A program made the position numbers and the translations under genes. A stretch of 64,000 nucleotides of DNA from an uncultured Treponemataceae bacterium (GTDB taxonomy: Bacteria; Spirochaetota; Spirochaetia; Treponematales; UBA12059). The stretch is taken from NCBI GenBank assembly GCA_964482955.1, contig CAYZZW010000006.1:2585-66584 (forward strand), written 5' to 3'. Of this stretch, positions 1-64,000 are shown piece after piece (positions within the stretch are counted from its first letter, which is position 1; the number at the start of each line of letters is the position of its first letter). Under the pieces are notes generated by a model that saw nothing but the letters and a program-made list of their open reading frames with translations, did no database searches and had not been told where the DNA came from.

Positions 1-503
1 CGCTCGATCAGGGATCGGGAAGCGGGACCATGGGCGGGCGATCGCGCGCTTGCGGAGCCGGACGATCGTAACTCGCGCGATAAGGACGGCTCGGAGACGT
101 CGTCCTTGAAGAGCGGTTCGGCGGAACCGGCGGGGAGGACGGCGGGACGCGCATCGGAGAACCCGATCGAGCACGCGATCGGTCGATCCATGGATGATCG
201 CGCGTCCGGCGCGCCGCGAACGGGCGCTACGGCGACAACGGCCGGAGCGCCGATCGGCGAGCCGACGGGTTCATCGGCCGGGTCACGGACCGTCGTCGCG
301 GGACGCCAGGGAAAAAGGCCGGTGTCATAGAGGCTTTCCAGCAGCCGATGGGCAGCTTCGGGAGAGCCCGGGATGTACCAAATCCGCTTTTCGGGATTCC
401 AGGCAAAACCCGGAACTTTTTTCAACGCCGCGATGAGAACGGGCTCTTTTGGAATGCGAACGGCGAAACAGCCGCTCTCCTCCGCACTGATCGATACGTC
501 CAT
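1..503 (-). CDS. hypothetical protein, 5' part only (continues beyond window start); small N-terminal domain then Pro/Ala/Ser-rich linker; possibly recombinase-associated N-terminal domain
   Basis: ATG at 503 on minus strand. I checked all 167 in-frame triplets down to position 3 and found no stop. It is absent from the track because it has no stop inside the window. N-terminus MDVSISAEESGCFAVRIPKEPVLIAALKKVPGFAWNPEKRIWYIPGSPEAAHRLLESLYD. The recombinase idea rests only on my recollection of a K-x-VPG-x-x-W-x-x-E-x-K-x-W type N-terminal module. Confidence 0.4.
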   Translation of the reverse strand, partial: MDVSISAEESGCFAVRIPKEPVLIAALKKVPGFAWNPEKRIWYIPGSPEAAHRLLESLYDTGLFPWRPATTVRDPADEPVGSPIGAPAVVAVAPVRGAPDARSSMDRPIACSIGFSDARPAVLPAGSAEPLFKDDVSEPSLSRELRSSGSASARSPAHGPASRSLIE

Positions 504-847
504 GAGTCCCCCGGCGGGCGGCGGCCTTCCAGCCAAGCCCACATGAGGGTAACGACAGCGAGAGGCGGTGCCGCAGGGGATTCTGGACGTTTTTTTGCCA
601 GGGCGAGTCGATTTATCGATCGCGGGGGAGGAGGAAGGGCGCCGGACAGCGTACGATGGCGGGAAACCGGAATCCGAAAACTGGAGGTTTTTGGGATTTC
701 CGCACCGTATGCGAAATCTGGCGCGATTTTCATCCGGGACGCCGCCGAAACAGGCTGTCCCGAACCCATGTCAGTGGGCGGTATCCTAGTATGACACCGC
801 GTTTTTGTCCATGTTTTACGGTACTTTTCGCGGTTTCGGCCGTCGAT

Positions 848-1016
848 CTTCGCGTGAGCGATCGAAGCGAGTAGACCGGAGCCGCGCGGTCCGCGGTTGA
901 CTTCGCTGGGACGGGGCGGGAAAGCCGCAGTGGTCGTAAATTCCCGCGGCGAGAACCGCTCGCGGAGAGCGCGACCCCGCGCCGGGCGCGGGGGCACGCC
1001 CTTCCCCCGTATCGGC
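848..1016. repeat. R1: diverged direct copy (~75-80% identity by eye) of the 168-nt segment immediately upstream of ettA (R2)
   Basis: Collinear alignment with 2338-2505. The first ~40 nt are near identical (cttcgcgtgagcgatcgRagcgagYagaccggagccgcg). The middle is diverged. The last ~70 nt are near identical (cgcggcgagRacYgctcgcggagagcgcgaccccgcgcc..gggcgcgggggcacgccc). Contains the palindrome ccccgcgcc-g-ggcgcgggg. Confidence 0.85.
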
Positions 1017-1025
1017 TTATCCGAG

Positions 1026-1061
1026 ATGTCGTGCGTGGCGAAGACGGTGGTCGGCACGAAG
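1026..1061 (+). pseudogene. decayed fragment matching ettA codons 14-24 (MSCVAKTVVGTK vs MDRVTKRHGTK)
   Basis: Directly follows R1 just as the ettA CDS follows R2. ATG-N6-GTG-(A/G)CG-AAG has identical spacing in both copies. An exact 9-mer ggcacgaag (1053-1061 vs 2590-2598) is displaced by one codon. About 50 nt carrying the promoter and codons 1-13 are missing. Confidence 0.4.
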
Positions 1062-1098
1062 TTTATCAATGCGAAGGCCAAGGCGACGAGAGCCGAAG

Positions 1099-2244
1099 TC
1101 ACGCAGTTTCGTAGACCCAATCCGGCTTGAAGCCCTGGCTTTCGGCGATGATCCCGAGCGACAGCATGGTCGCCTCGTAGGCACGCAGGAGAGTACCCCG
1201 ATCAAGCAGAGCCTCCTCGTGTTCAATACGGAGATCGGACAACCAAGGCTCGACATCGGTCAGCCATTTTTCGTACGAGACGGTGGCGCGCATCGTTTTC
1301 AAGGCTTGGTACTGCAACTCGACCATCGGCTCAAGGTATTCCGTCGAAGGCAGGCGATCCGATTTCGCGGAATTGACCGCCTTCGATACCGGCACCAGGT
1401 TCCACAAGCGGTCGTGCGCGACGAAACTCCACGGCAAGTAATGATCGAGGCTGAAAGTATCGGCGGTCAGCGGCGCGCCCGAGTAAATGCACCTGGCCGC
1501 TCCACCCAGCTTCGGCAACGCCTTCCGCCACCATCTCGTCTGCGCGCCGAGCGCGTCGCGAACGAGGGGCGGCTCGATTTTTTCGATGATGCCGGGGATG
1601 CTCGGGTTGCGTGACTGCAGATACTCGGCCAGACTGAAATGCGTCCAGCCCTTAACGATAGCCAGATTCCGTCCAAGATATTCGATCCAATCATGATGAA
1701 GAACGATGCCCGAACGATCGTCGGTGAAACAGTAAAGCGGATTCCGGGTCAGGAACAGTTCGTCCGCCAAGCGGGCGACGGTCGCGTTGACGCGATGGTC
1801 CGGGAGGCCGCGCGTCTCCTTTTCGAAAAACGGCCGAATCAACCTGAACGGGACGAATCGCAACAGGGATTCCGTATCGGAGTTCCCTTCGCAGATCGTC
1901 CGGAGCCGGCGCCATTCCTTTTGTCCCGCGACGATATACGCCCCCCGGATATCCCCCCACTCGACCGCGTCGATCGCATCCTGCAGCTTGTCCCTGCTTC
2001 CGAGGGAAAGCCGGCAAAAGCCGTGCGGATACCCCCCGGCGAGCATCATGTCGACGGCCAGGTCTTTCAGCGGAACGGGACGATCGAGGGCGTCGGCGCC
2101 ATCGAGGGCCGAACGCCCGATCCGCCCGAGCAGCGCGAGGAAAAAGAAGAATTTGTAGCTGGTAGCGCGATCGTCCAGAAGCCGAGCCAGGATTCCGACA
2201 TCGACGCGGGAAGAATCCGGCAAGGCAACGGTGTTACCGAGCAT
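1099..2244 (-). CDS. HNH (His-Me finger) endonuclease family protein with uncharacterised ~260-aa N-terminal region
   Basis: 381-aa ORF. HNH core LDHYLPWSFVAHDRLWNLVPVSKAVNSAKSD (D-H...N...N-x-x-K, the same pattern as McrA/Cas9-type HNH). GAGGAG Shine-Dalgarno 6 nt before the ATG at 2244. Confidence 0.85.
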   Translation of the reverse strand: MLGNTVALPDSSRVDVGILARLLDDRATSYKFFFFLALLGRIGRSALDGADALDRPVPLKDLAVDMMLAGGYPHGFCRLSLGSRDKLQDAIDAVEWGDIRGAYIVAGQKEWRRLRTICEGNSDTESLLRFVPFRLIRPFFEKETRGLPDHRVNATVARLADELFLTRNPLYCFTDDRSGIVLHHDWIEYLGRNLAIVKGWTHFSLAEYLQSRNPSIPGIIEKIEPPLVRDALGAQTRWWRKALPKLGGAARCIYSGAPLTADTFSLDHYLPWSFVAHDRLWNLVPVSKAVNSAKSDRLPSTEYLEPMVELQYQALKTMRATVSYEKWLTDVEPWLSDLRIEHEEALLDRGTLLRAYEATMLSLGIIAESQGFKPDWVYETA

Positions 2245-2337
2245 GGTTCGCTCCTCTCATGGAGAATACATCATACCATCATGCGGAGGTTCGGAGGAGC
2301 GCCGCGGCGCGTACTCGAGGCTGCCGCGGCGCCGGCT

Positions 2338-2505
2338 CTTCGCGTGAGCGATCGGAGCGAGCAGACCGGAGCCGCGAAGACGGGTCTGGACGTCGCCGGG
2401 ACGCGCGAGGCGGCCGCGGCGAACGGGAAGGCGCGCGGCGAGGACTGCTCGCGGAGAGCGCGACCCCGCGCCCGGCGCGGGGGCACGCCCCTCCCCTTTA
2501 TCGCC
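2338..2505. repeat. R2: ettA upstream segment, partner of R1
   Basis: See R1. Lies between the divergent HNH and ettA genes. No third copy noticed in the window (the shared translated strings IAHAK and RRARPRA occur only at these two loci in the ORF track). Confidence 0.85.
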
Positions 2506-2514
2506 TTTTTTCGA

Positions 2515-2526
2515 TATAGTGCGCGC
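2515..2526 (+). promoter_or_regulatory. -10-like TATAGT followed by 6 nt and the ettA ATG (leaderless-type arrangement)
   Basis: TATAGT 2515-2520, gcgcgc, ATG 2527. No SD. No convincing -35; T-rich stretch upstream. Confidence 0.45.
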
Positions 2527-4209
2527 ATGGCAACCACTTTCGACGACAAGAAGATCATCTACACGATGGACCGGGTGACGAAGCGGCACGGCACGAAGGT
2601 CGTGCTCAAGGACATCCGGATTTCCTACTACTACGGCGCCAAGATCGGCGTCATCGGCTTGAACGGCTCGGGCAAGTCGAGCCTGTTGCGCATTTTGGCG
2701 GGGCAGGACACGGAGATCCTCGGCGAGACGAGCCTGGCGCCGGGCTACACGATCGGCTTCCTCGAGCAGGAGCCGCACTTGACGGCCGGCAAGACGGTCA
2801 AGGAGATCGTGAGCGAGGGCGTGCAGGAGATCGTGGACCTGCTCGCGGAGTTCGACGCGATCAACGAGGCGTTCGGCGACCCGGACGCGGACTTCGACAA
2901 GCTGGCGGAGCGCCAGGCGAAGGTGCAGGAAAAGCTCGAGGCGGTGGACGCCTGGAACCTGGATACGAAGCTGGACCTGGCGATGGACGCCCTGCGCTGC
3001 CCGCCCGCGGACAAGGTGGTGGACGTGCTCTCGGGAGGCGAACGCCGCCGCGTGGCGCTCTGCCGCCTCCTGCTCCAGAAGCCGGACATTCTGCTCCTCG
3101 ACGAGCCGACGAACCACCTGGACGCGGAGACGGTGGCGTGGCTCGAGCGGCACCTCCGCGAGTACGCGGGCACGGTGATCGCCGTCACGCACGACCGCTA
3201 CTTCCTCGACAACGTGGCGGGGTGGATCCTCGAGCTGGACCGCGGCGAGGGCATCCCCTGGAAGGGGAACTACTCGAGCTGGCTGGACCAGAAGAAGAAA
3301 CAGCTCGAAATGGAAGAAAAGGGCGAGTCGGACCGGGCGAAGACCCTGCAGCGCGAGCTCGAGTGGATCGGCATGAGCCCGAAGGGGCGGCACGCCAAGT
3401 CGAAGGCTCGTATAGAACGCTACGAAAAGCTGCTGGCCGAGGACGGCAAGGAAAAGCTGCGCGAGGCGAAGATCGTGCTGCCGGCCGGGCCGCGCCTCGG
3501 GTCGGTGGTCATCGAGGCGAAGGGCTTGTCGAAGTCGTACGACGACCGCATCCTCTTCGACAACATGAGCTTCGAAGTGCCGCCGGGAGCGGTGGTGGGC
3601 ATCATCGGCCCGAACGGCGCCGGCAAGACGACGCTCCTCAAGCTCATCACGGGGCAGGAAAAGCCGGACGCCGGCACGATACGCCTGGGCGAGACGGTGA
3701 AGCTGGCGTACGCGGACCAGATGCGCTCGCACCTCGATTCCGAAAAGACGGTGTGGGAGCAGCTCTCCGGCGGGCTCGACATCGTGAAGCTGGGCGCGCG
3801 CGAAGTGAACTCGCGGGCGTTCTGCTCGTGGTTCAATTTCTCCGGCGGCGACCAGCAGAAGAAGGTGGGCGTGCTCTCGGGCGGCGAGCGGAACCGGCTC
3901 AACATGGCGATGATGGTGCAGGAGTGCGCGAACGTGCTGCTCCTTGACGAGCCGACGAACGACCTGGACGTGAACACGATGCGGGCGCTGGAAGAGGCGC
4001 TCGACAACTTCGCGGGCTGCGCGCTCGTCGTGAGCCACGACCGCTGGTTCCTGGACCGCGTGTGCACGCACATCCTCGCGTTCGAGGGCGACAGCGCGGC
4101 GATCTGGTACGACGGCAACTTCACGGAGTTCGCCGAGTGGCGGCGCGAACAGCTCGGCGCCGAAGCCGACCGTCCGCATAGGTTGGTGTACCGGAAACTG
4201 GAACGGTAG
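2527..4209 (+). CDS. ettA: energy-dependent translational throttle protein EttA (ABC-F ATPase)
   Basis: 560 aa from MATTFDDKKIIYTMDRVTK. Two ABC cassettes (GLNGSGKSS / GPNGAGKTT, LSGGERRR / LSGGERNR, LLLDEPTN x2). Length and N-terminal IYTM-x-RV-x-K motif typical of EttA. The longer track ORF from 1639 is an upstream read-through artefact. Confidence 0.93.
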   Translation: MATTFDDKKIIYTMDRVTKRHGTKVVLKDIRISYYYGAKIGVIGLNGSGKSSLLRILAGQDTEILGETSLAPGYTIGFLEQEPHLTAGKTVKEIVSEGVQEIVDLLAEFDAINEAFGDPDADFDKLAERQAKVQEKLEAVDAWNLDTKLDLAMDALRCPPADKVVDVLSGGERRRVALCRLLLQKPDILLLDEPTNHLDAETVAWLERHLREYAGTVIAVTHDRYFLDNVAGWILELDRGEGIPWKGNYSSWLDQKKKQLEMEEKGESDRAKTLQRELEWIGMSPKGRHAKSKARIERYEKLLAEDGKEKLREAKIVLPAGPRLGSVVIEAKGLSKSYDDRILFDNMSFEVPPGAVVGIIGPNGAGKTTLLKLITGQEKPDAGTIRLGETVKLAYADQMRSHLDSEKTVWEQLSGGLDIVKLGAREVNSRAFCSWFNFSGGDQQKKVGVLSGGERNRLNMAMMVQECANVLLLDEPTNDLDVNTMRALEEALDNFAGCALVVSHDRWFLDRVCTHILAFEGDSAAIWYDGNFTEFAEWRREQLGAEADRPHRLVYRKLER

Positions 4210-4211
4210 CA

Positions 4212-4319
4212 ATGCGGACGGTCCGGGGTGGCGGCGAGTTCGGTCACGAACTCGCCGGCCGCGGCCGAGCGCAGCGAGGAGCGCGGCACCGGTTGGTATA
4301 CAGAAAACACGAACGGTAA
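4212..4319 (+). pseudogene. 35-codon remnant/mini-ORF duplicating the EttA C-terminus (MRTVRGGGEFGHELAGRGRAQRGARHRLVYRKHER*)
   Basis: Last 10 codons HRLVYRKHER* vs ettA HRLVYRKLER*. There are 8 nt differences in 33 nt, all synonymous (5 in sense codons, 1 in the stop) except the 2 in one codon. Different reading frame from ettA. Starts 2 nt after the ettA stop. Confidence 0.5.
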
Positions 4320-4352
4320 GCGACGGAAGTTTCAGCTACGGTTTCATAGATG

Positions 4353-4386
4353 ACCGCCCGGAACGGGATTCCGGGCGGTTTTTTTA
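4353..4386 (+). terminator. rho-independent terminator downstream of ettA
   Basis: Stem accgcccgg / ccgggcggt (4353-4361 / 4371-4379), 9-nt loop, then a T run (4379-4385). Confidence 0.8.
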
Positions 4387-4511
4387 TCGCCCGCTCCCAT
4401 GGACGGAATCGGGCGTTTTTACTAGGCTTCCGTGGTGGTCCCGCGCGTTTCTTCCATACAGGCCTGCGGAACAGGCGATTCGCGACCCGGAGCCACGTGG
4501 AGCGTACTTCG

Positions 4512-6836
4512 ATGAAACTCGGTACCAAGATCAGTCTCGCGGTGCTGGCGGCGGGGCTCGTGCCGCTCGCCGTGATCGGCGGCGTCATCGGGTCGAGCGC
4601 TGCGGCGGAAGCCACGCGCAACGCCGAGCTGCGCGCGATGTCGGAGACCGCCACGACGGCGGCGAAGCTCACGACCTTCTTCGACGCCCGGCTGGCCGCG
4701 GTCACGTACGCGGCGGGCACGAAAGCGGCGCGCGACTTCGACTGGCCGGCCTTCGAAACCGGAGCCCGGAGCGTCGTCGGAAGCGGCCGCTTCTTCGAAA
4801 AGCTGCTCCTCGTGAACGCGGACGGCACGTACTGGGCGACGAACGCGGGGAATCCGGCGAAGCGCGGCCTCGTGACGAAGGACGACAAGAACCCGGACGC
4901 GGCGCCGAACTCCCTGTCGGAACGCCAGTATTTCAAGGATCTCGTGTCGTTCAACAAGACCGGCGCCACCGACATCGTGGCGGATCCGGCCATCTCGCTC
5001 TCGAACGGCGCGCGGCAGATCGTCGTCGGCGCGGCGATCGTCGAGAATTCCTACCCGGTCGGCATGGTCGGCGGTTCGGTGGTCCTCGAAACCCTGGAAA
5101 CCGATTTCGCGGCGATTTCGAAAGAGGTGCAGACGAACCTCGGCGCGGCGGCGTACTTCTTCCTGCTCAGCCCCGCGGGCGACTTCGTGTACCATCCGGA
5201 CCCCGAACGCAATCTCCGGCTCGGCGAGACGGGCGGCAAGAAAGTGGAGCTCCGCGGGAACATCCGCTCGCAGGACGAGGACGAAGCCCTGCGCGACGTC
5301 GGGAGCCAGATCCAGTCGAACGCCTCGGGCTCGGCGACGTTCCTCGATCCGTGGACCAAGAAGGCTTCCACGGTCCACTGGATGCCCGTCGGGTCGACCG
5401 GCTACCGGCTGGCCCTCGTGACGCCCGAGCTGTCGAGCCACGCGTCCGTCTCGGCGACGCTCTGGAAGATCGCCATCGTGACGGTCGCCACCTTCGCGGC
5501 CCTGATCGCGATGGCCGCGGCGCTCGGTCGCGCGATCGGCGTGCCGCTCTCGCGGGCGGCCTCGGCGCTGGCGGACGTGGCGGCGGGCGACGGCGACCTG
5601 ACTCGATCGCTGCCGGTGCGCGGACGGGACGAAGTGGCCGCCCTCTCGAAGGCGTTCAACGATTTCGCCGGCGCCATGGCGGCCATCGTCCGGAAGATCC
5701 GGACCGAGGCCGATTCCACCGGACGCGGGACTGAGGAGCTCGAGCGCGGCTCCATCCGGGCGCGGGAAGCGCTCGACAAGATCCTTTCCGTGTCGTCGTC
5801 CATCGAGCGCGAGGCCGACGCGCAGAACGCGAGCGTGCGGAAGGTGGCCGACGCCTTCCACGCGGGCGAAACGGGGATGCGGCGTCTGTCCGACGACATC
5901 GAAACGCAGTCGTCCGGCGTCGTGGAATCGTCCGCGGCCATCCAGGAGATGATCGGGAACATCGCGTCGGTGAGCCGCACGATGAAGCGCCTCGACGAGC
6001 GGATGGGTTCGCTGCTCCAGAGCTCGTCGAGCGGACGCGAGGTCCTCGAGGACGCGGCTCGCTCGATCAAGAACGTGGCGGCCCGCGCGAGCGCGCTCGA
6101 GGAGGCGAACGCGGCCATACGCGGCATCGCCGAGAGCACGAACCTGCTGGCGATGAACGCGGCCATCGAGGCTGCGCACGCGGGCGACGCGGGCCGCGGC
6201 TTTTCCGTGGTGGCCGACGAAGTGCGCAAGCTGGCGGAGACCGCGCAGGAGCAGTCGCGCATCATCGCGCTGGAACTGACCTCGTCCAACGAGTCGGCGA
6301 TCGAGGCCGAGCGCACCTCGCTCCTCGCCGAGGAGTCCTTCGACGCGATCATGGCGGGCATCGCCGACGTGAACCAGCTGCAGGCCGAAATCAACCGCGC
6401 GATGGACGAGCAGGGCGAGGGATCGCGCCAGATCCTCGAAGCCCTGGCGGACGTCAACCAGCGGACGGAAGGCGTGCGGCAGGTGTCTGGCGAGCTCAAG
6501 GCGACGAACGCGGCCATCGAGACGGCCGTCCGCGAGCTGGAATCGTCCAACGCGGGCGTGATGGCGCGGCTCCGCGAGATCGTGGCGGAGATCGACGACG
6601 TCGGCGAGGCGACTTCGGCCATGTTGGGCCGGATCGACGGCACCCGGGCCGCGGCGCGCGCGACCACCGAGCTCCTGGACCGCTTCAAGCTGCCGGAAGA
6701 CGTCCGGGACGCGGAAGCCGGAGACACGTGCGTCGGAGACAAGGAAGCGGGCGGCGCGGCCGACACGCCGGCCGACGACGCGCGGCCGGCGGACGAATCG
6801 ACCGAAGACGGGAACTCCGCCGAATCGGTCCGGTAA
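4512..6836 (+). CDS. methyl-accepting chemotaxis protein (TM, double-Cache-like periplasmic domain, TM, HAMP, MA signalling domain)
   Basis: Starts [24 protein letters not shown] (ATG 4512, GGAG upstream). Signalling hairpin [32 protein letters not shown]. Confidence 0.9.
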
Positions 6837-6918
6837 ACGTCCGAAACGCCTCGGGCGGCTCGTGGACACGTGGCCGCCCGGAGCGGTATCTTCAGGCACA
6901 CACCGGAGGATACCGCCC

Positions 6919-8682
<1,764 letters not shown>

Positions 8683-8728
8683 GGACGGCAGCGCGAGCGG
8701 ACGAGGCGCGCGGCGGCCGGTCGCCCGT

Positions 8729-9463
8729 TCAGCAGCCAGCGGGCGGCTGGGGAGCCCTGTCGGTCTTCGGGTCGCGCAGGAAGGTTTCGCCCTTCACGAA
8801 CCAGGACACGCCGAAGAAGAACAGGGACGACGTCTCGCAGATGAGCACGATCCGCAGCTCGTTCAAGAGCTCTTCGGGCATGAGGAAATGGCAGGCGACG
8901 ATCGCGAGGAGCGACGCGGCCATCATGACGCCGCAGACGACGTACACGACGTTGCGCGCCTTCTTGCGCGGGGACGGACGCTTGTCGGGATCGCTCTTCG
9001 TGAAGAGGAAGAGCGACATGCACGCGAGTATCCCGAGAAAGGCCGCGGACGTCGCGACGTGGAACAGATCGGACACGTCGGGCGTCAGCTGGAAGATGCC
9101 GACGAACTCCGCGGGATCGAGCCGGTTCCGGCAGGGGAAGGCCGGCACGCCGAGCCCGAAGACGCCGGCGGCGATGGTCACGATGCGGTCGACGAGGTCG
9201 TAGCCCTTGTAGCAGAGCAGGAAGATGGCGACGACGACGAGCGTGCCGCACACGAGATCGCGCATGTTCGAGTAGTAGTACATGCTGATCGATTCGAGCA
9301 CCGCGACGCCCGCGAAACAGAGCCCACCCGCCACGCACGCGAAGGGCAGGAGCATGCCCATGAGGCCTACCGTACGCCTGAGCGCGCGATAGGACAGGAT
9401 GATGTCCTCGTTTTTCTTGCCGAGCGCCGCCGCCACGCGCGCGCCGATTTCCGAAAGTTTCAA
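8729..9463 (-). CDS. polytopic membrane protein of unknown function (about 6 TM helices)
   Basis: C-terminal part of track ORF 8729..11527. Proposed TTG start overlaps the ppk stop (cTTGAaa) with GGAGGA upstream. Hydrophobic segments such as LMGMLLPFACVAGGLCFAGV and VVYVVCGVMMAASLLAIVACHFL. Start uncertain. Confidence 0.65.
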   Translation of the reverse strand: MKLSEIGARVAAALGKKNEDIILSYRALRRTVGLMGMLLPFACVAGGLCFAGVAVLESISMYYYSNMRDLVCGTLVVVAIFLLCYKGYDLVDRIVTIAAGVFGLGVPAFPCRNRLDPAEFVGIFQLTPDVSDLFHVATSAAFLGILACMSLFLFTKSDPDKRPSPRKKARNVVYVVCGVMMAASLLAIVACHFLMPEELLNELRIVLICETSSLFFFGVSWFVKGETFLRDPKTDRAPQPPAGC

Positions 9464-11556
9464 GGCTTCCTCCGCACCACGAGGGCGTCGCCTTCGTCGC
9501 CTCCGGATTCCGAAGCGAGCCGTTCCGCCCGCTCGCGGAAGGCGTCCTGCGCGGAAAAGGGCTCCGCGCCGTTTTTCGGCTCGACGCGGATCCACTCGCC
9601 CGAGGGCAGGAGCTCGCGCGCCTTGACGGTGTCCCTGAAGCAGGCTTCGAGCGACTCGCGGACGCGGGCCCGCGCGGCGTCGTCGAGCACGGGGAACAGG
9701 AGCTCCACGCGGCGCTCGAGGTTGCGCGGCAGCCAGTCCGCCGACGAGAGGTAGACTTCCGTCGCGCCGCCGTTTCCGAACACGAAGGCGCGCGAATGCT
9801 CGAGGAAGCGCCCGACGATCGACACGACGCGGACGTTCTCGGAGAGGCCGGGCACGCCCGGCACGAGCGCGCACACCCCCCGGACGTTGAGGAGGACGCG
9901 CACGCCGCGCGCCGACGCCCGGTAGAGCGCCTCCACCACGTCTGGATCGGCCAACGCGTTGAGCTTGGCCATGACGAGACCGGGTCTGTCCGGGCCGCTC
10001 CGCTCCGCCTCGCGGTCGATCATGGCGACGATCCGCTTCTTGAGGCCGAAGGGAGACACGGCCAGCGTGGCGAACTCGCGCATGTCCGAGACGCCCGTGA
10101 TCGCGTTGAAAAAGAGCCCGACGTCGTAGCACACGGCGTCCGCGGCCGTGAAGACGGAAAAGTCCGAGTAGAGCGCGGCCGTGCGGCTGTTGTAGTTGCC
10201 GGTGGACAGGTGGGCGTAGCGGCGGACCGAACCGTCGTCCTCCTTCCGGACGACGAGGATGGCCTTCGCGTGCACCTTGAAGCGCGCGATGCCGTAGACG
10301 ACGATGGCCCCCGCCTGCTCGAGCCGCGCCGCCCACGCGATGTTCCGCGCCTCGTCGAAGCGCGCCTTGAGCTCGACCACGACGGTCACCTGCTTGCCGT
10401 TCCGCGCCGCCCGGGTGAGCGCGCGCACGATGGGGGAATCGCCCGAAGTGCGGTAGAGCGTCATCTTGATCGCGAGCACGTCCGGATCCGAGGCAGCCGT
10501 CTCCACGAAGCGCTCCACCGGGGCGAACGAGTCGTACGGCACGTGGAGGAGGACGTCGCGGCGGCGGATTTCCGTCCAGAGATCGCGGTCGTCCTCGAAA
10601 GCGGGATGGAGCGCCTGGACGAGCGGCGGATGGCGGAGCCGGTCGAAGCCCTTCGCCTGCGCGAGTTCCATGAAGCAGCGGAGGCTCACCGGGCCAGGCA
10701 CGTCGTACACTTCGCCGTCCGACAGGCCGAGCGCGTCGGTCAGCATGGACTTGAGGATGGGCGAAGCCCCCGAGAACGTGAGGCGCACCGGCCAGGAATT
10801 CTGGCGGTTCACGAGCACTTCCTCCATCGCGGCCACGAAGTCGTCGTCGCGGTCTTCGTCCACGCCGATGTCCGCGTCGCGCGTGACCCGGAAAAGCGCC
10901 CGCTCCTTCGCGACGTAACCGGGGAACAAGCCGTGCGCGAAGTGGAGGACGATGTCGTCGAGCAGGGCGACGCGGACGACGCCGTCTTCGGGCGGCAGGA
11001 ACACGAAGCGGTCCACGTTGTACGGCACCTGGACGACCGCGAGGCGGCGGCCGGCCGGATCGCCGTCCTCCGGCTCGAGGGCGAAGGCGGCGTGGACGCG
11101 GAGGTTGCCGGTGCCCGGGAAGCCGGCTTCGTGCCCGACGGAGAGCGGAGTCAAGGTCGGCAGGACGCGGTCGCGGTAGAAAGCGCCGAGCGTCAGCATG
11201 AGGTCCGACGCGTAGTCGCGCGGGCCGAGCATGACGAGCCCGGCCGCCGCGAGATCGGGCAGGATCCCGTCGTTCAGGCAACGGTAGGTTTCCGCCGTGA
11301 TTTCGCGGGCGCGCTTGCCGATCGCCTCGAGGAGATCCTGGGGATCCTCGACGCCGGATTCCGGCAGCGACTGGCCCCGCCGGGCGGCGGCCTTCACCGC
11401 GGCGACGCGCACCATGAAGAACTCGTCGAAATTCGAGCCGACGATCGAGACGAACTTGAGCCGCTCGAGCGGCGGGTTCGATCGGTCGAAGGCCTCGCCG
11501 AGGACGCGCGCGTTGAACTCGAGCCACGACAGCTCGCGGTTGAAGCGCCGCGTCAC
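9460..11556 (-). CDS. ppk: polyphosphate kinase 1
   Basis: 698 aa, NRELSWLEFNARVL N-terminus, HAK and STGNYN motifs. GTG start overlaps the ppx stop (GTGA). Confidence 0.93.
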   Translation of the reverse strand: MTRRFNRELSWLEFNARVLGEAFDRSNPPLERLKFVSIVGSNFDEFFMVRVAAVKAAARRGQSLPESGVEDPQDLLEAIGKRAREITAETYRCLNDGILPDLAAAGLVMLGPRDYASDLMLTLGAFYRDRVLPTLTPLSVGHEAGFPGTGNLRVHAAFALEPEDGDPAGRRLAVVQVPYNVDRFVFLPPEDGVVRVALLDDIVLHFAHGLFPGYVAKERALFRVTRDADIGVDEDRDDDFVAAMEEVLVNRQNSWPVRLTFSGASPILKSMLTDALGLSDGEVYDVPGPVSLRCFMELAQAKGFDRLRHPPLVQALHPAFEDDRDLWTEIRRRDVLLHVPYDSFAPVERFVETAASDPDVLAIKMTLYRTSGDSPIVRALTRAARNGKQVTVVVELKARFDEARNIAWAARLEQAGAIVVYGIARFKVHAKAILVVRKEDDGSVRRYAHLSTGNYNSRTAALYSDFSVFTAADAVCYDVGLFFNAITGVSDMREFATLAVSPFGLKKRIVAMIDREAERSGPDRPGLVMAKLNALADPDVVEALYRASARGVRVLLNVRGVCALVPGVPGLSENVRVVSIVGRFLEHSRAFVFGNGGATEVYLSSADWLPRNLERRVELLFPVLDDAARARVRESLEACFRDTVKARELLPSGEWIRVEPKNGAEPFSAQDAFRERAERLASESGGDEGDALVVRRKP

Positions 11557-13130
11557 GACAGCGTCACCTTGAGGCCGAAAACCTCCTCGAACATGTCGCC
11601 CTTGTCGCGGAGCGTGAGGCGCTCGAGCGACAGGTCGCCGCCCTTCGACTCGATGGCGAGCACGAGCCGGTCGTCGTCGACGCGCGACGACACGACGGAC
11701 ACTGACTGCGAGTGGCCGCGGTCGAGCGAGTCGGCGACGCGCAGGATGGACGCGAGCTTGCGGACGACGATGCGGTCTTCGCGGGAGAGGCCCATGAAAT
11801 TCGGGTGCCCAGAGTTCGGGCCGGACTTCCGGTGGTAGCGGACGCAGTTGGCCACGATGACCTGGTCGTCGCGCCGAAGCCCGAAGATCTCGGAGTTGAG
11901 CACGATGTACTCGGAATGGCGATGATGGCCGCTCGCGCGGATGAAGGCGCCGATGTCGTGGAGGATCGCGGCGGTCTCGAGAAGCGTGCGTTCGCGGCGG
12001 CCGAGGCCGTGGCTTTCCGCGAGCGAGTCGAAGATCTTCGCGGCGAGCGCGGCCACGTGCGTCGAGTGCGGCTCGTCGAAGCGGTACTTCCGCCCGAGGG
12101 CGAGCGCGGACGCGAGGATCTGGGCGCCGAGCGTCGCGCGGAACTCCGAGTCGGGTCCGCCGGCCAGGTCGACGAGGAGGCCGTCGCGCATCGACGCGAG
12201 CGGCACGATGAGATCCTCCGCGCTCGTGCGCTCGAGGAAGAGGCGCGCGACGGTGAGCCCCGGCAGGAAGGCTTCGGCCTCGTCGTAGCGGAGGCGGTAG
12301 CGGTCGACGAACTCCTCGACCGAAAGGCCGGCGAGACCGTCGACGAAGGCGACGAAATCCTGACGGTTCACGACGACGTAGTCGCGGCCGGTCTGTTGCC
12401 CGGCGAAGCGGGCCACGGTGCGCGCGTCGCTCCCGAACACGACGAAGGCGCGCACGCTCGACAGCTCGAGTTCGGCGTCGAGCATGTCGCAGGAGGTGCG
12501 CACGCTGTCGGAGAGGTAGCGGAGTATCGAGTCGCCCGACGCGACCGTGGCCCGCGAGAGGCCCTCCATGCGCGCGGTGCCGATGCCGAGCGAATGCGCG
12601 GCGGTCATCTTGCCGCGTCTGAGCAGCATGAGCTCCGTGGAACCGCCGCCGACGTCGATGATGAGGGCGTTCGACCGGGAAAGCTGGCGATAGTCGTCGC
12701 CGAGGGCGCGGCGCACGGCCAGGAACATGAGGTGGTTTTCCTCGATGGCCTCGATGATGTCGACGGAAAAGCCGGTGCGGAGGAACACGCGGTCGGCGAA
12801 GGTGTCGCGGTTCGAAGCTTCGCGGAGGGCGCTCGTGGCGATCACGCGCGCGGCGGACGGCGCGATGCCGTAGGACGTCAGCAGTTCGCGGATGCCCCGC
12901 AGCACGGAAACGGCCTGCGCCGTGGTTTCGCGCCCGACGGCGCCGGACTTGAAGACGTCCCGACCGAGCGAAACGGGTTTTTCCGCGCGGTCTATGACGC
13001 GGTAGCCGCCGTCGGCGTCGACTTCCGCGACGACGGCGCGGATGCCGGTGGAGCCGATCTCGACGACCGCGACGGGGCCGGCCGCCGTTTCCGATCCATG
13101 ATCACGCATCGTCTCGTCGCCGGGTTCCAT
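11553..13130 (-). CDS. ppx: exopolyphosphatase / guanosine pentaphosphatase family (Ppx/GppA) with C-terminal HD domain
   Basis: 525 aa from MEPGDETMRDHG (ATG 13130, AAGGAG SD). VVEIGSTGIRAVVAEV ASKHA-fold start; HDIG...H HD motif. The rest of track ORF 11553..14822 is an artefact. Confidence 0.9.
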   Translation of the reverse strand: MEPGDETMRDHGSETAAGPVAVVEIGSTGIRAVVAEVDADGGYRVIDRAEKPVSLGRDVFKSGAVGRETTAQAVSVLRGIRELLTSYGIAPSAARVIATSALREASNRDTFADRVFLRTGFSVDIIEAIEENHLMFLAVRRALGDDYRQLSRSNALIIDVGGGSTELMLLRRGKMTAAHSLGIGTARMEGLSRATVASGDSILRYLSDSVRTSCDMLDAELELSSVRAFVVFGSDARTVARFAGQQTGRDYVVVNRQDFVAFVDGLAGLSVEEFVDRYRLRYDEAEAFLPGLTVARLFLERTSAEDLIVPLASMRDGLLVDLAGGPDSEFRATLGAQILASALALGRKYRFDEPHSTHVAALAAKIFDSLAESHGLGRRERTLLETAAILHDIGAFIRASGHHRHSEYIVLNSEIFGLRRDDQVIVANCVRYHRKSGPNSGHPNFMGLSREDRIVVRKLASILRVADSLDRGHSQSVSVVSSRVDDDRLVLAIESKGGDLSLERLTLRDKGDMFEEVFGLKVTLS

Positions 13131-13208
13131 AGCGCTCCTTCCGTATGAAACAGGAGGATATAACCACCCGCGAAGGAATACAAGCGATCCGCGCGAAAGG
13201 GCCGCGCC

Positions 13209-13244
13209 TTGCGAAAGCGAACGCGCGCGGTGTAGACTGGACGC
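13209..13244 (+). promoter_or_regulatory. sigma70-like promoter abutting the start codon (leaderless-type)
   Basis: TTGCGA (13209-14), 18 nt, TAGACT (13233-38), 6 nt, ATG 13245. No SD. Confidence 0.55.
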
Positions 13245-14573
13245 ATGAAAACGCGGTTCCGCATCGCCTTCATCCTCCTCGTCGCGCTCCTCGCGACGGG
13301 CTGTTCGGGCTTGCACGGCTGGGGCGTCGTGCTCTGGAGCTTCGACGCGTCCGCCGGCTCGGCCGCGGACACGAACGCGGGAACCGGCAGTCCGGACGCG
13401 GCCGCGAAAACCGTACCGAGCGGGACCATCGTCCCCATCATGATCAAGTCCAACATCAACCACGTGTACGTCGTCCGCGTCCCCGGCACGAAGGAAAACG
13501 TCGAGGTCGCGCTCTGGCGCCTCGAATACTTCAAGGACAAGGCCAAGGCGCTCCGATACGCGGAAGCCTTCGCGCCGCTCGCCGGCGCCTACGGGCTGAC
13601 GCTCCGCGACGGTCTCGCCCTCCGCGACGAGGCGACCAACCTGGCCAAGCAGGTGTACCGCCTCCGCCTGTCCGAGCCGGTGAAGCTCCTCAAGAAGGTG
13701 GACGGCCAGGAGGTGGTGACCGGCGGCAAGAAACTCCCGGGCGACTGGTACCTCGCGCTCGCCCAGGACGGCACGCGCGGCTACGTGTTTTCGAACCAGC
13801 TCAAGCTCTGGGACGACACGAAGGAAGCGCGGCCCGCGATCGCCTCCGACGCCGCCGCGTCCGACCAAGCATCGCAACTCTTCGGCAAGACCTGGCGCCC
13901 CGATTATTACGCGACCATGGTCGAATCGGAGAAAATCGACCTCGCGCGCTTCGACCTTCGCTTCGGGCTCTTCACCGACGCCGTCCGCAAGACCATCCGC
14001 GTCGAAGTGCCCGGCGCCTCGCGCGTGATCGCCTACGAGGAAATCAAGCGGCAGAAGAACGGTTCCTGGCGTTTCGACGACCAGCCCGTCACGCTCGTCT
14101 TCAACGGCGTCGACCGCGCGACCGTCACCTTCGAGAAGGAAGCCGCGCCGAACGCCTACGCGTTCTCGCTCTTCGACGGCGACATCCGCGCCATCGTTCA
14201 GGCCGAGGAACTCCGGCGCCTGACCGCCCTGGCCGGCATCGTCCGCGCCGCGCCCTGCGCCGCGCCGGACGGCACCCGCCTCGAGCTCGCGAAGTCGGGT
14301 TCGTTCACGGTGAAGGCCGCGGGCGCCCAGGCGGCGCTCCCCCCGGGCGCCGGGCAGCTCGCGATCGACCTCTTCGCGTCGGACGCGCTGGCCGACGCGT
14401 GGGAAGGCGGCCTGACCTTCCGCTACGAAGGCGCCGCGACCGCCCCCCGCTTCCTCTACCGCGTCGAAGGCTCGACCCTGACCCTGGGGCCGCTCGACGA
14501 CGGCATGCTGTCGGGCGCGATCGCCGTGAAAGCCCCGGCCTCGACCATCGAGTTCCGCGCGACGGGCGACTGA
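13245..14573 (+). CDS. lipoprotein with bacterial SH3-like segment, function unknown
   Basis: Signal peptide plus lipobox LLATGC. Segment DWYLALAQDGTRGYVFSNQLKLW resembles SH3b. 4 nt before the ABC-F gene. Confidence 0.8.
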   Translation: MKTRFRIAFILLVALLATGCSGLHGWGVVLWSFDASAGSAADTNAGTGSPDAAAKTVPSGTIVPIMIKSNINHVYVVRVPGTKENVEVALWRLEYFKDKAKALRYAEAFAPLAGAYGLTLRDGLALRDEATNLAKQVYRLRLSEPVKLLKKVDGQEVVTGGKKLPGDWYLALAQDGTRGYVFSNQLKLWDDTKEARPAIASDAAASDQASQLFGKTWRPDYYATMVESEKIDLARFDLRFGLFTDAVRKTIRVEVPGASRVIAYEEIKRQKNGSWRFDDQPVTLVFNGVDRATVTFEKEAAPNAYAFSLFDGDIRAIVQAEELRRLTALAGIVRAAPCAAPDGTRLELAKSGSFTVKAAGAQAALPPGAGQLAIDLFASDALADAWEGGLTFRYEGAATAPRFLYRVEGSTLTLGPLDDGMLSGAIAVKAPASTIEFRATGD

Positions 14574-14577
14574 CACC

Positions 14578-16560
14578 GTGGCCTTCGTGCAGTTCTCAGA
14601 GGTTTCGCTCGCCTTCGGCGCGCGCGACATCCTCAAGTCCGTCAATCTCAACCTGGCCTCGGGCACGAAGGCCGCGCTGTGCGGCCCGAACGGCGCCGGC
14701 AAGTCCACGCTCATGAAGATCGTGGCCGGCGTCGTCGCGCCGGACTCCGGCGAGCGAGCCGTCCAGAAGGGCACGCGCGTGTCGTACCTGCCGCAATCGG
14801 GCATCGCGTACGCCTCGTCCACGGTCCTCGAGGAGGCGGATCGGGCCTACGCGCCGGTGGAAGCCCTCGTCCGCGAACGCGACGAGATCGGATCGCTGCT
14901 GGAACGCTCGACGGCCGACGACCCGAAAACCCTCGCGCTCGTCGAGCGCTACCACGAGCTCCACGAGAGCATCGAGGATTCCGGTTACTGGCGGCGGCGC
15001 GACCGCATCCTCGAAGTGCTCGCGGGCCTCGGGTTCAAGCCGGAGGACGCGGAGCGCCGCGTCGAGGAGTTTTCGGGCGGTTGGCAGATGAGGCTGGCCC
15101 TCGCGAAAGTGCTCCTCGAAAACCCGGACATCATGCTGCTCGACGAGCCCACGAACTACCTCGATCTCGAGGCGCGTTCCTGGCTCGAGGAATTCCTCTC
15201 GGGCTTCAAAGGCGGCTTCGTCGTCGTGTCGCACGACCGCTCGTTCCTCGACGCCACGGTGGGCGAGATCTACGAAGTCTGGAACGGCAAGCTCACGCGC
15301 TACACGGGCACCTACTCGCAGTACGAACGCAACCGCTCGCGCGAGCTCGCGACGCTCTTCGAGCAGTGGGAGCGCCAGCAGGAGGAGATCGCGCGCATCG
15401 AGGATTTCATCCGCCGCTTCCGCTACAACTCCTCGAAGGCCGCGCTCGTCCAGTCGCGCGTCAAGCAGCTCGAAGCCATCGTGCCCATCGAAATCCCGGA
15501 GGGGATGAAGCGCATCCACTTCAGCTTCCCCCCCGCCCCGCCCTGCGGCAAGATCGCCCTCACGGCCGAGGGACTCTCGAAGTCGTACGGCGAGCGGCGG
15601 GTCGTGCGCGATTTCTCGACGCTCGTCGACTCGGGGATGAAAGTCGCCTTCGTCGGTCCGAACGGCGCCGGCAAGTCCACGCTCATGCGCATCATCGCGG
15701 GCGTCGATCCGGACTACACGGGCACCCTCAAGCTCGGCACCGGGATCGTGCCGGGCTACTTCGCGCAGGACGTGGCTGAGTCGCTCGACGGCGCGCGCAC
15801 GGTGGAGGAAGAGGCGGAATCGGTCTGCCCGACGCACCTCATCCCCAAGCTGCGCAACCTGCTCGGCGCCTTCCTCTTCCACGGGGACGACGTGGAGAAG
15901 AGCGTCCGCGTCCTCTCGGGCGGCGAGCGCTCGCGGCTCGCCCTCGTGAAGATGCTCCTCAAGCCCGCCAACCTCCTCGTCCTCGACGAGCCGACGAACC
16001 ACCTCGACCTCGACTCGAAGGACGTCCTCCTCGACGCGCTCAAGCGCTTCCAGGGCACGGTGCTCTTCGTGTCGCACGACAGGTTCTTCATCGAGGGGCT
16101 GGCCGACCGCGTCCTCGAACTGTCCTGTGGATCGACGCCGCGCCTCTATCCCGGCGACTACGCCTACTACCTCGAAAAGCGCGCCAGCCTCGCCGCCGAC
16201 TCCGCGGCCGCCGCGGCGTCGACGACCGCCCCGGGCGCGGCGAAACCGGCGGCGCGCCGGCCGGAATCCGAAAAGGCGGCCTCGCAATCGGCCAACGCGC
16301 CGCGCAACTACGCGGAAGACAAGGAACGGAAGGCCCGCGCCCGCAAGCTCCAAAAACGGGAAGAGGAAATACTCGCCAGGCTCGAGACGATCGACCGGCA
16401 GAAGGAAGCCGCCCAGCACCAGATGGGCCTGCCGGAAAACTACGTGGACGGCCCGAAGATGAAAAGGCTCCAGGACGCCGTCGACGAACTCGAGGCGGAA
16501 GCCTCCGCCCTGTCCGCCGAGTGGGAAGCCGTGTCCGCCGAGGCGGCCGCCCTCGAATAG
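14578..16560 (+). CDS. ABC-F family ATPase (Uup/YheS-like) with C-terminal coiled-coil
   Basis: 660 aa, GTG start. Two cassettes (GPNGAGKST x2, FSGGWQMR / LSGGERSR). Lys/Glu-rich C-terminal tail. Confidence 0.9.
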   Translation: MAFVQFSEVSLAFGARDILKSVNLNLASGTKAALCGPNGAGKSTLMKIVAGVVAPDSGERAVQKGTRVSYLPQSGIAYASSTVLEEADRAYAPVEALVRERDEIGSLLERSTADDPKTLALVERYHELHESIEDSGYWRRRDRILEVLAGLGFKPEDAERRVEEFSGGWQMRLALAKVLLENPDIMLLDEPTNYLDLEARSWLEEFLSGFKGGFVVVSHDRSFLDATVGEIYEVWNGKLTRYTGTYSQYERNRSRELATLFEQWERQQEEIARIEDFIRRFRYNSSKAALVQSRVKQLEAIVPIEIPEGMKRIHFSFPPAPPCGKIALTAEGLSKSYGERRVVRDFSTLVDSGMKVAFVGPNGAGKSTLMRIIAGVDPDYTGTLKLGTGIVPGYFAQDVAESLDGARTVEEEAESVCPTHLIPKLRNLLGAFLFHGDDVEKSVRVLSGGERSRLALVKMLLKPANLLVLDEPTNHLDLDSKDVLLDALKRFQGTVLFVSHDRFFIEGLADRVLELSCGSTPRLYPGDYAYYLEKRASLAADSAAAAASTTAPGAAKPAARRPESEKAASQSANAPRNYAEDKERKARARKLQKREEEILARLETIDRQKEAAQHQMGLPENYVDGPKMKRLQDAVDELEAEASALSAEWEAVSAEAAALE

Positions 16561-16564
16561 GCCG

Positions 16565-17239
16565 TCAGACGCCGTCGAGCTTCTTGGCGGACTTGACGAA
16601 ACGCGACAGGACGACGGCGCCCGCGACCAGCGTGACGAGCGCGAGCGGCCAGGTGCCGGAACCCGCGAACAGGAAAAAGTCGTACAAGCCGTGGATCCCC
16701 ACCGCCCAGAGGAAGCCCCGGAACTCGTACGCCTCCGGCTTATCCATCGCCCCCACCTTCGCCCGCCCGATGTGGTAGCCCATGATGCCCGACGCCACGG
16801 CGTGGAGCGGGACGGCGGTGAAGGCGCGCGCGTACAGGACGGCCGGATCGCCGATCCCGTACAGCAGGTTTTCGACGAAGGCGAACCCGAGGCTCACGCA
16901 GATCGTGTAGACGATGCCGTCCATCACCTCGTCGAATTCGCGGCGTCGCCGGATGAAGCGGCGGACGAAAAACCACTTCACCCCCTCCTCGACGAGTCCC
17001 GCCACGACGAAGGCCGAGAAGAAGGCCGCGAAGAGCCCCCGTTCGCGGAAGCCAGCGACGGCCGAAAGCGAAATCTCGATGACGAGGGCCGGGATGACGG
17101 CGGCGAACCCGAACAGGACGCTCTTCCCGATGAGCCCGAGCGGCTCCGGGCGCTTCCGGTCGAGCCGGTAAAACCAGAAGAGGAGCGCCGCCGCCGGCAA
17201 GGCCGCGAGCAGGGTCAGGAACGCGATATCGGCCACCAT
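16565..17239 (-). CDS. prsW: PrsW-family intramembrane metalloprotease
   Basis: Motifs LVEEGVKW, GFAFVENLLY, HAVASGIMGY. Start MVADIAFL at 17239 is supported by TACACT plus 6 nt upstream. Confidence 0.85.
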   Translation of the reverse strand: MVADIAFLTLLAALPAAALLFWFYRLDRKRPEPLGLIGKSVLFGFAAVIPALVIEISLSAVAGFRERGLFAAFFSAFVVAGLVEEGVKWFFVRRFIRRRREFDEVMDGIVYTICVSLGFAFVENLLYGIGDPAVLYARAFTAVPLHAVASGIMGYHIGRAKVGAMDKPEAYEFRGFLWAVGIHGLYDFFLFAGSGTWPLALVTLVAGAVVLSRFVKSAKKLDGV

Positions 17240-17251
17240 GCGTCCAGTGTA
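17240..17251 (-). promoter_or_regulatory. -10-like TACACT 6 nt before the prsW ATG (leaderless-type)
   Basis: Minus-strand reading TACACT-ggacgc-ATG. Confidence 0.4.
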
Positions 17252-17375
17252 GCGGCGGCGGCCGGACGGCGCCAGGAGCCGCCCGGCCAACCGACGTCAG
17301 CATGGACATTTTCGCGAGCCGGGTCTATACTTTCGGCACATAACCACGACCTTCGCGGGTAAGGAGTCGATCGCC

Positions 17376-17657
17376 ATGGATACGAGAAACAGCCTGATTA
17401 CCTTCATCCTCCTCGTCCTTCTCTTCGCCTGTACCTTCATCTTTTCCGTCGACGCGCTGGGCACCCCGAACGCGCTCTACGGCGTCGTCGCGATCATCGG
17501 CTTCATCGTCTGCATCGGGATGTCGCTGTTCTCGAGCATTCTGGCCGCCCAGAACGGCGAAGGCATCGCCATCTGGCTCCGCGTCTACGCGGTGGTCATT
17601 TCCATCGTCTTCATCTGGTTCCTCACCCGCTGCGGCACCGCCTTCGGCCTCTGGTAA
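17376..17657 (+). CDS. small membrane protein (3 predicted TM helices)
   Basis: 93 aa, AAGGAG SD, hydrophobic throughout, lower GC than its surroundings, followed by a strong terminator. Confidence 0.7.
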   Translation: MDTRNSLITFILLVLLFACTFIFSVDALGTPNALYGVVAIIGFIVCIGMSLFSSILAAQNGEGIAIWLRVYAVVISIVFIWFLTRCGTAFGLW

Positions 17658-17700
17658 ACGCGCAACCGAAGAAGCGCCGCGACGGAAAGCGGCGCTATGA

Positions 17701-17757
17701 ACGAGAGGGGCTCGGGAAAGCGACCTGCGTGTCGCGCTCCCGAGCCCCTCTCGTTTT
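17701..17757. terminator. 17-bp-stem hairpin between convergent genes (T run on + strand)
   Basis: acgagaggggctcggga (17701-17717) pairs with tcccgagcccctctcgt (17738-17754), then ttt. The inner loop has its own gcgac/gtcgc hairpin. Confidence 0.8.
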
Positions 17758-17775
17758 CCGCCTTGGCGAAGTTCC

Positions 17776-18720
17776 CTACGACTTGATCGTCCAGCGGCCG
17801 TCTACCTGGGCGAATTTGTCGGAGGTCAGTTCGAGGACGCGGCCGTCGTCGCCCGACAGCCGGAGCCGTTCGGCGGGAACGTTGACTTCGATCACGCGAA
17901 ACGTGGCTCCGTCGTAGTTGAAGCGCGTGCCCTCGCTCGGCATCTTCCGGCGGTTTTCGCGGTAGAAGCCGAACTCGTAGGCCAGGCAGCAGAGGAGACG
18001 GCCGCAGGGGCCGGAGATCTTCATCGAGTTGAGCGAGAGGTTCTGGTCTTTGGCCATCTTGATCGAGACGGGGACGAGCTTGTCGGTGAGCCCGTGGCAG
18101 CAGAGCACGCGTCCGCAGATGCCGCAGCCGCCGGTGACGCGCGCCTCGTCGCGGACGCCGATCTGGCGGAGCTCGATGCGCATCTTGAAGATCGACACGA
18201 GATCCTTCACGAGCTCACGGAAGTCCACGCGGGCGTCCGCCGTGAAGAAGAACAGCACCTTCGGTTCCTCGAGGAGGAAATGCGCGGACACGAGCTTCAT
18301 GGGGAGCCCGTGCGTCATGATCTTGTCCTGGCACACCGAAAACGCGTGCGCTTCCTTGTCCACGTGCGACGCGCGCCGCGCGAGATCCTCGGGCGACGCC
18401 GGGCGTTCGATATGGATCAGCTCGGCCGGATCGACGTAGCCGGGCGACTTCACGACGCCGAGCAGCAAACACAGGTCCTTGCCGTAGCGGGTGAGGGCCA
18501 CGACGTGCGACCGGGCGGGCAGCGGTTCCGCGCCCGGTTCGGCTTCGAAGAACGCGTAGTGCGTCTCGTGCGAATGCTCCACCTGGATGCGGTAGAGCGG
18601 CTCCGGAAGGGAAGTCCGGGTTTTGTCCCGCTGCTGGGCGGGCGGATCCTGGCGCTCGGCGCCCTCGTCTTCGAGCCCGCGGAGCGCCTCGTCGTCTTCG
18701 TGATCGTAATTGTCGGCCAT
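17776..18720 (-). CDS. PSP1 domain protein (YaaT/RicT-like)
   Basis: 314 aa from MADNYDHEDD. Cys-rich GGCGICGRVLCCH...GPCGRLLCCLAYE is typical of PSP1 C-terminal domains. Confidence 0.85.
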   Translation of the reverse strand: MADNYDHEDDEALRGLEDEGAERQDPPAQQRDKTRTSLPEPLYRIQVEHSHETHYAFFEAEPGAEPLPARSHVVALTRYGKDLCLLLGVVKSPGYVDPAELIHIERPASPEDLARRASHVDKEAHAFSVCQDKIMTHGLPMKLVSAHFLLEEPKVLFFFTADARVDFRELVKDLVSIFKMRIELRQIGVRDEARVTGGCGICGRVLCCHGLTDKLVPVSIKMAKDQNLSLNSMKISGPCGRLLCCLAYEFGFYRENRRKMPSEGTRFNYDGATFRVIEVNVPAERLRLSGDDGRVLELTSDKFAQVDGRWTIKS

Positions 18721-18761
18721 GCTGGTTCCCCACAAGCCGCCCCCGCGGGGACGGCGTCCGT

Positions 18762-19259
18762 TCAAGTGATGAGGTCGACGAGCATCCCGTTGATCTCGTC
18801 GATGCGCCCGAGGATGTCCAACTGGCTCCTCTGCGCTGAGATGACTTCGGCCGCGAGACGTTCCAGCTTCTCGTCGACGACCGACAACGACGAGAACTTC
18901 TTTCTTTTGAGCACGTCCCGGGCGGAGGACCGCTCTTCGAGCTTGTACGAACGCTCGACCACGTGATGGACGAAATTGCGGACCGCGCGCTTGTAGGCGG
19001 TCACCGCGTCCGGGCTCGGATTGCGCTTGAGCTCCTCGCCCAGCCCGAAGACGCCGTCGAGCATCTCGCCGAGCTCCGCCTCGGTGAAGGGTTCGGCGGA
19101 GATGTCCGTCCCGGTTCCGTCGGCCTTCTCCGCGTCCCGGAGGGCGACCTTGAAGGAACCCTTGGCCCCCGACGCCTTGCCGCCCTCGGACGTCTTCCGC
19201 CCGAGCATGCCCGGCACGAAGCCGGCGAGGAGGTTGTCGGGAAGGTCTACCTTTGCCAT
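18762..19259 (-). CDS. YaaR/DUF327-like protein
   Basis: 165 aa. C-terminal half (YKRAVRNFVHHVV...LDILGRIDEINGMLVDL) resembles DUF327. B. subtilis yaaR likewise lies near the PSP1-domain gene yaaT. Confidence 0.6.
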   Translation of the reverse strand: MAKVDLPDNLLAGFVPGMLGRKTSEGGKASGAKGSFKVALRDAEKADGTGTDISAEPFTEAELGEMLDGVFGLGEELKRNPSPDAVTAYKRAVRNFVHHVVERSYKLEERSSARDVLKRKKFSSLSVVDEKLERLAAEVISAQRSQLDILGRIDEINGMLVDLIT

Positions 19260-19696
19260 GAGGCGCCCGTACCGCCCTGGAGGAGCGCTTGGGGATCCCC
19301 CGGAACCCTGGTCCCATGGCGGCGCATGAAGTCGAGCATGGCCTCTTCGGCGTTTTCGCGCTTGCCGCTCACCGCCACGTCGCCGTGGATGACGATGTCC
19401 GCGTCCGCGTCGATCTTCGGCGCGAAGACGTTGCCGCAGATGATGCCGCCCGGAAGTATGGTCAATTGTTCGAGCACGCAGACGTCGCCGCGGACGATGC
19501 CGCCGATGATGGCGCTCTTGGCCTGGATGGACGCCGCGCAGCGGCCGCGCTCGCCGATGACGACCTTGCCGGTGGCGCGGATGGAGCCGGACACCGACCC
19601 GTCCACGCGGAGGAAGCCGTCGACGACGAGGTCGCCGCGGACCACCGTGTCCGGGCCGATGAGGCTGTTGACGAGCGAGTCGCGGGGATTCGGCAT
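19247..19696 (-). CDS. bactofilin
   Basis: 149 aa. Repeated beta-helix pattern VVRGDLVVDGFLRVDGSVSGSIRATGKVVIGERG...IIGGIVRGDV. Overlaps the next gene by 13 nt. Confidence 0.85.
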   Translation of the reverse strand: MPNPRDSLVNSLIGPDTVVRGDLVVDGFLRVDGSVSGSIRATGKVVIGERGRCAASIQAKSAIIGGIVRGDVCVLEQLTILPGGIICGNVFAPKIDADADIVIHGDVAVSGKRENAEEAMLDFMRRHGTRVPGDPQALLQGGTGASWQR

Positions 19697-19709
19697 GGCG
19701 GCGTCCGGT

Positions 19710-20747
19710 CTAGCGGTTCGGCTGGCTCAGCGCGACGCTCGAGCGGATGTTGAGGAAGCGGAGCGGATCGATAGTCTCGGTGCCGAGGTGCACTTCGTAG
19801 TGGAGGTGCGGACCGGTCGAGATGCCGGTGGAACCGATGTAGCCGATGATCTGGCCCTGCTGGACCTTGTCGCCCTTCTTCACCTTGTACGACGACATGT
19901 GCGCGTAACGCGTGATGAAGCCGTGCTTGTGCTCGATGATGACCGAGTTGCCGTAGCCCGAGTCGTAGCCCACCGAGGCGACCTTGCCGTCGGCCGTCGC
20001 GACGATCGGGTCGCCCGAGCGGTACGTGGACATGTCCAGGCCCTTGTGGAGGTACCAGGAGCCATAGAACGGATTTTCGTTCTGCCCGTAGTAGAAGGAA
20101 ATGTGGCCGATGCCGCCCTTGATGGGCCAGAGGTTCGGGATCTCGCTCAGGACGCCGCTCTGCGAGGCGACGAGGGAACCGAGCTCCTTGAGGGGTTCGG
20201 TGGTGCGTTCCAGGTACTTCGTGACGCGCTTGATCTCGCTCGCCTCGCGGACGGAACCGGTGGCGCTCTCTTCCATGTCGTAGAAGGCCGACAGGTCGCC
20301 CGTGGCCCCGTTCGCCGATCCGTCGCCGCGGTCGATGCCGATGCGGGACAGGGTGTCCGAGAGGATCGTCTCGAAGTTGCGCGCCGCCTTCACGAGGTTC
20401 GTGGTCTCGTCGCGGATGGCGTCGAGGTCGCTCTTCGTGTCGCGGAGGTCCTGCGCCTTGCCGGCCAGGGCGCGCGCCGTGTCGGCGTAGCGGGCGGTGA
20501 AGAAGGTGAACGCGGAAAAGGCCAAAACGGCGACGAAGACGAAGCCGGCCAGGGTGAACAGGCTGATCTGGAGGTTGATGATCCGCTTTTCGCTGTGGGG
20601 CACGAACATGATCGTCAGGCGCTGTTTGCCGAGCTTGACGAGCCGCGCGAAGAAGGCACGGACGGCGGCCAGCGCGGAGAACAGGGCTCCGCCCAGTCGG
20701 CGGGCGACGCTGTTCTCGAGCTTCTTGTATCTGTTGATCTTAGACAC
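19710..20747 (-). CDS. M23 family metallopeptidase, membrane anchored, with coiled-coil region
   Basis: HKGLDM...GYGNSVIIEHKHGFITRYAHM...GSTGISTGPHLHYEV. GTG start at 20747 is preferred (AAGGAG 6 nt upstream) over the track ATG at 20795. Confidence 0.88.
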   Translation of the reverse strand: MSKINRYKKLENSVARRLGGALFSALAAVRAFFARLVKLGKQRLTIMFVPHSEKRIINLQISLFTLAGFVFVAVLAFSAFTFFTARYADTARALAGKAQDLRDTKSDLDAIRDETTNLVKAARNFETILSDTLSRIGIDRGDGSANGATGDLSAFYDMEESATGSVREASEIKRVTKYLERTTEPLKELGSLVASQSGVLSEIPNLWPIKGGIGHISFYYGQNENPFYGSWYLHKGLDMSTYRSGDPIVATADGKVASVGYDSGYGNSVIIEHKHGFITRYAHMSSYKVKKGDKVQQGQIIGYIGSTGISTGPHLHYEVHLGTETIDPLRFLNIRSSVALSQPNR

Positions 20748-20955
20748 CGTTGGCTCCTTGCCGTACGAGCGAGGATAATCGCGATATGCTACCATTATTA
20801 TCGGTCGACTGTCAAATATCGACCGGGATCAGCCGGATACGCGTACGCCGCCCTCGAACCGCTCGCCGTATTCTTTTTCATACACCATGTACGGCGCGAG
20901 AATCGCCCCGCGGATCAAGACAAGGAGTCCGCCAGGGCGTATAGTCGGCGGCACC

Positions 20956-22362
20956 ATGGAAACATCCATCGCGAGGCGAACCAGCCTCTTCGGCCCCGGC
21001 CGCTTTTACCGAGAAGCCCTGTCCCTGGCCATCCCGGTCATCCTCCAGCAACTCATCATGAACCTCGTCTCGCTCGTGGACAACTTCATGGTGGCGGGGC
21101 TCGGCGACGCGAAGATGGCGGCCATCAACGTCGCCAACCAGATCAACTTCGTGTACTTCATCGCCACCTTCACCCTGAGCGCGGCCGGCGGCATCTTCAT
21201 GTCACAGTACCGCGGCGCCGGGGATCCCGCGGGGATGAAGCAGGCGTACCGCTTCAAGCTGATCCTCACGCTGTCGCTCGCGGTCGTCCACCTCGTCCTC
21301 TGCAACCTGATCCCCGAGCGGCTCATCGGGCTCATGGTGGCGGGCAACGCGGCCGCGGACGAAATCATCAGGGAAGGATCGACCTACCTGCGGCTCGTGT
21401 CCGCGTGCTGGATCCCCTTCGCCCTGGCCACGTCGACCGGCACGTCGTTCCGCGAGATCGGCCGCACCACGCCGCCGCTCGTCATGTCGGCCGTCGCCAC
21501 CCTGATCAACACGGTCCTCAACTGGGTCCTCATCTACGGCAACCTCGGCGCGCCGAGGCTCGAAGTGGCGGGCGCGGCGTACGCCACCATCGTCGCCCGC
21601 GTCGTGGAGGCGATCGCCTTCCTCGTCTTCGTCCGCGCCGTCAAGCCGGACTTCTGGTTCCGCTTCCGCGACTTCTTCCGCGTGAACGGAAAGATCTTCC
21701 GCGGCATCTTCGCGCGCTCGTGGCTCATGCTGCTCTCCGAGACGACCTGGGTGATGACGGAGACCGTGCTGACCGCGTTCTACAACGGCCGCGGCGGCGA
21801 GGAGACCGTGTCCGGCATGGCCGCGGCGTGGACCATCGCCAACGTCTTCTTCCTCGTCTTCGGCGGCATCCACACGAGCGTCGGCGTCATCGTGGGCTCC
21901 GCCCTCGGCGCGGACCGGCTCGACGAGGCGCGGACGAAGGCGCGCTGGCTCCAGTCGGGCGGCACGGTGTTCGGCGTCTTCGCGGCGGCGGCGCAAGCCG
22001 CGTCGGCATTCCTCGTCCTGCCGCTCGTGTTCGCCAACCTGAGCCAGGAAGCCCGGTCGATCGCCCAGACGATGGTGCTCACGGTCGCCTGCTACATGCC
22101 GCTGTGGACCCTGCTCAACGCGCAGTTCGCCACCGCCCGATCGGGCGGCGACGCGGCGATGGGCGCCATCATCGATATCGGCGTGAACATACTCCTCTTC
22201 CTGCCGGGCATCTGGCTTTTAGCCACCTTCACGCGGGTCGGTCCCGTGGCCATGTTCGCCATCATCAAGGTCACCGACCTCCCGAAGGAACTCATCGCGT
22301 GGCTGTGGCTCAAGAAGGAAATCTGGGTGCGGAACCTGACGAAGCACGCGGAAATTGGCTGA
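20956..22362 (+). CDS. MATE family efflux transporter
   Basis: 468 aa from METSIARRTSLFGP. 12-TM pattern and N-terminal ALSLAIPVILQQLIMNLVSLVDNFMVAGLG typical of NorM-like proteins. TATAGT (20940-45) lies 10 nt before the ATG. Confidence 0.88.
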   Translation: METSIARRTSLFGPGRFYREALSLAIPVILQQLIMNLVSLVDNFMVAGLGDAKMAAINVANQINFVYFIATFTLSAAGGIFMSQYRGAGDPAGMKQAYRFKLILTLSLAVVHLVLCNLIPERLIGLMVAGNAAADEIIREGSTYLRLVSACWIPFALATSTGTSFREIGRTTPPLVMSAVATLINTVLNWVLIYGNLGAPRLEVAGAAYATIVARVVEAIAFLVFVRAVKPDFWFRFRDFFRVNGKIFRGIFARSWLMLLSETTWVMTETVLTAFYNGRGGEETVSGMAAAWTIANVFFLVFGGIHTSVGVIVGSALGADRLDEARTKARWLQSGGTVFGVFAAAAQAASAFLVLPLVFANLSQEARSIAQTMVLTVACYMPLWTLLNAQFATARSGGDAAMGAIIDIGVNILLFLPGIWLLATFTRVGPVAMFAIIKVTDLPKELIAWLWLKKEIWVRNLTKHAEIG

Positions 22363-22382
22363 GAACCAGCGGCTGGCCGGTT

Positions 22383-22838
22383 TCAGCGGTTGGTCGGTTT
22401 CAGGTGGTATTCGACGTGCCTGACGGCGCCGCGTTCGACGGCGGCGCGGAGGCTGCGTTCGACGGCGGAGAGCTTCGCGTCGCCCGACTTCACTTCGACG
22501 AGCACCACTTCGCGGATCTCGCCGGTGGAGGCGCCGGGGAAGGCGACGAAGTCGATCGGCTTCCCGATGAAGCGCACTTCGCTCAGGTCGAAGGGGAAGT
22601 CCGGCAGGTACGGGGCGATCTGTTCGGCGACGAGTCCGCCGATCGTCGCGCGCGAGCGTTTCACCGCGTCTTCGCGGGCGGCCGCCACGCGGCCGTCGAA
22701 GTCGCGCTCCGCCTCGGCCCGGCCGGTCCTCCGCCCCAAGGCCAAGCCGAGCGCCACGCCGATGGCGAACAGCGCCGCCACGAGGATTGCCATCCCGAGC
22801 GTCGCCGCGTCGAACGAAAAAGCCGTCGAACCTTCCAT
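22383..22838 (-). CDS. membrane-anchored PD-(D/E)xK nuclease-fold protein (archaeal Holliday-junction-resolvase-like endonuclease family)
   Basis: 151 aa, one N-terminal TM helix, then KPIDFVAFPG...EVVLVEVKSGDAKLS (D...E-x-K signature). Confidence 0.6.
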   Translation of the reverse strand: MEGSTAFSFDAATLGMAILVAALFAIGVALGLALGRRTGRAEAERDFDGRVAAAREDAVKRSRATIGGLVAEQIAPYLPDFPFDLSEVRFIGKPIDFVAFPGASTGEIREVVLVEVKSGDAKLSAVERSLRAAVERGAVRHVEYHLKPTNR

Positions 22839-22874
22839 GAAATCCGATCATGCCGCACTCACCCCCCGATGACA

Positions 22875-23000
22875 ACCTCCATCCAGCGTCCCCTCCCTTC
22901 TTTCTACTTCCTAACTTCTCTTTCTCTCCTTCGTTCCCTTTTTTCTTCCCTTCGTGTCCTTCGTGGCAACATCTTCGTGTCCTTCGTGTCCTCTCCGTGC
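22875..23000. repeat. polypyrimidine (+ strand) tract with TTCGTGTCC 9-mer repeats
   Basis: 22891-22950 has only 4 purines in 60 nt. TTCGTGTCC occurs at 22951, 22974 and 22983, plus partial ttcgtggca at 22960. Confidence 0.9.
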
Positions 23001-23014
23001 TACAATAGCTCCTC
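23001..23014 (+). promoter_or_regulatory. extended -10 (TGcTACAAT) 8 nt before the ygiQ ATG
   Basis: gTGcTACAAT-agctcctc-ATG. No SD. Confidence 0.5.
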
Positions 23015-24868
23015 ATGGCTTTTCTTCCCATCAACAGCGCGGAGCTCGCCAAGCGCGGCATCAGTCAAGCGGATTTCGTCCTCGTCACGGGCGACGCGTA
23101 CGTCGACCACCCGAGCTTCGGGGCGGCGCTCGTCGGGCGCGTGCTGGAGGCGGCAGGATATTCGGTCGCCATCATCGCCAGGCCCGATCCGAGCTCCGTC
23201 GACGCGTTCCGGTCCTGCGGCCGGCCGCGGCTCGCGTTCCTCGTCACGGCGGGCAACCTCGACTCGATGGTCGCCAAGTACACCGCGAACCGCCGCCTCC
23301 GCGCGGAAGACGAGTACGCGCCCGGCGGCAAACCGGAACTCTGCCTCCTCGGGAACGGCGCGATCGGGCCGATCCCGGGCGCCGACGGCCGCAAGTCGTC
23401 GCACGCGCGCCCGGACCGCGCGACCATCGCTTACGCCGCCAAGTGCCGCGAAGCGTACAAGGGCGTACCCGTCGTCCTCGGCGGCCTCGAAGCGTCGCTC
23501 AGGCGCCTGTCGCATTACGACTACTGGAGCGACACGGTGCGCCGCTCGGTCCTCCTCGACTCGAAGGCCGACCTCCTCGTCTACGGCATGGCCGAAACCG
23601 CCATCGTCGAGATCGCGAAGCGGCTCGCGGCCGGGGAGGAAGCGCGCTCGATAAGCGGAGTGCGCGGCACCGCGCGCTGGACGTCGAAGGATCCCGTCCT
23701 CCCCGCCGGCAGCTTCGTCGAGCTGCCGCCCTACGAGACGGTGAAGGACGACAAGCGCGCCTTCGCGGAGAGCTTCCGCCTCCAGTACGAAAACACGGAT
23801 TCGATCAGCGCGAAAACCTTGGTCGAACGCGCGGAAGCCCGCTGGGTCGTGCAGGAGCCGCCCGCGCTCCCGCTCGACGCCGACGAGCTCGACCGGGTCT
23901 ACGCCCTCCCCTTCGAGCGCGAAGCCCACCCGATCTACAAGAAGTCGGGCGGCGTGCCCGGACTCGAGGAAGTGAAGTTCTCCCTCGCGTCGAGCCGCGG
24001 CTGTTTCGGGGCCTGCGCGTTCTGCTCGCTCACGTTCCACCAGGGCCGCGTCATCCAGGCGCGCTCGCACGAGTCCCTCGTCGCCGAGGCGAAGAAGCTC
24101 GCGAAGCTGCCCGGCTTCAAGGGTTACATCCACGACGTCGGCGGCCCCACCGCGAACTTCCGGAAGCCCGCCTGCGCCAAGCAGCGGACCAAGGGCGCCT
24201 GCGTCGACCGCCGCTGCCTGGCCCCCGAGCCCTGCCCCGCGCTCGAAGTCGACCACCGCGACTACGTCGCCTTGTTACATAAACTTCGCGCCATCCCGGG
24301 GATCAAGAAAGTCTTCGTGCGCTCGGGCGTCCGCTTCGACTACCTCATGCTCGACAAGGACGACGCGTTCTTCCGCGAGCTCGTGGAGCACCACGTCTCC
24401 GGCCAGCTCAAGGTGGCGCCCGAGCACGTCTCGGACAAAGTGCTCAAGCTGATGGGCAAGCCGCCCCACCGCGTCTTCGACGCGTTCGCCGCGAAGTACG
24501 CGCGCCTCAACGCGGAGCTCGGCCTCAAGCAATACCTCGTGCCGTACTTCATCTCGGCCCACCCCGGCGCCACGCTCGAGGACGCGATCGAGCTGGCCGA
24601 GTACCTGCGCGACGCGGGCTCCGTCCCCGACCAGGTGCAGGACTTCTACCCGACGCCCGGCACGCTCGCCACGTGCATGTGGCACACGGGCCTCGACCCG
24701 ATCGCCATGACGCCCGTGTACTCCGCGAAGGGCGACCACGAGCGCGCCCTGCAGCGCGCGCTCCTCCAGTTCGACAAGCCGGACAACCGCGCCCTCGTCC
24801 TCGAAGCCCTACGGAAGACCGGCCGCGTCGACCTCATCGGCTCGGGGAAAAAATGCCTTGTGAGGTAA
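23015..24868 (+). CDS. ygiQ: YgiQ family radical SAM protein (UPF0313)
   Basis: 617 aa. N-terminus FVLVTGDAYVDHPSFG. Radical-SAM cluster motif CFGACAFCS. Confidence 0.9.
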   Translation: MAFLPINSAELAKRGISQADFVLVTGDAYVDHPSFGAALVGRVLEAAGYSVAIIARPDPSSVDAFRSCGRPRLAFLVTAGNLDSMVAKYTANRRLRAEDEYAPGGKPELCLLGNGAIGPIPGADGRKSSHARPDRATIAYAAKCREAYKGVPVVLGGLEASLRRLSHYDYWSDTVRRSVLLDSKADLLVYGMAETAIVEIAKRLAAGEEARSISGVRGTARWTSKDPVLPAGSFVELPPYETVKDDKRAFAESFRLQYENTDSISAKTLVERAEARWVVQEPPALPLDADELDRVYALPFEREAHPIYKKSGGVPGLEEVKFSLASSRGCFGACAFCSLTFHQGRVIQARSHESLVAEAKKLAKLPGFKGYIHDVGGPTANFRKPACAKQRTKGACVDRRCLAPEPCPALEVDHRDYVALLHKLRAIPGIKKVFVRSGVRFDYLMLDKDDAFFRELVEHHVSGQLKVAPEHVSDKVLKLMGKPPHRVFDAFAAKYARLNAELGLKQYLVPYFISAHPGATLEDAIELAEYLRDAGSVPDQVQDFYPTPGTLATCMWHTGLDPIAMTPVYSAKGDHERALQRALLQFDKPDNRALVLEALRKTGRVDLIGSGKKCLVR

Positions 24869-24887
24869 TGCAATAATTCAATCGTGC

Positions 24888-24925
24888 GGGGAAGGAACCT
24901 CTTACCTCAAAGAGGTTCCTTCCCC
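24888..24925. terminator. perfect 16-bp hairpin between convergent ygiQ and hicB
   Basis: ggggaaggaacctctt (24888-24903), loop acctca, aagaggttccttcccc (24910-24925). Confidence 0.75.
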
Positions 24926-24982
24926 ACGCCCCATCTTCCAGAAGGGAGTTCCGAGAAATACTTTTCGGATTAGAGAATTTCG

Positions 24983-25387
24983 TCAGGACCGGTGTTGCGA
25001 CATGTACTCGAGCGCCGCGAACGCGAGAAAGCCCGAACGGGACTCGCCTTCGCTTTTCGCGAAGGAATCGATCTTGGATAGCAGATTCTCGGGTATCGTA
25101 ATGTTTATTCGCCTGACGTCGCTCGAAAGTTTTCCCATGTCGACGCCAACCAATCCCCATACGAAGTCGCGGGATCTATATTCCTTCTTGAGCGTTTCGA
25201 TCGGAGTCGGAGCCGGAATCGGTTCGTTATCGAGCAACAAGCCTTCGACATGGGTCATGATCGCTTCTTCCGCGTTTTCAAGCGCTTCTTCGATCGTCGA
25301 ACCCGCCGAGTAGCATCCCGGAAGATCGGGAACCGTGACGCCATAATCGCTCTCCGGATCCTTCTCGAGAAAAACGGGATACTTCAC
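24983..25387 (-). CDS. hicB: HicB family antitoxin (RNase H-like fold N-domain plus C-terminal ribbon-helix-helix)
   Basis: 134 aa. YPVFLEKDPESDYGVTVPDLPGCYSAGSTIEEALENAEEAI is classic HicB. RINITIPENLLSKIDSFA is RHH-like. GTG start 1 nt after the hicA stop, GGAGGGAG SD. Confidence 0.9.
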   Translation of the reverse strand: MKYPVFLEKDPESDYGVTVPDLPGCYSAGSTIEEALENAEEAIMTHVEGLLLDNEPIPAPTPIETLKKEYRSRDFVWGLVGVDMGKLSSDVRRINITIPENLLSKIDSFAKSEGESRSGFLAFAALEYMSQHRS

Positions 25388-25388
25388 C

Positions 25389-25580
25389 TCACTCCCTCCA
25401 TGTCAAGCCGGCCTGCTTGAATATGCTGCGAACCGTCCCGATTGGCAGATCCGCTTTCGGATGCGGCACTGTCACCTTGCCTTGTTTTGAAGGGTGCTTG
25501 AACTGATGATGGCTTCCGCGAATGTTGAACACGAACCAACCGTCGGCTTTCAACATGCGGATCACTTCCGCACTCTTCAT
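25389..25580 (-). CDS. hicA: HicA family mRNA interferase toxin
   Basis: 63 aa MKSAEVIRMLKADGWFVFNIRGSHHQFKHPSKQGKVTVPHP (GSHxxF-xHP motif). The upstream extension in the track is rejected. Confidence 0.9.
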   Translation of the reverse strand: MKSAEVIRMLKADGWFVFNIRGSHHQFKHPSKQGKVTVPHPKADLPIGTVRSIFKQAGLTWRE

Positions 25581-25616
25581 GTGTGTATGATACACACTAA
25601 AACACACTGCGGTCAA
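25581..25616 (-). promoter_or_regulatory. hicAB promoter with overlapping palindromic operator (leaderless-type)
   Basis: Minus-strand TTGACC (25616-25611), 18 nt, TATCAT (25592-25587), acacac, ATG 25580. Palindrome gtgtgta-tga-tacacac at 25581-25597 covers the -10 and +1. acacact is repeated at 25592 and 25602. Confidence 0.65.
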
Positions 25617-25632
25617 GCGTCGAACATATGCT

Positions 25633-26061
25633 TTACGATTTTTCTCCAGTTGAAAATGACGCGCAGCGTCCGATCCAGGCCAATTCGTACACATCGTGCG
25701 GCATGACGCGGCTTTCCAGATCGGAAATCGTCTTGATCCTTTCCGCGGCGCACCACGAAAGGCACGCGGCGTACAGGGTCCAATCGAGTTCGTCGTCGTC
25801 GAAGTACGCCTTGATTTCCCCGATGCCGCGGTTCGCGAGCCAGAGCGCGCGCGTGTGACCGTCGAGGTATACGATCGAGCCGTCCAGTTCTTTCACCGGC
25901 ACGGCTTCGTAGGAATCGTGCGAAAACGGTGTCGCACCGAGCGCGCGGTCGACGGCGGCGTATTTAGTTTCGCTGACGTACAGCTGCGAAGGCCGCGCAG
26001 CGACGATATCGATCATGAACACGGCGCGAGGTCCGTTCGCATCGCCGACTGTCGCGTTCAT
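25633..26061 (-). CDS. hypothetical protein with ParB/sulfiredoxin-like segment
   Basis: 142 aa. IVAARPSQLYVSE...PVKELDGSIVYLDGHTRALWLANRGIGEIKAYF resembles the ParB N-terminal/Srx fold (DGHxR). Starts 10 nt after the mnmG stop. GC visibly lower than the flanks. Confidence 0.5.
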   Translation of the reverse strand: MNATVGDANGPRAVFMIDIVAARPSQLYVSETKYAAVDRALGATPFSHDSYEAVPVKELDGSIVYLDGHTRALWLANRGIGEIKAYFDDDELDWTLYAACLSWCAAERIKTISDLESRVMPHDVYELAWIGRCASFSTGEKS

Positions 26062-26071
26062 ATCGGTATTC

Positions 26072-27913
26072 CTATTTCAAACCCGAAAGCCGGATCATGA
26101 GCAGGGCCGCGTCGGCGGGGCGGACGCCGGGCACGCGCGACGCCTGGCCGAGCGTGAGCGGGCGCGCGGCGGCGAGCTTCTCCTTCGCCTCCGACGACAG
26201 ACCGTCCACGGCGCGGTAGTCGAAGTCCGCGGCGATGCGGATCGATTCGTACTTGTCCATGCGCGAGATCATGCGTTCCTGTTTGGCGACGTAGCCTTCG
26301 TAGCGGCGGTCGAGGACGACGGCTTCCACCCACTCGGCGGGATACGCGGCGAGCGCCGGCTCGAAGGTCGAGAGGTCGGCTTCGCCGACGCGCGTGTCGC
26401 CGAGGGCTTTCAGAAGCTGCGATCCGACGTGGGGGGCCAGCTCGGGCAGCGCGGCCGCGTCGGCGGCGGCGATCCTGCGCTTCGAGATGAGTTCGTCGAT
26501 GGCGGCGAGCCCCGCCCGCTTGGCCTCGAAGCGCTCGGCGCGCTCCGCGTCCGCGAGCCCGACGCGGAGCCCGATCGGCGTGAGACGCGAGTCGGCCGTG
26601 TCGTGGCGGAGGCCGAGGCGGTGCTCGGCGCGGCTCGTGAACATGCGGTACGGCTCCTTGGCGCCGAGCGTGACGAGGTCGTCGACGAGAACGCCGATGT
26701 ACGCTTCCGAGCGCCCGAGCACGATGCCCGCCTCGCCGCGGAGTTTCAGGGAGGCGTTGATGCCCGCGAGCACGCCCTGCGCCGCCGCCTCCTCGTACCC
26801 CGAGGTGCCGTTCGTCTGCCCCGCGGAAAAGAGCCCCGGCACGAGCTTCGTCTCGAGCGTCGCGTAGAGGCAGGTCGGGTCGACGTAGTCGTATTCCACC
26901 GCGTAGCCGGGGCGCACGAGCTCGGCGTCCGCGAAGCCCGGCATCGTGCGGACGAAGGCAGACTGCACGTCCTCGGGCAGCGACGACGACAGGCCGTTCA
27001 AGTAGAGCTCGTCGGTGTAGCGCCCCTCCGGCTCGACGAAGATCTGGTGCCGTATCCGGTCCGGAAAGCGGACGACCTTGTCCTCGATCGACGGGCAGTA
27101 GCGCGGCCCCTTCCCGATTATCTTTCCGCCGTAAAGCGGCGAGCGGTGCAGGTTGGCGCGAATCACGTCGTGCGTCGCGTCGTTGGTCCACGTGATCCAG
27201 CACGGCAGGGACGGGCGGTCCACGGCGTCGTGCAGGAAGGAGAACGGCCGGTTCGCCTCGCCGTCCTGCCGTTCCAAGACGGCGAAGTCGACGCTCGGGC
27301 CGCGGACGCGGGCTGGCGTGCCGGTCTTCATGCGCCCGACGGGGAAGCCGCGATGCGCGAGCGCTTCGCCGAGGCCGAGCGCCGCCGGTTCGCCGAGCCG
27401 GCCCGACGAGGCTTCCCACTCGCCGATGAAGACGCGGCCGCCCATGAAGGTGCCGGTCGTCATCACCACGATCTTCGACGAGATGCGGTTGCCGCGCTCC
27501 GTGAGCACGCCGGCCGCAGCTCCCCGCTCGTCGGTCAGGATGTCGACGACGGTGTCCATGAAGATCGACAGCCCCGGCGTGTCCTCGAGCGCCTTTCGCG
27601 CGAGCTCGGCGTAGAGCGCCTTGTCGGCCTGCGCGCGCGGCGCCTGCACGGCCGCCCCCCGCGAGCGGTTCAGGACGCGGTACTGGATCATCGCCTTGTC
27701 GATGAGGACGCCCATGAGGCCGCCGAGCGCGTCCACTTCGCGCACGAGGTTGCCCTTGGAAAGACCGCCGATGGCCGGATTGCACGACATGCGGCCGATC
27801 GTGTCCGGGTTCTGCGTCACGAGCAGCGTGGCGTGGCCGAGCCGGGCGAGCGCGGAGGCCGCCTCGATGCCGGCGTGCCCGCCGCCGATCACGATCGCTT
27901 CGAAATCGCGCAT
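26072..27913 (-). CDS. mnmG: tRNA uridine 5-carboxymethylaminomethyl modification enzyme MnmG (GidA)
   Basis: 613 aa. FEAIVIGGGHAGIEAA FAD motif; conserved throughout. Confidence 0.95.
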   Translation of the reverse strand: MRDFEAIVIGGGHAGIEAASALARLGHATLLVTQNPDTIGRMSCNPAIGGLSKGNLVREVDALGGLMGVLIDKAMIQYRVLNRSRGAAVQAPRAQADKALYAELARKALEDTPGLSIFMDTVVDILTDERGAAAGVLTERGNRISSKIVVMTTGTFMGGRVFIGEWEASSGRLGEPAALGLGEALAHRGFPVGRMKTGTPARVRGPSVDFAVLERQDGEANRPFSFLHDAVDRPSLPCWITWTNDATHDVIRANLHRSPLYGGKIIGKGPRYCPSIEDKVVRFPDRIRHQIFVEPEGRYTDELYLNGLSSSLPEDVQSAFVRTMPGFADAELVRPGYAVEYDYVDPTCLYATLETKLVPGLFSAGQTNGTSGYEEAAAQGVLAGINASLKLRGEAGIVLGRSEAYIGVLVDDLVTLGAKEPYRMFTSRAEHRLGLRHDTADSRLTPIGLRVGLADAERAERFEAKRAGLAAIDELISKRRIAAADAAALPELAPHVGSQLLKALGDTRVGEADLSTFEPALAAYPAEWVEAVVLDRRYEGYVAKQERMISRMDKYESIRIAADFDYRAVDGLSSEAKEKLAAARPLTLGQASRVPGVRPADAALLMIRLSGLK

Positions 27914-27914
27914 G

Positions 27915-29282
27915 TCATTTCCCCACGCAGAACTTCGAGAATATTGTCTCGAGGACGTCGTCCCCGACGCCGAGCCCGAGCACGGCGTCGAGCGACTCGA
28001 GTGCGTCGCGCAGGTCGAGCGCGACGGCGTCGAGCGGCAGGCCGGAACCGAGCGCGGCTTCCGAGTCGCCCAGGGCGCGCGATGCCGCGTCCGCGAGCCG
28101 TTTATGGCGCTCGCTCGCGATGCGCGTCCCGCCGGCCCGTTCCGCGCCGCCCGCGCCCAGGGCGTCCAACATCGCGCGGTGAAGGTCGTCGAAACCGGCG
28201 CCCGTGCGGGAGGACACGCCGATCCAGCCGGCTGGCGGCAGGGCGGTTCCGACCAGGTCGGTCTTCGTCCACGCGCGGACGAGCGGCGTCCCGTCGGGCA
28301 CGGCGGCGTCGCGCAACGCGTCTTCCGCGGACGCGGCTCCTTCGCTTCCGTCGGCCAGGAACAGCACGAGATCGGCGCCCTCGAGGACGGCGCGGGATCG
28401 TCGCACGCCCTCCGCCTCCACGGGATCGGCCGAATCGCGTATGCCCGCGGTATCGAAGAGCCGGATCGGAATGCCGCCCAGGTCGAAGACGGCTTCGATG
28501 TAGTCGCGCGTCGTGCCGTGGATGTCGGAAACGATGGAACGCTCTTCGCGCAGGATGCGGTTGAAGAGGCTCGACTTGCCGGCGTTGGTCCTGCCCGCCA
28601 CGGCGACGACGGCGCCCTCTTCGACGAGCCGCCCGATCTTCCAGCTCGCCGAAATCGCCTCGAGGCGCGCGCGGAGCGCTCCGAGCGCGGCGGTTTCGTC
28701 GCCCAAGTCGCCGTCGATCTCGTCCTCGCCGTAATCGAGGCGGACTTCCACCGCGGCCAGGACGCCGAGCGCGGCGTCGCGGATTTCCGCGATTTCCGCC
28801 GAGAGACTGCCGGACAAGCGCGACAAGGCTTCGGCGCGCGCCTCGGAGCTCTTCGCGCGCGCCAGTTCGCCGACCGCCTCCGCGCGCGCGAGGTCCATCT
28901 TGCCGTTGGCGAAGGCGCGGAAGCTGAACTCGCCGGGAAGGGCCGCGCGCGCGCCGGCCGACTCGCAGGCGGAGAGGACGGCGTCGACGCAGGGAGCCGC
29001 GCCGTGGCAGACGATCTCCGCGGCCTCCTCTCCCGTGAAGCTTTTCGGCGCGCGGTAGACGGACACGGTCACTTCGTCCGCGGGCGCTCCGGACGCGTCC
29101 AGCACGAAGCCGTGCGTCACCGTATGTCCAGTCGCCCGCGCGAGCGCCTCCGGCCTGGAAAAGCGCGACGCGAGCGCCTCGATACAGCCGGGCCCCGACA
29201 GCCTGACCATCGCGAGCGCTCCGCCCGGCGGCGTGGCCGCCGCGACGATGATGTCTTCGGACTGGAAATACGCGCGTCCCAT
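27915..29282 (-). CDS. mnmE: tRNA modification GTPase MnmE (TrmE)
   Basis: 455 aa from MGRAYFQSEDIIVAAATPPG. G-domain GRTNAGKSSLFN, DTAG. C-terminal CVGK. Confidence 0.93.
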   Translation of the reverse strand: MGRAYFQSEDIIVAAATPPGGALAMVRLSGPGCIEALASRFSRPEALARATGHTVTHGFVLDASGAPADEVTVSVYRAPKSFTGEEAAEIVCHGAAPCVDAVLSACESAGARAALPGEFSFRAFANGKMDLARAEAVGELARAKSSEARAEALSRLSGSLSAEIAEIRDAALGVLAAVEVRLDYGEDEIDGDLGDETAALGALRARLEAISASWKIGRLVEEGAVVAVAGRTNAGKSSLFNRILREERSIVSDIHGTTRDYIEAVFDLGGIPIRLFDTAGIRDSADPVEAEGVRRSRAVLEGADLVLFLADGSEGAASAEDALRDAAVPDGTPLVRAWTKTDLVGTALPPAGWIGVSSRTGAGFDDLHRAMLDALGAGGAERAGGTRIASERHKRLADAASRALGDSEAALGSGLPLDAVALDLRDALESLDAVLGLGVGDDVLETIFSKFCVGK

Positions 29283-29294
29283 GCCGCGACGATA
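29283..29294 (-). promoter_or_regulatory. -10-like TATCGT 6 nt before the mnmE ATG (leaderless-type)
   Basis: Minus-strand TATCGT-cgcggc-ATG. Confidence 0.4.
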
Positions 29295-29348
29295 CCGTCC
29301 CGAAGCCGACCGGGGCAAGGCCGGCGCGCATCCGGCCCGGACGATCAC

Positions 29349-29376
29349 TTGACTTTGCACCCGCCGTTCTTATGAT
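29349..29376 (+). promoter_or_regulatory. sigma70-like promoter of the OMP gene (long leader)
   Basis: TTGACT (29349-54), 16 nt, TATGAT (29371-76). About 105-nt leader to ATG 29489 with AGAGGAGGA SD. Confidence 0.6.
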
Positions 29377-29488
29377 GGAAATGTCGGCTGGAACGGAAGA
29401 AATCCGCGTTTTCCGCCGGGGAAGCGCGCTATCGTCATGCTTGCGTCGGCCGATTTCCGGTCAGCACGCTCCGATCAGAGGAGGAACC

Positions 29489-30841
29489 ATGAAACGCATC
29501 GTCGCGCTGTCGTGCGCCATCGCCGCGGCCGTCGCGCTCTCGGCGACCGCGCAGCCCAAGGTCAGCGAAAAGCAGGAAGTCGCCATCTTCGCGCTCGGCT
29601 ACGCCGGCTTCAACATCCCCTACGAAGCGCTCGCCACCATCGACATGAAGATCCAGAAGGTCTTCGTCGACATGGGCCGCTTCACGGTCATCGGCATGAC
29701 CCAGCGCTTCGCGTCGGCGGACATCAACCAGTTCATCGACGCGCTCCGCAAGGCCAAGGAGGCGAACTTCGTCCTCCCCGAACAATACCAGTTCGGCGAA
29801 GCGGTCCTGACCGAGGCCGAATTCAACCGCCTCACCGGCGCCTTCGTCATCGCCGTGCCGGTGGTGACGAGCTTCGCGAGCGCGTACGATTCGAAATCAT
29901 TCAGCTACGTGACCGAAGTCACGACCGCCGTCAGCTTCATCGACGCGGCGAACGGCACGCTGTCCGGCATCGCCGAAGTGAAGACTTCGGGCTCCGACAA
30001 GCAGGACCAGAACCAGTCCGTCATGGCGGCCATCGACGCCATCCCCGGGAACCTGGAGTACGAAATCCGCACCATCCCGCAGTTCCAGATCAAGACCCGC
30101 GTCCTGACCGCCAAGGGCGGCGAGCTCACGACCCAGCTCGGCGAGAACATGGGCATCAAGAAGGGCGACGAGTACGCGATCATCGCGACCGGCACCGTGG
30201 AAGGGTTCAGCAACGACCGCGAAGTCGGCCTCGTCGTCATCAAGGACGTCGGCTCCGAGGTGTCGACCGCCCAGATCATCTACAGCGACATCGCGCCCGG
30301 CAAGGACACCGGTCTCCGCGAGATCCCGCGCCGCGGCGTCGACTTCGAGCCGTTCTTCCACGGCCTCACGGGCGAACGGCTCGACGTGCCGCTCGACCCG
30401 AAGGGCGAAGGCGACCTGACCCTGCTCGCGGGCTTCCGCGCCATCGTCTCGCGCGGCTTCTACGGCTTCCGCCCGTACTTCGCCGCGGAAGTGCCCCTCA
30501 ACGGCATCCGACAGTACTTCACGGCGTTCATGGTGCCGATCAACGTGCTCATCGGCGGCGAGTACCGCATGAACGTGGGCCGCCTCTCGATCACGCCCTA
30601 CGCCGCCGCGGGCGCCAGCTACATCTACGTCACCGAAGTCCTCTCGGGCATGTCGGGCGATACGAGCGACACCTACCTCTTCCACTTCGGCGGGCACGCG
30701 TACCTGAACGTCGCGTACCTCTTCACCCGGGACATGCGCGTCTTCGCCGAGATCGGGGCCGAGTACTGGATCAGCACGTCGGGCCTGTTCACCAACTACG
30801 GCGGCTACGGCGTCGGCGGCGGCGTTTCCTTCAAACTGTAG
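29489..30841 (+). CDS. outer-membrane protein: signal peptide, periplasmic FlgO/CsgG/LpoB-like N-domain, beta-rich middle domain, C-terminal ~8-strand beta-barrel
   Basis: 450 aa. MKRIVALSCAIAAAVALSATAQP signal. EVAIFALGYAGF...GRFTVIGMTQ...GAFVIAVPVVTSF pattern. C-terminal alternating Gly/aromatic strands ending GGGVSFKL. Confidence 0.65.
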   Translation: MKRIVALSCAIAAAVALSATAQPKVSEKQEVAIFALGYAGFNIPYEALATIDMKIQKVFVDMGRFTVIGMTQRFASADINQFIDALRKAKEANFVLPEQYQFGEAVLTEAEFNRLTGAFVIAVPVVTSFASAYDSKSFSYVTEVTTAVSFIDAANGTLSGIAEVKTSGSDKQDQNQSVMAAIDAIPGNLEYEIRTIPQFQIKTRVLTAKGGELTTQLGENMGIKKGDEYAIIATGTVEGFSNDREVGLVVIKDVGSEVSTAQIIYSDIAPGKDTGLREIPRRGVDFEPFFHGLTGERLDVPLDPKGEGDLTLLAGFRAIVSRGFYGFRPYFAAEVPLNGIRQYFTAFMVPINVLIGGEYRMNVGRLSITPYAAAGASYIYVTEVLSGMSGDTSDTYLFHFGGHAYLNVAYLFTRDMRVFAEIGAEYWISTSGLFTNYGGYGVGGGVSFKL

Positions 30842-30862
30842 ACCGGCCACGAGGAGACCGTC

Positions 30863-31336
30863 ATGTCAGACCAGAAAAGCGATATCGACCTAACCGGCAT
30901 GGACGCCGAAACGGCGCGCGAGTACGTGCTCGGCTTCGCCACCACGCTCAAGCAGCTCGAACGCGAGATCGGGAGCCTCGGCGACGAGGCCAAGCTGTGG
31001 CGCGACCGCGTCGCGCTGGCCGCGAACAAGGGCATGGCCGAACTCAAGGCGGGCGCCGAGGCCAAGTTCGCCGAGATCACCGGCAAGCTGTCCGGTCTCG
31101 CCGGGCAGCGCGAAGAACTCGCCTCCAAAGTCGCGGCGATGAAGGCGAAGCTCCCGACGATCAAGGATCTCGAACTGAGCGTCGACACCGACCAGCTGCT
31201 CGCCGAGCTGCAGCTGGCCACCGGCGAACTGCTGAATCCCGGCGCCGCCGCCATGGAAAGCGAGATGAAAAAGCTGGAAGCGGACGCCGCGGCCAAGGCC
31301 GAACTCGACAAGCTCAAGGGCGCGCCCGGCGCATGA
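30863..31336 (+). CDS. coiled-coil protein of unknown function
   Basis: 157 aa, GAGGAG SD, Ala/Lys/Glu/Leu heptad-rich, no signal peptide. Stop overlaps the next start (ATGA). Confidence 0.7.
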   Translation: MSDQKSDIDLTGMDAETAREYVLGFATTLKQLEREIGSLGDEAKLWRDRVALAANKGMAELKAGAEAKFAEITGKLSGLAGQREELASKVAAMKAKLPTIKDLELSVDTDQLLAELQLATGELLNPGAAAMESEMKKLEADAAAKAELDKLKGAPGA

Positions 31337-32097
31337 GCCCGCGACGTCCCCTGTTCCCCGACCTGCCGCGGCCGATCCTGTTCGCCCACCGCGGCGTCTC
31401 CGCGCGCGCGCCCGAGAACACCCGCGCCGCCTTCGAGCTCGCCAGGCTCGAGGGCGTTCCCGCGGTCGAACTCGACATCCACCTCTGCGCGTCGGGCGAA
31501 CTCGTCGTCACCCACGACCGTTCGACGAAACGCGTCTCGGGCGCCGATCACGACATCCAAACGACGCCGTGGGATATTTTGCGCGAACTCGACGTCGGCT
31601 CGTGGAAAGGCGACGCGTTCCGCGGCGAACGCATCCCGCTCCTGGGCGACCTCTTCGAGGAGTACCGCGACGCTCTCCGGTTCGACATCGAGATCAAGAG
31701 CGATTCGGTGACCGACGCCGGCCTCGAGCGCGCGCTCGCCGACCTGGTCGCTTCCATGGGGATGACGGATCGCGTCGCCGTGAGCTCGTTCAATCCCTTC
31801 GCGCTCCGCCGCTTCAAGGCCCTCGCCCCCGCCATCCCGACGGCCCTCATCTATTGCGATCATGACGAACAAGTACCCTGGTTCCTCCGCCGCGGCCAGG
31901 GTCGCCTCGTCGCCGCCTGCGACTACATGAAACCATCAAAGCTCCTCACCGGCCGCGCCACGGCCCTCGCCCGCGCGCTCGGCGGCCGCCCCTTCGTGCC
32001 GTGGGTCGTCGACGACCGACAGGAAGCGCTCCGCCTCATCGCCCTCGGCTGCGATGGTCTCGTCTCGAACGACCCGGCCGCCCTTGGCAAATTCTGA
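31333..32097 (+). CDS. glycerophosphodiester phosphodiesterase family protein (cytoplasmic, UgpQ-like)
   Basis: 254 aa. FAHRGVSARAPENT and ELDIHLCASGELVVTHD motifs. Confidence 0.88.
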   Translation: MSPRRPLFPDLPRPILFAHRGVSARAPENTRAAFELARLEGVPAVELDIHLCASGELVVTHDRSTKRVSGADHDIQTTPWDILRELDVGSWKGDAFRGERIPLLGDLFEEYRDALRFDIEIKSDSVTDAGLERALADLVASMGMTDRVAVSSFNPFALRRFKALAPAIPTALIYCDHDEQVPWFLRRGQGRLVAACDYMKPSKLLTGRATALARALGGRPFVPWVVDDRQEALRLIALGCDGLVSNDPAALGKF

Positions 32098-32222
32098 AAA
32101 TTTTTTGCCATACAGACAGCAAAGCGCGCGCTCGTCGAATCAACGCGACGGCACTCGCTCACGTGGATCTTGATTTCAATCGAACAGGACGACGCCCGAC
32201 GTATTCAACACATGTCGTACAT

Positions 32223-32252
32223 AAAAAAAGGAGGAGGCCGAAGCCTCCTCCT
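32223..32252 (-). terminator. rho-independent terminator of the 32318..33793 lipoprotein gene
   Basis: Stem aggaggaggc / gcctcctcct with loop cgaa. On the minus strand it is followed by a T7 run (A run 32223-32229 on plus). Confidence 0.85.
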
Positions 32253-32317
32253 GTCACTATTTTCCTAACTAACCTTGCTTGATTCTCTCTTTCACTGAGT
32301 CCTTATGGCCGATCCCC

Positions 32318-33793
32318 TCAAGGAAGGTTGGCGATGAGTTCGCGGGCGAGGGTGTCGCGGCCGGCGCTCACGAGGACGTTCCGCACGGCGGCCGCTTCGT
32401 CCGTGCCCGTGGCGCTGACCGGCTTTTCCGCGAAGTAGAGCGGCGCGCCGGTTTCGAGATCGAGGACGCGGATCGTCGCCTTGCCCTCGGCGATCCACAT
32501 CGCGCCGTCCTTGCGCGCCGTTTCCACCCGGACCACGCCGTACACGAGCCGAGTCGCCTTGCCGGCGAGCGCACCCTTCGCGGCGGCCAGCACCGCCTGG
32601 TCGTCGAGCGACGCGACGAGGGCTCCGTCGAGCGACGCCATTACGATCTTGAATTTTTCCTTGACGAGGGTTTCGACGAGACCGCCCTGCGCGGCGGTGC
32701 CGACGCGGGCCCCGCCCTTGTCCAGGTCGACGATGGCTACGGCGGTCGGCACGGTGTTCGCCACCGAGCCGACGACGTAGTCGAAGGTCACGATGCGGCC
32801 TTTCAGCTCGGTTTCCAGGGCGTCCCGATAGGCGGCGTACTGGGGCGGGAAGCGATCGAGGAGATCGAGCGACGAATCGAGGTTGACGCGCATCGTGAGC
32901 TTCATCTTGCCCGTGGCGTCCGGCGCGGGCGGCGTGAACTTCACGAAACCGTCCGAATCGCTCATCGCGCGCTCCGTCTTCGTGCCGACGCGCGGCCCCT
33001 GTTTCCTCGGATACTGCACTGCGAACTCGACCCCCGGCACGCCGGGAGCGTCGTCGGATTCGCCGTACACGAGCTTTGCGACGAAGGGCGCGCGATAGTC
33101 CTGCCCGAGCTGCGGAATGGCCGGATTCGGCGACTTCACGAGCCTGAGCCTCTGGATGACGCGACGCGCGTTGTTCACGTTGCGCTCCATCTTGATCGAG
33201 GCGTTGTCGATGTCGGACCCCGACGCGGCGACGGCGGCTTCGATGTAGAAGCGGATGGCGTCGAACTGCCGGCCGGATTCCTCGGCCTTGGCGCCTTGAC
33301 CTTCGGGTATGGCTACCGCGTCGACCCGTTCCTTGAACAGGGCTTCTATGCGCGCCTTTTCCTTCCCCAGCTCCTTGGAGTCGTAGGCGGCGAGGATGTA
33401 GACCATGACCGCGCCCGTCTTCTTGTCCTTGACTTCGCGGCGTTCCTTGACGACGAAACCGACGACCCGGTTCGTCGACTGCGTCGTGACCGTGCTCACG
33501 ATGTCGGTCTGGTAGGAATCGAGGGAGGCCTTCGCCTTGGCGGTGGTGTCCGCGGTCACCTTGACGCCGAGGTAGATCATGATGTTCGAGAGGAGCTTGG
33601 CCGTGGCGTCGTTCAACGCTTCTGCCGAATCGCCCTTCGCGCTCGACCCGGCGCCGACGAAATAGTGGTTCACGCCGTCGGGCGCGGGCGTCTTGTCGAT
33701 CCAATCGGGTTTCGCCTGGGCGGACGGTTGCGTGGCGCACGACACGGCCAGCAGCGCGGCCAGCAGGGCGGATAAAGGCTTCAGTGGTTTCAT
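32318..33793 (-). CDS. multidomain lipoprotein: LPP20-like N-domain, Ig/CarboxypepD_reg-like middle, CsgG/LpoB-like C-domain
   Basis: 491 aa. MKPLKPLSALLAALLAVSC lipobox. KPDWIDKTP...YFVGAGSS LPP20-like start. VEFAVQYP...DSDGFVKFTPPAP. TAVAIVDLD... Confidence 0.7.
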   Translation of the reverse strand: MKPLKPLSALLAALLAVSCATQPSAQAKPDWIDKTPAPDGVNHYFVGAGSSAKGDSAEALNDATAKLLSNIMIYLGVKVTADTTAKAKASLDSYQTDIVSTVTTQSTNRVVGFVVKERREVKDKKTGAVMVYILAAYDSKELGKEKARIEALFKERVDAVAIPEGQGAKAEESGRQFDAIRFYIEAAVAASGSDIDNASIKMERNVNNARRVIQRLRLVKSPNPAIPQLGQDYRAPFVAKLVYGESDDAPGVPGVEFAVQYPRKQGPRVGTKTERAMSDSDGFVKFTPPAPDATGKMKLTMRVNLDSSLDLLDRFPPQYAAYRDALETELKGRIVTFDYVVGSVANTVPTAVAIVDLDKGGARVGTAAQGGLVETLVKEKFKIVMASLDGALVASLDDQAVLAAAKGALAGKATRLVYGVVRVETARKDGAMWIAEGKATIRVLDLETGAPLYFAEKPVSATGTDEAAAVRNVLVSAGRDTLARELIANLP

Positions 33794-33924
33794 GATTGCT
33801 CCATGGCGCTCCGAACGCATGAGGGCCATCGGAGCTCGTAGTGATTCGACGCGAAGCGTCGCGCCGAAACGGTCCGGACGGCCCTCGCTTCCGAGAAGGC
33901 CGTCCGCGCCGCTTCCACGAAGAA

Positions 33925-33952
33925 ACGGCGTTCCCGTCTCCGGGAACGCCGT
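33925..33952 (-). terminator. hairpin terminator after the 33975..34649 gene
   Basis: acggcgttcccg / cgggaacgccgt 12-bp stem, loop tctc, 23 nt past the stop. T-poor tail. Confidence 0.55.
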
Positions 33953-33974
33953 CCTTTCCTGTAACTACGCCGGA

Positions 33975-34649
33975 TCAGAACCCGTCGTAGAAGGACTGCT
34001 GAACAGCGTCCATGGCGCGCTGCTTGGCTTCGGTCTTGGGCTCCTCGGCCTCGGCGGCGTTGAGCATGTTGTTGAGCTGCTTCTGGAGCGCGTCCTTGCC
34101 GATGGTCCAGAGCTGGATCACGCGGTATTCGCGCTTGTCGGGCTTGCCCTCGGTGGTGAAGGTCTGGACGTAGACCCACCAGCCGTCTTCCTGGAAGAAG
34201 CCGGAGAACGTGGCTTCGGCGACGCTCTTCACGACGCGTTCCATGTAGGACTCGATCTTGTCCTTGTCGCCGACCTGGGCGCCGGCGAAGGCGTCCTTCA
34301 CGCGGGTGCTGATGAGCGCCGCGATGCGGGTCTGGGCGTTCAGGCGGGACGCGGCGAGCTCGGTGCCCGCGAGGTCCTGGCCCTGTTCCTCGACGATGAT
34401 GACGAACTTGCCCTGGTAGTCGGGAAGCTTCTCGACTTCCTTGTAACCCTTGAGCGCGCTCATGACCCAGTTCGGGGCGGCGGTGCCCCAGACGGTGCCC
34501 TTGTGCTCGAGGACCTTGGGCGGGTACGTCTTGACGTCCTCGGACACGGCGCCCGGCTGCGGGCTGTCACCCGTCTTCTTGCCGCCGGCGCAACCGACCA
34601 GGGCGAAGACGACGAGAAGAGCGGTCAGGATGGTGAAAAACTTCTTCAC
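33975..34649 (-). CDS. LPP20-like lipoprotein
   Basis: 224 aa. LLVVFALVGC lipobox. APNWVMSAL...LAASRLNAQTRIAALISTRV...YRVIQLWTI parallels the N-domain of the neighbouring 491-aa lipoprotein. Confidence 0.75.
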   Translation of the reverse strand: MKKFFTILTALLVVFALVGCAGGKKTGDSPQPGAVSEDVKTYPPKVLEHKGTVWGTAAPNWVMSALKGYKEVEKLPDYQGKFVIIVEEQGQDLAGTELAASRLNAQTRIAALISTRVKDAFAGAQVGDKDKIESYMERVVKSVAEATFSGFFQEDGWWVYVQTFTTEGKPDKREYRVIQLWTIGKDALQKQLNNMLNAAEAEEPKTEAKQRAMDAVQQSFYDGF

Positions 34650-34747
34650 GATTTCCTCCTTACTTCACTGAACCTCGGGCTACGCCCGATTTCTTTTAAA
34701 CCCGGCGCGCACCGAATGGTTACGCCGGGGAGTTCCCGTTAGCGACT

Positions 34748-35845
34748 TCACATGCCCGTGTGGAACGTGAAGGATTTGCCCCGCTGGTACACGAGGTAGA
34801 TATCGGGGAAGCCTCCGCGCTCCCCGGCGTCGTAAATCGCGTCCTCGACGAAGGTTTTCGTCTGGAACGTGTACACGTACATTTTCGTCTCGTTCGGCGA
34901 GTAGGACGACTGCTCGACGAGGCGCACCTTCTTCTGCAGCTGGCGCCGGAAGGTGCTGACCGCCCGCGCGTCCGCCGTGTTCTGAAGGATCAGCTCGTAG
35001 CGGATGCCGTTCGAGAGCGAGTTGCGGATGAGGCTCTTCGTCTGCTCCGTCAGCTTCGGCATGACCATGAAGACGCCGCCGGCGACCGCGTTCTGCGTGG
35101 CCGCCTCCTGCGAGACCGTGCTGTACGCCTGCGGGCTCTGGTAGGCCACGGTGCTCAGGAGCTGGGCGGTCGAAGGGTCGAAGATCTTGAGCGATCCCTT
35201 GGCGGTGGCGTAGAACTTGCCCCCGTCGGCCTTTTCGTCGACATTGAGGGATATTTCCACGTACACGTCCGCGTTGAACTTCTGGGCCAGGTACTGGACG
35301 ATGTCGATGGAACCGCCCGTCTCGTTCTGGTAGGCGATCGCCTGGTCCTTCTTGTTCTTTTCGATCTGGTCGAAATCCACCACGGTCATGCCGAGGCGCT
35401 CGATCAGGTAGCGGTTGGCCGACGACACGGCGGTCTTGGCCACCGGCTTGGCGACTCCGGCTTCGTCGTCGTAATAGACCATGTACTGGAGGCTGTTGAG
35501 ATAGCGCTCGAGGAACGCCTGCTCGTCGGGCGTCATCTGGCCGGGAGCCGGAGGCGGCACGTCGGTGGAAGCGGGCGCGGCGGCCGTGGTCGGAGGGGTG
35601 CCGCCCGCGGGAGGAGTCGTGCCTGCGGGCGCGGTCGAAGACCCGGCGGAACCGGACGGATTGCCGGTAATCAGTTCCTTCGCGCGATCCTTGTCTGGGT
35701 TCGACTCGGCGGTACCCAAGGAGGTCCCGGCGGTCTGGCCGCTCGCGGGCTGTTCGGGCTGTTTTTTCGGCGCTTTCGGAGCGCCGGCGCACGAGAGGAA
35801 CACGAGGGCACTCAAGGCGATGGCCGCCGTCACTTTCAAGGTCAT
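34748..35845 (-). CDS. lipoprotein with ~100-aa Pro/Thr/Gly/Ala linker and globular C-domain of unknown function
   Basis: 365 aa. ALVFLSC lipobox. AAGGAG SD and TATACT upstream. Confidence 0.75.
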   Translation of the reverse strand: MTLKVTAAIALSALVFLSCAGAPKAPKKQPEQPASGQTAGTSLGTAESNPDKDRAKELITGNPSGSAGSSTAPAGTTPPAGGTPPTTAAAPASTDVPPPAPGQMTPDEQAFLERYLNSLQYMVYYDDEAGVAKPVAKTAVSSANRYLIERLGMTVVDFDQIEKNKKDQAIAYQNETGGSIDIVQYLAQKFNADVYVEISLNVDEKADGGKFYATAKGSLKIFDPSTAQLLSTVAYQSPQAYSTVSQEAATQNAVAGGVFMVMPKLTEQTKSLIRNSLSNGIRYELILQNTADARAVSTFRRQLQKKVRLVEQSSYSPNETKMYVYTFQTKTFVEDAIYDAGERGGFPDIYLVYQRGKSFTFHTGM

Positions 35846-36024
35846 CCGTCAACTCCTTACGGCACTGATGAGTATAACGCGCGAATCGGCGCTTTCCAGA
35901 ACTACGGCCGCGTTCGCGGCTTTTTCTTCGATGCGGGCAGGCCGAACTATAGCGGTTCCCCCGGATAAATGAAAGGGCGACGGGGTTGTCGGGGGCTGAC
36001 GCGCTCCGTGGCGGACACGCGGCG

Positions 36025-38016
36025 TCAGCGCCAAGCGGGGCGCGGCGCCTGCGTGGCGAGGCGTTTTCCGACCAGGTCGGGAAGATACCTGACGAGCGCG
36101 CGGGACACGACGGAAGCTCCCGCAAACTCGTTCGCGATCGAGACGGAGATCGTCCCGGTCAGCGCGGGCCGGACGGGAATCCGGATACCGCCCACGGCCA
36201 GCACCGACGAAGCGGCGGCCGGCTCGAGCGAGCAGGAAGGAAGCTGGCCCGGCGGAAGTGCGCCCGAGCCGATCCTGGCGCCGTTCAAGGTCGCCCGGAA
36301 TCCGCCGTTCGCGTCGAACGCGACGACGAGGGTTCCGGCGCCGGAGGACTTCATGATCACGGACAGCGGCGCTCCGGCGACTTCGACGCGGAAGGGCCGA
36401 TCCGCCCGGACGTCCGCGGCCGCGGTAAAACGACCGTCCGTCGGAAGCGTCACGCCGGGCATGCCCGGACGTCGCGCGAAGGCCGAGTATGGCGCCGAAT
36501 CCGAAAGCGATTCGAACCCGGACGCCCACACGAGGTCGTCGCGGTATTCGGAGGCGGCCGCCTCGGCGAAGGCCGGATACAGGTCAGCCGCGCCGTTCGA
36601 AAGGGCGCAATAGAGGCCGAAATCGTCATAGAGCGCCGGGAAACCGTCCGAGCCCGCGACCATCGCCGGACCGGAGTATCCCCACACGGAGGAACGGGCG
36701 TCGAACGGCGCCTGACGCACCGCGTTGACGACGCCGTCGTACGCGAAAAACACCTCGAGCCGGTCCTTGGCGGGCACGACGGAGACGGCCAGCGTGAGGG
36801 CTCGCGCCGGAAGCGTTTCGCCGGCGTCGAAACGGACGATCCGGTCCTTCGCGGAAAACGCGAGATACGGCCGACCGGCGTCGACGCCGAGGGTCACGGA
36901 ACGGCTTTCGCCGAAATCGTGGGCATAGACGACGCCCGACGCGTTCGCTTCGGGAAGGAACCGGACGACGATGGTGTGCGGCAGGAGGGAGCCGGACAGC
37001 GTCGGCCAGCGGGCGGCGCTGACGGAGACGCCGGCGCCCGAATATTTCCAGCCGTCCTCGATGCCCGCCGGACGGGCGCCGAGCCGATAGCCGAATCCGC
37101 CGGGGTAGGCGTCGAGATAGGGCTTTCCGAAAAACGCGGCGTCCGCCCACGCGGCGCGGGCGTCGGCCGGAGTCCCCTCGAATTTGAAGAGGGACGCGAA
37201 GCCGCGGCCGGAGCGCAGGAGCGGCGCGTCGGAACCGCGCTCGCGCACGAGCAGCTTGACGGTCTTGCGGACCGGCGAGTCGAAATCGAAGGACTGGCCC
37301 GCGGGCGGCGGGAAGGGGTACAGATCGAGGCTGACGGTCACGGCGCCCGGCATCGAGGTCCCCGGCCACACGATGCGGTCGAATCCTGCGGAGACGGGAC
37401 CGGAGCCGCCCTGCAGCGGAAGGCCGCCCGTCGACCAGACCGCGTAGGGCGCCAGGGAAGCCGGGGCATCGGTCCTGACCGTGAGGAGGCCGGCGTCGCC
37501 GACGGCGAACGACGAGGGATACACGCCGATTTCGGCGTCCATGACGCCCTTCGACACCTTGAAGACGCGCAGGCTGCCCGACTGGAGGGTTTTATCCGAC
37601 TCGTTGCGGAACTCGTACTCGAAGCGATAGAAACCGTCGGCCGGTTCGTCGGCCATGACGGCGTTCATCTTCGCCGTCTCGAAGGAATCGACCGTGCGCT
37701 GGCCGGGGAGGGCCTTGGCGCCCTTGCGGACGTAGGCGGTGGAGGAAACCGGGACGCCAGCCGCGTCGTACACCTTGAGCTCGAAGACGACCGGTTCCTC
37801 GGCGCCGTCGAGCACCTGGACGCCGAAGGACGCGAGCGACAGGGAGGGAAGGATGGCGCCGTCGCGGATGGGCAGGGAGGATCGGGTGGCGCTGACGGCA
37901 TACAGCTCGTCGCGCTCGTCGTCCGTCAGGAATCCCGTCGACGCCTGGCAGGCTCCCAGGATCGAGGCGAGGAAAATGACGATGACAAGCGGCGCCCCGA
38001 GGCGTTTCACGACCAT
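36025..38016 (-). CDS. large lipoprotein with LamG/concanavalin-like lectin domain(s)
   Basis: 663 aa from MVVKRLGAPLVIVIFLASILGAC. LamG-like TIVVRFLP...VVYAHDFG...LAVSVVPAKDRLEVFFAYDGV...ALYDDFGLY. Confidence 0.7.
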   Translation of the reverse strand: MVVKRLGAPLVIVIFLASILGACQASTGFLTDDERDELYAVSATRSSLPIRDGAILPSLSLASFGVQVLDGAEEPVVFELKVYDAAGVPVSSTAYVRKGAKALPGQRTVDSFETAKMNAVMADEPADGFYRFEYEFRNESDKTLQSGSLRVFKVSKGVMDAEIGVYPSSFAVGDAGLLTVRTDAPASLAPYAVWSTGGLPLQGGSGPVSAGFDRIVWPGTSMPGAVTVSLDLYPFPPPAGQSFDFDSPVRKTVKLLVRERGSDAPLLRSGRGFASLFKFEGTPADARAAWADAAFFGKPYLDAYPGGFGYRLGARPAGIEDGWKYSGAGVSVSAARWPTLSGSLLPHTIVVRFLPEANASGVVYAHDFGESRSVTLGVDAGRPYLAFSAKDRIVRFDAGETLPARALTLAVSVVPAKDRLEVFFAYDGVVNAVRQAPFDARSSVWGYSGPAMVAGSDGFPALYDDFGLYCALSNGAADLYPAFAEAAASEYRDDLVWASGFESLSDSAPYSAFARRPGMPGVTLPTDGRFTAAADVRADRPFRVEVAGAPLSVIMKSSGAGTLVVAFDANGGFRATLNGARIGSGALPPGQLPSCSLEPAAASSVLAVGGIRIPVRPALTGTISVSIANEFAGASVVSRALVRYLPDLVGKRLATQAPRPAWR

Positions 38017-38142
38017 GCACTCCCGTGTGGAGCGTCCGGAATCGGATCCGAGAAACTCCAGCAAATAGTATACCCCTGATTTCGGGCAATATCAATCATG
38101 TGGAGATATTGGAAGATTTAATCTTTCGAATATAGCCTCTTT

Positions 38143-39339
38143 CTATCGGGGCACGAACACGTAGCCTTTGCCGCCTTCGATCTCGACCTTCGTGCCGAAG
38201 CGCGCCGACCACGTCGCGAGCCCGTCGAGCGTCGCCTTCGCCTCTTCCGGAGTGGCCGGACGCGGCACGCAGCTTCCCCGGTCGATCGTCACCGGCTCGA
38301 TTTCCACGCGTTCCACCCGGTTCCCGTCCAGCGCGACGCGGAACAGGGCGCTCTGATAGGTCGGGTCGGCGGCCATGTCGAACACGAAATTCCCCATCGA
38401 ATAGAGGATGAGGCCGCTTTTATACCGTTCGACGCTCTGGAGCACGTGGGGATGGTGGCCGAGCACCACGCTCGCGCCGGCATCGATGGCCGCGCGGCCG
38501 AATTCGAGCTGGAAGGCGCGCGGGATGCGCTGGTGCTCGTCGCCCCAGTGCACCGACACGAAGACGTGGTCGTACGCGGCGCGGGCGGCCTTCACGTCGG
38601 CGACCAGGTCCGCGACGATCGCGTGGGCGACGCCCGGGCTGGACGGTCCGGCGGGGGTGACGCTCCAAAAGCCCTCCGCGTAGGCCAGGAACGCGATCGA
38701 GAGTCCGTTCGCCGTCGCGACGGCGGGCGTCCGCGCCTCGGCGATATCCGCGCCAGCGCCGCAGCGCTTCAGCCCGGACAGGTCGAAGTAATCGAGCGTC
38801 TCGAGCACGGCTTGCGGGCCGTAGTCGTTCATGTGGTTGTTGGCGAGCGACACGACGTCGAAGCCCGCCCACTTGAGCGAAAAGACGACACCCGGCGAGG
38901 CCCGGAAGGTGACGTTGTCCGGCTTGCCGGGGTAATGCGTGCCCACGAAGGAGGCAGGGCATTCCAGGTTGACGAAGGCGAGATCGGCGGCGCGGATGGC
39001 GTCCGTCAGTTTGGAAAACGGCGTTTGGTACCCGGTCTTCTGGATGTTCGTCCCCGGGTGCCGCGTGAGGAGCACGTCGCCGACCGCGAGCACGGTGGCC
39101 TTGCCGCGCGTGGGGAGCGCGTAGGCGGCGTCCGGCAGCGCGAGCCGGACAGCCGCGTCCGGCGTGTCGGCGTCGGCGGGCAGGTCGGCGGCACGTGTGC
39201 CAGCAGCACGAGCCTCCGGAGCGGCGCCCGCGGGCAGGGCGGCGGCGGGGACGCCGCACGACGCGAGCGCGGCGCAGACCGCCAGGGCGGCGGCCGCGGT
39301 CATCGTCGCCCCGAACGCGAAACGCGGCGCGGCGCGCAC
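38143..39339 (-). CDS. CapA/PgsA-family metallophosphatase-fold lipoprotein
   Basis: 398 aa. AALASC lipobox. VGDVLL, NLECP, LANNHMNDYG, HWGDEH, GHHPHV motifs. GTG start 3 nt after the nadE stop. Confidence 0.85.
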   Translation of the reverse strand: MRAAPRFAFGATMTAAAALAVCAALASCGVPAAALPAGAAPEARAAGTRAADLPADADTPDAAVRLALPDAAYALPTRGKATVLAVGDVLLTRHPGTNIQKTGYQTPFSKLTDAIRAADLAFVNLECPASFVGTHYPGKPDNVTFRASPGVVFSLKWAGFDVVSLANNHMNDYGPQAVLETLDYFDLSGLKRCGAGADIAEARTPAVATANGLSIAFLAYAEGFWSVTPAGPSSPGVAHAIVADLVADVKAARAAYDHVFVSVHWGDEHQRIPRAFQLEFGRAAIDAGASVVLGHHPHVLQSVERYKSGLILYSMGNFVFDMAADPTYQSALFRVALDGNRVERVEIEPVTIDRGSCVPRPATPEEAKATLDGLATWSARFGTKVEIEGGKGYVFVPR

Positions 39340-39342
39340 GCG

Positions 39343-40983
<1,641 letters not shown>

Positions 40984-41082
40984 GCGTCGTTCCCCCATGC
41001 TTCCGGCACGCGTTTCGGGCGCCCGGTCCGCTGCGATACTACAACGCGACCCGCGGCTTGGCAACGTCGAAGGCGCGCGAAC

Positions 41083-41117
41083 TTGCCACAAGCCGGGGCG
41101 CGTAGTAGACTGCGCCC
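41083..41117 (+). promoter_or_regulatory. sigma70-like promoter abutting a GTG start (leaderless-type)
   Basis: TTGCCA (41083-88), 17 nt, TAGACT (41106-11), 6 nt, GTG 41118. Confidence 0.55.
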
Positions 41118-41795
41118 GTGAAAACCTCCACGCTCATCGTGTCGTACGACCCCGATTTCGCGCGCGCCATCGCGTCCGAACTCGCGCTCGTGGAGCGCGC
41201 GCCCGTCGTCGCCGTCGCGGAGCCGGCGGATCCCGGAGCGGACGGCATTTCCTGGCGCCCGTCGTCCTACGCGTCCACGCGGAGCGTCATCGTCGAAGCC
41301 GGCTGCGCGGAAGGCGGCTTTTCCGAAGCCGTGCTCGTCGCGCCCTACCCGGCCGCCGCCGACGAGGACGACTCCGTCCCGGTCGCGGAGCGCGTTCAGG
41401 CATACGAACCGCCCGGCACGTTGGCCGGCGCCGTGGACGCGCGGGCCGTCGGCTTCATGACCATGGCGCGCGAACTGGCGACCAAGCTCTCGGGCGGCGG
41501 CGGCAGGTTGCTCCTCGTCCACCCGCCCGCCGAATCCTTCGCCGCCGCGAACGCGCCCCTGTCCGAGCAGGCGGCTTCGGGCGCGGTCGACGCCTTCGCC
41601 GCGGGCATGGCGCGCCTGTCCACCGCGATCGAATCCGGCCAGCCGATCTGCGACGCCTTCGAGATCGTCGACACCTGCCCCCAGCGGGAGCTTACGGCGC
41701 AGTTCGTCGCCCGCGCCCTCGCCAAGCCCTTCGACCGCAAGGCGTCGCGGGTACTCCGCTGGAACGGCAAGACGGGCATCTTCGGGCTCTTTTAG
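41118..41795 (+). CDS. hypothetical protein, degenerate Rossmann/SDR-like
   Basis: 225 aa. SDR-like layout (STLIVSYDPDFARAIASELA ... GRLLLVHPP ... SGAVDAFAAGMARL) but lacks the Gly-rich NAD motif and the Y-x-x-x-K catalytic pair. Confidence 0.55.
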   Translation: MKTSTLIVSYDPDFARAIASELALVERAPVVAVAEPADPGADGISWRPSSYASTRSVIVEAGCAEGGFSEAVLVAPYPAAADEDDSVPVAERVQAYEPPGTLAGAVDARAVGFMTMARELATKLSGGGGRLLLVHPPAESFAAANAPLSEQAASGAVDAFAAGMARLSTAIESGQPICDAFEIVDTCPQRELTAQFVARALAKPFDRKASRVLRWNGKTGIFGLF

Positions 41796-41803
41796 CCGAT
41801 ACG

Positions 41804-42643
41804 ATGGGCAACTCCGCGCTGTTGGCCTTCGCGGCCACGACCGTCGCCGGCCTCGCCACCGGCGTCGGCAGCCTCATCGCGCTCACCTCGAAACGCTCGA
41901 CGACGCGCTTCCTGTCGGTGTCGCTCGGGTTCTCCGCGGGCGTGATGATCTTCGTGGCGCTCGGCGAGCTGTTCGGCGACGCCGTGAAGCACCTGACCGG
42001 CATCTGGGGGCCGCGCGGCGGCTACTGGGCGGCGCTCGCGGGCTTTTTCGGCGGCATGGGCCTCATCGCGCTGATCGACAAGCTCGTGCCCGAAGCGGTG
42101 AACCCGCACGAAGCCCGCGCCGAGGAAGCCGCCGAGCACGAAGCCGCGGGCGTGCCGAGCTGTCCCGACCTCGCGCCGCCGAAACACGGCGCCCGGCTAC
42201 TCCGCATGGGCCTGCTCACCGCCCTCGTCATCGCGATCCACAACTTCCCCGAGGGCATCGCGACGCTCTTCGCCTCGCTCGAAAGCCCCCGCTTCGGCAT
42301 TGCCATCGCCTTCGCCATCGCCATCCACAACATCCCCGAAGGCATCGCCGTGTCCGTGCCGGTCTACTACGCCACCGGTTCGAGGAAACGCGCGTTCTGG
42401 TACTCGTTCGCCACCGGCCTGTCCGAGCCGCTCGGCGCGGCCATCGGCTACGTGTTCCTCCGGAACCATATCGGCGGGCCGCTCTTCGGCTTCGTCGTCG
42501 CGGCCGTGGCCGGCATCATGATCTACATCTCGCTCGACGAGCTCCTGCCGTCCGCACGGGAATACGGCAAGCCCCACCTGGCGATGGCCGGCCTCTTCGG
42601 CGGCATGGCCGTGATGGGCGTGAGCCTCGCGCTGACGATCTGA
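41804..42643 (+). CDS. zupT: zinc transporter ZupT (ZIP family)
   Basis: 279 aa. HNFPEGIA and IHNIPEGIAV motifs. Confidence 0.9.
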   Translation: MGNSALLAFAATTVAGLATGVGSLIALTSKRSTTRFLSVSLGFSAGVMIFVALGELFGDAVKHLTGIWGPRGGYWAALAGFFGGMGLIALIDKLVPEAVNPHEARAEEAAEHEAAGVPSCPDLAPPKHGARLLRMGLLTALVIAIHNFPEGIATLFASLESPRFGIAIAFAIAIHNIPEGIAVSVPVYYATGSRKRAFWYSFATGLSEPLGAAIGYVFLRNHIGGPLFGFVVAAVAGIMIYISLDELLPSAREYGKPHLAMAGLFGGMAVMGVSLALTI

Positions 42644-42650
42644 AGCGGGA

Positions 42651-43373
42651 CTACTTCCTCGGCACGAGCGCCCGCCCCGTCAGCAGCCAACGCGCCCAGT
42701 CGGGGCGGCCGTTCGATTCGGCGCGGGCGGCGGCGGCTTCCTCGTCGTAGCGGACGAAGCGTATCGAGACGGCTGCATCGTCGAGCAGGACGTACGAAGC
42801 GTAGGCATTGAAGGTTTCCATGACGTGAGGCGGCGAGTCGTCGTCGTACGCGGGCAGGCCGACGCTGCCGGCGTTGATCAGCGTCGTGCCGTCGACCGAA
42901 ACGACGCGCGGGACGTGGCTGTGGCCGAAGGCGGCCCTGGTCGTGGGTATGGCGCCGAGACGGCTCAGGATGGCCGCGGCGGATTTGACGCGGGCGTGGC
43001 CGTCGGACAGCTCTTCGAGAAAATAGTCCGTGTAGCTGCCCGGCGACGCGTGGAACAGGGTCAAGTCGCCGACCGTCAGGATCGGGGAGAACGACGCCAG
43101 CCACGCGAGCGAAGGTTCCGAGAGGCTGTCGCGCGTGAAGCGGAGGGTCGGCGAGGCGTCGGGCCGCCTGAGGACGTCGTCGTCGCAGTTGCCCATGACG
43201 CCGGGGACGTGCCGTTCCATGAGGAAGCGCGCCGTCTCCTCGGGCCAAAGCGGGCCGTAGAGCGTGTCGCCGAGGTTGTAGACGGCGTCGGCCTTTTCCC
43301 GCTCGAGGTCGGCCCACACCGCCTCGAGGGCCGGCAGGTTGCCGTGGATGTCGGAGATCAGCGCGACGCGCAT
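42651..43373 (-). CDS. metallophosphoesterase (YfcE/MJ0936-like)
   Basis: 240 aa. MRVALISDIHGN, GDTLYGP, GNCD, GHSH motifs. Confidence 0.85.
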   Translation of the reverse strand: MRVALISDIHGNLPALEAVWADLEREKADAVYNLGDTLYGPLWPEETARFLMERHVPGVMGNCDDDVLRRPDASPTLRFTRDSLSEPSLAWLASFSPILTVGDLTLFHASPGSYTDYFLEELSDGHARVKSAAAILSRLGAIPTTRAAFGHSHVPRVVSVDGTTLINAGSVGLPAYDDDSPPHVMETFNAYASYVLLDDAAVSIRFVRYDEEAAAARAESNGRPDWARWLLTGRALVPRK

Positions 43374-43390
43374 CGCCGTTTCCCTCGTCC

Positions 43391-44428
43391 CTATCGACGC
43401 TTGTCGCTTTTCCCGGCGTCGGCGCCCGAACCGTCGGGGGCGGACTTGTCGGTTGAAGCCGGCAAGCCGGTTCCCATGCGTTCTTCGGGGGTGTACTTCC
43501 GGTTCTTCGTCGCGAAGACGAACAGGAGCCCGCCCGCGATCATGAGCAGGCACAGCACCTGACCTTGCGAAAAGTTCCAGGGACTCGAAAACAGGTGGAT
43601 GTTCGCGTCCGGGTCGGCGAGCGGCAGGACGTAGCCGAGCTGGGCGTCCGGTTCGCGGAAGTACTCGACGAAGAAGCGCACGAAGCCGTAGCCGGCGATG
43701 TACATGCCCGAGGCGAAGCCCTTCCACGGCATGCGCGGCCTCACGAGGAACCAGAGGACCAGCCACAGGAGGACGCCCTCGAACAGGGCTTCGTAGAGCT
43801 GCGACGGATGGCGCGGCAGGTTCACCATCGACGACGACGCCGTCATGCCGATCGCCTCAAGCGCCGTGCGCACCCAGGGTTCGCCCGCGCGGAAGGGTTC
43901 CGCGTTCGGGAAGACCATACCGAAGGGTGAGGTCGTCACCTTGCCGTAGAGCTCGCCGTTGATGAAGTTGCCGAGCCGCCCGAAGGTGTAGCCGAGCGGC
44001 ACCGACACCGCGATCATGTCGGCCCACTGGAGATAATCGAGCTTGTGCCGGACGGCATAGATGATCGATCCGGCGAGCACGCCGATGAAGCCGCCGTGGA
44101 ACGAGAGGCCGGAAAATCCCGTGAAGTGCCAGTTTTCGTCCACCGGCAGCACCGCGAGCCAGGGCATGCGGAGGAAGACGCCCGACCGGTCGTAGAACAG
44201 GACGTAGAAGACGCGGGCTCCGACGATGAGCCCGAGGATCGCCGAGCCGAAGAAGCCGCCGATGTCGTCCTCGGAGAAGCCGAGCTTGCGGTTCTTCACC
44301 TGCCATTTGAACAAAAGGTAGGCGACCGCGAACGCGACCACGTACATGAGGCCGTACCAGCGCAGCAGGGGAAAGCCCGGGATGATTTCGGGCCGGATCC
44401 ACGCGGGGAAATTCACGAAGGCGGGCAT
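43391..44428 (-). CDS. lgt: prolipoprotein diacylglyceryl transferase with C-terminal extension
   Basis: 345 aa. LRWYGLMYVVAF, GRLGNFINGELYG, HPSQLYEALFEG. AAGGAG SD. Confidence 0.92.
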   Translation of the reverse strand: MPAFVNFPAWIRPEIIPGFPLLRWYGLMYVVAFAVAYLLFKWQVKNRKLGFSEDDIGGFFGSAILGLIVGARVFYVLFYDRSGVFLRMPWLAVLPVDENWHFTGFSGLSFHGGFIGVLAGSIIYAVRHKLDYLQWADMIAVSVPLGYTFGRLGNFINGELYGKVTTSPFGMVFPNAEPFRAGEPWVRTALEAIGMTASSSMVNLPRHPSQLYEALFEGVLLWLVLWFLVRPRMPWKGFASGMYIAGYGFVRFFVEYFREPDAQLGYVLPLADPDANIHLFSSPWNFSQGQVLCLLMIAGGLLFVFATKNRKYTPEERMGTGLPASTDKSAPDGSGADAGKSDKRR

Positions 44429-44462
44429 GCTCGCTCCTTGGGCGATACGGACCCGGGCGGCC

Positions 44463-45605
44463 TCAGGGCTTGAAGCCCTGCTGGATCGCCTTGGCCAGTT
44501 TGTATTTGTAGAGCTGGTTTTCCTTGCGGAGCTGGCCGATCTCGTACTGCTGGGACCGCACGGTCTCCACGAGGTCGGCCTGCGTGAGGGCGCCGGACTG
44601 CAGGAGGTCTTCCACGTATTCCTCGCGCGCCTCGAAGTCGATCTCCGCCTCGAGCTCGGCGGCCTGGAAGGACTCGTCGAGCAGGTCTTCGGTGAGGAGC
44701 TCGTCCTCCTCGTCCTCCGCGGAGACGATCTTGTCCGCGATGCGGTAGACGGCCTGCGCCAGGAGCGACTGCGGCTTGTAGCGGATGACGGGGATGCGGC
44801 TCCCGAGGGCGATGTCCTGGAAGGCGTCTCGGGCGATGACGCCGAGGTGCTCGAGCCCGACGTTCAGGTACTCGCCCGCCGAGCGGCGGATCTTGGACGC
44901 GCGGTCCGCGGTCTTCGGGTCCTCCAGCATGTTGAGGACGAGGCGCGGCCGGAACGCGGTCATCCGCCCGGCCAGCTTCGCGTGGCTCTCGGGATCGATC
45001 TGCGCCACCTTGTCGAGGATCGCGGGGATGAAGATCTTCTGGAAGCTGGCGCCGTCCTTCCGGAGGCTCTCGAGGAACAGGAACGCGGGCGACTGCTTCT
45101 TGAAGCTCGAGTACATGAGCCGGAACACGGCGTTCTTGAGGAAAAGGTACGCGTTGAGCGTGGCCGTGAGGGCGGGCGTGGTCACCACGATGCCGCGCGA
45201 GGACATGAGGAAGAAGTCGAGGATGTTCGTGCTCGTGCCGGCGCCGAGGTCGAGCACGAGGTAGTCCGCCTCCATGCCGAGGAGGCGGCGGATGAGCGCG
45301 GCTTTCTGCTTCTGGTTGATGTTCGCGAGCCCGGGGATCTCGGCGTCGCCGGGGACGAAGCGGAGGCCGGGGTAGTCGGTGTCGAGGACGATCTCGGAGA
45401 AGTCGGAACCCGGCGTCGACAGGAAGGTGCCGATGCCCTTCTTGACGACCGGCATGCCGAGGATGATGTGGAGGTTCGAGGCGCCCAGGTCCAGGTCCGC
45501 GAGCACGACCCGCTTGCCCGCCTGGGCGAGCGCGATGGACAGGTTGGCCGCGACGAGGGATTTCCCGACGCCGCCCTTCCCGCTCGCGATCGGCAGTATG
45601 TGCAT
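44463..45605 (-). CDS. MinD/ParA/FlhG-family P-loop ATPase with acidic coiled-coil C-terminal extension
   Basis: 380 aa. Deviant Walker A SGKGGVGKS, DLDLGASN. About 100-aa Glu/Asp-rich C-terminus. Confidence 0.85.
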   Translation of the reverse strand: MHILPIASGKGGVGKSLVAANLSIALAQAGKRVVLADLDLGASNLHIILGMPVVKKGIGTFLSTPGSDFSEIVLDTDYPGLRFVPGDAEIPGLANINQKQKAALIRRLLGMEADYLVLDLGAGTSTNILDFFLMSSRGIVVTTPALTATLNAYLFLKNAVFRLMYSSFKKQSPAFLFLESLRKDGASFQKIFIPAILDKVAQIDPESHAKLAGRMTAFRPRLVLNMLEDPKTADRASKIRRSAGEYLNVGLEHLGVIARDAFQDIALGSRIPVIRYKPQSLLAQAVYRIADKIVSAEDEEDELLTEDLLDESFQAAELEAEIDFEAREEYVEDLLQSGALTQADLVETVRSQQYEIGQLRKENQLYKYKLAKAIQQGFKP

Positions 45606-45623
45606 GCCCTTCCTCCCGGTCGC

Positions 45624-46073
45624 CTAGTCGGCGCTGGCCTGGTCGTCGACCGCGGCGGGGGTCGGGGTAACGGACGCCGCGGACGCGCGGACGAGGGACG
45701 CCGCGCAGAAACCCGCCACCGCCAGGTCGTAGCCGAGCGCGAGCGCCACCACGCCGAGCCGCGACGCGTCCTCGGGGGCGAGGCCCTGGCCGGCGACCAG
45801 CGCGAACACGCGCGTCGCGGCGAAGGGCAGGAACGCGGCGGCGCCGACCGCCTTGGCGAACGCGACGAACGACGCGAGCCGCCCGCCGCCCTCCCCGTCG
45901 CGCCAGAGGAAAAAGAGCGCCGGCGCGCAGAAAAGCTGCGGCAGGATCATCGCCCGGAAGAGGAGCTCGCCCTCGGCCGAGGGGGAGACGACGGACCTGA
46001 CGACGGCCGATAGGGCCGCGAAACGGACGAATTCGAGCGCGGCGCCCGCGAGATACGGTTTCTTCCTATTCAT
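45624..46073 (-). CDS. small hydrophobic membrane protein, unknown function
   Basis: 149 aa, about 4 hydrophobic segments, 18 nt upstream of the ATPase gene. Confidence 0.55.
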   Translation of the reverse strand: MNRKKPYLAGAALEFVRFAALSAVVRSVVSPSAEGELLFRAMILPQLFCAPALFFLWRDGEGGGRLASFVAFAKAVGAAAFLPFAATRVFALVAGQGLAPEDASRLGVVALALGYDLAVAGFCAASLVRASAASVTPTPAAVDDQASAD

Positions 46074-46131
46074 AATGCGCCATCAGTCTAAAGACCGCCC
46101 ACCCACCCGTCAAGCCTTCCGTAATCGAGGA

Positions 46132-46169
46132 TTGACCCGGAACGGAGAAAGCGTGGTACATTCTACGCC
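46132..46169 (+). promoter_or_regulatory. promoter with extended -10 abutting the ctpA ATG (leaderless-type)
   Basis: TTGACC (46132-37), 19 nt, TGgTACATT (-10 at 46157-62), 7 nt, ATG 46170. Confidence 0.5.
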
Positions 46170-47624
46170 ATGGCCACCAAACGTTTCCCCGGCCGCGACG
46201 CGATCGCCTGGATCGCCTTCGCCGCCCTCCTCCTCGTCTTCTCGAGCGCCCTCGCGTTCGCCCAGGACCGCGACAACGACGCCTACTTCGACACCCTCCG
46301 CTCGGTGTTCGACTTCGTCATGAACAACTACGTCGACGAGGTCGATCCCCAGGTCCTCTACGAGGGCGCGATGAAGGGCATGCTCGATTCGCTCGGCGAC
46401 CCGTACTCGACTTACATGGACGAGGCGCTGACGAGCGATTTCAACGACACGACCACCGGCAACTTCGGCGGCCTCGGCCTCTACATCCAGAAAGTCGCCC
46501 CCGACTCCCTCAAACCCGGCGACAGTCCCTACGTCGAAATCGTGGCGCCGATCGAGGACACGCCGGGCGCCCGCGCCGGCATCCGCCCGGGCGACTACAT
46601 CTCCGAGATAGACGGCGAGTCCACCGCGCCGCTCACGATGGACGAAGTCCTCCTCAAGCTCCGCGGCACGCCCGGCACGCAGGTGACCATCACCGTGCTC
46701 CGCGGCGAGTCGATCACCTTCAAGTCGACCATCACCCGCGCCGTCATCGAGGTGCCGACGATCAAGAAGGCGATGCTGCCGGACGGCACGGCCTACCTCC
46801 GCATCATCGAGTTCACGCCCCAGACGCCCACCCGCATCCGCGAGGCGATCGACTGGTTCAAGTCGCAGGGCTACCGGGCGATGGTGATCGACCTCCGCAA
46901 CAACCCCGGCGGCCTCCTCGCGTCGGTCATCTCCATCGCGGACCTGTTCCTCGCGGACGGCGTCATCGTCTCCACGAAATCGCGCGTCGTCTACGAAAAC
47001 GCGGTCTACAAGGCCAAGCCGGACCTGGCGGTGCCAGCCAACGTGCCCATCGTCGTGCTCGTCAACAAGGGCTCCGCGAGCGCCTCCGAGATTCTCGCCG
47101 GCGCCCTCAAGGACCACCGACGCGCCTACCTCGTGGGCGAGAAGAGCTACGGCAAAGGCGCCGTCCAGCAGATCATCCCGCTCGGCGACGGCTCCACCGG
47201 CTTCAAGCTGACCATGTCGCGCTACTACACCCCGAGCGACGCGAACATCGACAAGAAGGGCATCCAGCCCGACCTCGAGATCCTCGAGCCGGCGCTGTCA
47301 CCCGAGGCGGAAAAGGACCTCACAAAGCTCTTCGAGGACAAGACCATCGAGAACTGGGTGAAGGCCCATCCGGAAGCGACCGAGAAGGAGCGCGCCGCCT
47401 TCGTCCGCGGCCTCATCTCGGGCGGCGTCCGCCTGGACGAGCGCGTGCTCGGGAAGCTCCTCCGCAACGAGTTCGACAAGACGAAGGACGCGCCCGCCTA
47501 CGACCTCGATTACGACCTCCAGCTCCAGGAGGCGCTCAAGCTCATCAAGTCGGGCCAGCTGCCCTCGCTCCTCTCGCGGACGAAGACCGTCCGCGAGCTC
47601 CAGGACGCCTCCGCGAAGAAATAA
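46170..47624 (+). CDS. ctpA: S41 family C-terminal processing peptidase
   Basis: 484 aa with PDZ. GGLLASVISIADLF and NKGSASASEILAGALKD (Ser/Lys dyad region). Confidence 0.9.
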   Translation: MATKRFPGRDAIAWIAFAALLLVFSSALAFAQDRDNDAYFDTLRSVFDFVMNNYVDEVDPQVLYEGAMKGMLDSLGDPYSTYMDEALTSDFNDTTTGNFGGLGLYIQKVAPDSLKPGDSPYVEIVAPIEDTPGARAGIRPGDYISEIDGESTAPLTMDEVLLKLRGTPGTQVTITVLRGESITFKSTITRAVIEVPTIKKAMLPDGTAYLRIIEFTPQTPTRIREAIDWFKSQGYRAMVIDLRNNPGGLLASVISIADLFLADGVIVSTKSRVVYENAVYKAKPDLAVPANVPIVVLVNKGSASASEILAGALKDHRRAYLVGEKSYGKGAVQQIIPLGDGSTGFKLTMSRYYTPSDANIDKKGIQPDLEILEPALSPEAEKDLTKLFEDKTIENWVKAHPEATEKERAAFVRGLISGGVRLDERVLGKLLRNEFDKTKDAPAYDLDYDLQLQEALKLIKSGQLPSLLSRTKTVRELQDASAKK

Positions 47625-48481
47625 TGCGACAGTTCGTGCTGCCCCCGGAATATTCCGGGGGCGACGTCCTCGTCCTGACGGGGGACCGCGCCCGCTACTT
47701 GCGGAAGGTCCTCCGCCTCGGCCCGGGCGACCGCTTTCCCGGCATCGACGAACGGGGCCATCGCTACGAACTCGAGATCGCCGACGCCGACCGCGCGCGG
47801 GTCCGCCTTCGCGTCCGGCCCGCGAACGCGGCCAGCGCCTCGGGCGGCGCCGCCGACGGCGCGGTCTTCCTCGCCGACGTCCGACCGGGAACCGCGGCAA
47901 GCGCGACCGGCGCGACGAACGGCATCACCGCCCCGACGGGCGAACCGGTCCGCATCACGCTCGCGCAGTGCCTGCCCAAAGGCCCCAAAATGGACCAGAT
48001 CGTGCGCCAGGCCGTCGAGGCGGGCGTCGAGCGGATCGTCCCCGTCCTGTCGTCGCGCTCCGTGGCCACGGGCGACGAAGGCCCCGGCCGCCTCGAGCGC
48101 TGGCGGCGCGTCGCGCGCGAAGCCGTCCAGCAGTCGGGCTCGGGCGCCGCGCCGACCGTCGACGCGCCCGTCCCCCTCGCCCGGCTCGCGGACGCGCTCG
48201 GCCCCGCCGCCGACGGCGAGCTCCGCCTCTTCCTCCACGAGCTTCCCCTTGCCAGCGCCACGCTCCACCGGTATTGTACGGTACCGCCCCGATCCGTCGT
48301 CCTCTGCGTCGGCCCGGAAGGCGGACTGTCATCCGAAGAGACCTCGCTCCTCGAGGCGGCGGGCTGGAAACCGCTCTGGCTCGGCCCGACCGTGCTGCGC
48401 GCGGAAACGGCCCCCATCTTCGCCGTCGGAGCCCTCCGGATGATCCTCCTGGAGCGTGCATCATGGACACCGAACGCATAA
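47624..48481 (+). CDS. rsmE: 16S rRNA (uracil1498-N3)-methyltransferase RsmE
   Basis: 285 aa. LAQCLPKGPKMDQIVRQAVEAGV, VGPEGGLSSEE, LGPTVLRAETA. Confidence 0.88.
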   Translation: MRQFVLPPEYSGGDVLVLTGDRARYLRKVLRLGPGDRFPGIDERGHRYELEIADADRARVRLRVRPANAASASGGAADGAVFLADVRPGTAASATGATNGITAPTGEPVRITLAQCLPKGPKMDQIVRQAVEAGVERIVPVLSSRSVATGDEGPGRLERWRRVAREAVQQSGSGAAPTVDAPVPLARLADALGPAADGELRLFLHELPLASATLHRYCTVPPRSVVLCVGPEGGLSSEETSLLEAAGWKPLWLGPTVLRAETAPIFAVGALRMILLERASWTPNA

Positions 48482-49209
48482 AACGCGTTTCCATACTGAA
48501 AGTGCCCGTCGACATCCTCGCCGAAGAGGACATCGAGGACGTCGTCAAGTCGATGTTCTCGGACGGCCGCAACCACCAGATCGTGCTGCTTTCGCTGTGG
48601 GACCTCATGAAGGCCCGCCGCTTCGCGGACTTCCGCACCATGATCAACGGCGCGTCCCTCGTCATCCCCATCTCCTCGGCCATCGTGAAGGCGGCGAGGT
48701 TCCTGAAGCGCGCGGAACCGGTGCGCTACCAGCCCTTCGACTTCGTCATCAAGCTGCTCAACGTCCTCGACCGCTGGAACAAGACGGTGTACCTCTTCGG
48801 CGGCACGCGGAAGACGCTCGCCAAGGCGGAGCGCAACCTGCGCGACACCTACCCGAACGTCCGCATCGTCGGCCGCTACCACGGCTGGTATCCGAAGGCG
48901 ATGGAACCCGCCATCGTCGAGGCCGCGCGCAAGGCCACGCCCACGCTCCTCCTCGTCGGCCAGGGCGTGCCCGGCCGCGAACGCTGGATCCCGCGCGCCA
49001 TGAAAGCCTTCAACTCCGGCCTCTACCTCTGGTGCTCCGACCTCTTCGACGTCTTCGCCGAGCGCAGCCCGAAGCCCTCGCGTGCGCTCTTCGACAAGGG
49101 ACTCGAGTGGCTGCCCTACACCGCGCGCCACCCGTGGAAGGCGGTCCGCTTCCTCACCTTCCTGCGCTTCAAGTTCCTGTTGCTTTGGTACCGCATCCGC
49201 GGGCTGTGA
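48463..49209 (+). CDS. WecB/TagA/CpsF family glycosyltransferase
   Basis: 248 aa from MDTERIKRVSILKVPVD. VYLFGG...LLLVGQGVPGRERW pattern. Overlaps the rsmE end by 19 nt. Confidence 0.8.
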   Translation: MDTERIKRVSILKVPVDILAEEDIEDVVKSMFSDGRNHQIVLLSLWDLMKARRFADFRTMINGASLVIPISSAIVKAARFLKRAEPVRYQPFDFVIKLLNVLDRWNKTVYLFGGTRKTLAKAERNLRDTYPNVRIVGRYHGWYPKAMEPAIVEAARKATPTLLLVGQGVPGRERWIPRAMKAFNSGLYLWCSDLFDVFAERSPKPSRALFDKGLEWLPYTARHPWKAVRFLTFLRFKFLLLWYRIRGL

Positions 49210-49340
49210 CGCCAAGGATATTTTGCCACGGAGCGAAGCTTAGCGAGTACCCGAGCGTTGGCGCAGAGACACACAGGAAGACGAGAGAGTAAAAACTCGC
49301 GAACCATACGCGCCGAATATGCGCTGTTCGGCAGGGGCGT

Positions 49341-50396
49341 TTACCGGAACGCGGGCAACTTTTCGAAGAGCGCGGGCAAGTAAGCTTCAAAGGACTGACC
49401 ACTCGTTTCGTATCCTTCGAGAAGTTCGTAGAACGGCTTCACGAGCGTCAGTCCGCCCTTCGTCTCCCGCTCCGCGTCGCCGGCGCTCCTCTGAAACATG
49501 CGGTTGTCCAAAGCCCGGACCAGGCACTCGTAGGCGAACACGTCCACGCTTCCGTAGGAGCGCCTGAGCGGGCCGTTCTTCCTTGCGTCGAAATACGCAG
49601 CGAGCTTTGGCTTGAACGGCCGGTACGCGGCCACGACGAGTCCGTTGACGTACGAATGCAGGTACTCGTGGGCGTTCAAGCCGTTCGAGTGGCTGCCGGG
49701 GCTCTCGACGCTGTAGCGGTACTTTTCGAATTCGGCGCCGATCGCGCTGTAATGTTCGTCGAGCAGATTCGGGACATTGGCGATCACGTACGTGTCCGGC
49801 CTCGGCGCGCGCAGGTACGCCCATACCGCGCGGAGATCGGCGGATACCCGCCCGGCGTCGTACGAGGCTATTTCCTCGAGGTACGCGGGTTTCACTTCGT
49901 TCCACACGGTTTCGAGTCCGGCCTTTTCCCAGAAATCGTTGAGCAGAGCCGGGAAACCGGCAAGGCGCGCGAGCGCGTGCGGGTAGCCGTACTCCGCGTT
50001 CGGCCGTATCCGCCTGAAGGGATGGTCGGAGCTGAGACCCAGCGCGTAATCCTGGTAATGGAACGGGTACAGACCGACCCGGTCGTACCAGCGCTTCCAT
50101 TCGGCCGTTTTTTCCGGACAGGCGGCCAGGTTCGCGGCCACCCGTTCGCGCACGAGCGCGCGTACCGGATGCATCGCCTCGCCCTCGGCTTCGTCGTCGA
50201 AGCCCATGGCGTTCGCGAACGCCATGACGGCGAACACGCGCCGGTCGGCCACCGCGATGAAATCCGCGTTGCCGACGATTTCGTCCGCATGCTCGAACCG
50301 TACGGGTTCGACGAGTTTTTCGTCGAACGGCGCGGGTCCGCAGGCGGCCAGAATGGTCGTCATCGCACAAACAAGCACGCGATCTTTTTTCGTCAC
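49341..50396 (-). CDS. lipoprotein with HExxH motif (putative metallopeptidase-like)
   Basis: 351 aa from GTG (VTKKDRVLVCAMTTILAAC lipobox). NAHEYLHSYVNG contains HEYLH. Start uncertain. Confidence 0.6.
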   Translation of the reverse strand: MTKKDRVLVCAMTTILAACGPAPFDEKLVEPVRFEHADEIVGNADFIAVADRRVFAVMAFANAMGFDDEAEGEAMHPVRALVRERVAANLAACPEKTAEWKRWYDRVGLYPFHYQDYALGLSSDHPFRRIRPNAEYGYPHALARLAGFPALLNDFWEKAGLETVWNEVKPAYLEEIASYDAGRVSADLRAVWAYLRAPRPDTYVIANVPNLLDEHYSAIGAEFEKYRYSVESPGSHSNGLNAHEYLHSYVNGLVVAAYRPFKPKLAAYFDARKNGPLRRSYGSVDVFAYECLVRALDNRMFQRSAGDAERETKGGLTLVKPFYELLEGYETSGQSFEAYLPALFEKLPAFR

Positions 50397-50538
50397 TTGA
50401 TTCCCTCTCAATGCGGAGTCCGGAACGCCGCGAAACAATAACGTTTGAAGCACGGGTACGCAAATCCCGTCTTTGACGAAGACGGACGCAAGCCGTAGCA
50501 TGAATACCTTCCTATTAAAAAAAGGCGCGCTTTGCGTG

Positions 50539-50568
50539 TCGACTTGCCAAGCAAGGTATCAGTATAAT
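50539..50568 (+). promoter_or_regulatory. sigma70-like promoter (TATAAT) upstream of 50638 gene
   Basis: TATAAT at 50563-68 with tcgact/TTGCCA candidates upstream. About 60-nt GC-rich leader with gcgcacg/cgtgcgc pairing. Confidence 0.5.
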
Positions 50569-50637
50569 CTGCGGGCGCACGACCCGGACCGCGGCCTCTC
50601 CCGCGCGCCCTCATCGCGTGCGCGGGGAGTGCCCACG

Positions 50638-51129
50638 ATGAAACGAACCGCCATCGCCCTCGTCACGCTGCTCGCGGGAGGGATTCTCTTCGCGCAAGCC
50701 GAAATCAAGGCGTTCCCGCTGCGGGACGCCGCGAGCGGAAAGACCACCCTGTTCGCGAACGATCTGACCGTCGAGTCCGCGACCGCGATCCTCGAAACCT
50801 GGGGCTATTCCGCGAAGCCGCTCGTCGGCACCTGGTACCGCGTCCGCAAGGGCGAAATCGTCGCGGCGGAGATCGGCTTTTCGGCCGCGGGAACCCTCGA
50901 GCAGATCAACCTGCTCTCGCCGGACCTCGCGTTCGAGACCATCGTCGTGGGCGCCCGGCTCGTCGACTATTCCAACTACTACAAGGTCCAGGATTTCGAC
51001 GACACGCTCGGCTACATCTCCGTGCCCGTCTACGTCGGCACCGAGGCGAAGTACGCCTGCCGCGCGAAGTGCTTCCTCACGAACGGGCGCATCACGCAGA
51101 TCCGCGCCAACTTCGCGAACCTGCGCTGA
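50638..51129 (+). CDS. secreted protein of unknown function
   Basis: 163 aa. Signal peptide MKRTAIALVTLLAGGILFAQA. GGGGAG SD. Confidence 0.7.
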   Translation: MKRTAIALVTLLAGGILFAQAEIKAFPLRDAASGKTTLFANDLTVESATAILETWGYSAKPLVGTWYRVRKGEIVAAEIGFSAAGTLEQINLLSPDLAFETIVVGARLVDYSNYYKVQDFDDTLGYISVPVYVGTEAKYACRAKCFLTNGRITQIRANFANLR

Positions 51130-51140
51130 AGGCGATCGGC

Positions 51141-52010
51141 ATGACCCTCGACGTCCTCACGATCGACGCCTTTTCGAAAGACGGCCGCGGCGGCAATCCC
51201 GCGGGCGTCGTGGTCGACGCGGCCAGCCTCTCCGACGCGCAGATGGCCGACATCGCGCGGAAAGTCGGCTTTTCGGAAACGGCGTTCGTCCTGCCGTCGG
51301 ACCGCGCCACGTACCGGGTGCGTTTCTTCACGCCGGCGTCCGAGATCGACCTCTGCGGCCACGCCACCGTCGCCACGTGGTTCCTGCTCGCCAAGCTCGG
51401 CGGGGCGAAACCGGGCACCCACTCGCAAGAAACGAAAGCCGGACTCCTCGGCATCGAGATCCTGCCGGACGGGACCATTCTCATGGAGCAGGCGCTGCCG
51501 ACTTACTCGGAGCTTGTCGATCCGGCCGACGTCGCCGCGTCGCTCGGATTGCGGGCGACGGATCTGGCGGACGGGTTTCCCGTCCAAGTGGTGTCCACCG
51601 GCGTACGCGACGTCATCGTGCCCGTGAAGGACCACGACGCGCTTCTCCGCATCGCGCCCGACCTCAAGGCCGTCGCGCGGATCAGCGCGGCGCACCGCAC
51701 GAGTGGCTACCACGTCTTCACGCTCGACGCACGCCACGGCGGCACGGCGGCCTGCCGCAACTTCGCCCCGCTCGAGGGCATCGACGAGGAAGCCGCCACC
51801 GGCACCGCGTCGGGCGCCCTGTCCTGCTACCTCCACGCGTACCGCGAAACGCTCCGCGACGGGATGCGTGACCGCGTGTTCGAGCAGGGCTGGGGCATGA
51901 ACAGGCCGTCGGAAATCAAGTCGCGCCTCGAGTTCATGGACGGCGCCGTGACGCGCGTCGTCGTCGGCGGCGTCGCGGCGAACCAAGGCTCGAAGCGCGT
52001 CAGTATCTGA
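51141..52010 (+). CDS. PhzF family isomerase-like protein
   Basis: 289 aa. DAFSKDGRGGNPAGVV, GFSETAFV, RFFTPASEIDLCGHATVA. Confidence 0.88.
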   Translation: MTLDVLTIDAFSKDGRGGNPAGVVVDAASLSDAQMADIARKVGFSETAFVLPSDRATYRVRFFTPASEIDLCGHATVATWFLLAKLGGAKPGTHSQETKAGLLGIEILPDGTILMEQALPTYSELVDPADVAASLGLRATDLADGFPVQVVSTGVRDVIVPVKDHDALLRIAPDLKAVARISAAHRTSGYHVFTLDARHGGTAACRNFAPLEGIDEEAATGTASGALSCYLHAYRETLRDGMRDRVFEQGWGMNRPSEIKSRLEFMDGAVTRVVVGGVAANQGSKRVSI

Positions 52011-52015
52011 ACGAC

Positions 52016-52047
52016 GCGATCAAGCCGGCGCGCCGTGACTTGATCGC
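52016..52047. terminator. 9-bp-stem hairpin between convergent genes
   Basis: gcgatcaag (52016-24) / cttgatcgc (52039-47). No T run. Confidence 0.4.
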
Positions 52048-52049
52048 CG

Positions 52050-52442
52050 TCAGGCGGGCGTACCGGCGTGCTCCACGAACTGGATCTTGAGCCCGTTCGG
52101 GTCGAGCGCGTAGAAGAATTTGATGCTCGGGTTCGGCGAGAAGGGCCCCGAGTGGATGGCGACGCCCTTCGCCTTCAAGTCGGCCATGGCCGCGTCCGCC
52201 GACTCCACGACGAAACCGAGCGAGATATCGGCGCCGTACGAGGGATTCGCGTTCTTGTCGTTGCGGATCAGCTCCACCTGTGTCCCGCCCGCCTTGCCAA
52301 GGAACGCGATTTCGGCGCCCGGCATCGGTTTCATCGTCCGGTGCACGGGCAAGCCCACGACGTCGCGATAGAACGCGAGCGATTTCTCCATGTCCTTCAC
52401 GTTGATCGTCACCCAGCAAAAATCCATATCGTCCTCTTTCAT
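52050..52442 (-). CDS. VOC/glyoxalase I family protein
   Basis: 130 aa. CWVTINVKDMEKSLAFYRDVVGL. Start ATG overlaps the upstream stop (ATGA). Confidence 0.85.
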   Translation of the reverse strand: MKEDDMDFCWVTINVKDMEKSLAFYRDVVGLPVHRTMKPMPGAEIAFLGKAGGTQVELIRNDKNANPSYGADISLGFVVESADAAMADLKAKGVAIHSGPFSPNPSIKFFYALDPNGLKIQFVEHAGTPA

Positions 52443-53596
52443 TCGAGCGGCACGTAGCCGGTCGCTTCCACGAGATATTGGCCTTCGTCCGAAAGGATCC
52501 ACTCGACGAACGAACGCGTCGCAGCCGACTCGTTCCCGAGGGTGATCGCGTAGAACTCCGACGAGTAGGGGTAGCTGCCGTCCCGGATGGTTTCTTTCGA
52601 CGGGGCGACGCCGTCGATCGCGAGCAGCTTGATGTCGCCGTTCTTCACCATCTGCGTCGAGTAAAAGAGGAACGAATAGCCGAGGGCGTTCCGGAAGTTC
52701 CGGTAATTCGCCGTCCGCTCGATGATCCCGCCCATGCCGGCGATCACGTCCTCTTTCAAGGGCTCGATCAGCGTTTCGCCGTCCATGATCTTCTGCAGCA
52801 TCGTCTGGCTGCCGCTGCCTTCCGGCCGTTGGAACACCTTGATCGCTTCCGGGCGTCCCCCGAACGTCTTCCAATTCACGGACTCGCCCGAATAGATCGA
52901 CACGATGTCCTTCGACGATAACCCGTCCACGGGATTTCGCCGATTCACGAAGAAAACGAAGGCTTCCTTGCCGATCGCCGTCTTATTGAAGGTTTTTCCC
53001 ATAGCCTGCGCCGCCTCTGCCTGCTTCGCGGACGGCCGGGCGCAGAAGATGAGTTCCACCCTACCGTTCAGAAGGTTTTCGTAGGCGGTCGGAGTGGTCG
53101 TGCACTGCACCGCGCTGTCTCGGGGATTGTAGTCGCCTTCGGGATAGACGGCGTTCGCGAAGGCGGCGTAGAGGGGATACAGGGCGGTGGCGCCGTCCAG
53201 CCTCGGCGCGTCCGGACCAAGCCGCAGGGACGCCGGCTTTTTGAGGACGGCCGCGCGCGTGCCCGCCTTGAACGGCATGTACTCGCGGAGGTCGACATCC
53301 CCGTCGCTCACGACCGGGATCGAGGCGACGTACGCGTCGCGCGCGAACACCCCGCCGACGACGCCGGCACAGAGGACGAACAAGACCACCGTCGCCAGGA
53401 TGCCCATACGATTCCTATAACACCAACAAAACAGGAACGCCACCGCGGCCAACCAGGCCGCTACCACGAACCACGAGACGAACGGCCGCTTTGTCAAAAG
53501 CGTCAGCAACCACAGCAGCAGCCCGCCGTAGCTGATCGCCGCGACCGCCGCCATGGTGACGAGCGCCTTGATCAAACCCGCGATTTTTTTGTCCAT
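52439..53596 (-). CDS. membrane-anchored PstS-like (type 2 periplasmic binding fold) protein
   Basis: 385 aa from MDKKIAGL (AAGGAG 6 nt upstream; the track GTG at 53617 is rejected). Three N-terminal TM helices, then a PBP-like domain (GATALYPLY...GSGSQ...). Confidence 0.75.
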   Translation of the reverse strand: MDKKIAGLIKALVTMAAVAAISYGGLLLWLLTLLTKRPFVSWFVVAAWLAAVAFLFCWCYRNRMGILATVVLFVLCAGVVGGVFARDAYVASIPVVSDGDVDLREYMPFKAGTRAAVLKKPASLRLGPDAPRLDGATALYPLYAAFANAVYPEGDYNPRDSAVQCTTTPTAYENLLNGRVELIFCARPSAKQAEAAQAMGKTFNKTAIGKEAFVFFVNRRNPVDGLSSKDIVSIYSGESVNWKTFGGRPEAIKVFQRPEGSGSQTMLQKIMDGETLIEPLKEDVIAGMGGIIERTANYRNFRNALGYSFLFYSTQMVKNGDIKLLAIDGVAPSKETIRDGSYPYSSEFYAITLGNESAATRSFVEWILSDEGQYLVEATGYVPLE

Positions 53597-53607
53597 CCCG
53601 AGCTCCT

Positions 53608-54315
53608 TCAATCCCACAGTCGCGGACGCGACAGGTATTCGTAGTCCGCGAGCGCGGCGACATCCTTCCGCCGTTCCGCAAGCGTACCGATAACCGATTC
53701 CGAATAAATATCATACAGGGGCAAGTCGTACTTCGCGCTCGCGTTGCGGAAGCCGTCCGCCTCGAACACGAACACGTTCGGCACCAGGACGTCGCGCTCG
53801 GCGCCGTAGCGGCGGTCGAAGCAGACGAACGCAGTCCCGTCGTCGATCTTCACGAACGATTCGAGACCGGAGAAAAACGATTCCAGGTGACGGACTCGGA
53901 CCGAATCGCCCTCCCCTTCAACCCAATCGAACATCTCGATCGACGTGCCTTTTCCGCAGGCGCTTCCGCTGATGCCGTAGACGACGGTCGCTTTCCCGAA
54001 GAGCGCGACGCTCTCGAAGCCCATGCCGAAACGAGAGACATCGACGTCGATCACGATGCGACCACCTTCGCGGACGGTCAGACGATCGGAGTAGTCGTCG
54101 TAGTCGGTGAGGATTTCGTACGTCAGGGCGCCCCGCCGCGCGGTACGGAGGATGCCGTTGTCGAGAAATCGCTCGTCGTACGCGAGCGCCGCGCGCGCCA
54201 TCGGCTCGAATCGGCCGACGATCGCGGCGATGTAGGCGCGGAGATCCATCGACTCATCCGCGTGAGCCAGGGCGGCGGAGGCGCACAGGAGGAATAACGC
54301 AAGGCATCGCTTCAT
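53608..54315 (-). CDS. secreted protein of unknown function
   Basis: 235 aa. Signal peptide MKRCLALFLLCASAALAHA. Confidence 0.65.
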   Translation of the reverse strand: MKRCLALFLLCASAALAHADESMDLRAYIAAIVGRFEPMARAALAYDERFLDNGILRTARRGALTYEILTDYDDYSDRLTVREGGRIVIDVDVSRFGMGFESVALFGKATVVYGISGSACGKGTSIEMFDWVEGEGDSVRVRHLESFFSGLESFVKIDDGTAFVCFDRRYGAERDVLVPNVFVFEADGFRNASAKYDLPLYDIYSESVIGTLAERRKDVAALADYEYLSRPRLWD

Positions 54316-54443
54316 CGAGAAACCATGATGACCGCATGCGCATGACCGCGCAAGATCCCGCGCGACCGAAATCGCGTCCGCCGCGCCCGGTCTTGGCCGC
54401 ATTCTCCGCACAGTGCATCTTCCATATCCTTCACGCGCGGCGC

Positions 54444-54478
54444 TTGCGGACGGCAGCGGCGGCGTGTATCGTGTCGGC
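54444..54478 (+). promoter_or_regulatory. sigma70-like promoter abutting the sbcD ATG (leaderless-type)
   Basis: TTGCGG (54444-49), 17 nt, TATCGT (54467-72), 6 nt, ATG 54479. Confidence 0.55.
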
Positions 54479-55783
54479 ATGCGCATTTTGCACTGCTCGG
54501 ACTTGCACATCGGAAAGACGCTCTGCGACCACGACCTCCTGCCCGACCAGTCGATCGCGCTCAAGCGGATCGCCGAGATCGCGCGGGAGGAACGCGCGGC
54601 CGCCGTCGTCGTCGCGGGCGACGTGTTCGACCGCAGCGTGCCCTCGCCGGAGGCGGTCAGGCTGTTCGGCGCCTTCCTCGCCGACCTCCGCTCGGGCGCC
54701 GAGCCGCCCGAGATCGTGATCATCCCAGGCAACCACGATTCGGCCGCGCGGGTCGGCTACTGTTCCGAAGTACTGGCCCCGGCGGGCGTGCACGTGCGCG
54801 CGGACCCGGAGCGCTCGGGCGAGCCCGTGATCGTCGAACGCGGCGGCGAACGCTGCGCGATCTGGGCGATCCCCTTCCTGGCGCCCGGCGCCTTCGACGC
54901 GCATGACCCGGCGCCGGTCGCTGCCGAACCGACGACCGAGACGGCAGCGGGCGTTGCGGTCCCGGCAAAGACGGCGGCCGATAAAGCGCGATCCGACGGC
55001 CAAGCCGACCTCTTCACGGAGCTCGTGCGAAACACAGCACCCGAAAAGCCGCGAACAGAGACCGAACCGATCAAGCCGCGCATCCGCGGGCAGGCGGAAC
55101 TCTTCGCCGAAGCCGTGGCGATGACGAAGCCCGGCGCGGATCCGAAAACGATCGACGTCCTCGTGTGCCACGTCTTCGCGTCCGGCGCCTTCGCGAGCGA
55201 ATCCGAGCGGCGCTTCCTCGGCAGCGCCGAGGCGGTCGATCCCGCGCTCTTCGATCCGTTCGACTACGCCGCGCTCGGCCACTTGCACGCCCGTCAGGAA
55301 GCCGGCGCGAAGGGCCGCTACGCGGGCACGCCGCTCGCCTACGCGTTTTCCGAAGCCGACCGCGTCAAATCGGTGTCGGTGGTCGACGTGACGAAAGGAT
55401 CGTTCGCCGAGCGGGCCGTGCCCATACGACCGCCGCGCGCGCTCAGGCGGATCCGCGGCCACTTCGCCGAGCTCGTCGACGGCGCCGCCGACGCAACCCT
55501 CGCGGAAGCGTACGTCGAAGCCACGTTGACCGATCCCGCGCCCGTGCTCGGGGCGGCCGAAGGACTCAGGCGCGTCTATCCTTTCCTCCTCTCGGTGAAG
55601 CAGGAGTGCATGGAAGCGGTCACGACGACCGTCGAGGCGGCGACGCGACCCGCGGAGGAAGCCTGGGACATCCTCGACGACTTCCGCGCCTTCCATAAGG
55701 CGATCTACGGCGACGATCCGGACGCGGACGCGCTCGCGCTCTTCGACGCCCTGCGCGGGGAGGCCGAGCATGCGACCGCGTAG
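54479..55783 (+). CDS. sbcD: exonuclease SbcCD, nuclease subunit D
   Basis: 434 aa. MRILHCSDLHIGK, AGDVFD, GNHD, GHLH. Confidence 0.9.
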   Translation: MRILHCSDLHIGKTLCDHDLLPDQSIALKRIAEIAREERAAAVVVAGDVFDRSVPSPEAVRLFGAFLADLRSGAEPPEIVIIPGNHDSAARVGYCSEVLAPAGVHVRADPERSGEPVIVERGGERCAIWAIPFLAPGAFDAHDPAPVAAEPTTETAAGVAVPAKTAADKARSDGQADLFTELVRNTAPEKPRTETEPIKPRIRGQAELFAEAVAMTKPGADPKTIDVLVCHVFASGAFASESERRFLGSAEAVDPALFDPFDYAALGHLHARQEAGAKGRYAGTPLAYAFSEADRVKSVSVVDVTKGSFAERAVPIRPPRALRRIRGHFAELVDGAADATLAEAYVEATLTDPAPVLGAAEGLRRVYPFLLSVKQECMEAVTTTVEAATRPAEEAWDILDDFRAFHKAIYGDDPDADALALFDALRGEAEHATA

Positions 55784-58775
55784 CCTCGCCATCGCCAACA
55801 TCGGCCCCTTCGCCGGGGAAGTCGTGGTGGACTTCTCGAGGCTCGACGACGTGTTCCTCGTCTGCGGCGACACGGGCTCGGGCAAGACGACCATCTTCGA
55901 CTGCGTGGCGTACGCGCTCTACGGCTCGTTGCCGGGCACGCGCTCGGGGCGCGAAGGCGAACTCGCGTCGCACCACGCGAAGCCGGGCGACGAGCCGTCG
56001 GTCGAATTCGAGTTCGAATCCGGCGGCACGCGCTATTCGATCTCGCGAAAACCGTCCCGGGAACGCGCGAAGCTGCGAGGATCGGGACTGACGAAGGAAG
56101 GCTCGGAAGCCGTCCTGCGCGTCCTCGAACGAGGCGCCTGGCGCGTCCTCGCGACGGGCGTAGCGGAAGCGGACGACGCGATAAAAAGGATACTCGGCTT
56201 CACGAAGGACGAATTCCTCAAGATCGTGCTCCTCCCGCAAGGCGAGTTCCAGCGCTTCCTCGAGATGAATTCGAACGACCGGGCGGGCTTGCTCGAAAAG
56301 CTGTTTCCCGTGGAGCTCCACGCCGCCGTGACGGGAAGGGCCAAGACGCGGCTCGACGCCGCGCAGGCGACGCTCAAGCGCGTCGACGCCGAGCTCGACG
56401 CCCTCGGCGCGGCCGCGACGCCCGAAGAGACGGCGATCGAGCTCGAACGACTCGACGGCGAGCTGTCGGCGATCAAGGCCGACCTGGGAGCCGCGCGCGC
56501 GGAAGAGACCTCGCGGAAAACCGGACTCGAGCGCGCCGCCGAAATCGGCCGCGCCTTCGACCTCGCCGCCGAAACCGCCCGCGCGCTGGCTTCCCTCGAG
56601 TCGGAGGCCCCCGCGATGGACGCCCTCGAGCGCGGCATCGGCACCGCGGCCCGCGCGCGCGAACTGGCCGCACTCCTCGACGGTCTGGACGAAAAGCGCC
56701 AGGCGGCGGCGGACGCCGGACGGCAGCACGCGGAGGCCGAAGCGCGGAACGCCGGACTTGCCGCCGAACGACCCGCGATGGAAAACGCCGAACGCCGGCT
56801 CGCCGCGCTCGCGACGGAACTCGGCTCCCTCGCGGAGCGCATCGGCACGCTCAAGTCCGCCGCGGCGGCCTGGGAACGCGCGGACGCGCTCGGACGGGAA
56901 GCGGCGCGCGCCGCGGCAGAGGACGAGAAGACCGCGAAAACCTCGGCGGACGCCGCGAGGCAAGCGGACGCGGCGAAAGCCGAGATAGCCCGGCTCCGCG
57001 CCGCGCCCGGCACGGAAGACGCCGCGCGAGCGGAACGCGACAAGGCGCGGGACGAAGCCGGGCGCGCCGAACGGACGCTCGAAAGCGCCGCGCGCCGAGA
57101 AGAGCTGGCGCGCGATCTCGAGTCGGCCGCGGGAACGCTCGCGACGGCCGAAGAACGGGAACGGATCCTTCGGGACGGGGCCGAAACCGCCGAACGCGAC
57201 CTGGCGACCATCCAAGCCGCGCTCGACGGAGCCGCGGCCGCCTCGCTCGCGGCGAGCCTGGCCGACGGCGCGCCTTGCCCCGTCTGCGGCTCGATCCACC
57301 ACCCGAATCCCGCCGTCCAGGCCGACGATCCCGACGCGCTCCGCGCCGCCCTCGCCGAAGCCCGGAAACGCCGCGACGCGGCGTTCGGCGCCCTCTCGCG
57401 CTCGTCGTCCGAATCGGGAGCAGCGAGCGCCCGACGCGCCATGCTCCAAGCCGAACTGGACAAGCTTCCCGCCGATCTCCCTTCCGCGTCCGACGCCGAA
57501 GCGGCGGCGAACGCCGCGCGCGGCGCCCTCGCCGAGGCCGAAGCGCGCTTGGCCGACCTCGAGGCGCGCAGGCGAAAGACCGAAGAACTCGAAACGAGGC
57601 TCGCGGGACTTACGGCGGAAGCCGAACGGCTGGCCGCCGCCGCGCGGGCCACGGCCACCGCGCGGGCTGGCGCCGAAAGCGCGGCCGAAGCGGCCCGCGC
57701 GGCGGCGGGCGGCGAGGATCCGCGCCCCGGGCTCGCCGCAGGGGAAAAAGAACTCCGCGCCGGAACCGCGGAACGCGAACGGCTCGACAAACTGATCGTC
57801 GCCCACCGCAGGGACTCGGCGACCGCGGCCGCGGAACTGGCGGAACGGGCGAGCGCCCTCGAAAAAGCGACGAAGGCGCGCGACGCGGCCGAAGCGGGCG
57901 CCGACGCCGAACTGGCGCGGCGCGGCTTCGACACCGCGGAAGAGGCGCGCCGGGCCGCGTGGCCCGAGGACAGGCTCGCGCGCGCCAGGCGCGACTTGGC
58001 GGAATGGCGCGACAGGCTGTCCGCGGCGCGGGAAGCCGCGACCCGCTGCGCCGCGGCGGTCGCAGGGCGCGAGAGGCCGGATATCGCGGCGGCAAACGCG
58101 GGCCTCGCCGAAGCCCGCGCGGCCGTCGCCGCCCTGGACGAGCGCCTCGCCGACTCGACGCGGCGCAAGGCGGAGCTCGCGGGCCGCGCCGAACGCCATC
58201 GCGCCCTGTCGGCCGAACGGGAACGGCTCGCCTCGGACAACGCGACCCTCGTGAAGCTGTCGGCCGCGCTGAACGGCGAGGTCTCCGGCCGGCGCATGAC
58301 CTTCCAGACCTTCGCCCTCGGCCGTTACTTCGAGGCGGTCGTCGCCTGCGCCGCGGCGCGGCTCCTCGAGATGTCCGACGGGCGCTATCGCCTCTCGATG
58401 GACCGGCAGGCGGGCAAGGGTTCCTCGAAAGTGGGACTCGAGATCCTCGTGGCCGACGCGTTCACCGGCAAGGAGCGTCCGGCCGCCTCGCTCTCCGGCG
58501 GCGAGAAATTCATGGCGTCCATCTCGCTGGCGCTCGGCCTCGCGGACGTCGTGTCGAACCGCGCCGCGGGATCCCCCGTGGAATCGGTGTTCATCGACGA
58601 GGGGTTCGGTTCGCTGGACGAGGACGCGCTCGACCGGGCGATCGACGTGCTCGACCGCGTGCGCGAAGGACGCATGGTCGGCATCGTGTCGCACGTGGCC
58701 GAGCTGCGCTCGCGCATCCCCTCGCGCATCGAAGTGCGCAAGGGACGCTCGGGTTCCGCGATCGAGATCGTTTGA
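55770..58775 (+). CDS. sbcC: exonuclease SbcCD, ATPase subunit C (SMC-like)
   Basis: 1001 aa. Walker A GDTGSGKTT. Long Ala/Glu/Arg coiled coil with CPVCGS zinc hook. LSGGEKF signature. FIDEGFGSLD Walker B. Confidence 0.92.
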   Translation: MRPRSLAIANIGPFAGEVVVDFSRLDDVFLVCGDTGSGKTTIFDCVAYALYGSLPGTRSGREGELASHHAKPGDEPSVEFEFESGGTRYSISRKPSRERAKLRGSGLTKEGSEAVLRVLERGAWRVLATGVAEADDAIKRILGFTKDEFLKIVLLPQGEFQRFLEMNSNDRAGLLEKLFPVELHAAVTGRAKTRLDAAQATLKRVDAELDALGAAATPEETAIELERLDGELSAIKADLGAARAEETSRKTGLERAAEIGRAFDLAAETARALASLESEAPAMDALERGIGTAARARELAALLDGLDEKRQAAADAGRQHAEAEARNAGLAAERPAMENAERRLAALATELGSLAERIGTLKSAAAAWERADALGREAARAAAEDEKTAKTSADAARQADAAKAEIARLRAAPGTEDAARAERDKARDEAGRAERTLESAARREELARDLESAAGTLATAEERERILRDGAETAERDLATIQAALDGAAAASLAASLADGAPCPVCGSIHHPNPAVQADDPDALRAALAEARKRRDAAFGALSRSSSESGAASARRAMLQAELDKLPADLPSASDAEAAANAARGALAEAEARLADLEARRRKTEELETRLAGLTAEAERLAAAARATATARAGAESAAEAARAAAGGEDPRPGLAAGEKELRAGTAERERLDKLIVAHRRDSATAAAELAERASALEKATKARDAAEAGADAELARRGFDTAEEARRAAWPEDRLARARRDLAEWRDRLSAAREAATRCAAAVAGRERPDIAAANAGLAEARAAVAALDERLADSTRRKAELAGRAERHRALSAERERLASDNATLVKLSAALNGEVSGRRMTFQTFALGRYFEAVVACAAARLLEMSDGRYRLSMDRQAGKGSSKVGLEILVADAFTGKERPAASLSGGEKFMASISLALGLADVVSNRAAGSPVESVFIDEGFGSLDEDALDRAIDVLDRVREGRMVGIVSHVAELRSRIPSRIEVRKGRSGSAIEIV

Positions 58776-58844
58776 CCGGTCGGGGACGGCGCCGAAGGGC
58801 GCGCCTTCACCTGTCCGCGATGAGCGTGATGATCATGGCGCTTC

Positions 58845-59783
58845 CTATTTGAACGCGATCGAGGCGTAGGACTTGTGTCCTTCGAATTTCGCGCCGGCCG
58901 AGAAGAGGTCCTCGATCTGGGGCGGAATCGCCTTGAGGCAGGTGCCGGACACCGTGATGCGGTCGTCCTCGGCGTGCCGGAGCGCGAGGTGGTGGATGAA
59001 GTTCACGTCCTCCGAGACGACGGAGCCGGTGGAACCGGGCCGGCGCCACACGGTCGCGCCCGCGTGGAAGACGAACTTGAAACCGATCGGCACTTCGAGC
59101 CGGAACGACTCGTAGCCGATCAGCGCGCGGTTCACGAGCAGTTCGTACGCGATCTTCACGGGCGATTCGCCGGCCGGATCCTCGGGGAAGACGAGCAGGA
59201 TGCCGTTCTGGTCCTTCATCCAGAGGAGGCCGTTCGTCTCCATGAACACGCTCGCCATGTGCGCGGCGTACGAATCCCGGAGCGCGGCGAGCCGGGTCTC
59301 GCCGATCTTGCCGCGCAGGCCCGCCTGGTCGCAGATGGCCGAATAGCAGAACAGGAAGCGGTACTCGCGTCCCTCGACGAGCTTGCGCCAGCCGGGGAAG
59401 GCCGTCGCCTGTCCCTCGCCTTCGCGGGCGCCCGAGCGCACCGCCGCGTCCTCGAGCCGCGCCGCGTCCACGCCCGCCTTGAACAGCGCGGGCCCCACGT
59501 AATCCTTCGCGCCGGCGAACATGAGCGACGCCGGATCGGCGATGGCCCCGAGCGGGTCGAGCACGCCGAAGGCGATCCCCTTGTCCGCGAGCTCGGCCAC
59601 CTTCTTCCGGAATGCGCGCTCGTCGGCGCCCGAGGCGTCGAGGTAGGGAAAGCCCTCCTCGGCGGCCGCGGCGATCGTCCGGCCGACCGAACGGGGCGAC
59701 TGGACGTCGGCGTCGTCGGCGAGGCGCGCGACGAGTTTCTTGACGGGGGCGGCCGACAGGTCGGAATAGACGGTGAACTTCAT
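58845..59783 (-). CDS. class III nucleotidyl-cyclase-homology-domain protein, apparently degenerate, with flavodoxin/receiver-like N-region
   Basis: 312 aa. CHD-like FLFCYSAICDQAG (Tyr where the first metal Asp is expected) ... GLLWMKDQNGILLVF ... IGFKFVFHAGATV ... VSEDVNFIHHLA. ATG overlaps the upstream stop (ATGA). Confidence 0.55.
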   Translation of the reverse strand: MKFTVYSDLSAAPVKKLVARLADDADVQSPRSVGRTIAAAAEEGFPYLDASGADERAFRKKVAELADKGIAFGVLDPLGAIADPASLMFAGAKDYVGPALFKAGVDAARLEDAAVRSGAREGEGQATAFPGWRKLVEGREYRFLFCYSAICDQAGLRGKIGETRLAALRDSYAAHMASVFMETNGLLWMKDQNGILLVFPEDPAGESPVKIAYELLVNRALIGYESFRLEVPIGFKFVFHAGATVWRRPGSTGSVVSEDVNFIHHLALRHAEDDRITVSGTCLKAIPPQIEDLFSAGAKFEGHKSYASIAFK

Positions 59784-60706
59784 CGCTTGGCTCCGTCGGG
59801 GACGTAGTGCCGGATGGAGCGTCCCTCCGACTTCGGATTTTCGACGAAGCGGTCGGCGAGCACGCGGTCGATGGTCGGCAGGGCCGCGGGGGAGATGCCG
59901 AGCGCCCCGATCGGGGTCTTCTTCGCTTCCAGCTCGATCGCCTCCCGGACGGTCTCTTCCTTGAGGATGAGGTCGCGGGCCTCGTAGTACGCGAGGGGGC
60001 CGACATGGACGGCGGAGCGGATCCTGAGGGGCACGCCGAGCGCGTTGTCGAAACGGTTCCAGATGACGAGATCGTTGAGGATGGCCATGCCCGCCAGGAC
60101 GGCCGCGGTGGCGGGGTGCCCGAACAGGAAGGCCGCGACGATGCCGTCGCCTTCGCGCAGCCAGATGCGGCCGCGGCGCTTTTCGATCTCGACGGACACG
60201 ATCTCCGCGAGGGCTTCGAAGGCCCTCGACGCGGCCTTGGCGCCCTTGTCGCGGACGATGGCCGAATTGCCGGCGATGTCCATGCGGTAGACGGCCAGGC
60301 TGCGCTCCTCGCCGACGTGGAGGCGGCCCCAGGTCGGGGTCGCGCGGACGGACTGGTTTTCGTAGAAGGTGCAGGATCCCGCGTCGAAATCGAAGCCGTC
60401 CTCCACGACGGTCCGCACGAAGTCGCCGAGGCGCACGACGGGATACGCCTTGCCCATGAAACCGTTGCGGTCGATCTCGATGAGGCGTTCCACGAGGTCT
60501 ATGAAGCGGTCGGCCTCGATGATGTCCTGGAGGATGCGGTGCCCGGCGTCGAGCGGCTGGACGGCCAGCTGGTGGGACAGGCCCATGCGCTCGTGGACGT
60601 CGTACCTGGGGAAGAACTCCCGCGCCAGCCGCAGGAGCATGTCGCTGCCGAACGACTCGCAGAGGCTCCGCTCGGCCAGCTTCACGAACGACGGTTTCAG
60701 GATCAT
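59780..60706 (-). CDS. class III adenylate/guanylate-cyclase-homology-domain protein with unknown N-terminal domain
   Basis: 308 aa from MILKPSFVKL. LAVYRMDIAGNSAIV (first Asp), GRIWLREGDGIVAAF (second Asp), PLRIRSAVHVGPL. Confidence 0.6.
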   Translation of the reverse strand: MILKPSFVKLAERSLCESFGSDMLLRLAREFFPRYDVHERMGLSHQLAVQPLDAGHRILQDIIEADRFIDLVERLIEIDRNGFMGKAYPVVRLGDFVRTVVEDGFDFDAGSCTFYENQSVRATPTWGRLHVGEERSLAVYRMDIAGNSAIVRDKGAKAASRAFEALAEIVSVEIEKRRGRIWLREGDGIVAAFLFGHPATAAVLAGMAILNDLVIWNRFDNALGVPLRIRSAVHVGPLAYYEARDLILKEETVREAIELEAKKTPIGALGISPAALPTIDRVLADRFVENPKSEGRSIRHYVPDGAKR

Positions 60707-60742
60707 CCCGACAGTATCGCCCGCGCCCGGAGCAGTCGTCAA
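60707..60742 (-). promoter_or_regulatory. sigma70-like promoter abutting the cyclase-gene ATG (leaderless-type)
   Basis: Minus strand TTGACG (60742-37), 18 nt, GATACT (60718-13), gtcggg, ATG 60706. The TTG used as the start in the track ORF is the -35 element. Confidence 0.55.
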
Positions 60743-60789
60743 GCCTTTATCACCTCGTCGCCGCGTAGCCGCGGCGGCCCGGTCCGGTG

Positions 60790-60801
60790 TATCGTCGGCG
60801 C
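60790..60801 (+). promoter_or_regulatory. -10-like TATCGT 6 nt before the ppiB ATG (leaderless-type)
   Basis: gTGTATCGT-cggcgc-ATG 60802. Confidence 0.4.
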
Positions 60802-61305
60802 ATGAGCACCACAGTGAAATTCGAGACGAGTCTCGGGGACATCCTCATCGCGATGTACGAGGACAAAAGCCCCCTGACGGCCGAAAATTTCGTCCGCTAC
60901 GTGAAGGACGGATTCTACGACGGCACGATCTTCCACCGGATCATCCCCGGCTTCGTGGTCCAGGGCGGCGGCATGCTGCCCGGCCTCAAGGAAAAGGACA
61001 CGCGCAAGCCGATCAGGAACGAAGCCGCGAACCGCGTGTCGAACAGGCGCGGCACCCTGTCCATGGCCCGCACGTCGGATCCCGACAGCGCGTCCAGCCA
61101 GTTCTTCATCAACCTGGTGGACAACGACCGGCTGGACCACAGCGCCCCGACGCCGCAGGGCTACGGCTATTGCGTCTTCGCCGAAGTCACCTCCGGCATG
61201 GACGTCGTGGACGCGATGGCCCGCGCGAAGACCGGCGACCGTTTCCCGCACCAGAACGTGCCGCTCGAGGACATCGTCCTCGAGAAGGCGACGGTCGTCG
61301 GCTGA
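60802..61305 (+). CDS. ppiB: peptidyl-prolyl cis-trans isomerase, cyclophilin type
   Basis: 167 aa. FHRIIPGFVVQGGG, GTLSMARTSDPDSASSQFFIN. Confidence 0.92.
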   Translation: MSTTVKFETSLGDILIAMYEDKSPLTAENFVRYVKDGFYDGTIFHRIIPGFVVQGGGMLPGLKEKDTRKPIRNEAANRVSNRRGTLSMARTSDPDSASSQFFINLVDNDRLDHSAPTPQGYGYCVFAEVTSGMDVVDAMARAKTGDRFPHQNVPLEDIVLEKATVVG

Positions 61306-61308
61306 CGA

Positions 61309-61656
61309 TCACCCCCGCCCGGACGTTTCCGTCGTCGCCTTTTTCGGGACGACGGGGACGCCGGCCAGCTCGAGCATCCGCTTGAACGCCGACCCGGGCT
61401 TCTTGAGCTCGCGGCTGCCCCGGGTGATCTTGCACAGGCTCAAGTGGTACTTCCGGGCGATCTCGCGCTGGGAGACGCCCGCGGCCAGATCCTTGACGAG
61501 CGCCCAGCGTTTGGCGATCTCGTCGGCTTCCGACTTCGTGAGCAGGCTGTAGAAGAATTCCTCGATGAGGGCGGGATCCTGGACCTTCGCGAGGGTCGAC
61601 GACAGCTCGGACAGGTTTCGCTCGACGAGTTCGGGATCGATTTCGACGGTTTTCAC
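61309..61656 (-). CDS. TrpR-like YerC/YecD family DNA-binding protein
   Basis: 115 aa from GTG. FFYSLLTKSEADEIAKRWALVKDLAAGVSQREIARKYHLSLCKITRGSRELK. Confidence 0.8.
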   Translation of the reverse strand: MKTVEIDPELVERNLSELSSTLAKVQDPALIEEFFYSLLTKSEADEIAKRWALVKDLAAGVSQREIARKYHLSLCKITRGSRELKKPGSAFKRMLELAGVPVVPKKATTETSGRG

Positions 61657-61668
61657 GGATTCAGTATA
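61657..61668 (-). promoter_or_regulatory. -10-like TATACT 6 nt before the GTG start (leaderless-type)
   Basis: Minus strand TGGCCA, 17 nt, TATACT, gaatcc, GTG 61656. Confidence 0.45.
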
Positions 61669-61813
61669 CCTGCCGCGCCGTACGCTGGCCAGAACCCGAC
61701 TCCGCTTGACGAGTGTTTCTATTTGTAGTATCGTTCGGTTCCGGCCGCTTCGGCCGTCATCCCGCGCCCCGTCCGGCGGCACAACGCCGGCGGCCGCGCC
61801 GCAAGGAGCCGTC

Positions 61814-62815
61814 ATGAACCGCCTTCGATCCGCTTCGTCCGCGCTCGGCCTCGTCGCCGCGCTGATCCTCCCCGCGCTCGCCGCCTCCTGCCAGAAAGCC
61901 CCGGCCGTCACCACGGTGGGCATCTCGAAATTCGTCGCCCACCCGGCCCTCGACGCGCTGGAGCGCGGCGTGATCGACGCCGTCACGAAGGCGAAACCCG
62001 GCATCGCCTTCGACCTCCAGAACTCGAACGCCGACATGGCCACGGCCGCGCAGATCGCCCGCCGCTTCGCCGACGAAAAGGTCGCCTGCGCCGTAGGCAT
62101 CGCCACGCCCTCCGCGCAGGCGCTGGCGAACGCCATAAAGGACCTTCCCGTGGTCTACTGCGCCGTCACCGATCCGGTCGCCGCCGGGCTCGTCGCCGGG
62201 CTGGACCGCGGCGGTCCCAACGTGACCGGCAGCTCCGACATGACGCCGCTCAAGGAGCAGCTCGACCTCCTCCGCGCGCTCAAGCCGATCAAGCGCCTCG
62301 GGCACGTCTACAACGCGGGCGAGGCGAACTCAACGAAGGTCGCTTCCCTCGTCGAGGCCTACTGCGCGGAAAACGGCATCGCCTTCGTGCCCGCCACAGT
62401 CGCCAACTCCGCGGACGTGAAGCAGGCCACGCTCGCCATCGCGGACCGCGTGGACGGCATCTACCTCTCGACCGACAACACCGTCTTCTCGGCGATCAAC
62501 TCCGTGGCCGAGGTCGCGCTCGAAAAGCGCCTGCCCGTCGTCACGGCCGACCCGAGCTCCGCGGAGTCGGTCCCCGTGCTGGCAGCCCTCGGCTACGACT
62601 ACTACGCGATGGGGCTCGCCACGGGGCAGATCGTCGTCCGCATCCTCGACGGCGCCAAGACCGCGGACATTCCCGCCTACGTCCCGAACGACCCCGCCGG
62701 CATGCTGCTCGTCCTCAACCTCGACGTGGCGCGGAAGATCGGGATCGAGCCGCCGCCCGCGCTCGTCGAACGGGCCGCCACCGTCATAGAAAACGGCGCG
62801 GCGAGGAAGCGCTGA
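61814..62815 (+). CDS. ABC transporter substrate-binding lipoprotein (ABC_sub_bind/BMP-like family)
   Basis: 333 aa. LPALAASC lipobox. VGISKFVAHPALDA. AAGGAG SD. Confidence 0.85.
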   Translation: MNRLRSASSALGLVAALILPALAASCQKAPAVTTVGISKFVAHPALDALERGVIDAVTKAKPGIAFDLQNSNADMATAAQIARRFADEKVACAVGIATPSAQALANAIKDLPVVYCAVTDPVAAGLVAGLDRGGPNVTGSSDMTPLKEQLDLLRALKPIKRLGHVYNAGEANSTKVASLVEAYCAENGIAFVPATVANSADVKQATLAIADRVDGIYLSTDNTVFSAINSVAEVALEKRLPVVTADPSSAESVPVLAALGYDYYAMGLATGQIVVRILDGAKTADIPAYVPNDPAGMLLVLNLDVARKIGIEPPPALVERAATVIENGAARKR

Positions 62816-62816
62816 G

Positions 62817-63749
62817 GTGCCGGCGGCCATCGCCGTCGAAGGCCTCGTGTACGGCTTCCTGGCCCTCGGCGTGTTCGTGTCGTTCCGCGTCCTCGACTTC
62901 CCCGACCTGAGCCCCGAGGGATCGTTTCCCTTCGGCGCGGCCGTCTCGTCGGCGCTGGTCGTCGCGGGCGTCCACCCCGCCTTCGCGCTCGCGGCGGCCT
63001 TCGCCGCGGGCGCCCTGGCGGGCGCCTGCACGTCGTGGATCAAGCACGCGTTTTCGGTGCCGCCCCTCCTTGCCGGCATCGCGACGATGACCGCCCTCTA
63101 TTCGATCGACCTGCGCGTGCTCGGCGGCCGCGCGAACCTGCCGCTCATCCCGGTCAACCCGGTGATGGACGCGGCGCGCGCGCTCGCGCCCGCCGCCGGC
63201 GCCTGGTCCGAAGTCCTGTTCTTCCTCGCGGTGGCGGCGGCCGGCTTCGTCGCGCTCGACCTGTTTTTCCACACCGAAGTGGGCCTCGCGCTCGGCGCGC
63301 TCGGCGACAACGAGAACGTCGTCGTCGCGGCAGGAGCGGATCCGGTCCTGCTCAGGACCGCGGGCGTCGCGCTGTCCAACGGGCTCGTGGGGATGTCCGG
63401 CGCCCTCGCCGCGGCGTACCAGGGTTTCGCGGACGTCAACCTCGGCGCGGGCGTCGTCGCGGCGGGGCTCGCGTCCGTGATGATCGGGGAGTTCCTCTGG
63501 AAAAGCCAGAAGATCGGCCTCCAGCTGCTCCGCGTCCTCGTCGGTTCGATCCTGTTCCGCGGCCTCATGTACGCGGGCCGGGCGTGGGGCTACGCGCTCG
63601 GGATCACGCCCAACGACCTCCGGCTCGTCACCGCCGTCCTCGTGGTCGCGTCCGTGGCCGCGAGCGGGCTCGGGCGGCGGACCCGGACGAAGGCGGCCGC
63701 CAGACGCCCCGCGACGGCGCGCGGCCCGGCCGACGGAGGACTCCGATGA
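62817..63749 (+). CDS. ABC transporter permease
   Basis: 310 aa, GTG start 1 nt after the SBP gene stop. Polytopic, Gly/Ala/Leu rich. Confidence 0.85.
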   Translation: MPAAIAVEGLVYGFLALGVFVSFRVLDFPDLSPEGSFPFGAAVSSALVVAGVHPAFALAAAFAAGALAGACTSWIKHAFSVPPLLAGIATMTALYSIDLRVLGGRANLPLIPVNPVMDAARALAPAAGAWSEVLFFLAVAAAGFVALDLFFHTEVGLALGALGDNENVVVAAGADPVLLRTAGVALSNGLVGMSGALAAAYQGFADVNLGAGVVAAGLASVMIGEFLWKSQKIGLQLLRVLVGSILFRGLMYAGRAWGYALGITPNDLRLVTAVLVVASVAASGLGRRTRTKAAARRPATARGPADGGLR

Positions 63750-64000
63750 TCGCCCTCGAATCGGCCTCGGTCGTCTTCGGAGCCGGCACGCAGGACGAAC
63801 GCCACGTCATCGACGGGCTGTCGCTCCGCGTCGGCGCCGGCGAATTCGTCGCGCTCATCGGCTCGAACGGCGCCGGCAAGTCGACGCTCCTCAACGCGAT
63901 CGCCGGCTCGGTCCGGCTCGCCTCGGGCAGGATACTCGTCGACGGCGCGGACGTGACGGCGGAGCCGGAATGGCGCCGCGCCCGCCTCGTCGGCCGCGTC
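63746..64000 (+). CDS. ABC transporter ATP-binding protein (3' end outside window)
   Basis: ATG overlaps the permease stop (ATGA). Walker A GSNGAGKST. Confidence 0.85.
   Translation, partial: MIALESASVVFGAGTQDERHVIDGLSLRVGAGEFVALIGSNGAGKSTLLNAIAGSVRLASGRILVDGADVTAEPEWRRARLVGRV

Follow-up and report, generated by a model that had tools for sequence, protein, structure and literature searches.

RESULTS

Organization of the ettA locus.
The window, that is, the whole 64-kb stretch of DNA analyzed here, harbors an intact gene for the ABC-F translation factor EttA (Table 1). The closest homologues of the encoded protein (83 to 91% amino acid identity) are named EttA and come from MAGs of Rectinemataceae and Spirochaetaceae. 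The original prediction had claimed that the end of ettA is repeated in another frame past the gene, and this is confirmed. The working tail, consisting of the last ten codons and the stop (copy A), and the downstream tail (copy B) differ at 8 of 33 nt. Five differences are synonymous, one exchanges stop for stop, and two fall in a single Leu/His codon, the only one whose meaning is altered. The identity is 26/33 by repeat search and 25/33 over the codons.

Table 1. Features at and around ettA, in window coordinates
Feature	Position	Strand	Remarks
Displaced former ettA 5' end	847-1098	+	Repeat searches
HNH_4 endonuclease gene	1099-2244	-	Pfam HNH_4
Inserted segment	1099-2583	-	HNH_4 endonuclease gene plus its own copy of the ettA promoter/5' end
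ettA promoter region and first 19 codons of the segment	2337-2583	+	Breakpoint relative to L166
ettA, ABC-F translation factor EttA	2527-4209	+	Intact, 560 aa; Pfam: ABC_tran (two) and ABC_tran_Xtn
Stem 1, 5' arm	4153-4179	+	Codons LGAEADRPH; perfect 12 nt at 4168-4179; repeat search and fold
Copy A (working tail), HRLVYRKLER and TAG	4177-4209	+	Loop of stem 1; cat agg ttg gtg tac cgg aaa ctg gaa cgg tag
Stem 1, 3' arm	4212-4238	+	Perfect 12 nt at 4212-4223; initial ATG is the complement of His codon CAT
Incidental 35-codon ORF enclosing copy B	4212-4319	+	Judged not to be a gene; no Pfam match
Stem 2, perfect 10-bp GC-rich hairpin	4233-4256	+	4-nt loop, no T-run; ggcgagttcg gtca cgaactcgcc
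Linker, stem 2 to displaced tail	4257-4286	+	With 4210-4256, the 77-nt non-tail part of a 110-nt block
Copy B (probable displaced former ettA end), HRLVYRKHER and TAA	4287-4319	+	Frame +2 relative to ettA; cac cgg ttg gta tac aga aaa cac gaa cgg taa
Intrinsic terminator, 12-bp stem and T-run	4352-4386	+	Ends the ettA transcription unit, 3' of copy B

The 64-kb window contains two occurrences of an 18-nt degenerate core of the tail, compared to 0.08 expected, and no further tail copies were found elsewhere in the window. Among its 192 ORF ends, that of ettA alone has its last 36 nt recopied within 400 nt downstream (27/36; next best, 24). The similarity between the copies is limited to about 33 to 36 nt. 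Over the 57 nt that precede each tail, the two copies agree at 21 positions, compared to 18 ± 3.3 in shuffles (P = 0.22), and the claim that an E-F pair lies at the same distance from both stops could thus not be upheld. An upstream extension of the copy is not significant in the window and is absent beyond 13 nt in relatives, where the impression of an "GCGAAGCC" or "AWRR" remnant failed the same test. The sequences following the two stops are unrelated, and the linker has no similarity to the ettA upstream sequence or to any relative.

The protein end of EttA is nearly invariant in the 119 closest relatives, and the first Leu of the tail is unique to the window. Its codon, TTG, is common to copies A and B and is not present in any of these 119. 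The one other fragment with this Leu (P0243/L167, an "HRL" protein) uses CTT and is unrelated. The tails nearest to copy B are those of L013 (6 differences) and copy A itself (8 differences); all others differ at 9 or more positions.

A long hairpin encloses the stop codon.
The inverted repeat, the second hairpin, and the terminator all lie where the original prediction had placed them. The 12-nt sequence gaccgtccgcat (4168-4179) is perfectly complementary to atgcggacggtc (4212-4223), and the repeat extends imperfectly to 27 nt on each side (4153-4179 and 4212-4238, 78%). Of 860 shuffles, 2 produced 10 nt or more of perfect complementarity between the ADRPH codons and the 70 nt past the stop. 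For 4150-4262, the predicted RNA fold has an energy of -67.7 kcal/mol (z = -5.9; overall, z = -5.2 to -5.9). Stems 1 and 2 have no T-run, which rules them out as intrinsic terminators, and the only stem with one is that at 4352-4386.

In relatives, the equivalent 5' arm varies at synonymous sites, and the variation is matched by the locus's own 3' arm. In 11 of 43 loci, the complementarity to the locus's own synonymous variant is perfect over 10 nt or more, compared to 3% with the arms of other loci and 0.2% with shuffles, and 9 of these 11 loci also carry extra tails. This test measured the longest perfect complement; complementarity in a fixed register was not significant (P = 0.16) because the stems occupy different registers. 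The tail/hairpin region has no Rfam match at gathering score. An integron attC site was also excluded, as neither strand of 4153-4238 has RYYYAAC ... GTTRRRY boxes in that order. Boxes of this type are present past the integrase gene in L165.

Extra tails recur in related ettA loci.
One or two extra tails are present 3' of ettA in 11 to 12 of 43 loci of the same high-GC Rectinemataceae-like clade (the window, L082/L083, L085, L088, L089, L093, L094, L095, L096, L100/L101, and L162), at a spacing of 91 to 153 nt and in all three frames. Approximately 100 Treponema-type loci have no extra tails, with a background of at most 23/36. An assembly artefact is ruled out as the source of the arrays: the k-mers that the copies have in common are too short (no longer than 8 nt in the window), and L082 and L083, as well as L100 and L101, are independent assemblies from different samples that contain the same array. 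Exact look-ups of EttA and the downstream chemoreceptor, made for an independent assembly of the 3' region of the window, gave no match. A relative with the flanks of the window, and hence an "empty site" or donor allele, was not found. L093 and L095 have in common just ettA and the array, while their flanks differ.

Three of the arrays are young and show local tandem duplication. L085 has two identical 62-nt copies, units 1 and 2 of L089 form a 97-nt tandem with one difference, located inside the tail, and the L100 units share an identical stretch of about 55 nt outside their tails. L088 contains two displaced units with 97% identity across 108 nt; their 3 differences all occupy third codon positions of the tail. 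The whole unit is repeated head to tail in these four loci, whereas the window repeats the 33-nt tail alone. In all arrays, similarity begins close to the His codon, at a distance that varies among loci from 0 to 13 nt on its 5' side. In L095 and L088, the displaced tails have retained a 3' arm that encodes AADRP or ADRP on its reverse complement, in codons that are synonymous with but unlike those of the current gene (gac agg ccg versus gat cgc cca). As these arms decode to lost ADRP codons, the displaced tails once had their own matched stem and were real gene ends.

The features of the arrays raise the possibility that the tail-plus-hairpin units are functional, either as a structured 3'-UTR element acting in stability, termination, or regulation or as silent "spare ends" for gene conversion. 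The strong fold would agree with this, as would hairpins with compensatory changes in units 1 and 2 of L095 (read from the sequences) and spacers between tails that are more conserved than the third codon positions of ettA (84% versus 66% and 81.5% versus 68.5%). Differences are in excess at synonymous tail positions in both young units and working tails, and lineage-specific residues are common to working and displaced tails (L in the window, VT in L093, and YA in L162), implying gene conversion between them. However, three quarters of the loci of the clade have no extra tails and many have no stem, and the unit sequences are entirely different between sub-lineages. Several displaced tails already bear disabling changes. 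Decay, which also speaks for discarded gene ends, has begun with the following changes: Leu to His in the window, Lys to Glu in L082, loss of the stop in L100, a 1-nt loss at the junction in L088, and two amino acid changes in L094. The three-base periodicity of conservation is also unlike RNA or DNA recognition, and Rfam contains no counterpart. A function of the units is on balance improbable. We note separately that the conservation of the spacers relative to third codon positions and the restriction of the L088 differences to third positions suggest that the units may be more than neutral relics.

The 35-codon ORF is incidental.
The original prediction had emphasized an ATG-initiated ORF of 35 codons enclosing copy B. 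The ORF exists, with its ATG 2 nt past the ettA stop, but it does not stand as a feature in its own right. The ATG mirrors the His codon CAT across the inverted repeat, and no Shine-Dalgarno sequence precedes it. Six of 12 extra tails in relatives have no in-frame ATG, GTG, or TTG, and frames 0, 1, and 2 are all found. With neither start nor frame conserved and no Pfam match, a small protein or translationally coupled gene was rejected.

Displaced tails have the signature of coding sequence.
We simulated the divergence of copies A and B. When all 8 differences were assumed to be unselected, a pattern as synonymous as that of the window was obtained with P = 0.0005; when 80% were, P = 0.015; and when half had arisen in the selected copy, P = 0.16. 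In nine within-locus comparisons, each with 3 to 11 differences and 0 or 1 altered codons, the combined P values were 6e-15 (all neutral), 1e-9 (80%), and 0.003 (50%). Two-step switches between Arg codons recur (CGG/AGA and AGG/CGC). Among working tails, synonymous divergence is 1.46 times the expectation, the highest of 30 ten-codon windows.

These results bear on the simplest explanation, that copy B is a plain local duplication decaying neutrally whose differences look synonymous by luck. The region is short, with 8 differences, and in the window taken alone the even split would allow it. Nevertheless, the nine comparisons agree even under that lenient split, the Arg codon switches recur, and the random decay of an untranslated copy, as slippage duplication predicts, did not account for the pattern in the simulation. 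We regard this explanation as highly improbable. The near-synonymous differences, in the window and in relatives, support the original suggestion that copy B is the end of a different ettA allele, older or foreign. The search for a foreign donor lineage gave no candidate among 49 working tails, and 33 nt cannot identify a lineage.

An HNH segment has displaced the 5' end of ettA.
The HNH segment is flanked by duplicates of the ettA promoter region and its first ~19 to 21 codons (847-1098 versus 2337-2590). The upstream region at 847-1018 is 83% identical to 2337-2507, and 1019-1098 is a decayed remnant of the first ~19 to 24 ettA codons (54% identity). The sister strain L166 is 100% identical to the window over 767-2583 and 14% diverged from 2584 on, which places the right junction of the segment at codon 19/20 of ettA. 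About 340 nt past the displaced 5' end is a gene for an integron integrase. The HNH protein, searched against NCBIfam and PADLOC, yielded a Cas9-like HNH motif alone, below the NCBIfam curated cut-offs. A tblastn search with the protein across 164 ettA loci found no HNH homologue within 3 to 4 kb of ettA in relatives, and neither intI nor HNH homologues are present near the other arrays.

The original prediction had combined these elements into one model, in which the HNH gene and ettA form a single imported cassette, the inverted repeat marks its right junction, and the ORF may be translated. The diverged ettA 5' duplicates around the HNH gene and the position of the ORF's ATG are consistent with such a model. 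In contrast, the segment ends at 2583/2584, the relatives with arrays carry no HNH gene, and the start codon and frame of the ORF are not conserved. The repeat is therefore not the junction of the segment, and the model as a whole is barely credible. The 5' remnant is decayed, with nonsynonymous changes, in contrast to the well-preserved copy B, which would reflect a difference in age between the two events or protection of copy B.

DISCUSSION

Our analysis suggests, with a probability of about 0.5, that copy B was once the 3' end of ettA, since discarded, and represents one case of duplication and end exchange that has occurred across the clade. The copy is probably without function and no longer translated. 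In the window, a block of 110 bp (4177-4286) would separate the body of ettA from its old end, with the true terminator located 3' of the latter. The block would consist of the new last ten codons and stop, the 3' arm of stem 1, the second GC hairpin, and the linker.

The process may have involved two steps. In the first, the tail and about 60 to 110 nt of structured 3' UTR would be duplicated locally and head to tail, with the left break 0 to 13 nt before the His codon, corresponding to the 5' edge of the hairpin loop. We infer that the long hairpin promotes this by slippage or template switching, and template switching may also maintain the perfect complementarity of the arms. In the second, the working ettA end would be exchanged with diverged alleles of related strains by homologous recombination. 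Such an exchange would bring in many synonymous differences at once, leaving the displaced tail with the older version, which then begins to decay; in the window, decay would so far amount to one change, from a Leu to a His codon. Both steps have precedents within the clade, as L085, L089, and L100 illustrate local tandem duplication and L166 demonstrates that ettA alleles are swapped in the population. The presence of the rare Leu codon TTG in both copies of the window requires a closely related donor or a later gene conversion patch.

Template switching is known to create and maintain hairpins of this kind (PMC8794818, PMC7202029). The arrays resemble the products of hairpin slippage or template switching at quasipalindromes in their long imperfect palindrome, in the young identical tandem units of relatives, and in perfectly complementary arms that follow the synonymous changes of the coding arm. 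They differ in that this mechanism alone gives no copies with synonymous changes only, and allele exchange is needed as a second process. Random slippage alone also leaves the tight clustering of the left junctions unexplained. As for how the block was inserted, a simple tandem is not visible in the window, and foreign DNA joined by illegitimate recombination would fit equally well. Homology-facilitated illegitimate recombination during the uptake of related DNA was reportedly described by de Vries and Wackernagel and by Prudhomme et al., both in 2002. It resembles the present case in that a conserved gene serves as the homologous anchor beside nonhomologous flanks, with the joint at a GC-rich microhomology (..CCG|CAY). 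Unlike the present case, it usually deletes recipient DNA and leaves no short duplicate, and it does not predict recurrence at one spot.

SXT inserts into the end of a protein gene, prfC, and brings a replacement end. Similarly, SGI1 integrates at the 3' end of trmE (PMC8409611), and a family of islands is specific for dusA (PMC4482086). As with these islands, the gene here is intact, and a second, slightly different end lies past the inserted DNA, with mostly synonymous differences because both versions have served as real ends. Here, however, the two ends are separated by only 77 nt of hairpin DNA (4210-4286), with no integrase, cargo, or ORF besides the incidental one, and in all relatives a recombinase and cargo are likewise missing between the copies; the junctions vary by up to 13 nt, and tandem arrays reach three units. 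A literature search for ettA as a site of integration yielded nothing relevant. The 5' HNH segment of the window fits this class better than the 3' block does.

In an alternative reading, the 110-bp block would be what is left, as a scar or in miniature form, of a site-specific mobile unit that inserts just before the last ten codons of ettA and supplies a replacement tail. The clustering of left junctions near the His codon in all arrays is in line with this. The same is true of the first unit, which nearly always has a 3' arm matching the coding arm, of the association between perfect stems and extra tails, and of the conservation of spacers beyond that of synonymous sites. The 5' end of the window offers a clear gene-end-replacing insertion common to two ettA alleles, with the integron integrase gene nearby, and the HNH segment, with its replacement promoter and 5' end, parallels the islands that restore trmE, dusA, and prfC. 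On the other hand, the tails are set apart by spacers of just about 60 to 120 nt, none of which holds a recombinase, a transposase, or cargo, the junctions are not fixed, and the spacer types track ettA lineages with no crossing. A degenerate tail pattern had no match in viral contigs, which led us to reject a prophage attP as the tail source, and the window contains no tail copy elsewhere. The other arrays lack nearby intI and HNH homologues, and R boxes of the attC type are missing. We consider a mobile unit possible but unlikely.

Silent donor cassettes for segmental gene conversion are exemplified by vls of Borrelia, the tprK donor sites of Treponema pallidum, and pilS of Neisseria. The extra tails of ettA are similar in that promoterless partial copies adjoin the expressed gene and short patches may be shared in a mosaic fashion. 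The lineage-specific residues common to working and displaced tails and the pattern of L088 are suggestive of such sharing, but no conversion event was observed directly. The extra tails are distinct in that the encoded peptide is the same for all copies, single decay changes aside, and variation is confined to the nucleotide level. If the extra tails were silent donors, they would rewrite the nucleotides of the ettA terminus by gene conversion while leaving the protein unchanged; the purpose could be escape from a sequence-specific nuclease or an RNA-directed attack at a conserved site. This would explain the coding capacity kept in untranslated copies, the sharp copy limits, the conserved spacers, and the synonymous excess in the tail, including all three differences between the L088 units. 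We nonetheless consider such a role very unlikely. The locus also recalls the VR/TR pairs of diversity-generating retroelements, in which a gene 3' end is repeated nearby and a hairpin lies past the gene end. Such a retroelement was rejected, as mismatches are not adenine specific (5 of 8 in the window and 2 of 9 in L082) and the protein end is nearly invariant.

As a rule, a discarded gene end is found as a lone scar on the distal side of a large integrated island. In this case, a core translation factor gene carries short tandem stacks of what appear to be its former ends, and mobile-element genes are absent between them. Such stacks are found repeatedly throughout a spirochaete clade and are linked with a long hairpin enclosing the stop codon, pointing to an ettA gene end that has been repeatedly duplicated and swapped. 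If discarded ends are the correct explanation, the stacks would be a readable record of how frequently a core gene is swapped between related strains, as well as a naturally occurring case in which a hairpin drives the duplication of a gene end. If the units instead prove to be mobile or functional, they would constitute a novel type of gene-end-replacing element or 3'-UTR module of very small size. For annotation, the 35-codon ORF and similar ORFs should not be regarded as genes. Assemblies tend to break or be misjoined at the ettA 3' end, and the perfect 31-nt duplication in L010 is likely an assembly artefact.

Extra ettA tails recur among relatives

The host of the window is a high-GC spirochaete of the Rectinemataceae type, and its EttA shares 83-91% identity with EttA-named proteins in MAGs of Rectinemataceae, Spirochaetaceae, and Treponema. 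Coordinates that had been predicted for the ettA end, copy B (a displaced second tail), an inverted repeat, a hairpin, and a terminator were all correct on re-check (see the table). The working tail (copy A) and copy B differ at 8 of 33 positions, five of which are synonymous, one an exchange of stop for stop, and two within the sole Leu/His codon. Among 192 ORF ends in the window, only that of ettA has a downstream copy of its last 36 nt (score 27/36, versus 24 for the next-best end), and a search of the 64 kb with a degenerate 18-nt core of the tail matched exactly two sites, where 0.08 would be expected. Upstream of the tails, the copies show no significant similarity (21/57 matches, P = 0.22), and the Glu-Phe pair said to lie at the same distance from both stops is therefore coincidental. 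In the RNA fold of 4150-4262 (-67.7 kcal/mol, z = -5.9), the loop of stem 1 consists of the last ten ettA codons with their stop.

Features of the window and extra ettA tails in relatives (L numbers designate ettA loci or contigs of relatives)
Feature or locus	Position	Strand	Spacing or period (nt)	Remarks
ettA	2527-4209	+		End: cat agg ttg gtg tac cgg aaa ctg gaa cgg tag
Copy B	4287-4319			Frame differs from ettA: cac cgg ttg gta tac aga aaa cac gaa cgg taa
Stem 1 arms	4168-4179 / 4212-4223			Exact 12-mer complement; imperfect pairing onward to 27 nt
Stem 2	4233-4256			Perfect 10-bp hairpin
Terminator-type stem	4352-4386			Only stem with a T-run
HNH_4 endonuclease gene	1099-2244	-		Pfam HNH_4
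Window			Spacing 110	One extra tail
L082/L083			Spacing 135	Extra tail
L085			Spacing 106	Extra tail; copies identical
L088				Two extra tails
L089			Period 97	Three tails
L093			Spacing 116	Extra tail
L094				Extra copy, decayed
L095			Period 116	Three tails
L096			Spacing 124	Extra tail
L100/L101			Spacing 141	Extra tail
L162			Spacing 134	Extra tail

We surveyed 164 ettA loci, drawn from collections of genomes and metagenomes, together with contigs of the closest proteins. Extra PHR..YRKLER* tails were found downstream of ettA at 11-12 of the 43 distinct loci of the clade and at none of about 100 Treponema-type loci, where the best matches reached at most 23/36. These arrays are physically real: L082 and L083 carry the same array, as do L100 and L101, with samples and assemblers differing within each pair, and the longest k-mer common to copies A and B is 8 nt, so that an assembler could not have joined them. 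Our results demonstrate that stacked ettA tails are a trait of this clade, linked to a hairpin and situated at a core translation gene, and arise by a mechanism that we in part infer.

In L010 (5645-5706), the ettA end is perfectly duplicated in tandem over 31 nt, so that the first copy loses its stop and shifts frame; given this length and perfect identity, the duplication is probably not biology but an artefact of k-mer joining where the assembly broke. Contigs end at or inside the tail array in L081 (2090), L083 (3008), and L100 (4879), and contig L165 starts at window position 2562, at the 5′ recombination breakpoint; these breaks fit repeats or coexisting alleles that interrupt assembly.

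The stem varies with its partner and accompanies the extra tails

At 11 of 43 loci, the gene's own ADRPH codons have a perfect complement of 10-16 nt within 70 nt past the stop, compared with 3% when arms and flanks from different loci were paired and 0.2% in shuffles. The arms vary synonymously (GAC CGT CCG, GAT CGC CCG, GAT AGG CCC, GAT CGG CCC, and GAC CGC CCG), each variant being paired with its own matching partner. Since 9 of the 11 perfect-stem loci have extra tails, stem and duplication are associated. Template switching during replication is a known source of such hairpins and can perfect them in the absence of selection (PMC8794818, PMC7202029), and we infer that it is at work on the ettA arms.

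Displaced tails are former gene ends

The original prediction had also pointed to a small ORF at 4212-4319, whose reading as a gene is not upheld: its ATG (4212) merely pairs with CAT, the His codon, within stem 1 and has no Shine-Dalgarno sequence, and frames vary in relatives. Extra tails as small genes were rejected because they occupy all three frames (0, 1, and 2) relative to ettA and because 6 of 12 offer no possible start codon (ATG, GTG, or TTG) in the stretch that runs from the preceding in-frame stop to the tail; L096 has a stop five codons ahead of the tail His.

The extra tails are instead once-working ettA ends, and the proposal that copy B is the end of an old or foreign allele holds. 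Nine within-locus comparisons gave 3-11 differences each, with only 0-1 codons altered in meaning. Random-substitution simulations returned P = 0.0005 for the window alone if all differences were unselected and 0.015 if 80% were; for the nine comparisons combined, the values were 6e-15 (all), 1e-9 (80%), and 0.003 (a lenient 50%). Arg codon switches that need two steps (CGG/AGA, AGG/CGC) recur between tails. In L095 and L088, a 3′ arm follows the displaced tails, and its reverse complement reads AADRP or ADRP with codons gac agg ccg, versus gat cgc cca now in the gene; as these are other synonymous codons, each displaced tail once had its own matched stem, the 5′ arm of which has since been lost. 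Decay of the displaced tails is visible yet slight, comprising L to H in copy B (one step from a CTC codon), K to E in L082, a lost stop in L100, one base missing at the junction in L088, and two amino acid changes in L094.

A separate HNH segment at the ettA 5′ end

The flanks of the HNH gene, 847-1098 and 2337-2590, are diverged copies (75% over 246 nt, E = 1e-40) of the ettA upstream region and first ~19-24 codons. The former is the old ettA promoter and 5′ codons, left as a decayed remnant (codons 54% identical, z about 5). Logan contig L166, which comes from a sister sample, matches window 767-2583 at 100% identity, and the 195 nt that follow hold 28 mismatches (14% diverged; TKKFGTKTV versus TKRHGTKVV in the window), so that an identical HNH segment sits on two ettA alleles. 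This breakpoint (2583/2584) coincides exactly with the right end of the 5′ duplication, which argues that the HNH segment is a separate 5′ insertion with its own promoter region and first 19 codons. Thus, of the original prediction, the observation and the old or foreign allele end stand, whereas the HNH cassette junction does not (its true right end is at about 2583, not at the inverted repeat, and no HNH homologue was found near the arrays of relatives), nor does the mini-ORF, with no conserved start or frame. The HNH family is patchy (spirochaetes, clostridia, and many cyanobacteria), and is fused to an XRE helix-turn-helix domain in some members; the best relative is only 60% identical to the window's protein, consistent with a stand-alone nuclease that moves horizontally. 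Both duplicated upstream copies contain a GC-rich palindrome, GCGCGACCCCGCGCCGGGCGCGGGGGCACGC (969-1002 and 2455-2488), which L093 also carries (2203-2242), about 760 nt 5′ of ettA.

Among known systems, the nearest are displaced gene ends left behind by islands that restore their target (trmE, dusA, and prfC). The HNH segment matches that kind, whereas the 3′ block, the 110 bp between the ettA body and copy B, falls outside it because it has no recombinase, cargo, or fixed junction. For this block, DGR, attC, intrinsic terminator, small ORF, and Rfam families were each rejected on a defining test, and we found no account in the literature of stacked former gene ends at ettA.

Origin of the arrays

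Local head-to-tail duplication is seen in young arrays: the two copies in L085 match fully over 62 nt, L089 units 1 and 2 form a 97-nt tandem with one difference, inside the tail, and in L100 the parts 3′ of the tails are identical over about 55 nt. Every displaced copy begins 0-13 nt 5′ of the His codon, at the 5′ edge of the hairpin loop, with no similarity upstream in any array. The synonymous tail differences must have been imported rather than accumulated in place, because an untranslated copy would have decayed randomly. Allele exchange at ettA is directly visible in the window's population (L166), and L093 and L095 have only ettA and the array in common, their flanks being unrelated. 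Working tails show 1.46-1.55 times the synonymous codon differences predicted from the rest of the gene at the same amino acids (45 clade loci), the highest of 30 ten-codon windows, and frequent AGG/AGA/CGA Arg codons.

In the reading that we prefer, at a probability of about one in two, the hairpin would promote duplication of the ettA end, the working end would be swapped for diverged alleles, and the old end would stay behind as a relic. For the window itself, foreign DNA inserted in one step by illegitimate recombination fits equally well; the DNA after the two stops is unrelated, and the window's flanks were found in no relative.

Other observations leave room for the unit being a small mobile element or for the tails being functional "spare ends." Conservation is higher in the noncoding, hairpin-bearing spacers that separate the tails than at third codon positions of ettA (84% versus 66% in L100/L162; 81.5% versus 68.5% in L093/L095). 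In L088, displaced units 2623-2730 and 2776-2883 share 97% identity across 108 nt; their three mismatches all occur in the untranslated tail, each at a third codon position (chance probability about 8e-4), which suggests imported patches rather than point mutation. Lineage-specific residues are common to the working and displaced tails of one genome (L in the window, VT in L093, and YA in L162), implying probable gene conversion between tails. We nevertheless place both possibilities below hairpin-promoted duplication with allele exchange, since the units are absent from most clade loci, their sequences track host lineages, and damage is already present in several displaced tails. Hairpin 2 has compensatory changes between L095 units 1 and 2.

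Integron neighborhood

Window positions 1-503 (minus strand), cut by the left edge, belong to a 482-amino-acid tyrosine recombinase (L165 2060-3508) scoring 421 bits on NCBIfam TIGR02249 "integron integrase" (cutoff, 265). Past its stop, L165 has AT-rich DNA, attC-like boxes (ACCTAAC ... GTTAGGT), and a low-GC ORF. This locus is a chromosomal integron with cassettes 3′ of intI, the side on which Treponema integrons carry them. In a 2013 survey, Treponema was the only spirochaete clade with integrons (PMC3607928). Treponema parvum ATCC 700773 (L053 8428-8759) and Treponema sp. MAG049 (L059 7204-8388) also have integron-integrase homologues, located 1.5-2.7 kb downstream of ettA; the ettA-integron neighborhood thus recurs in spirochaetes, in differing orientations.
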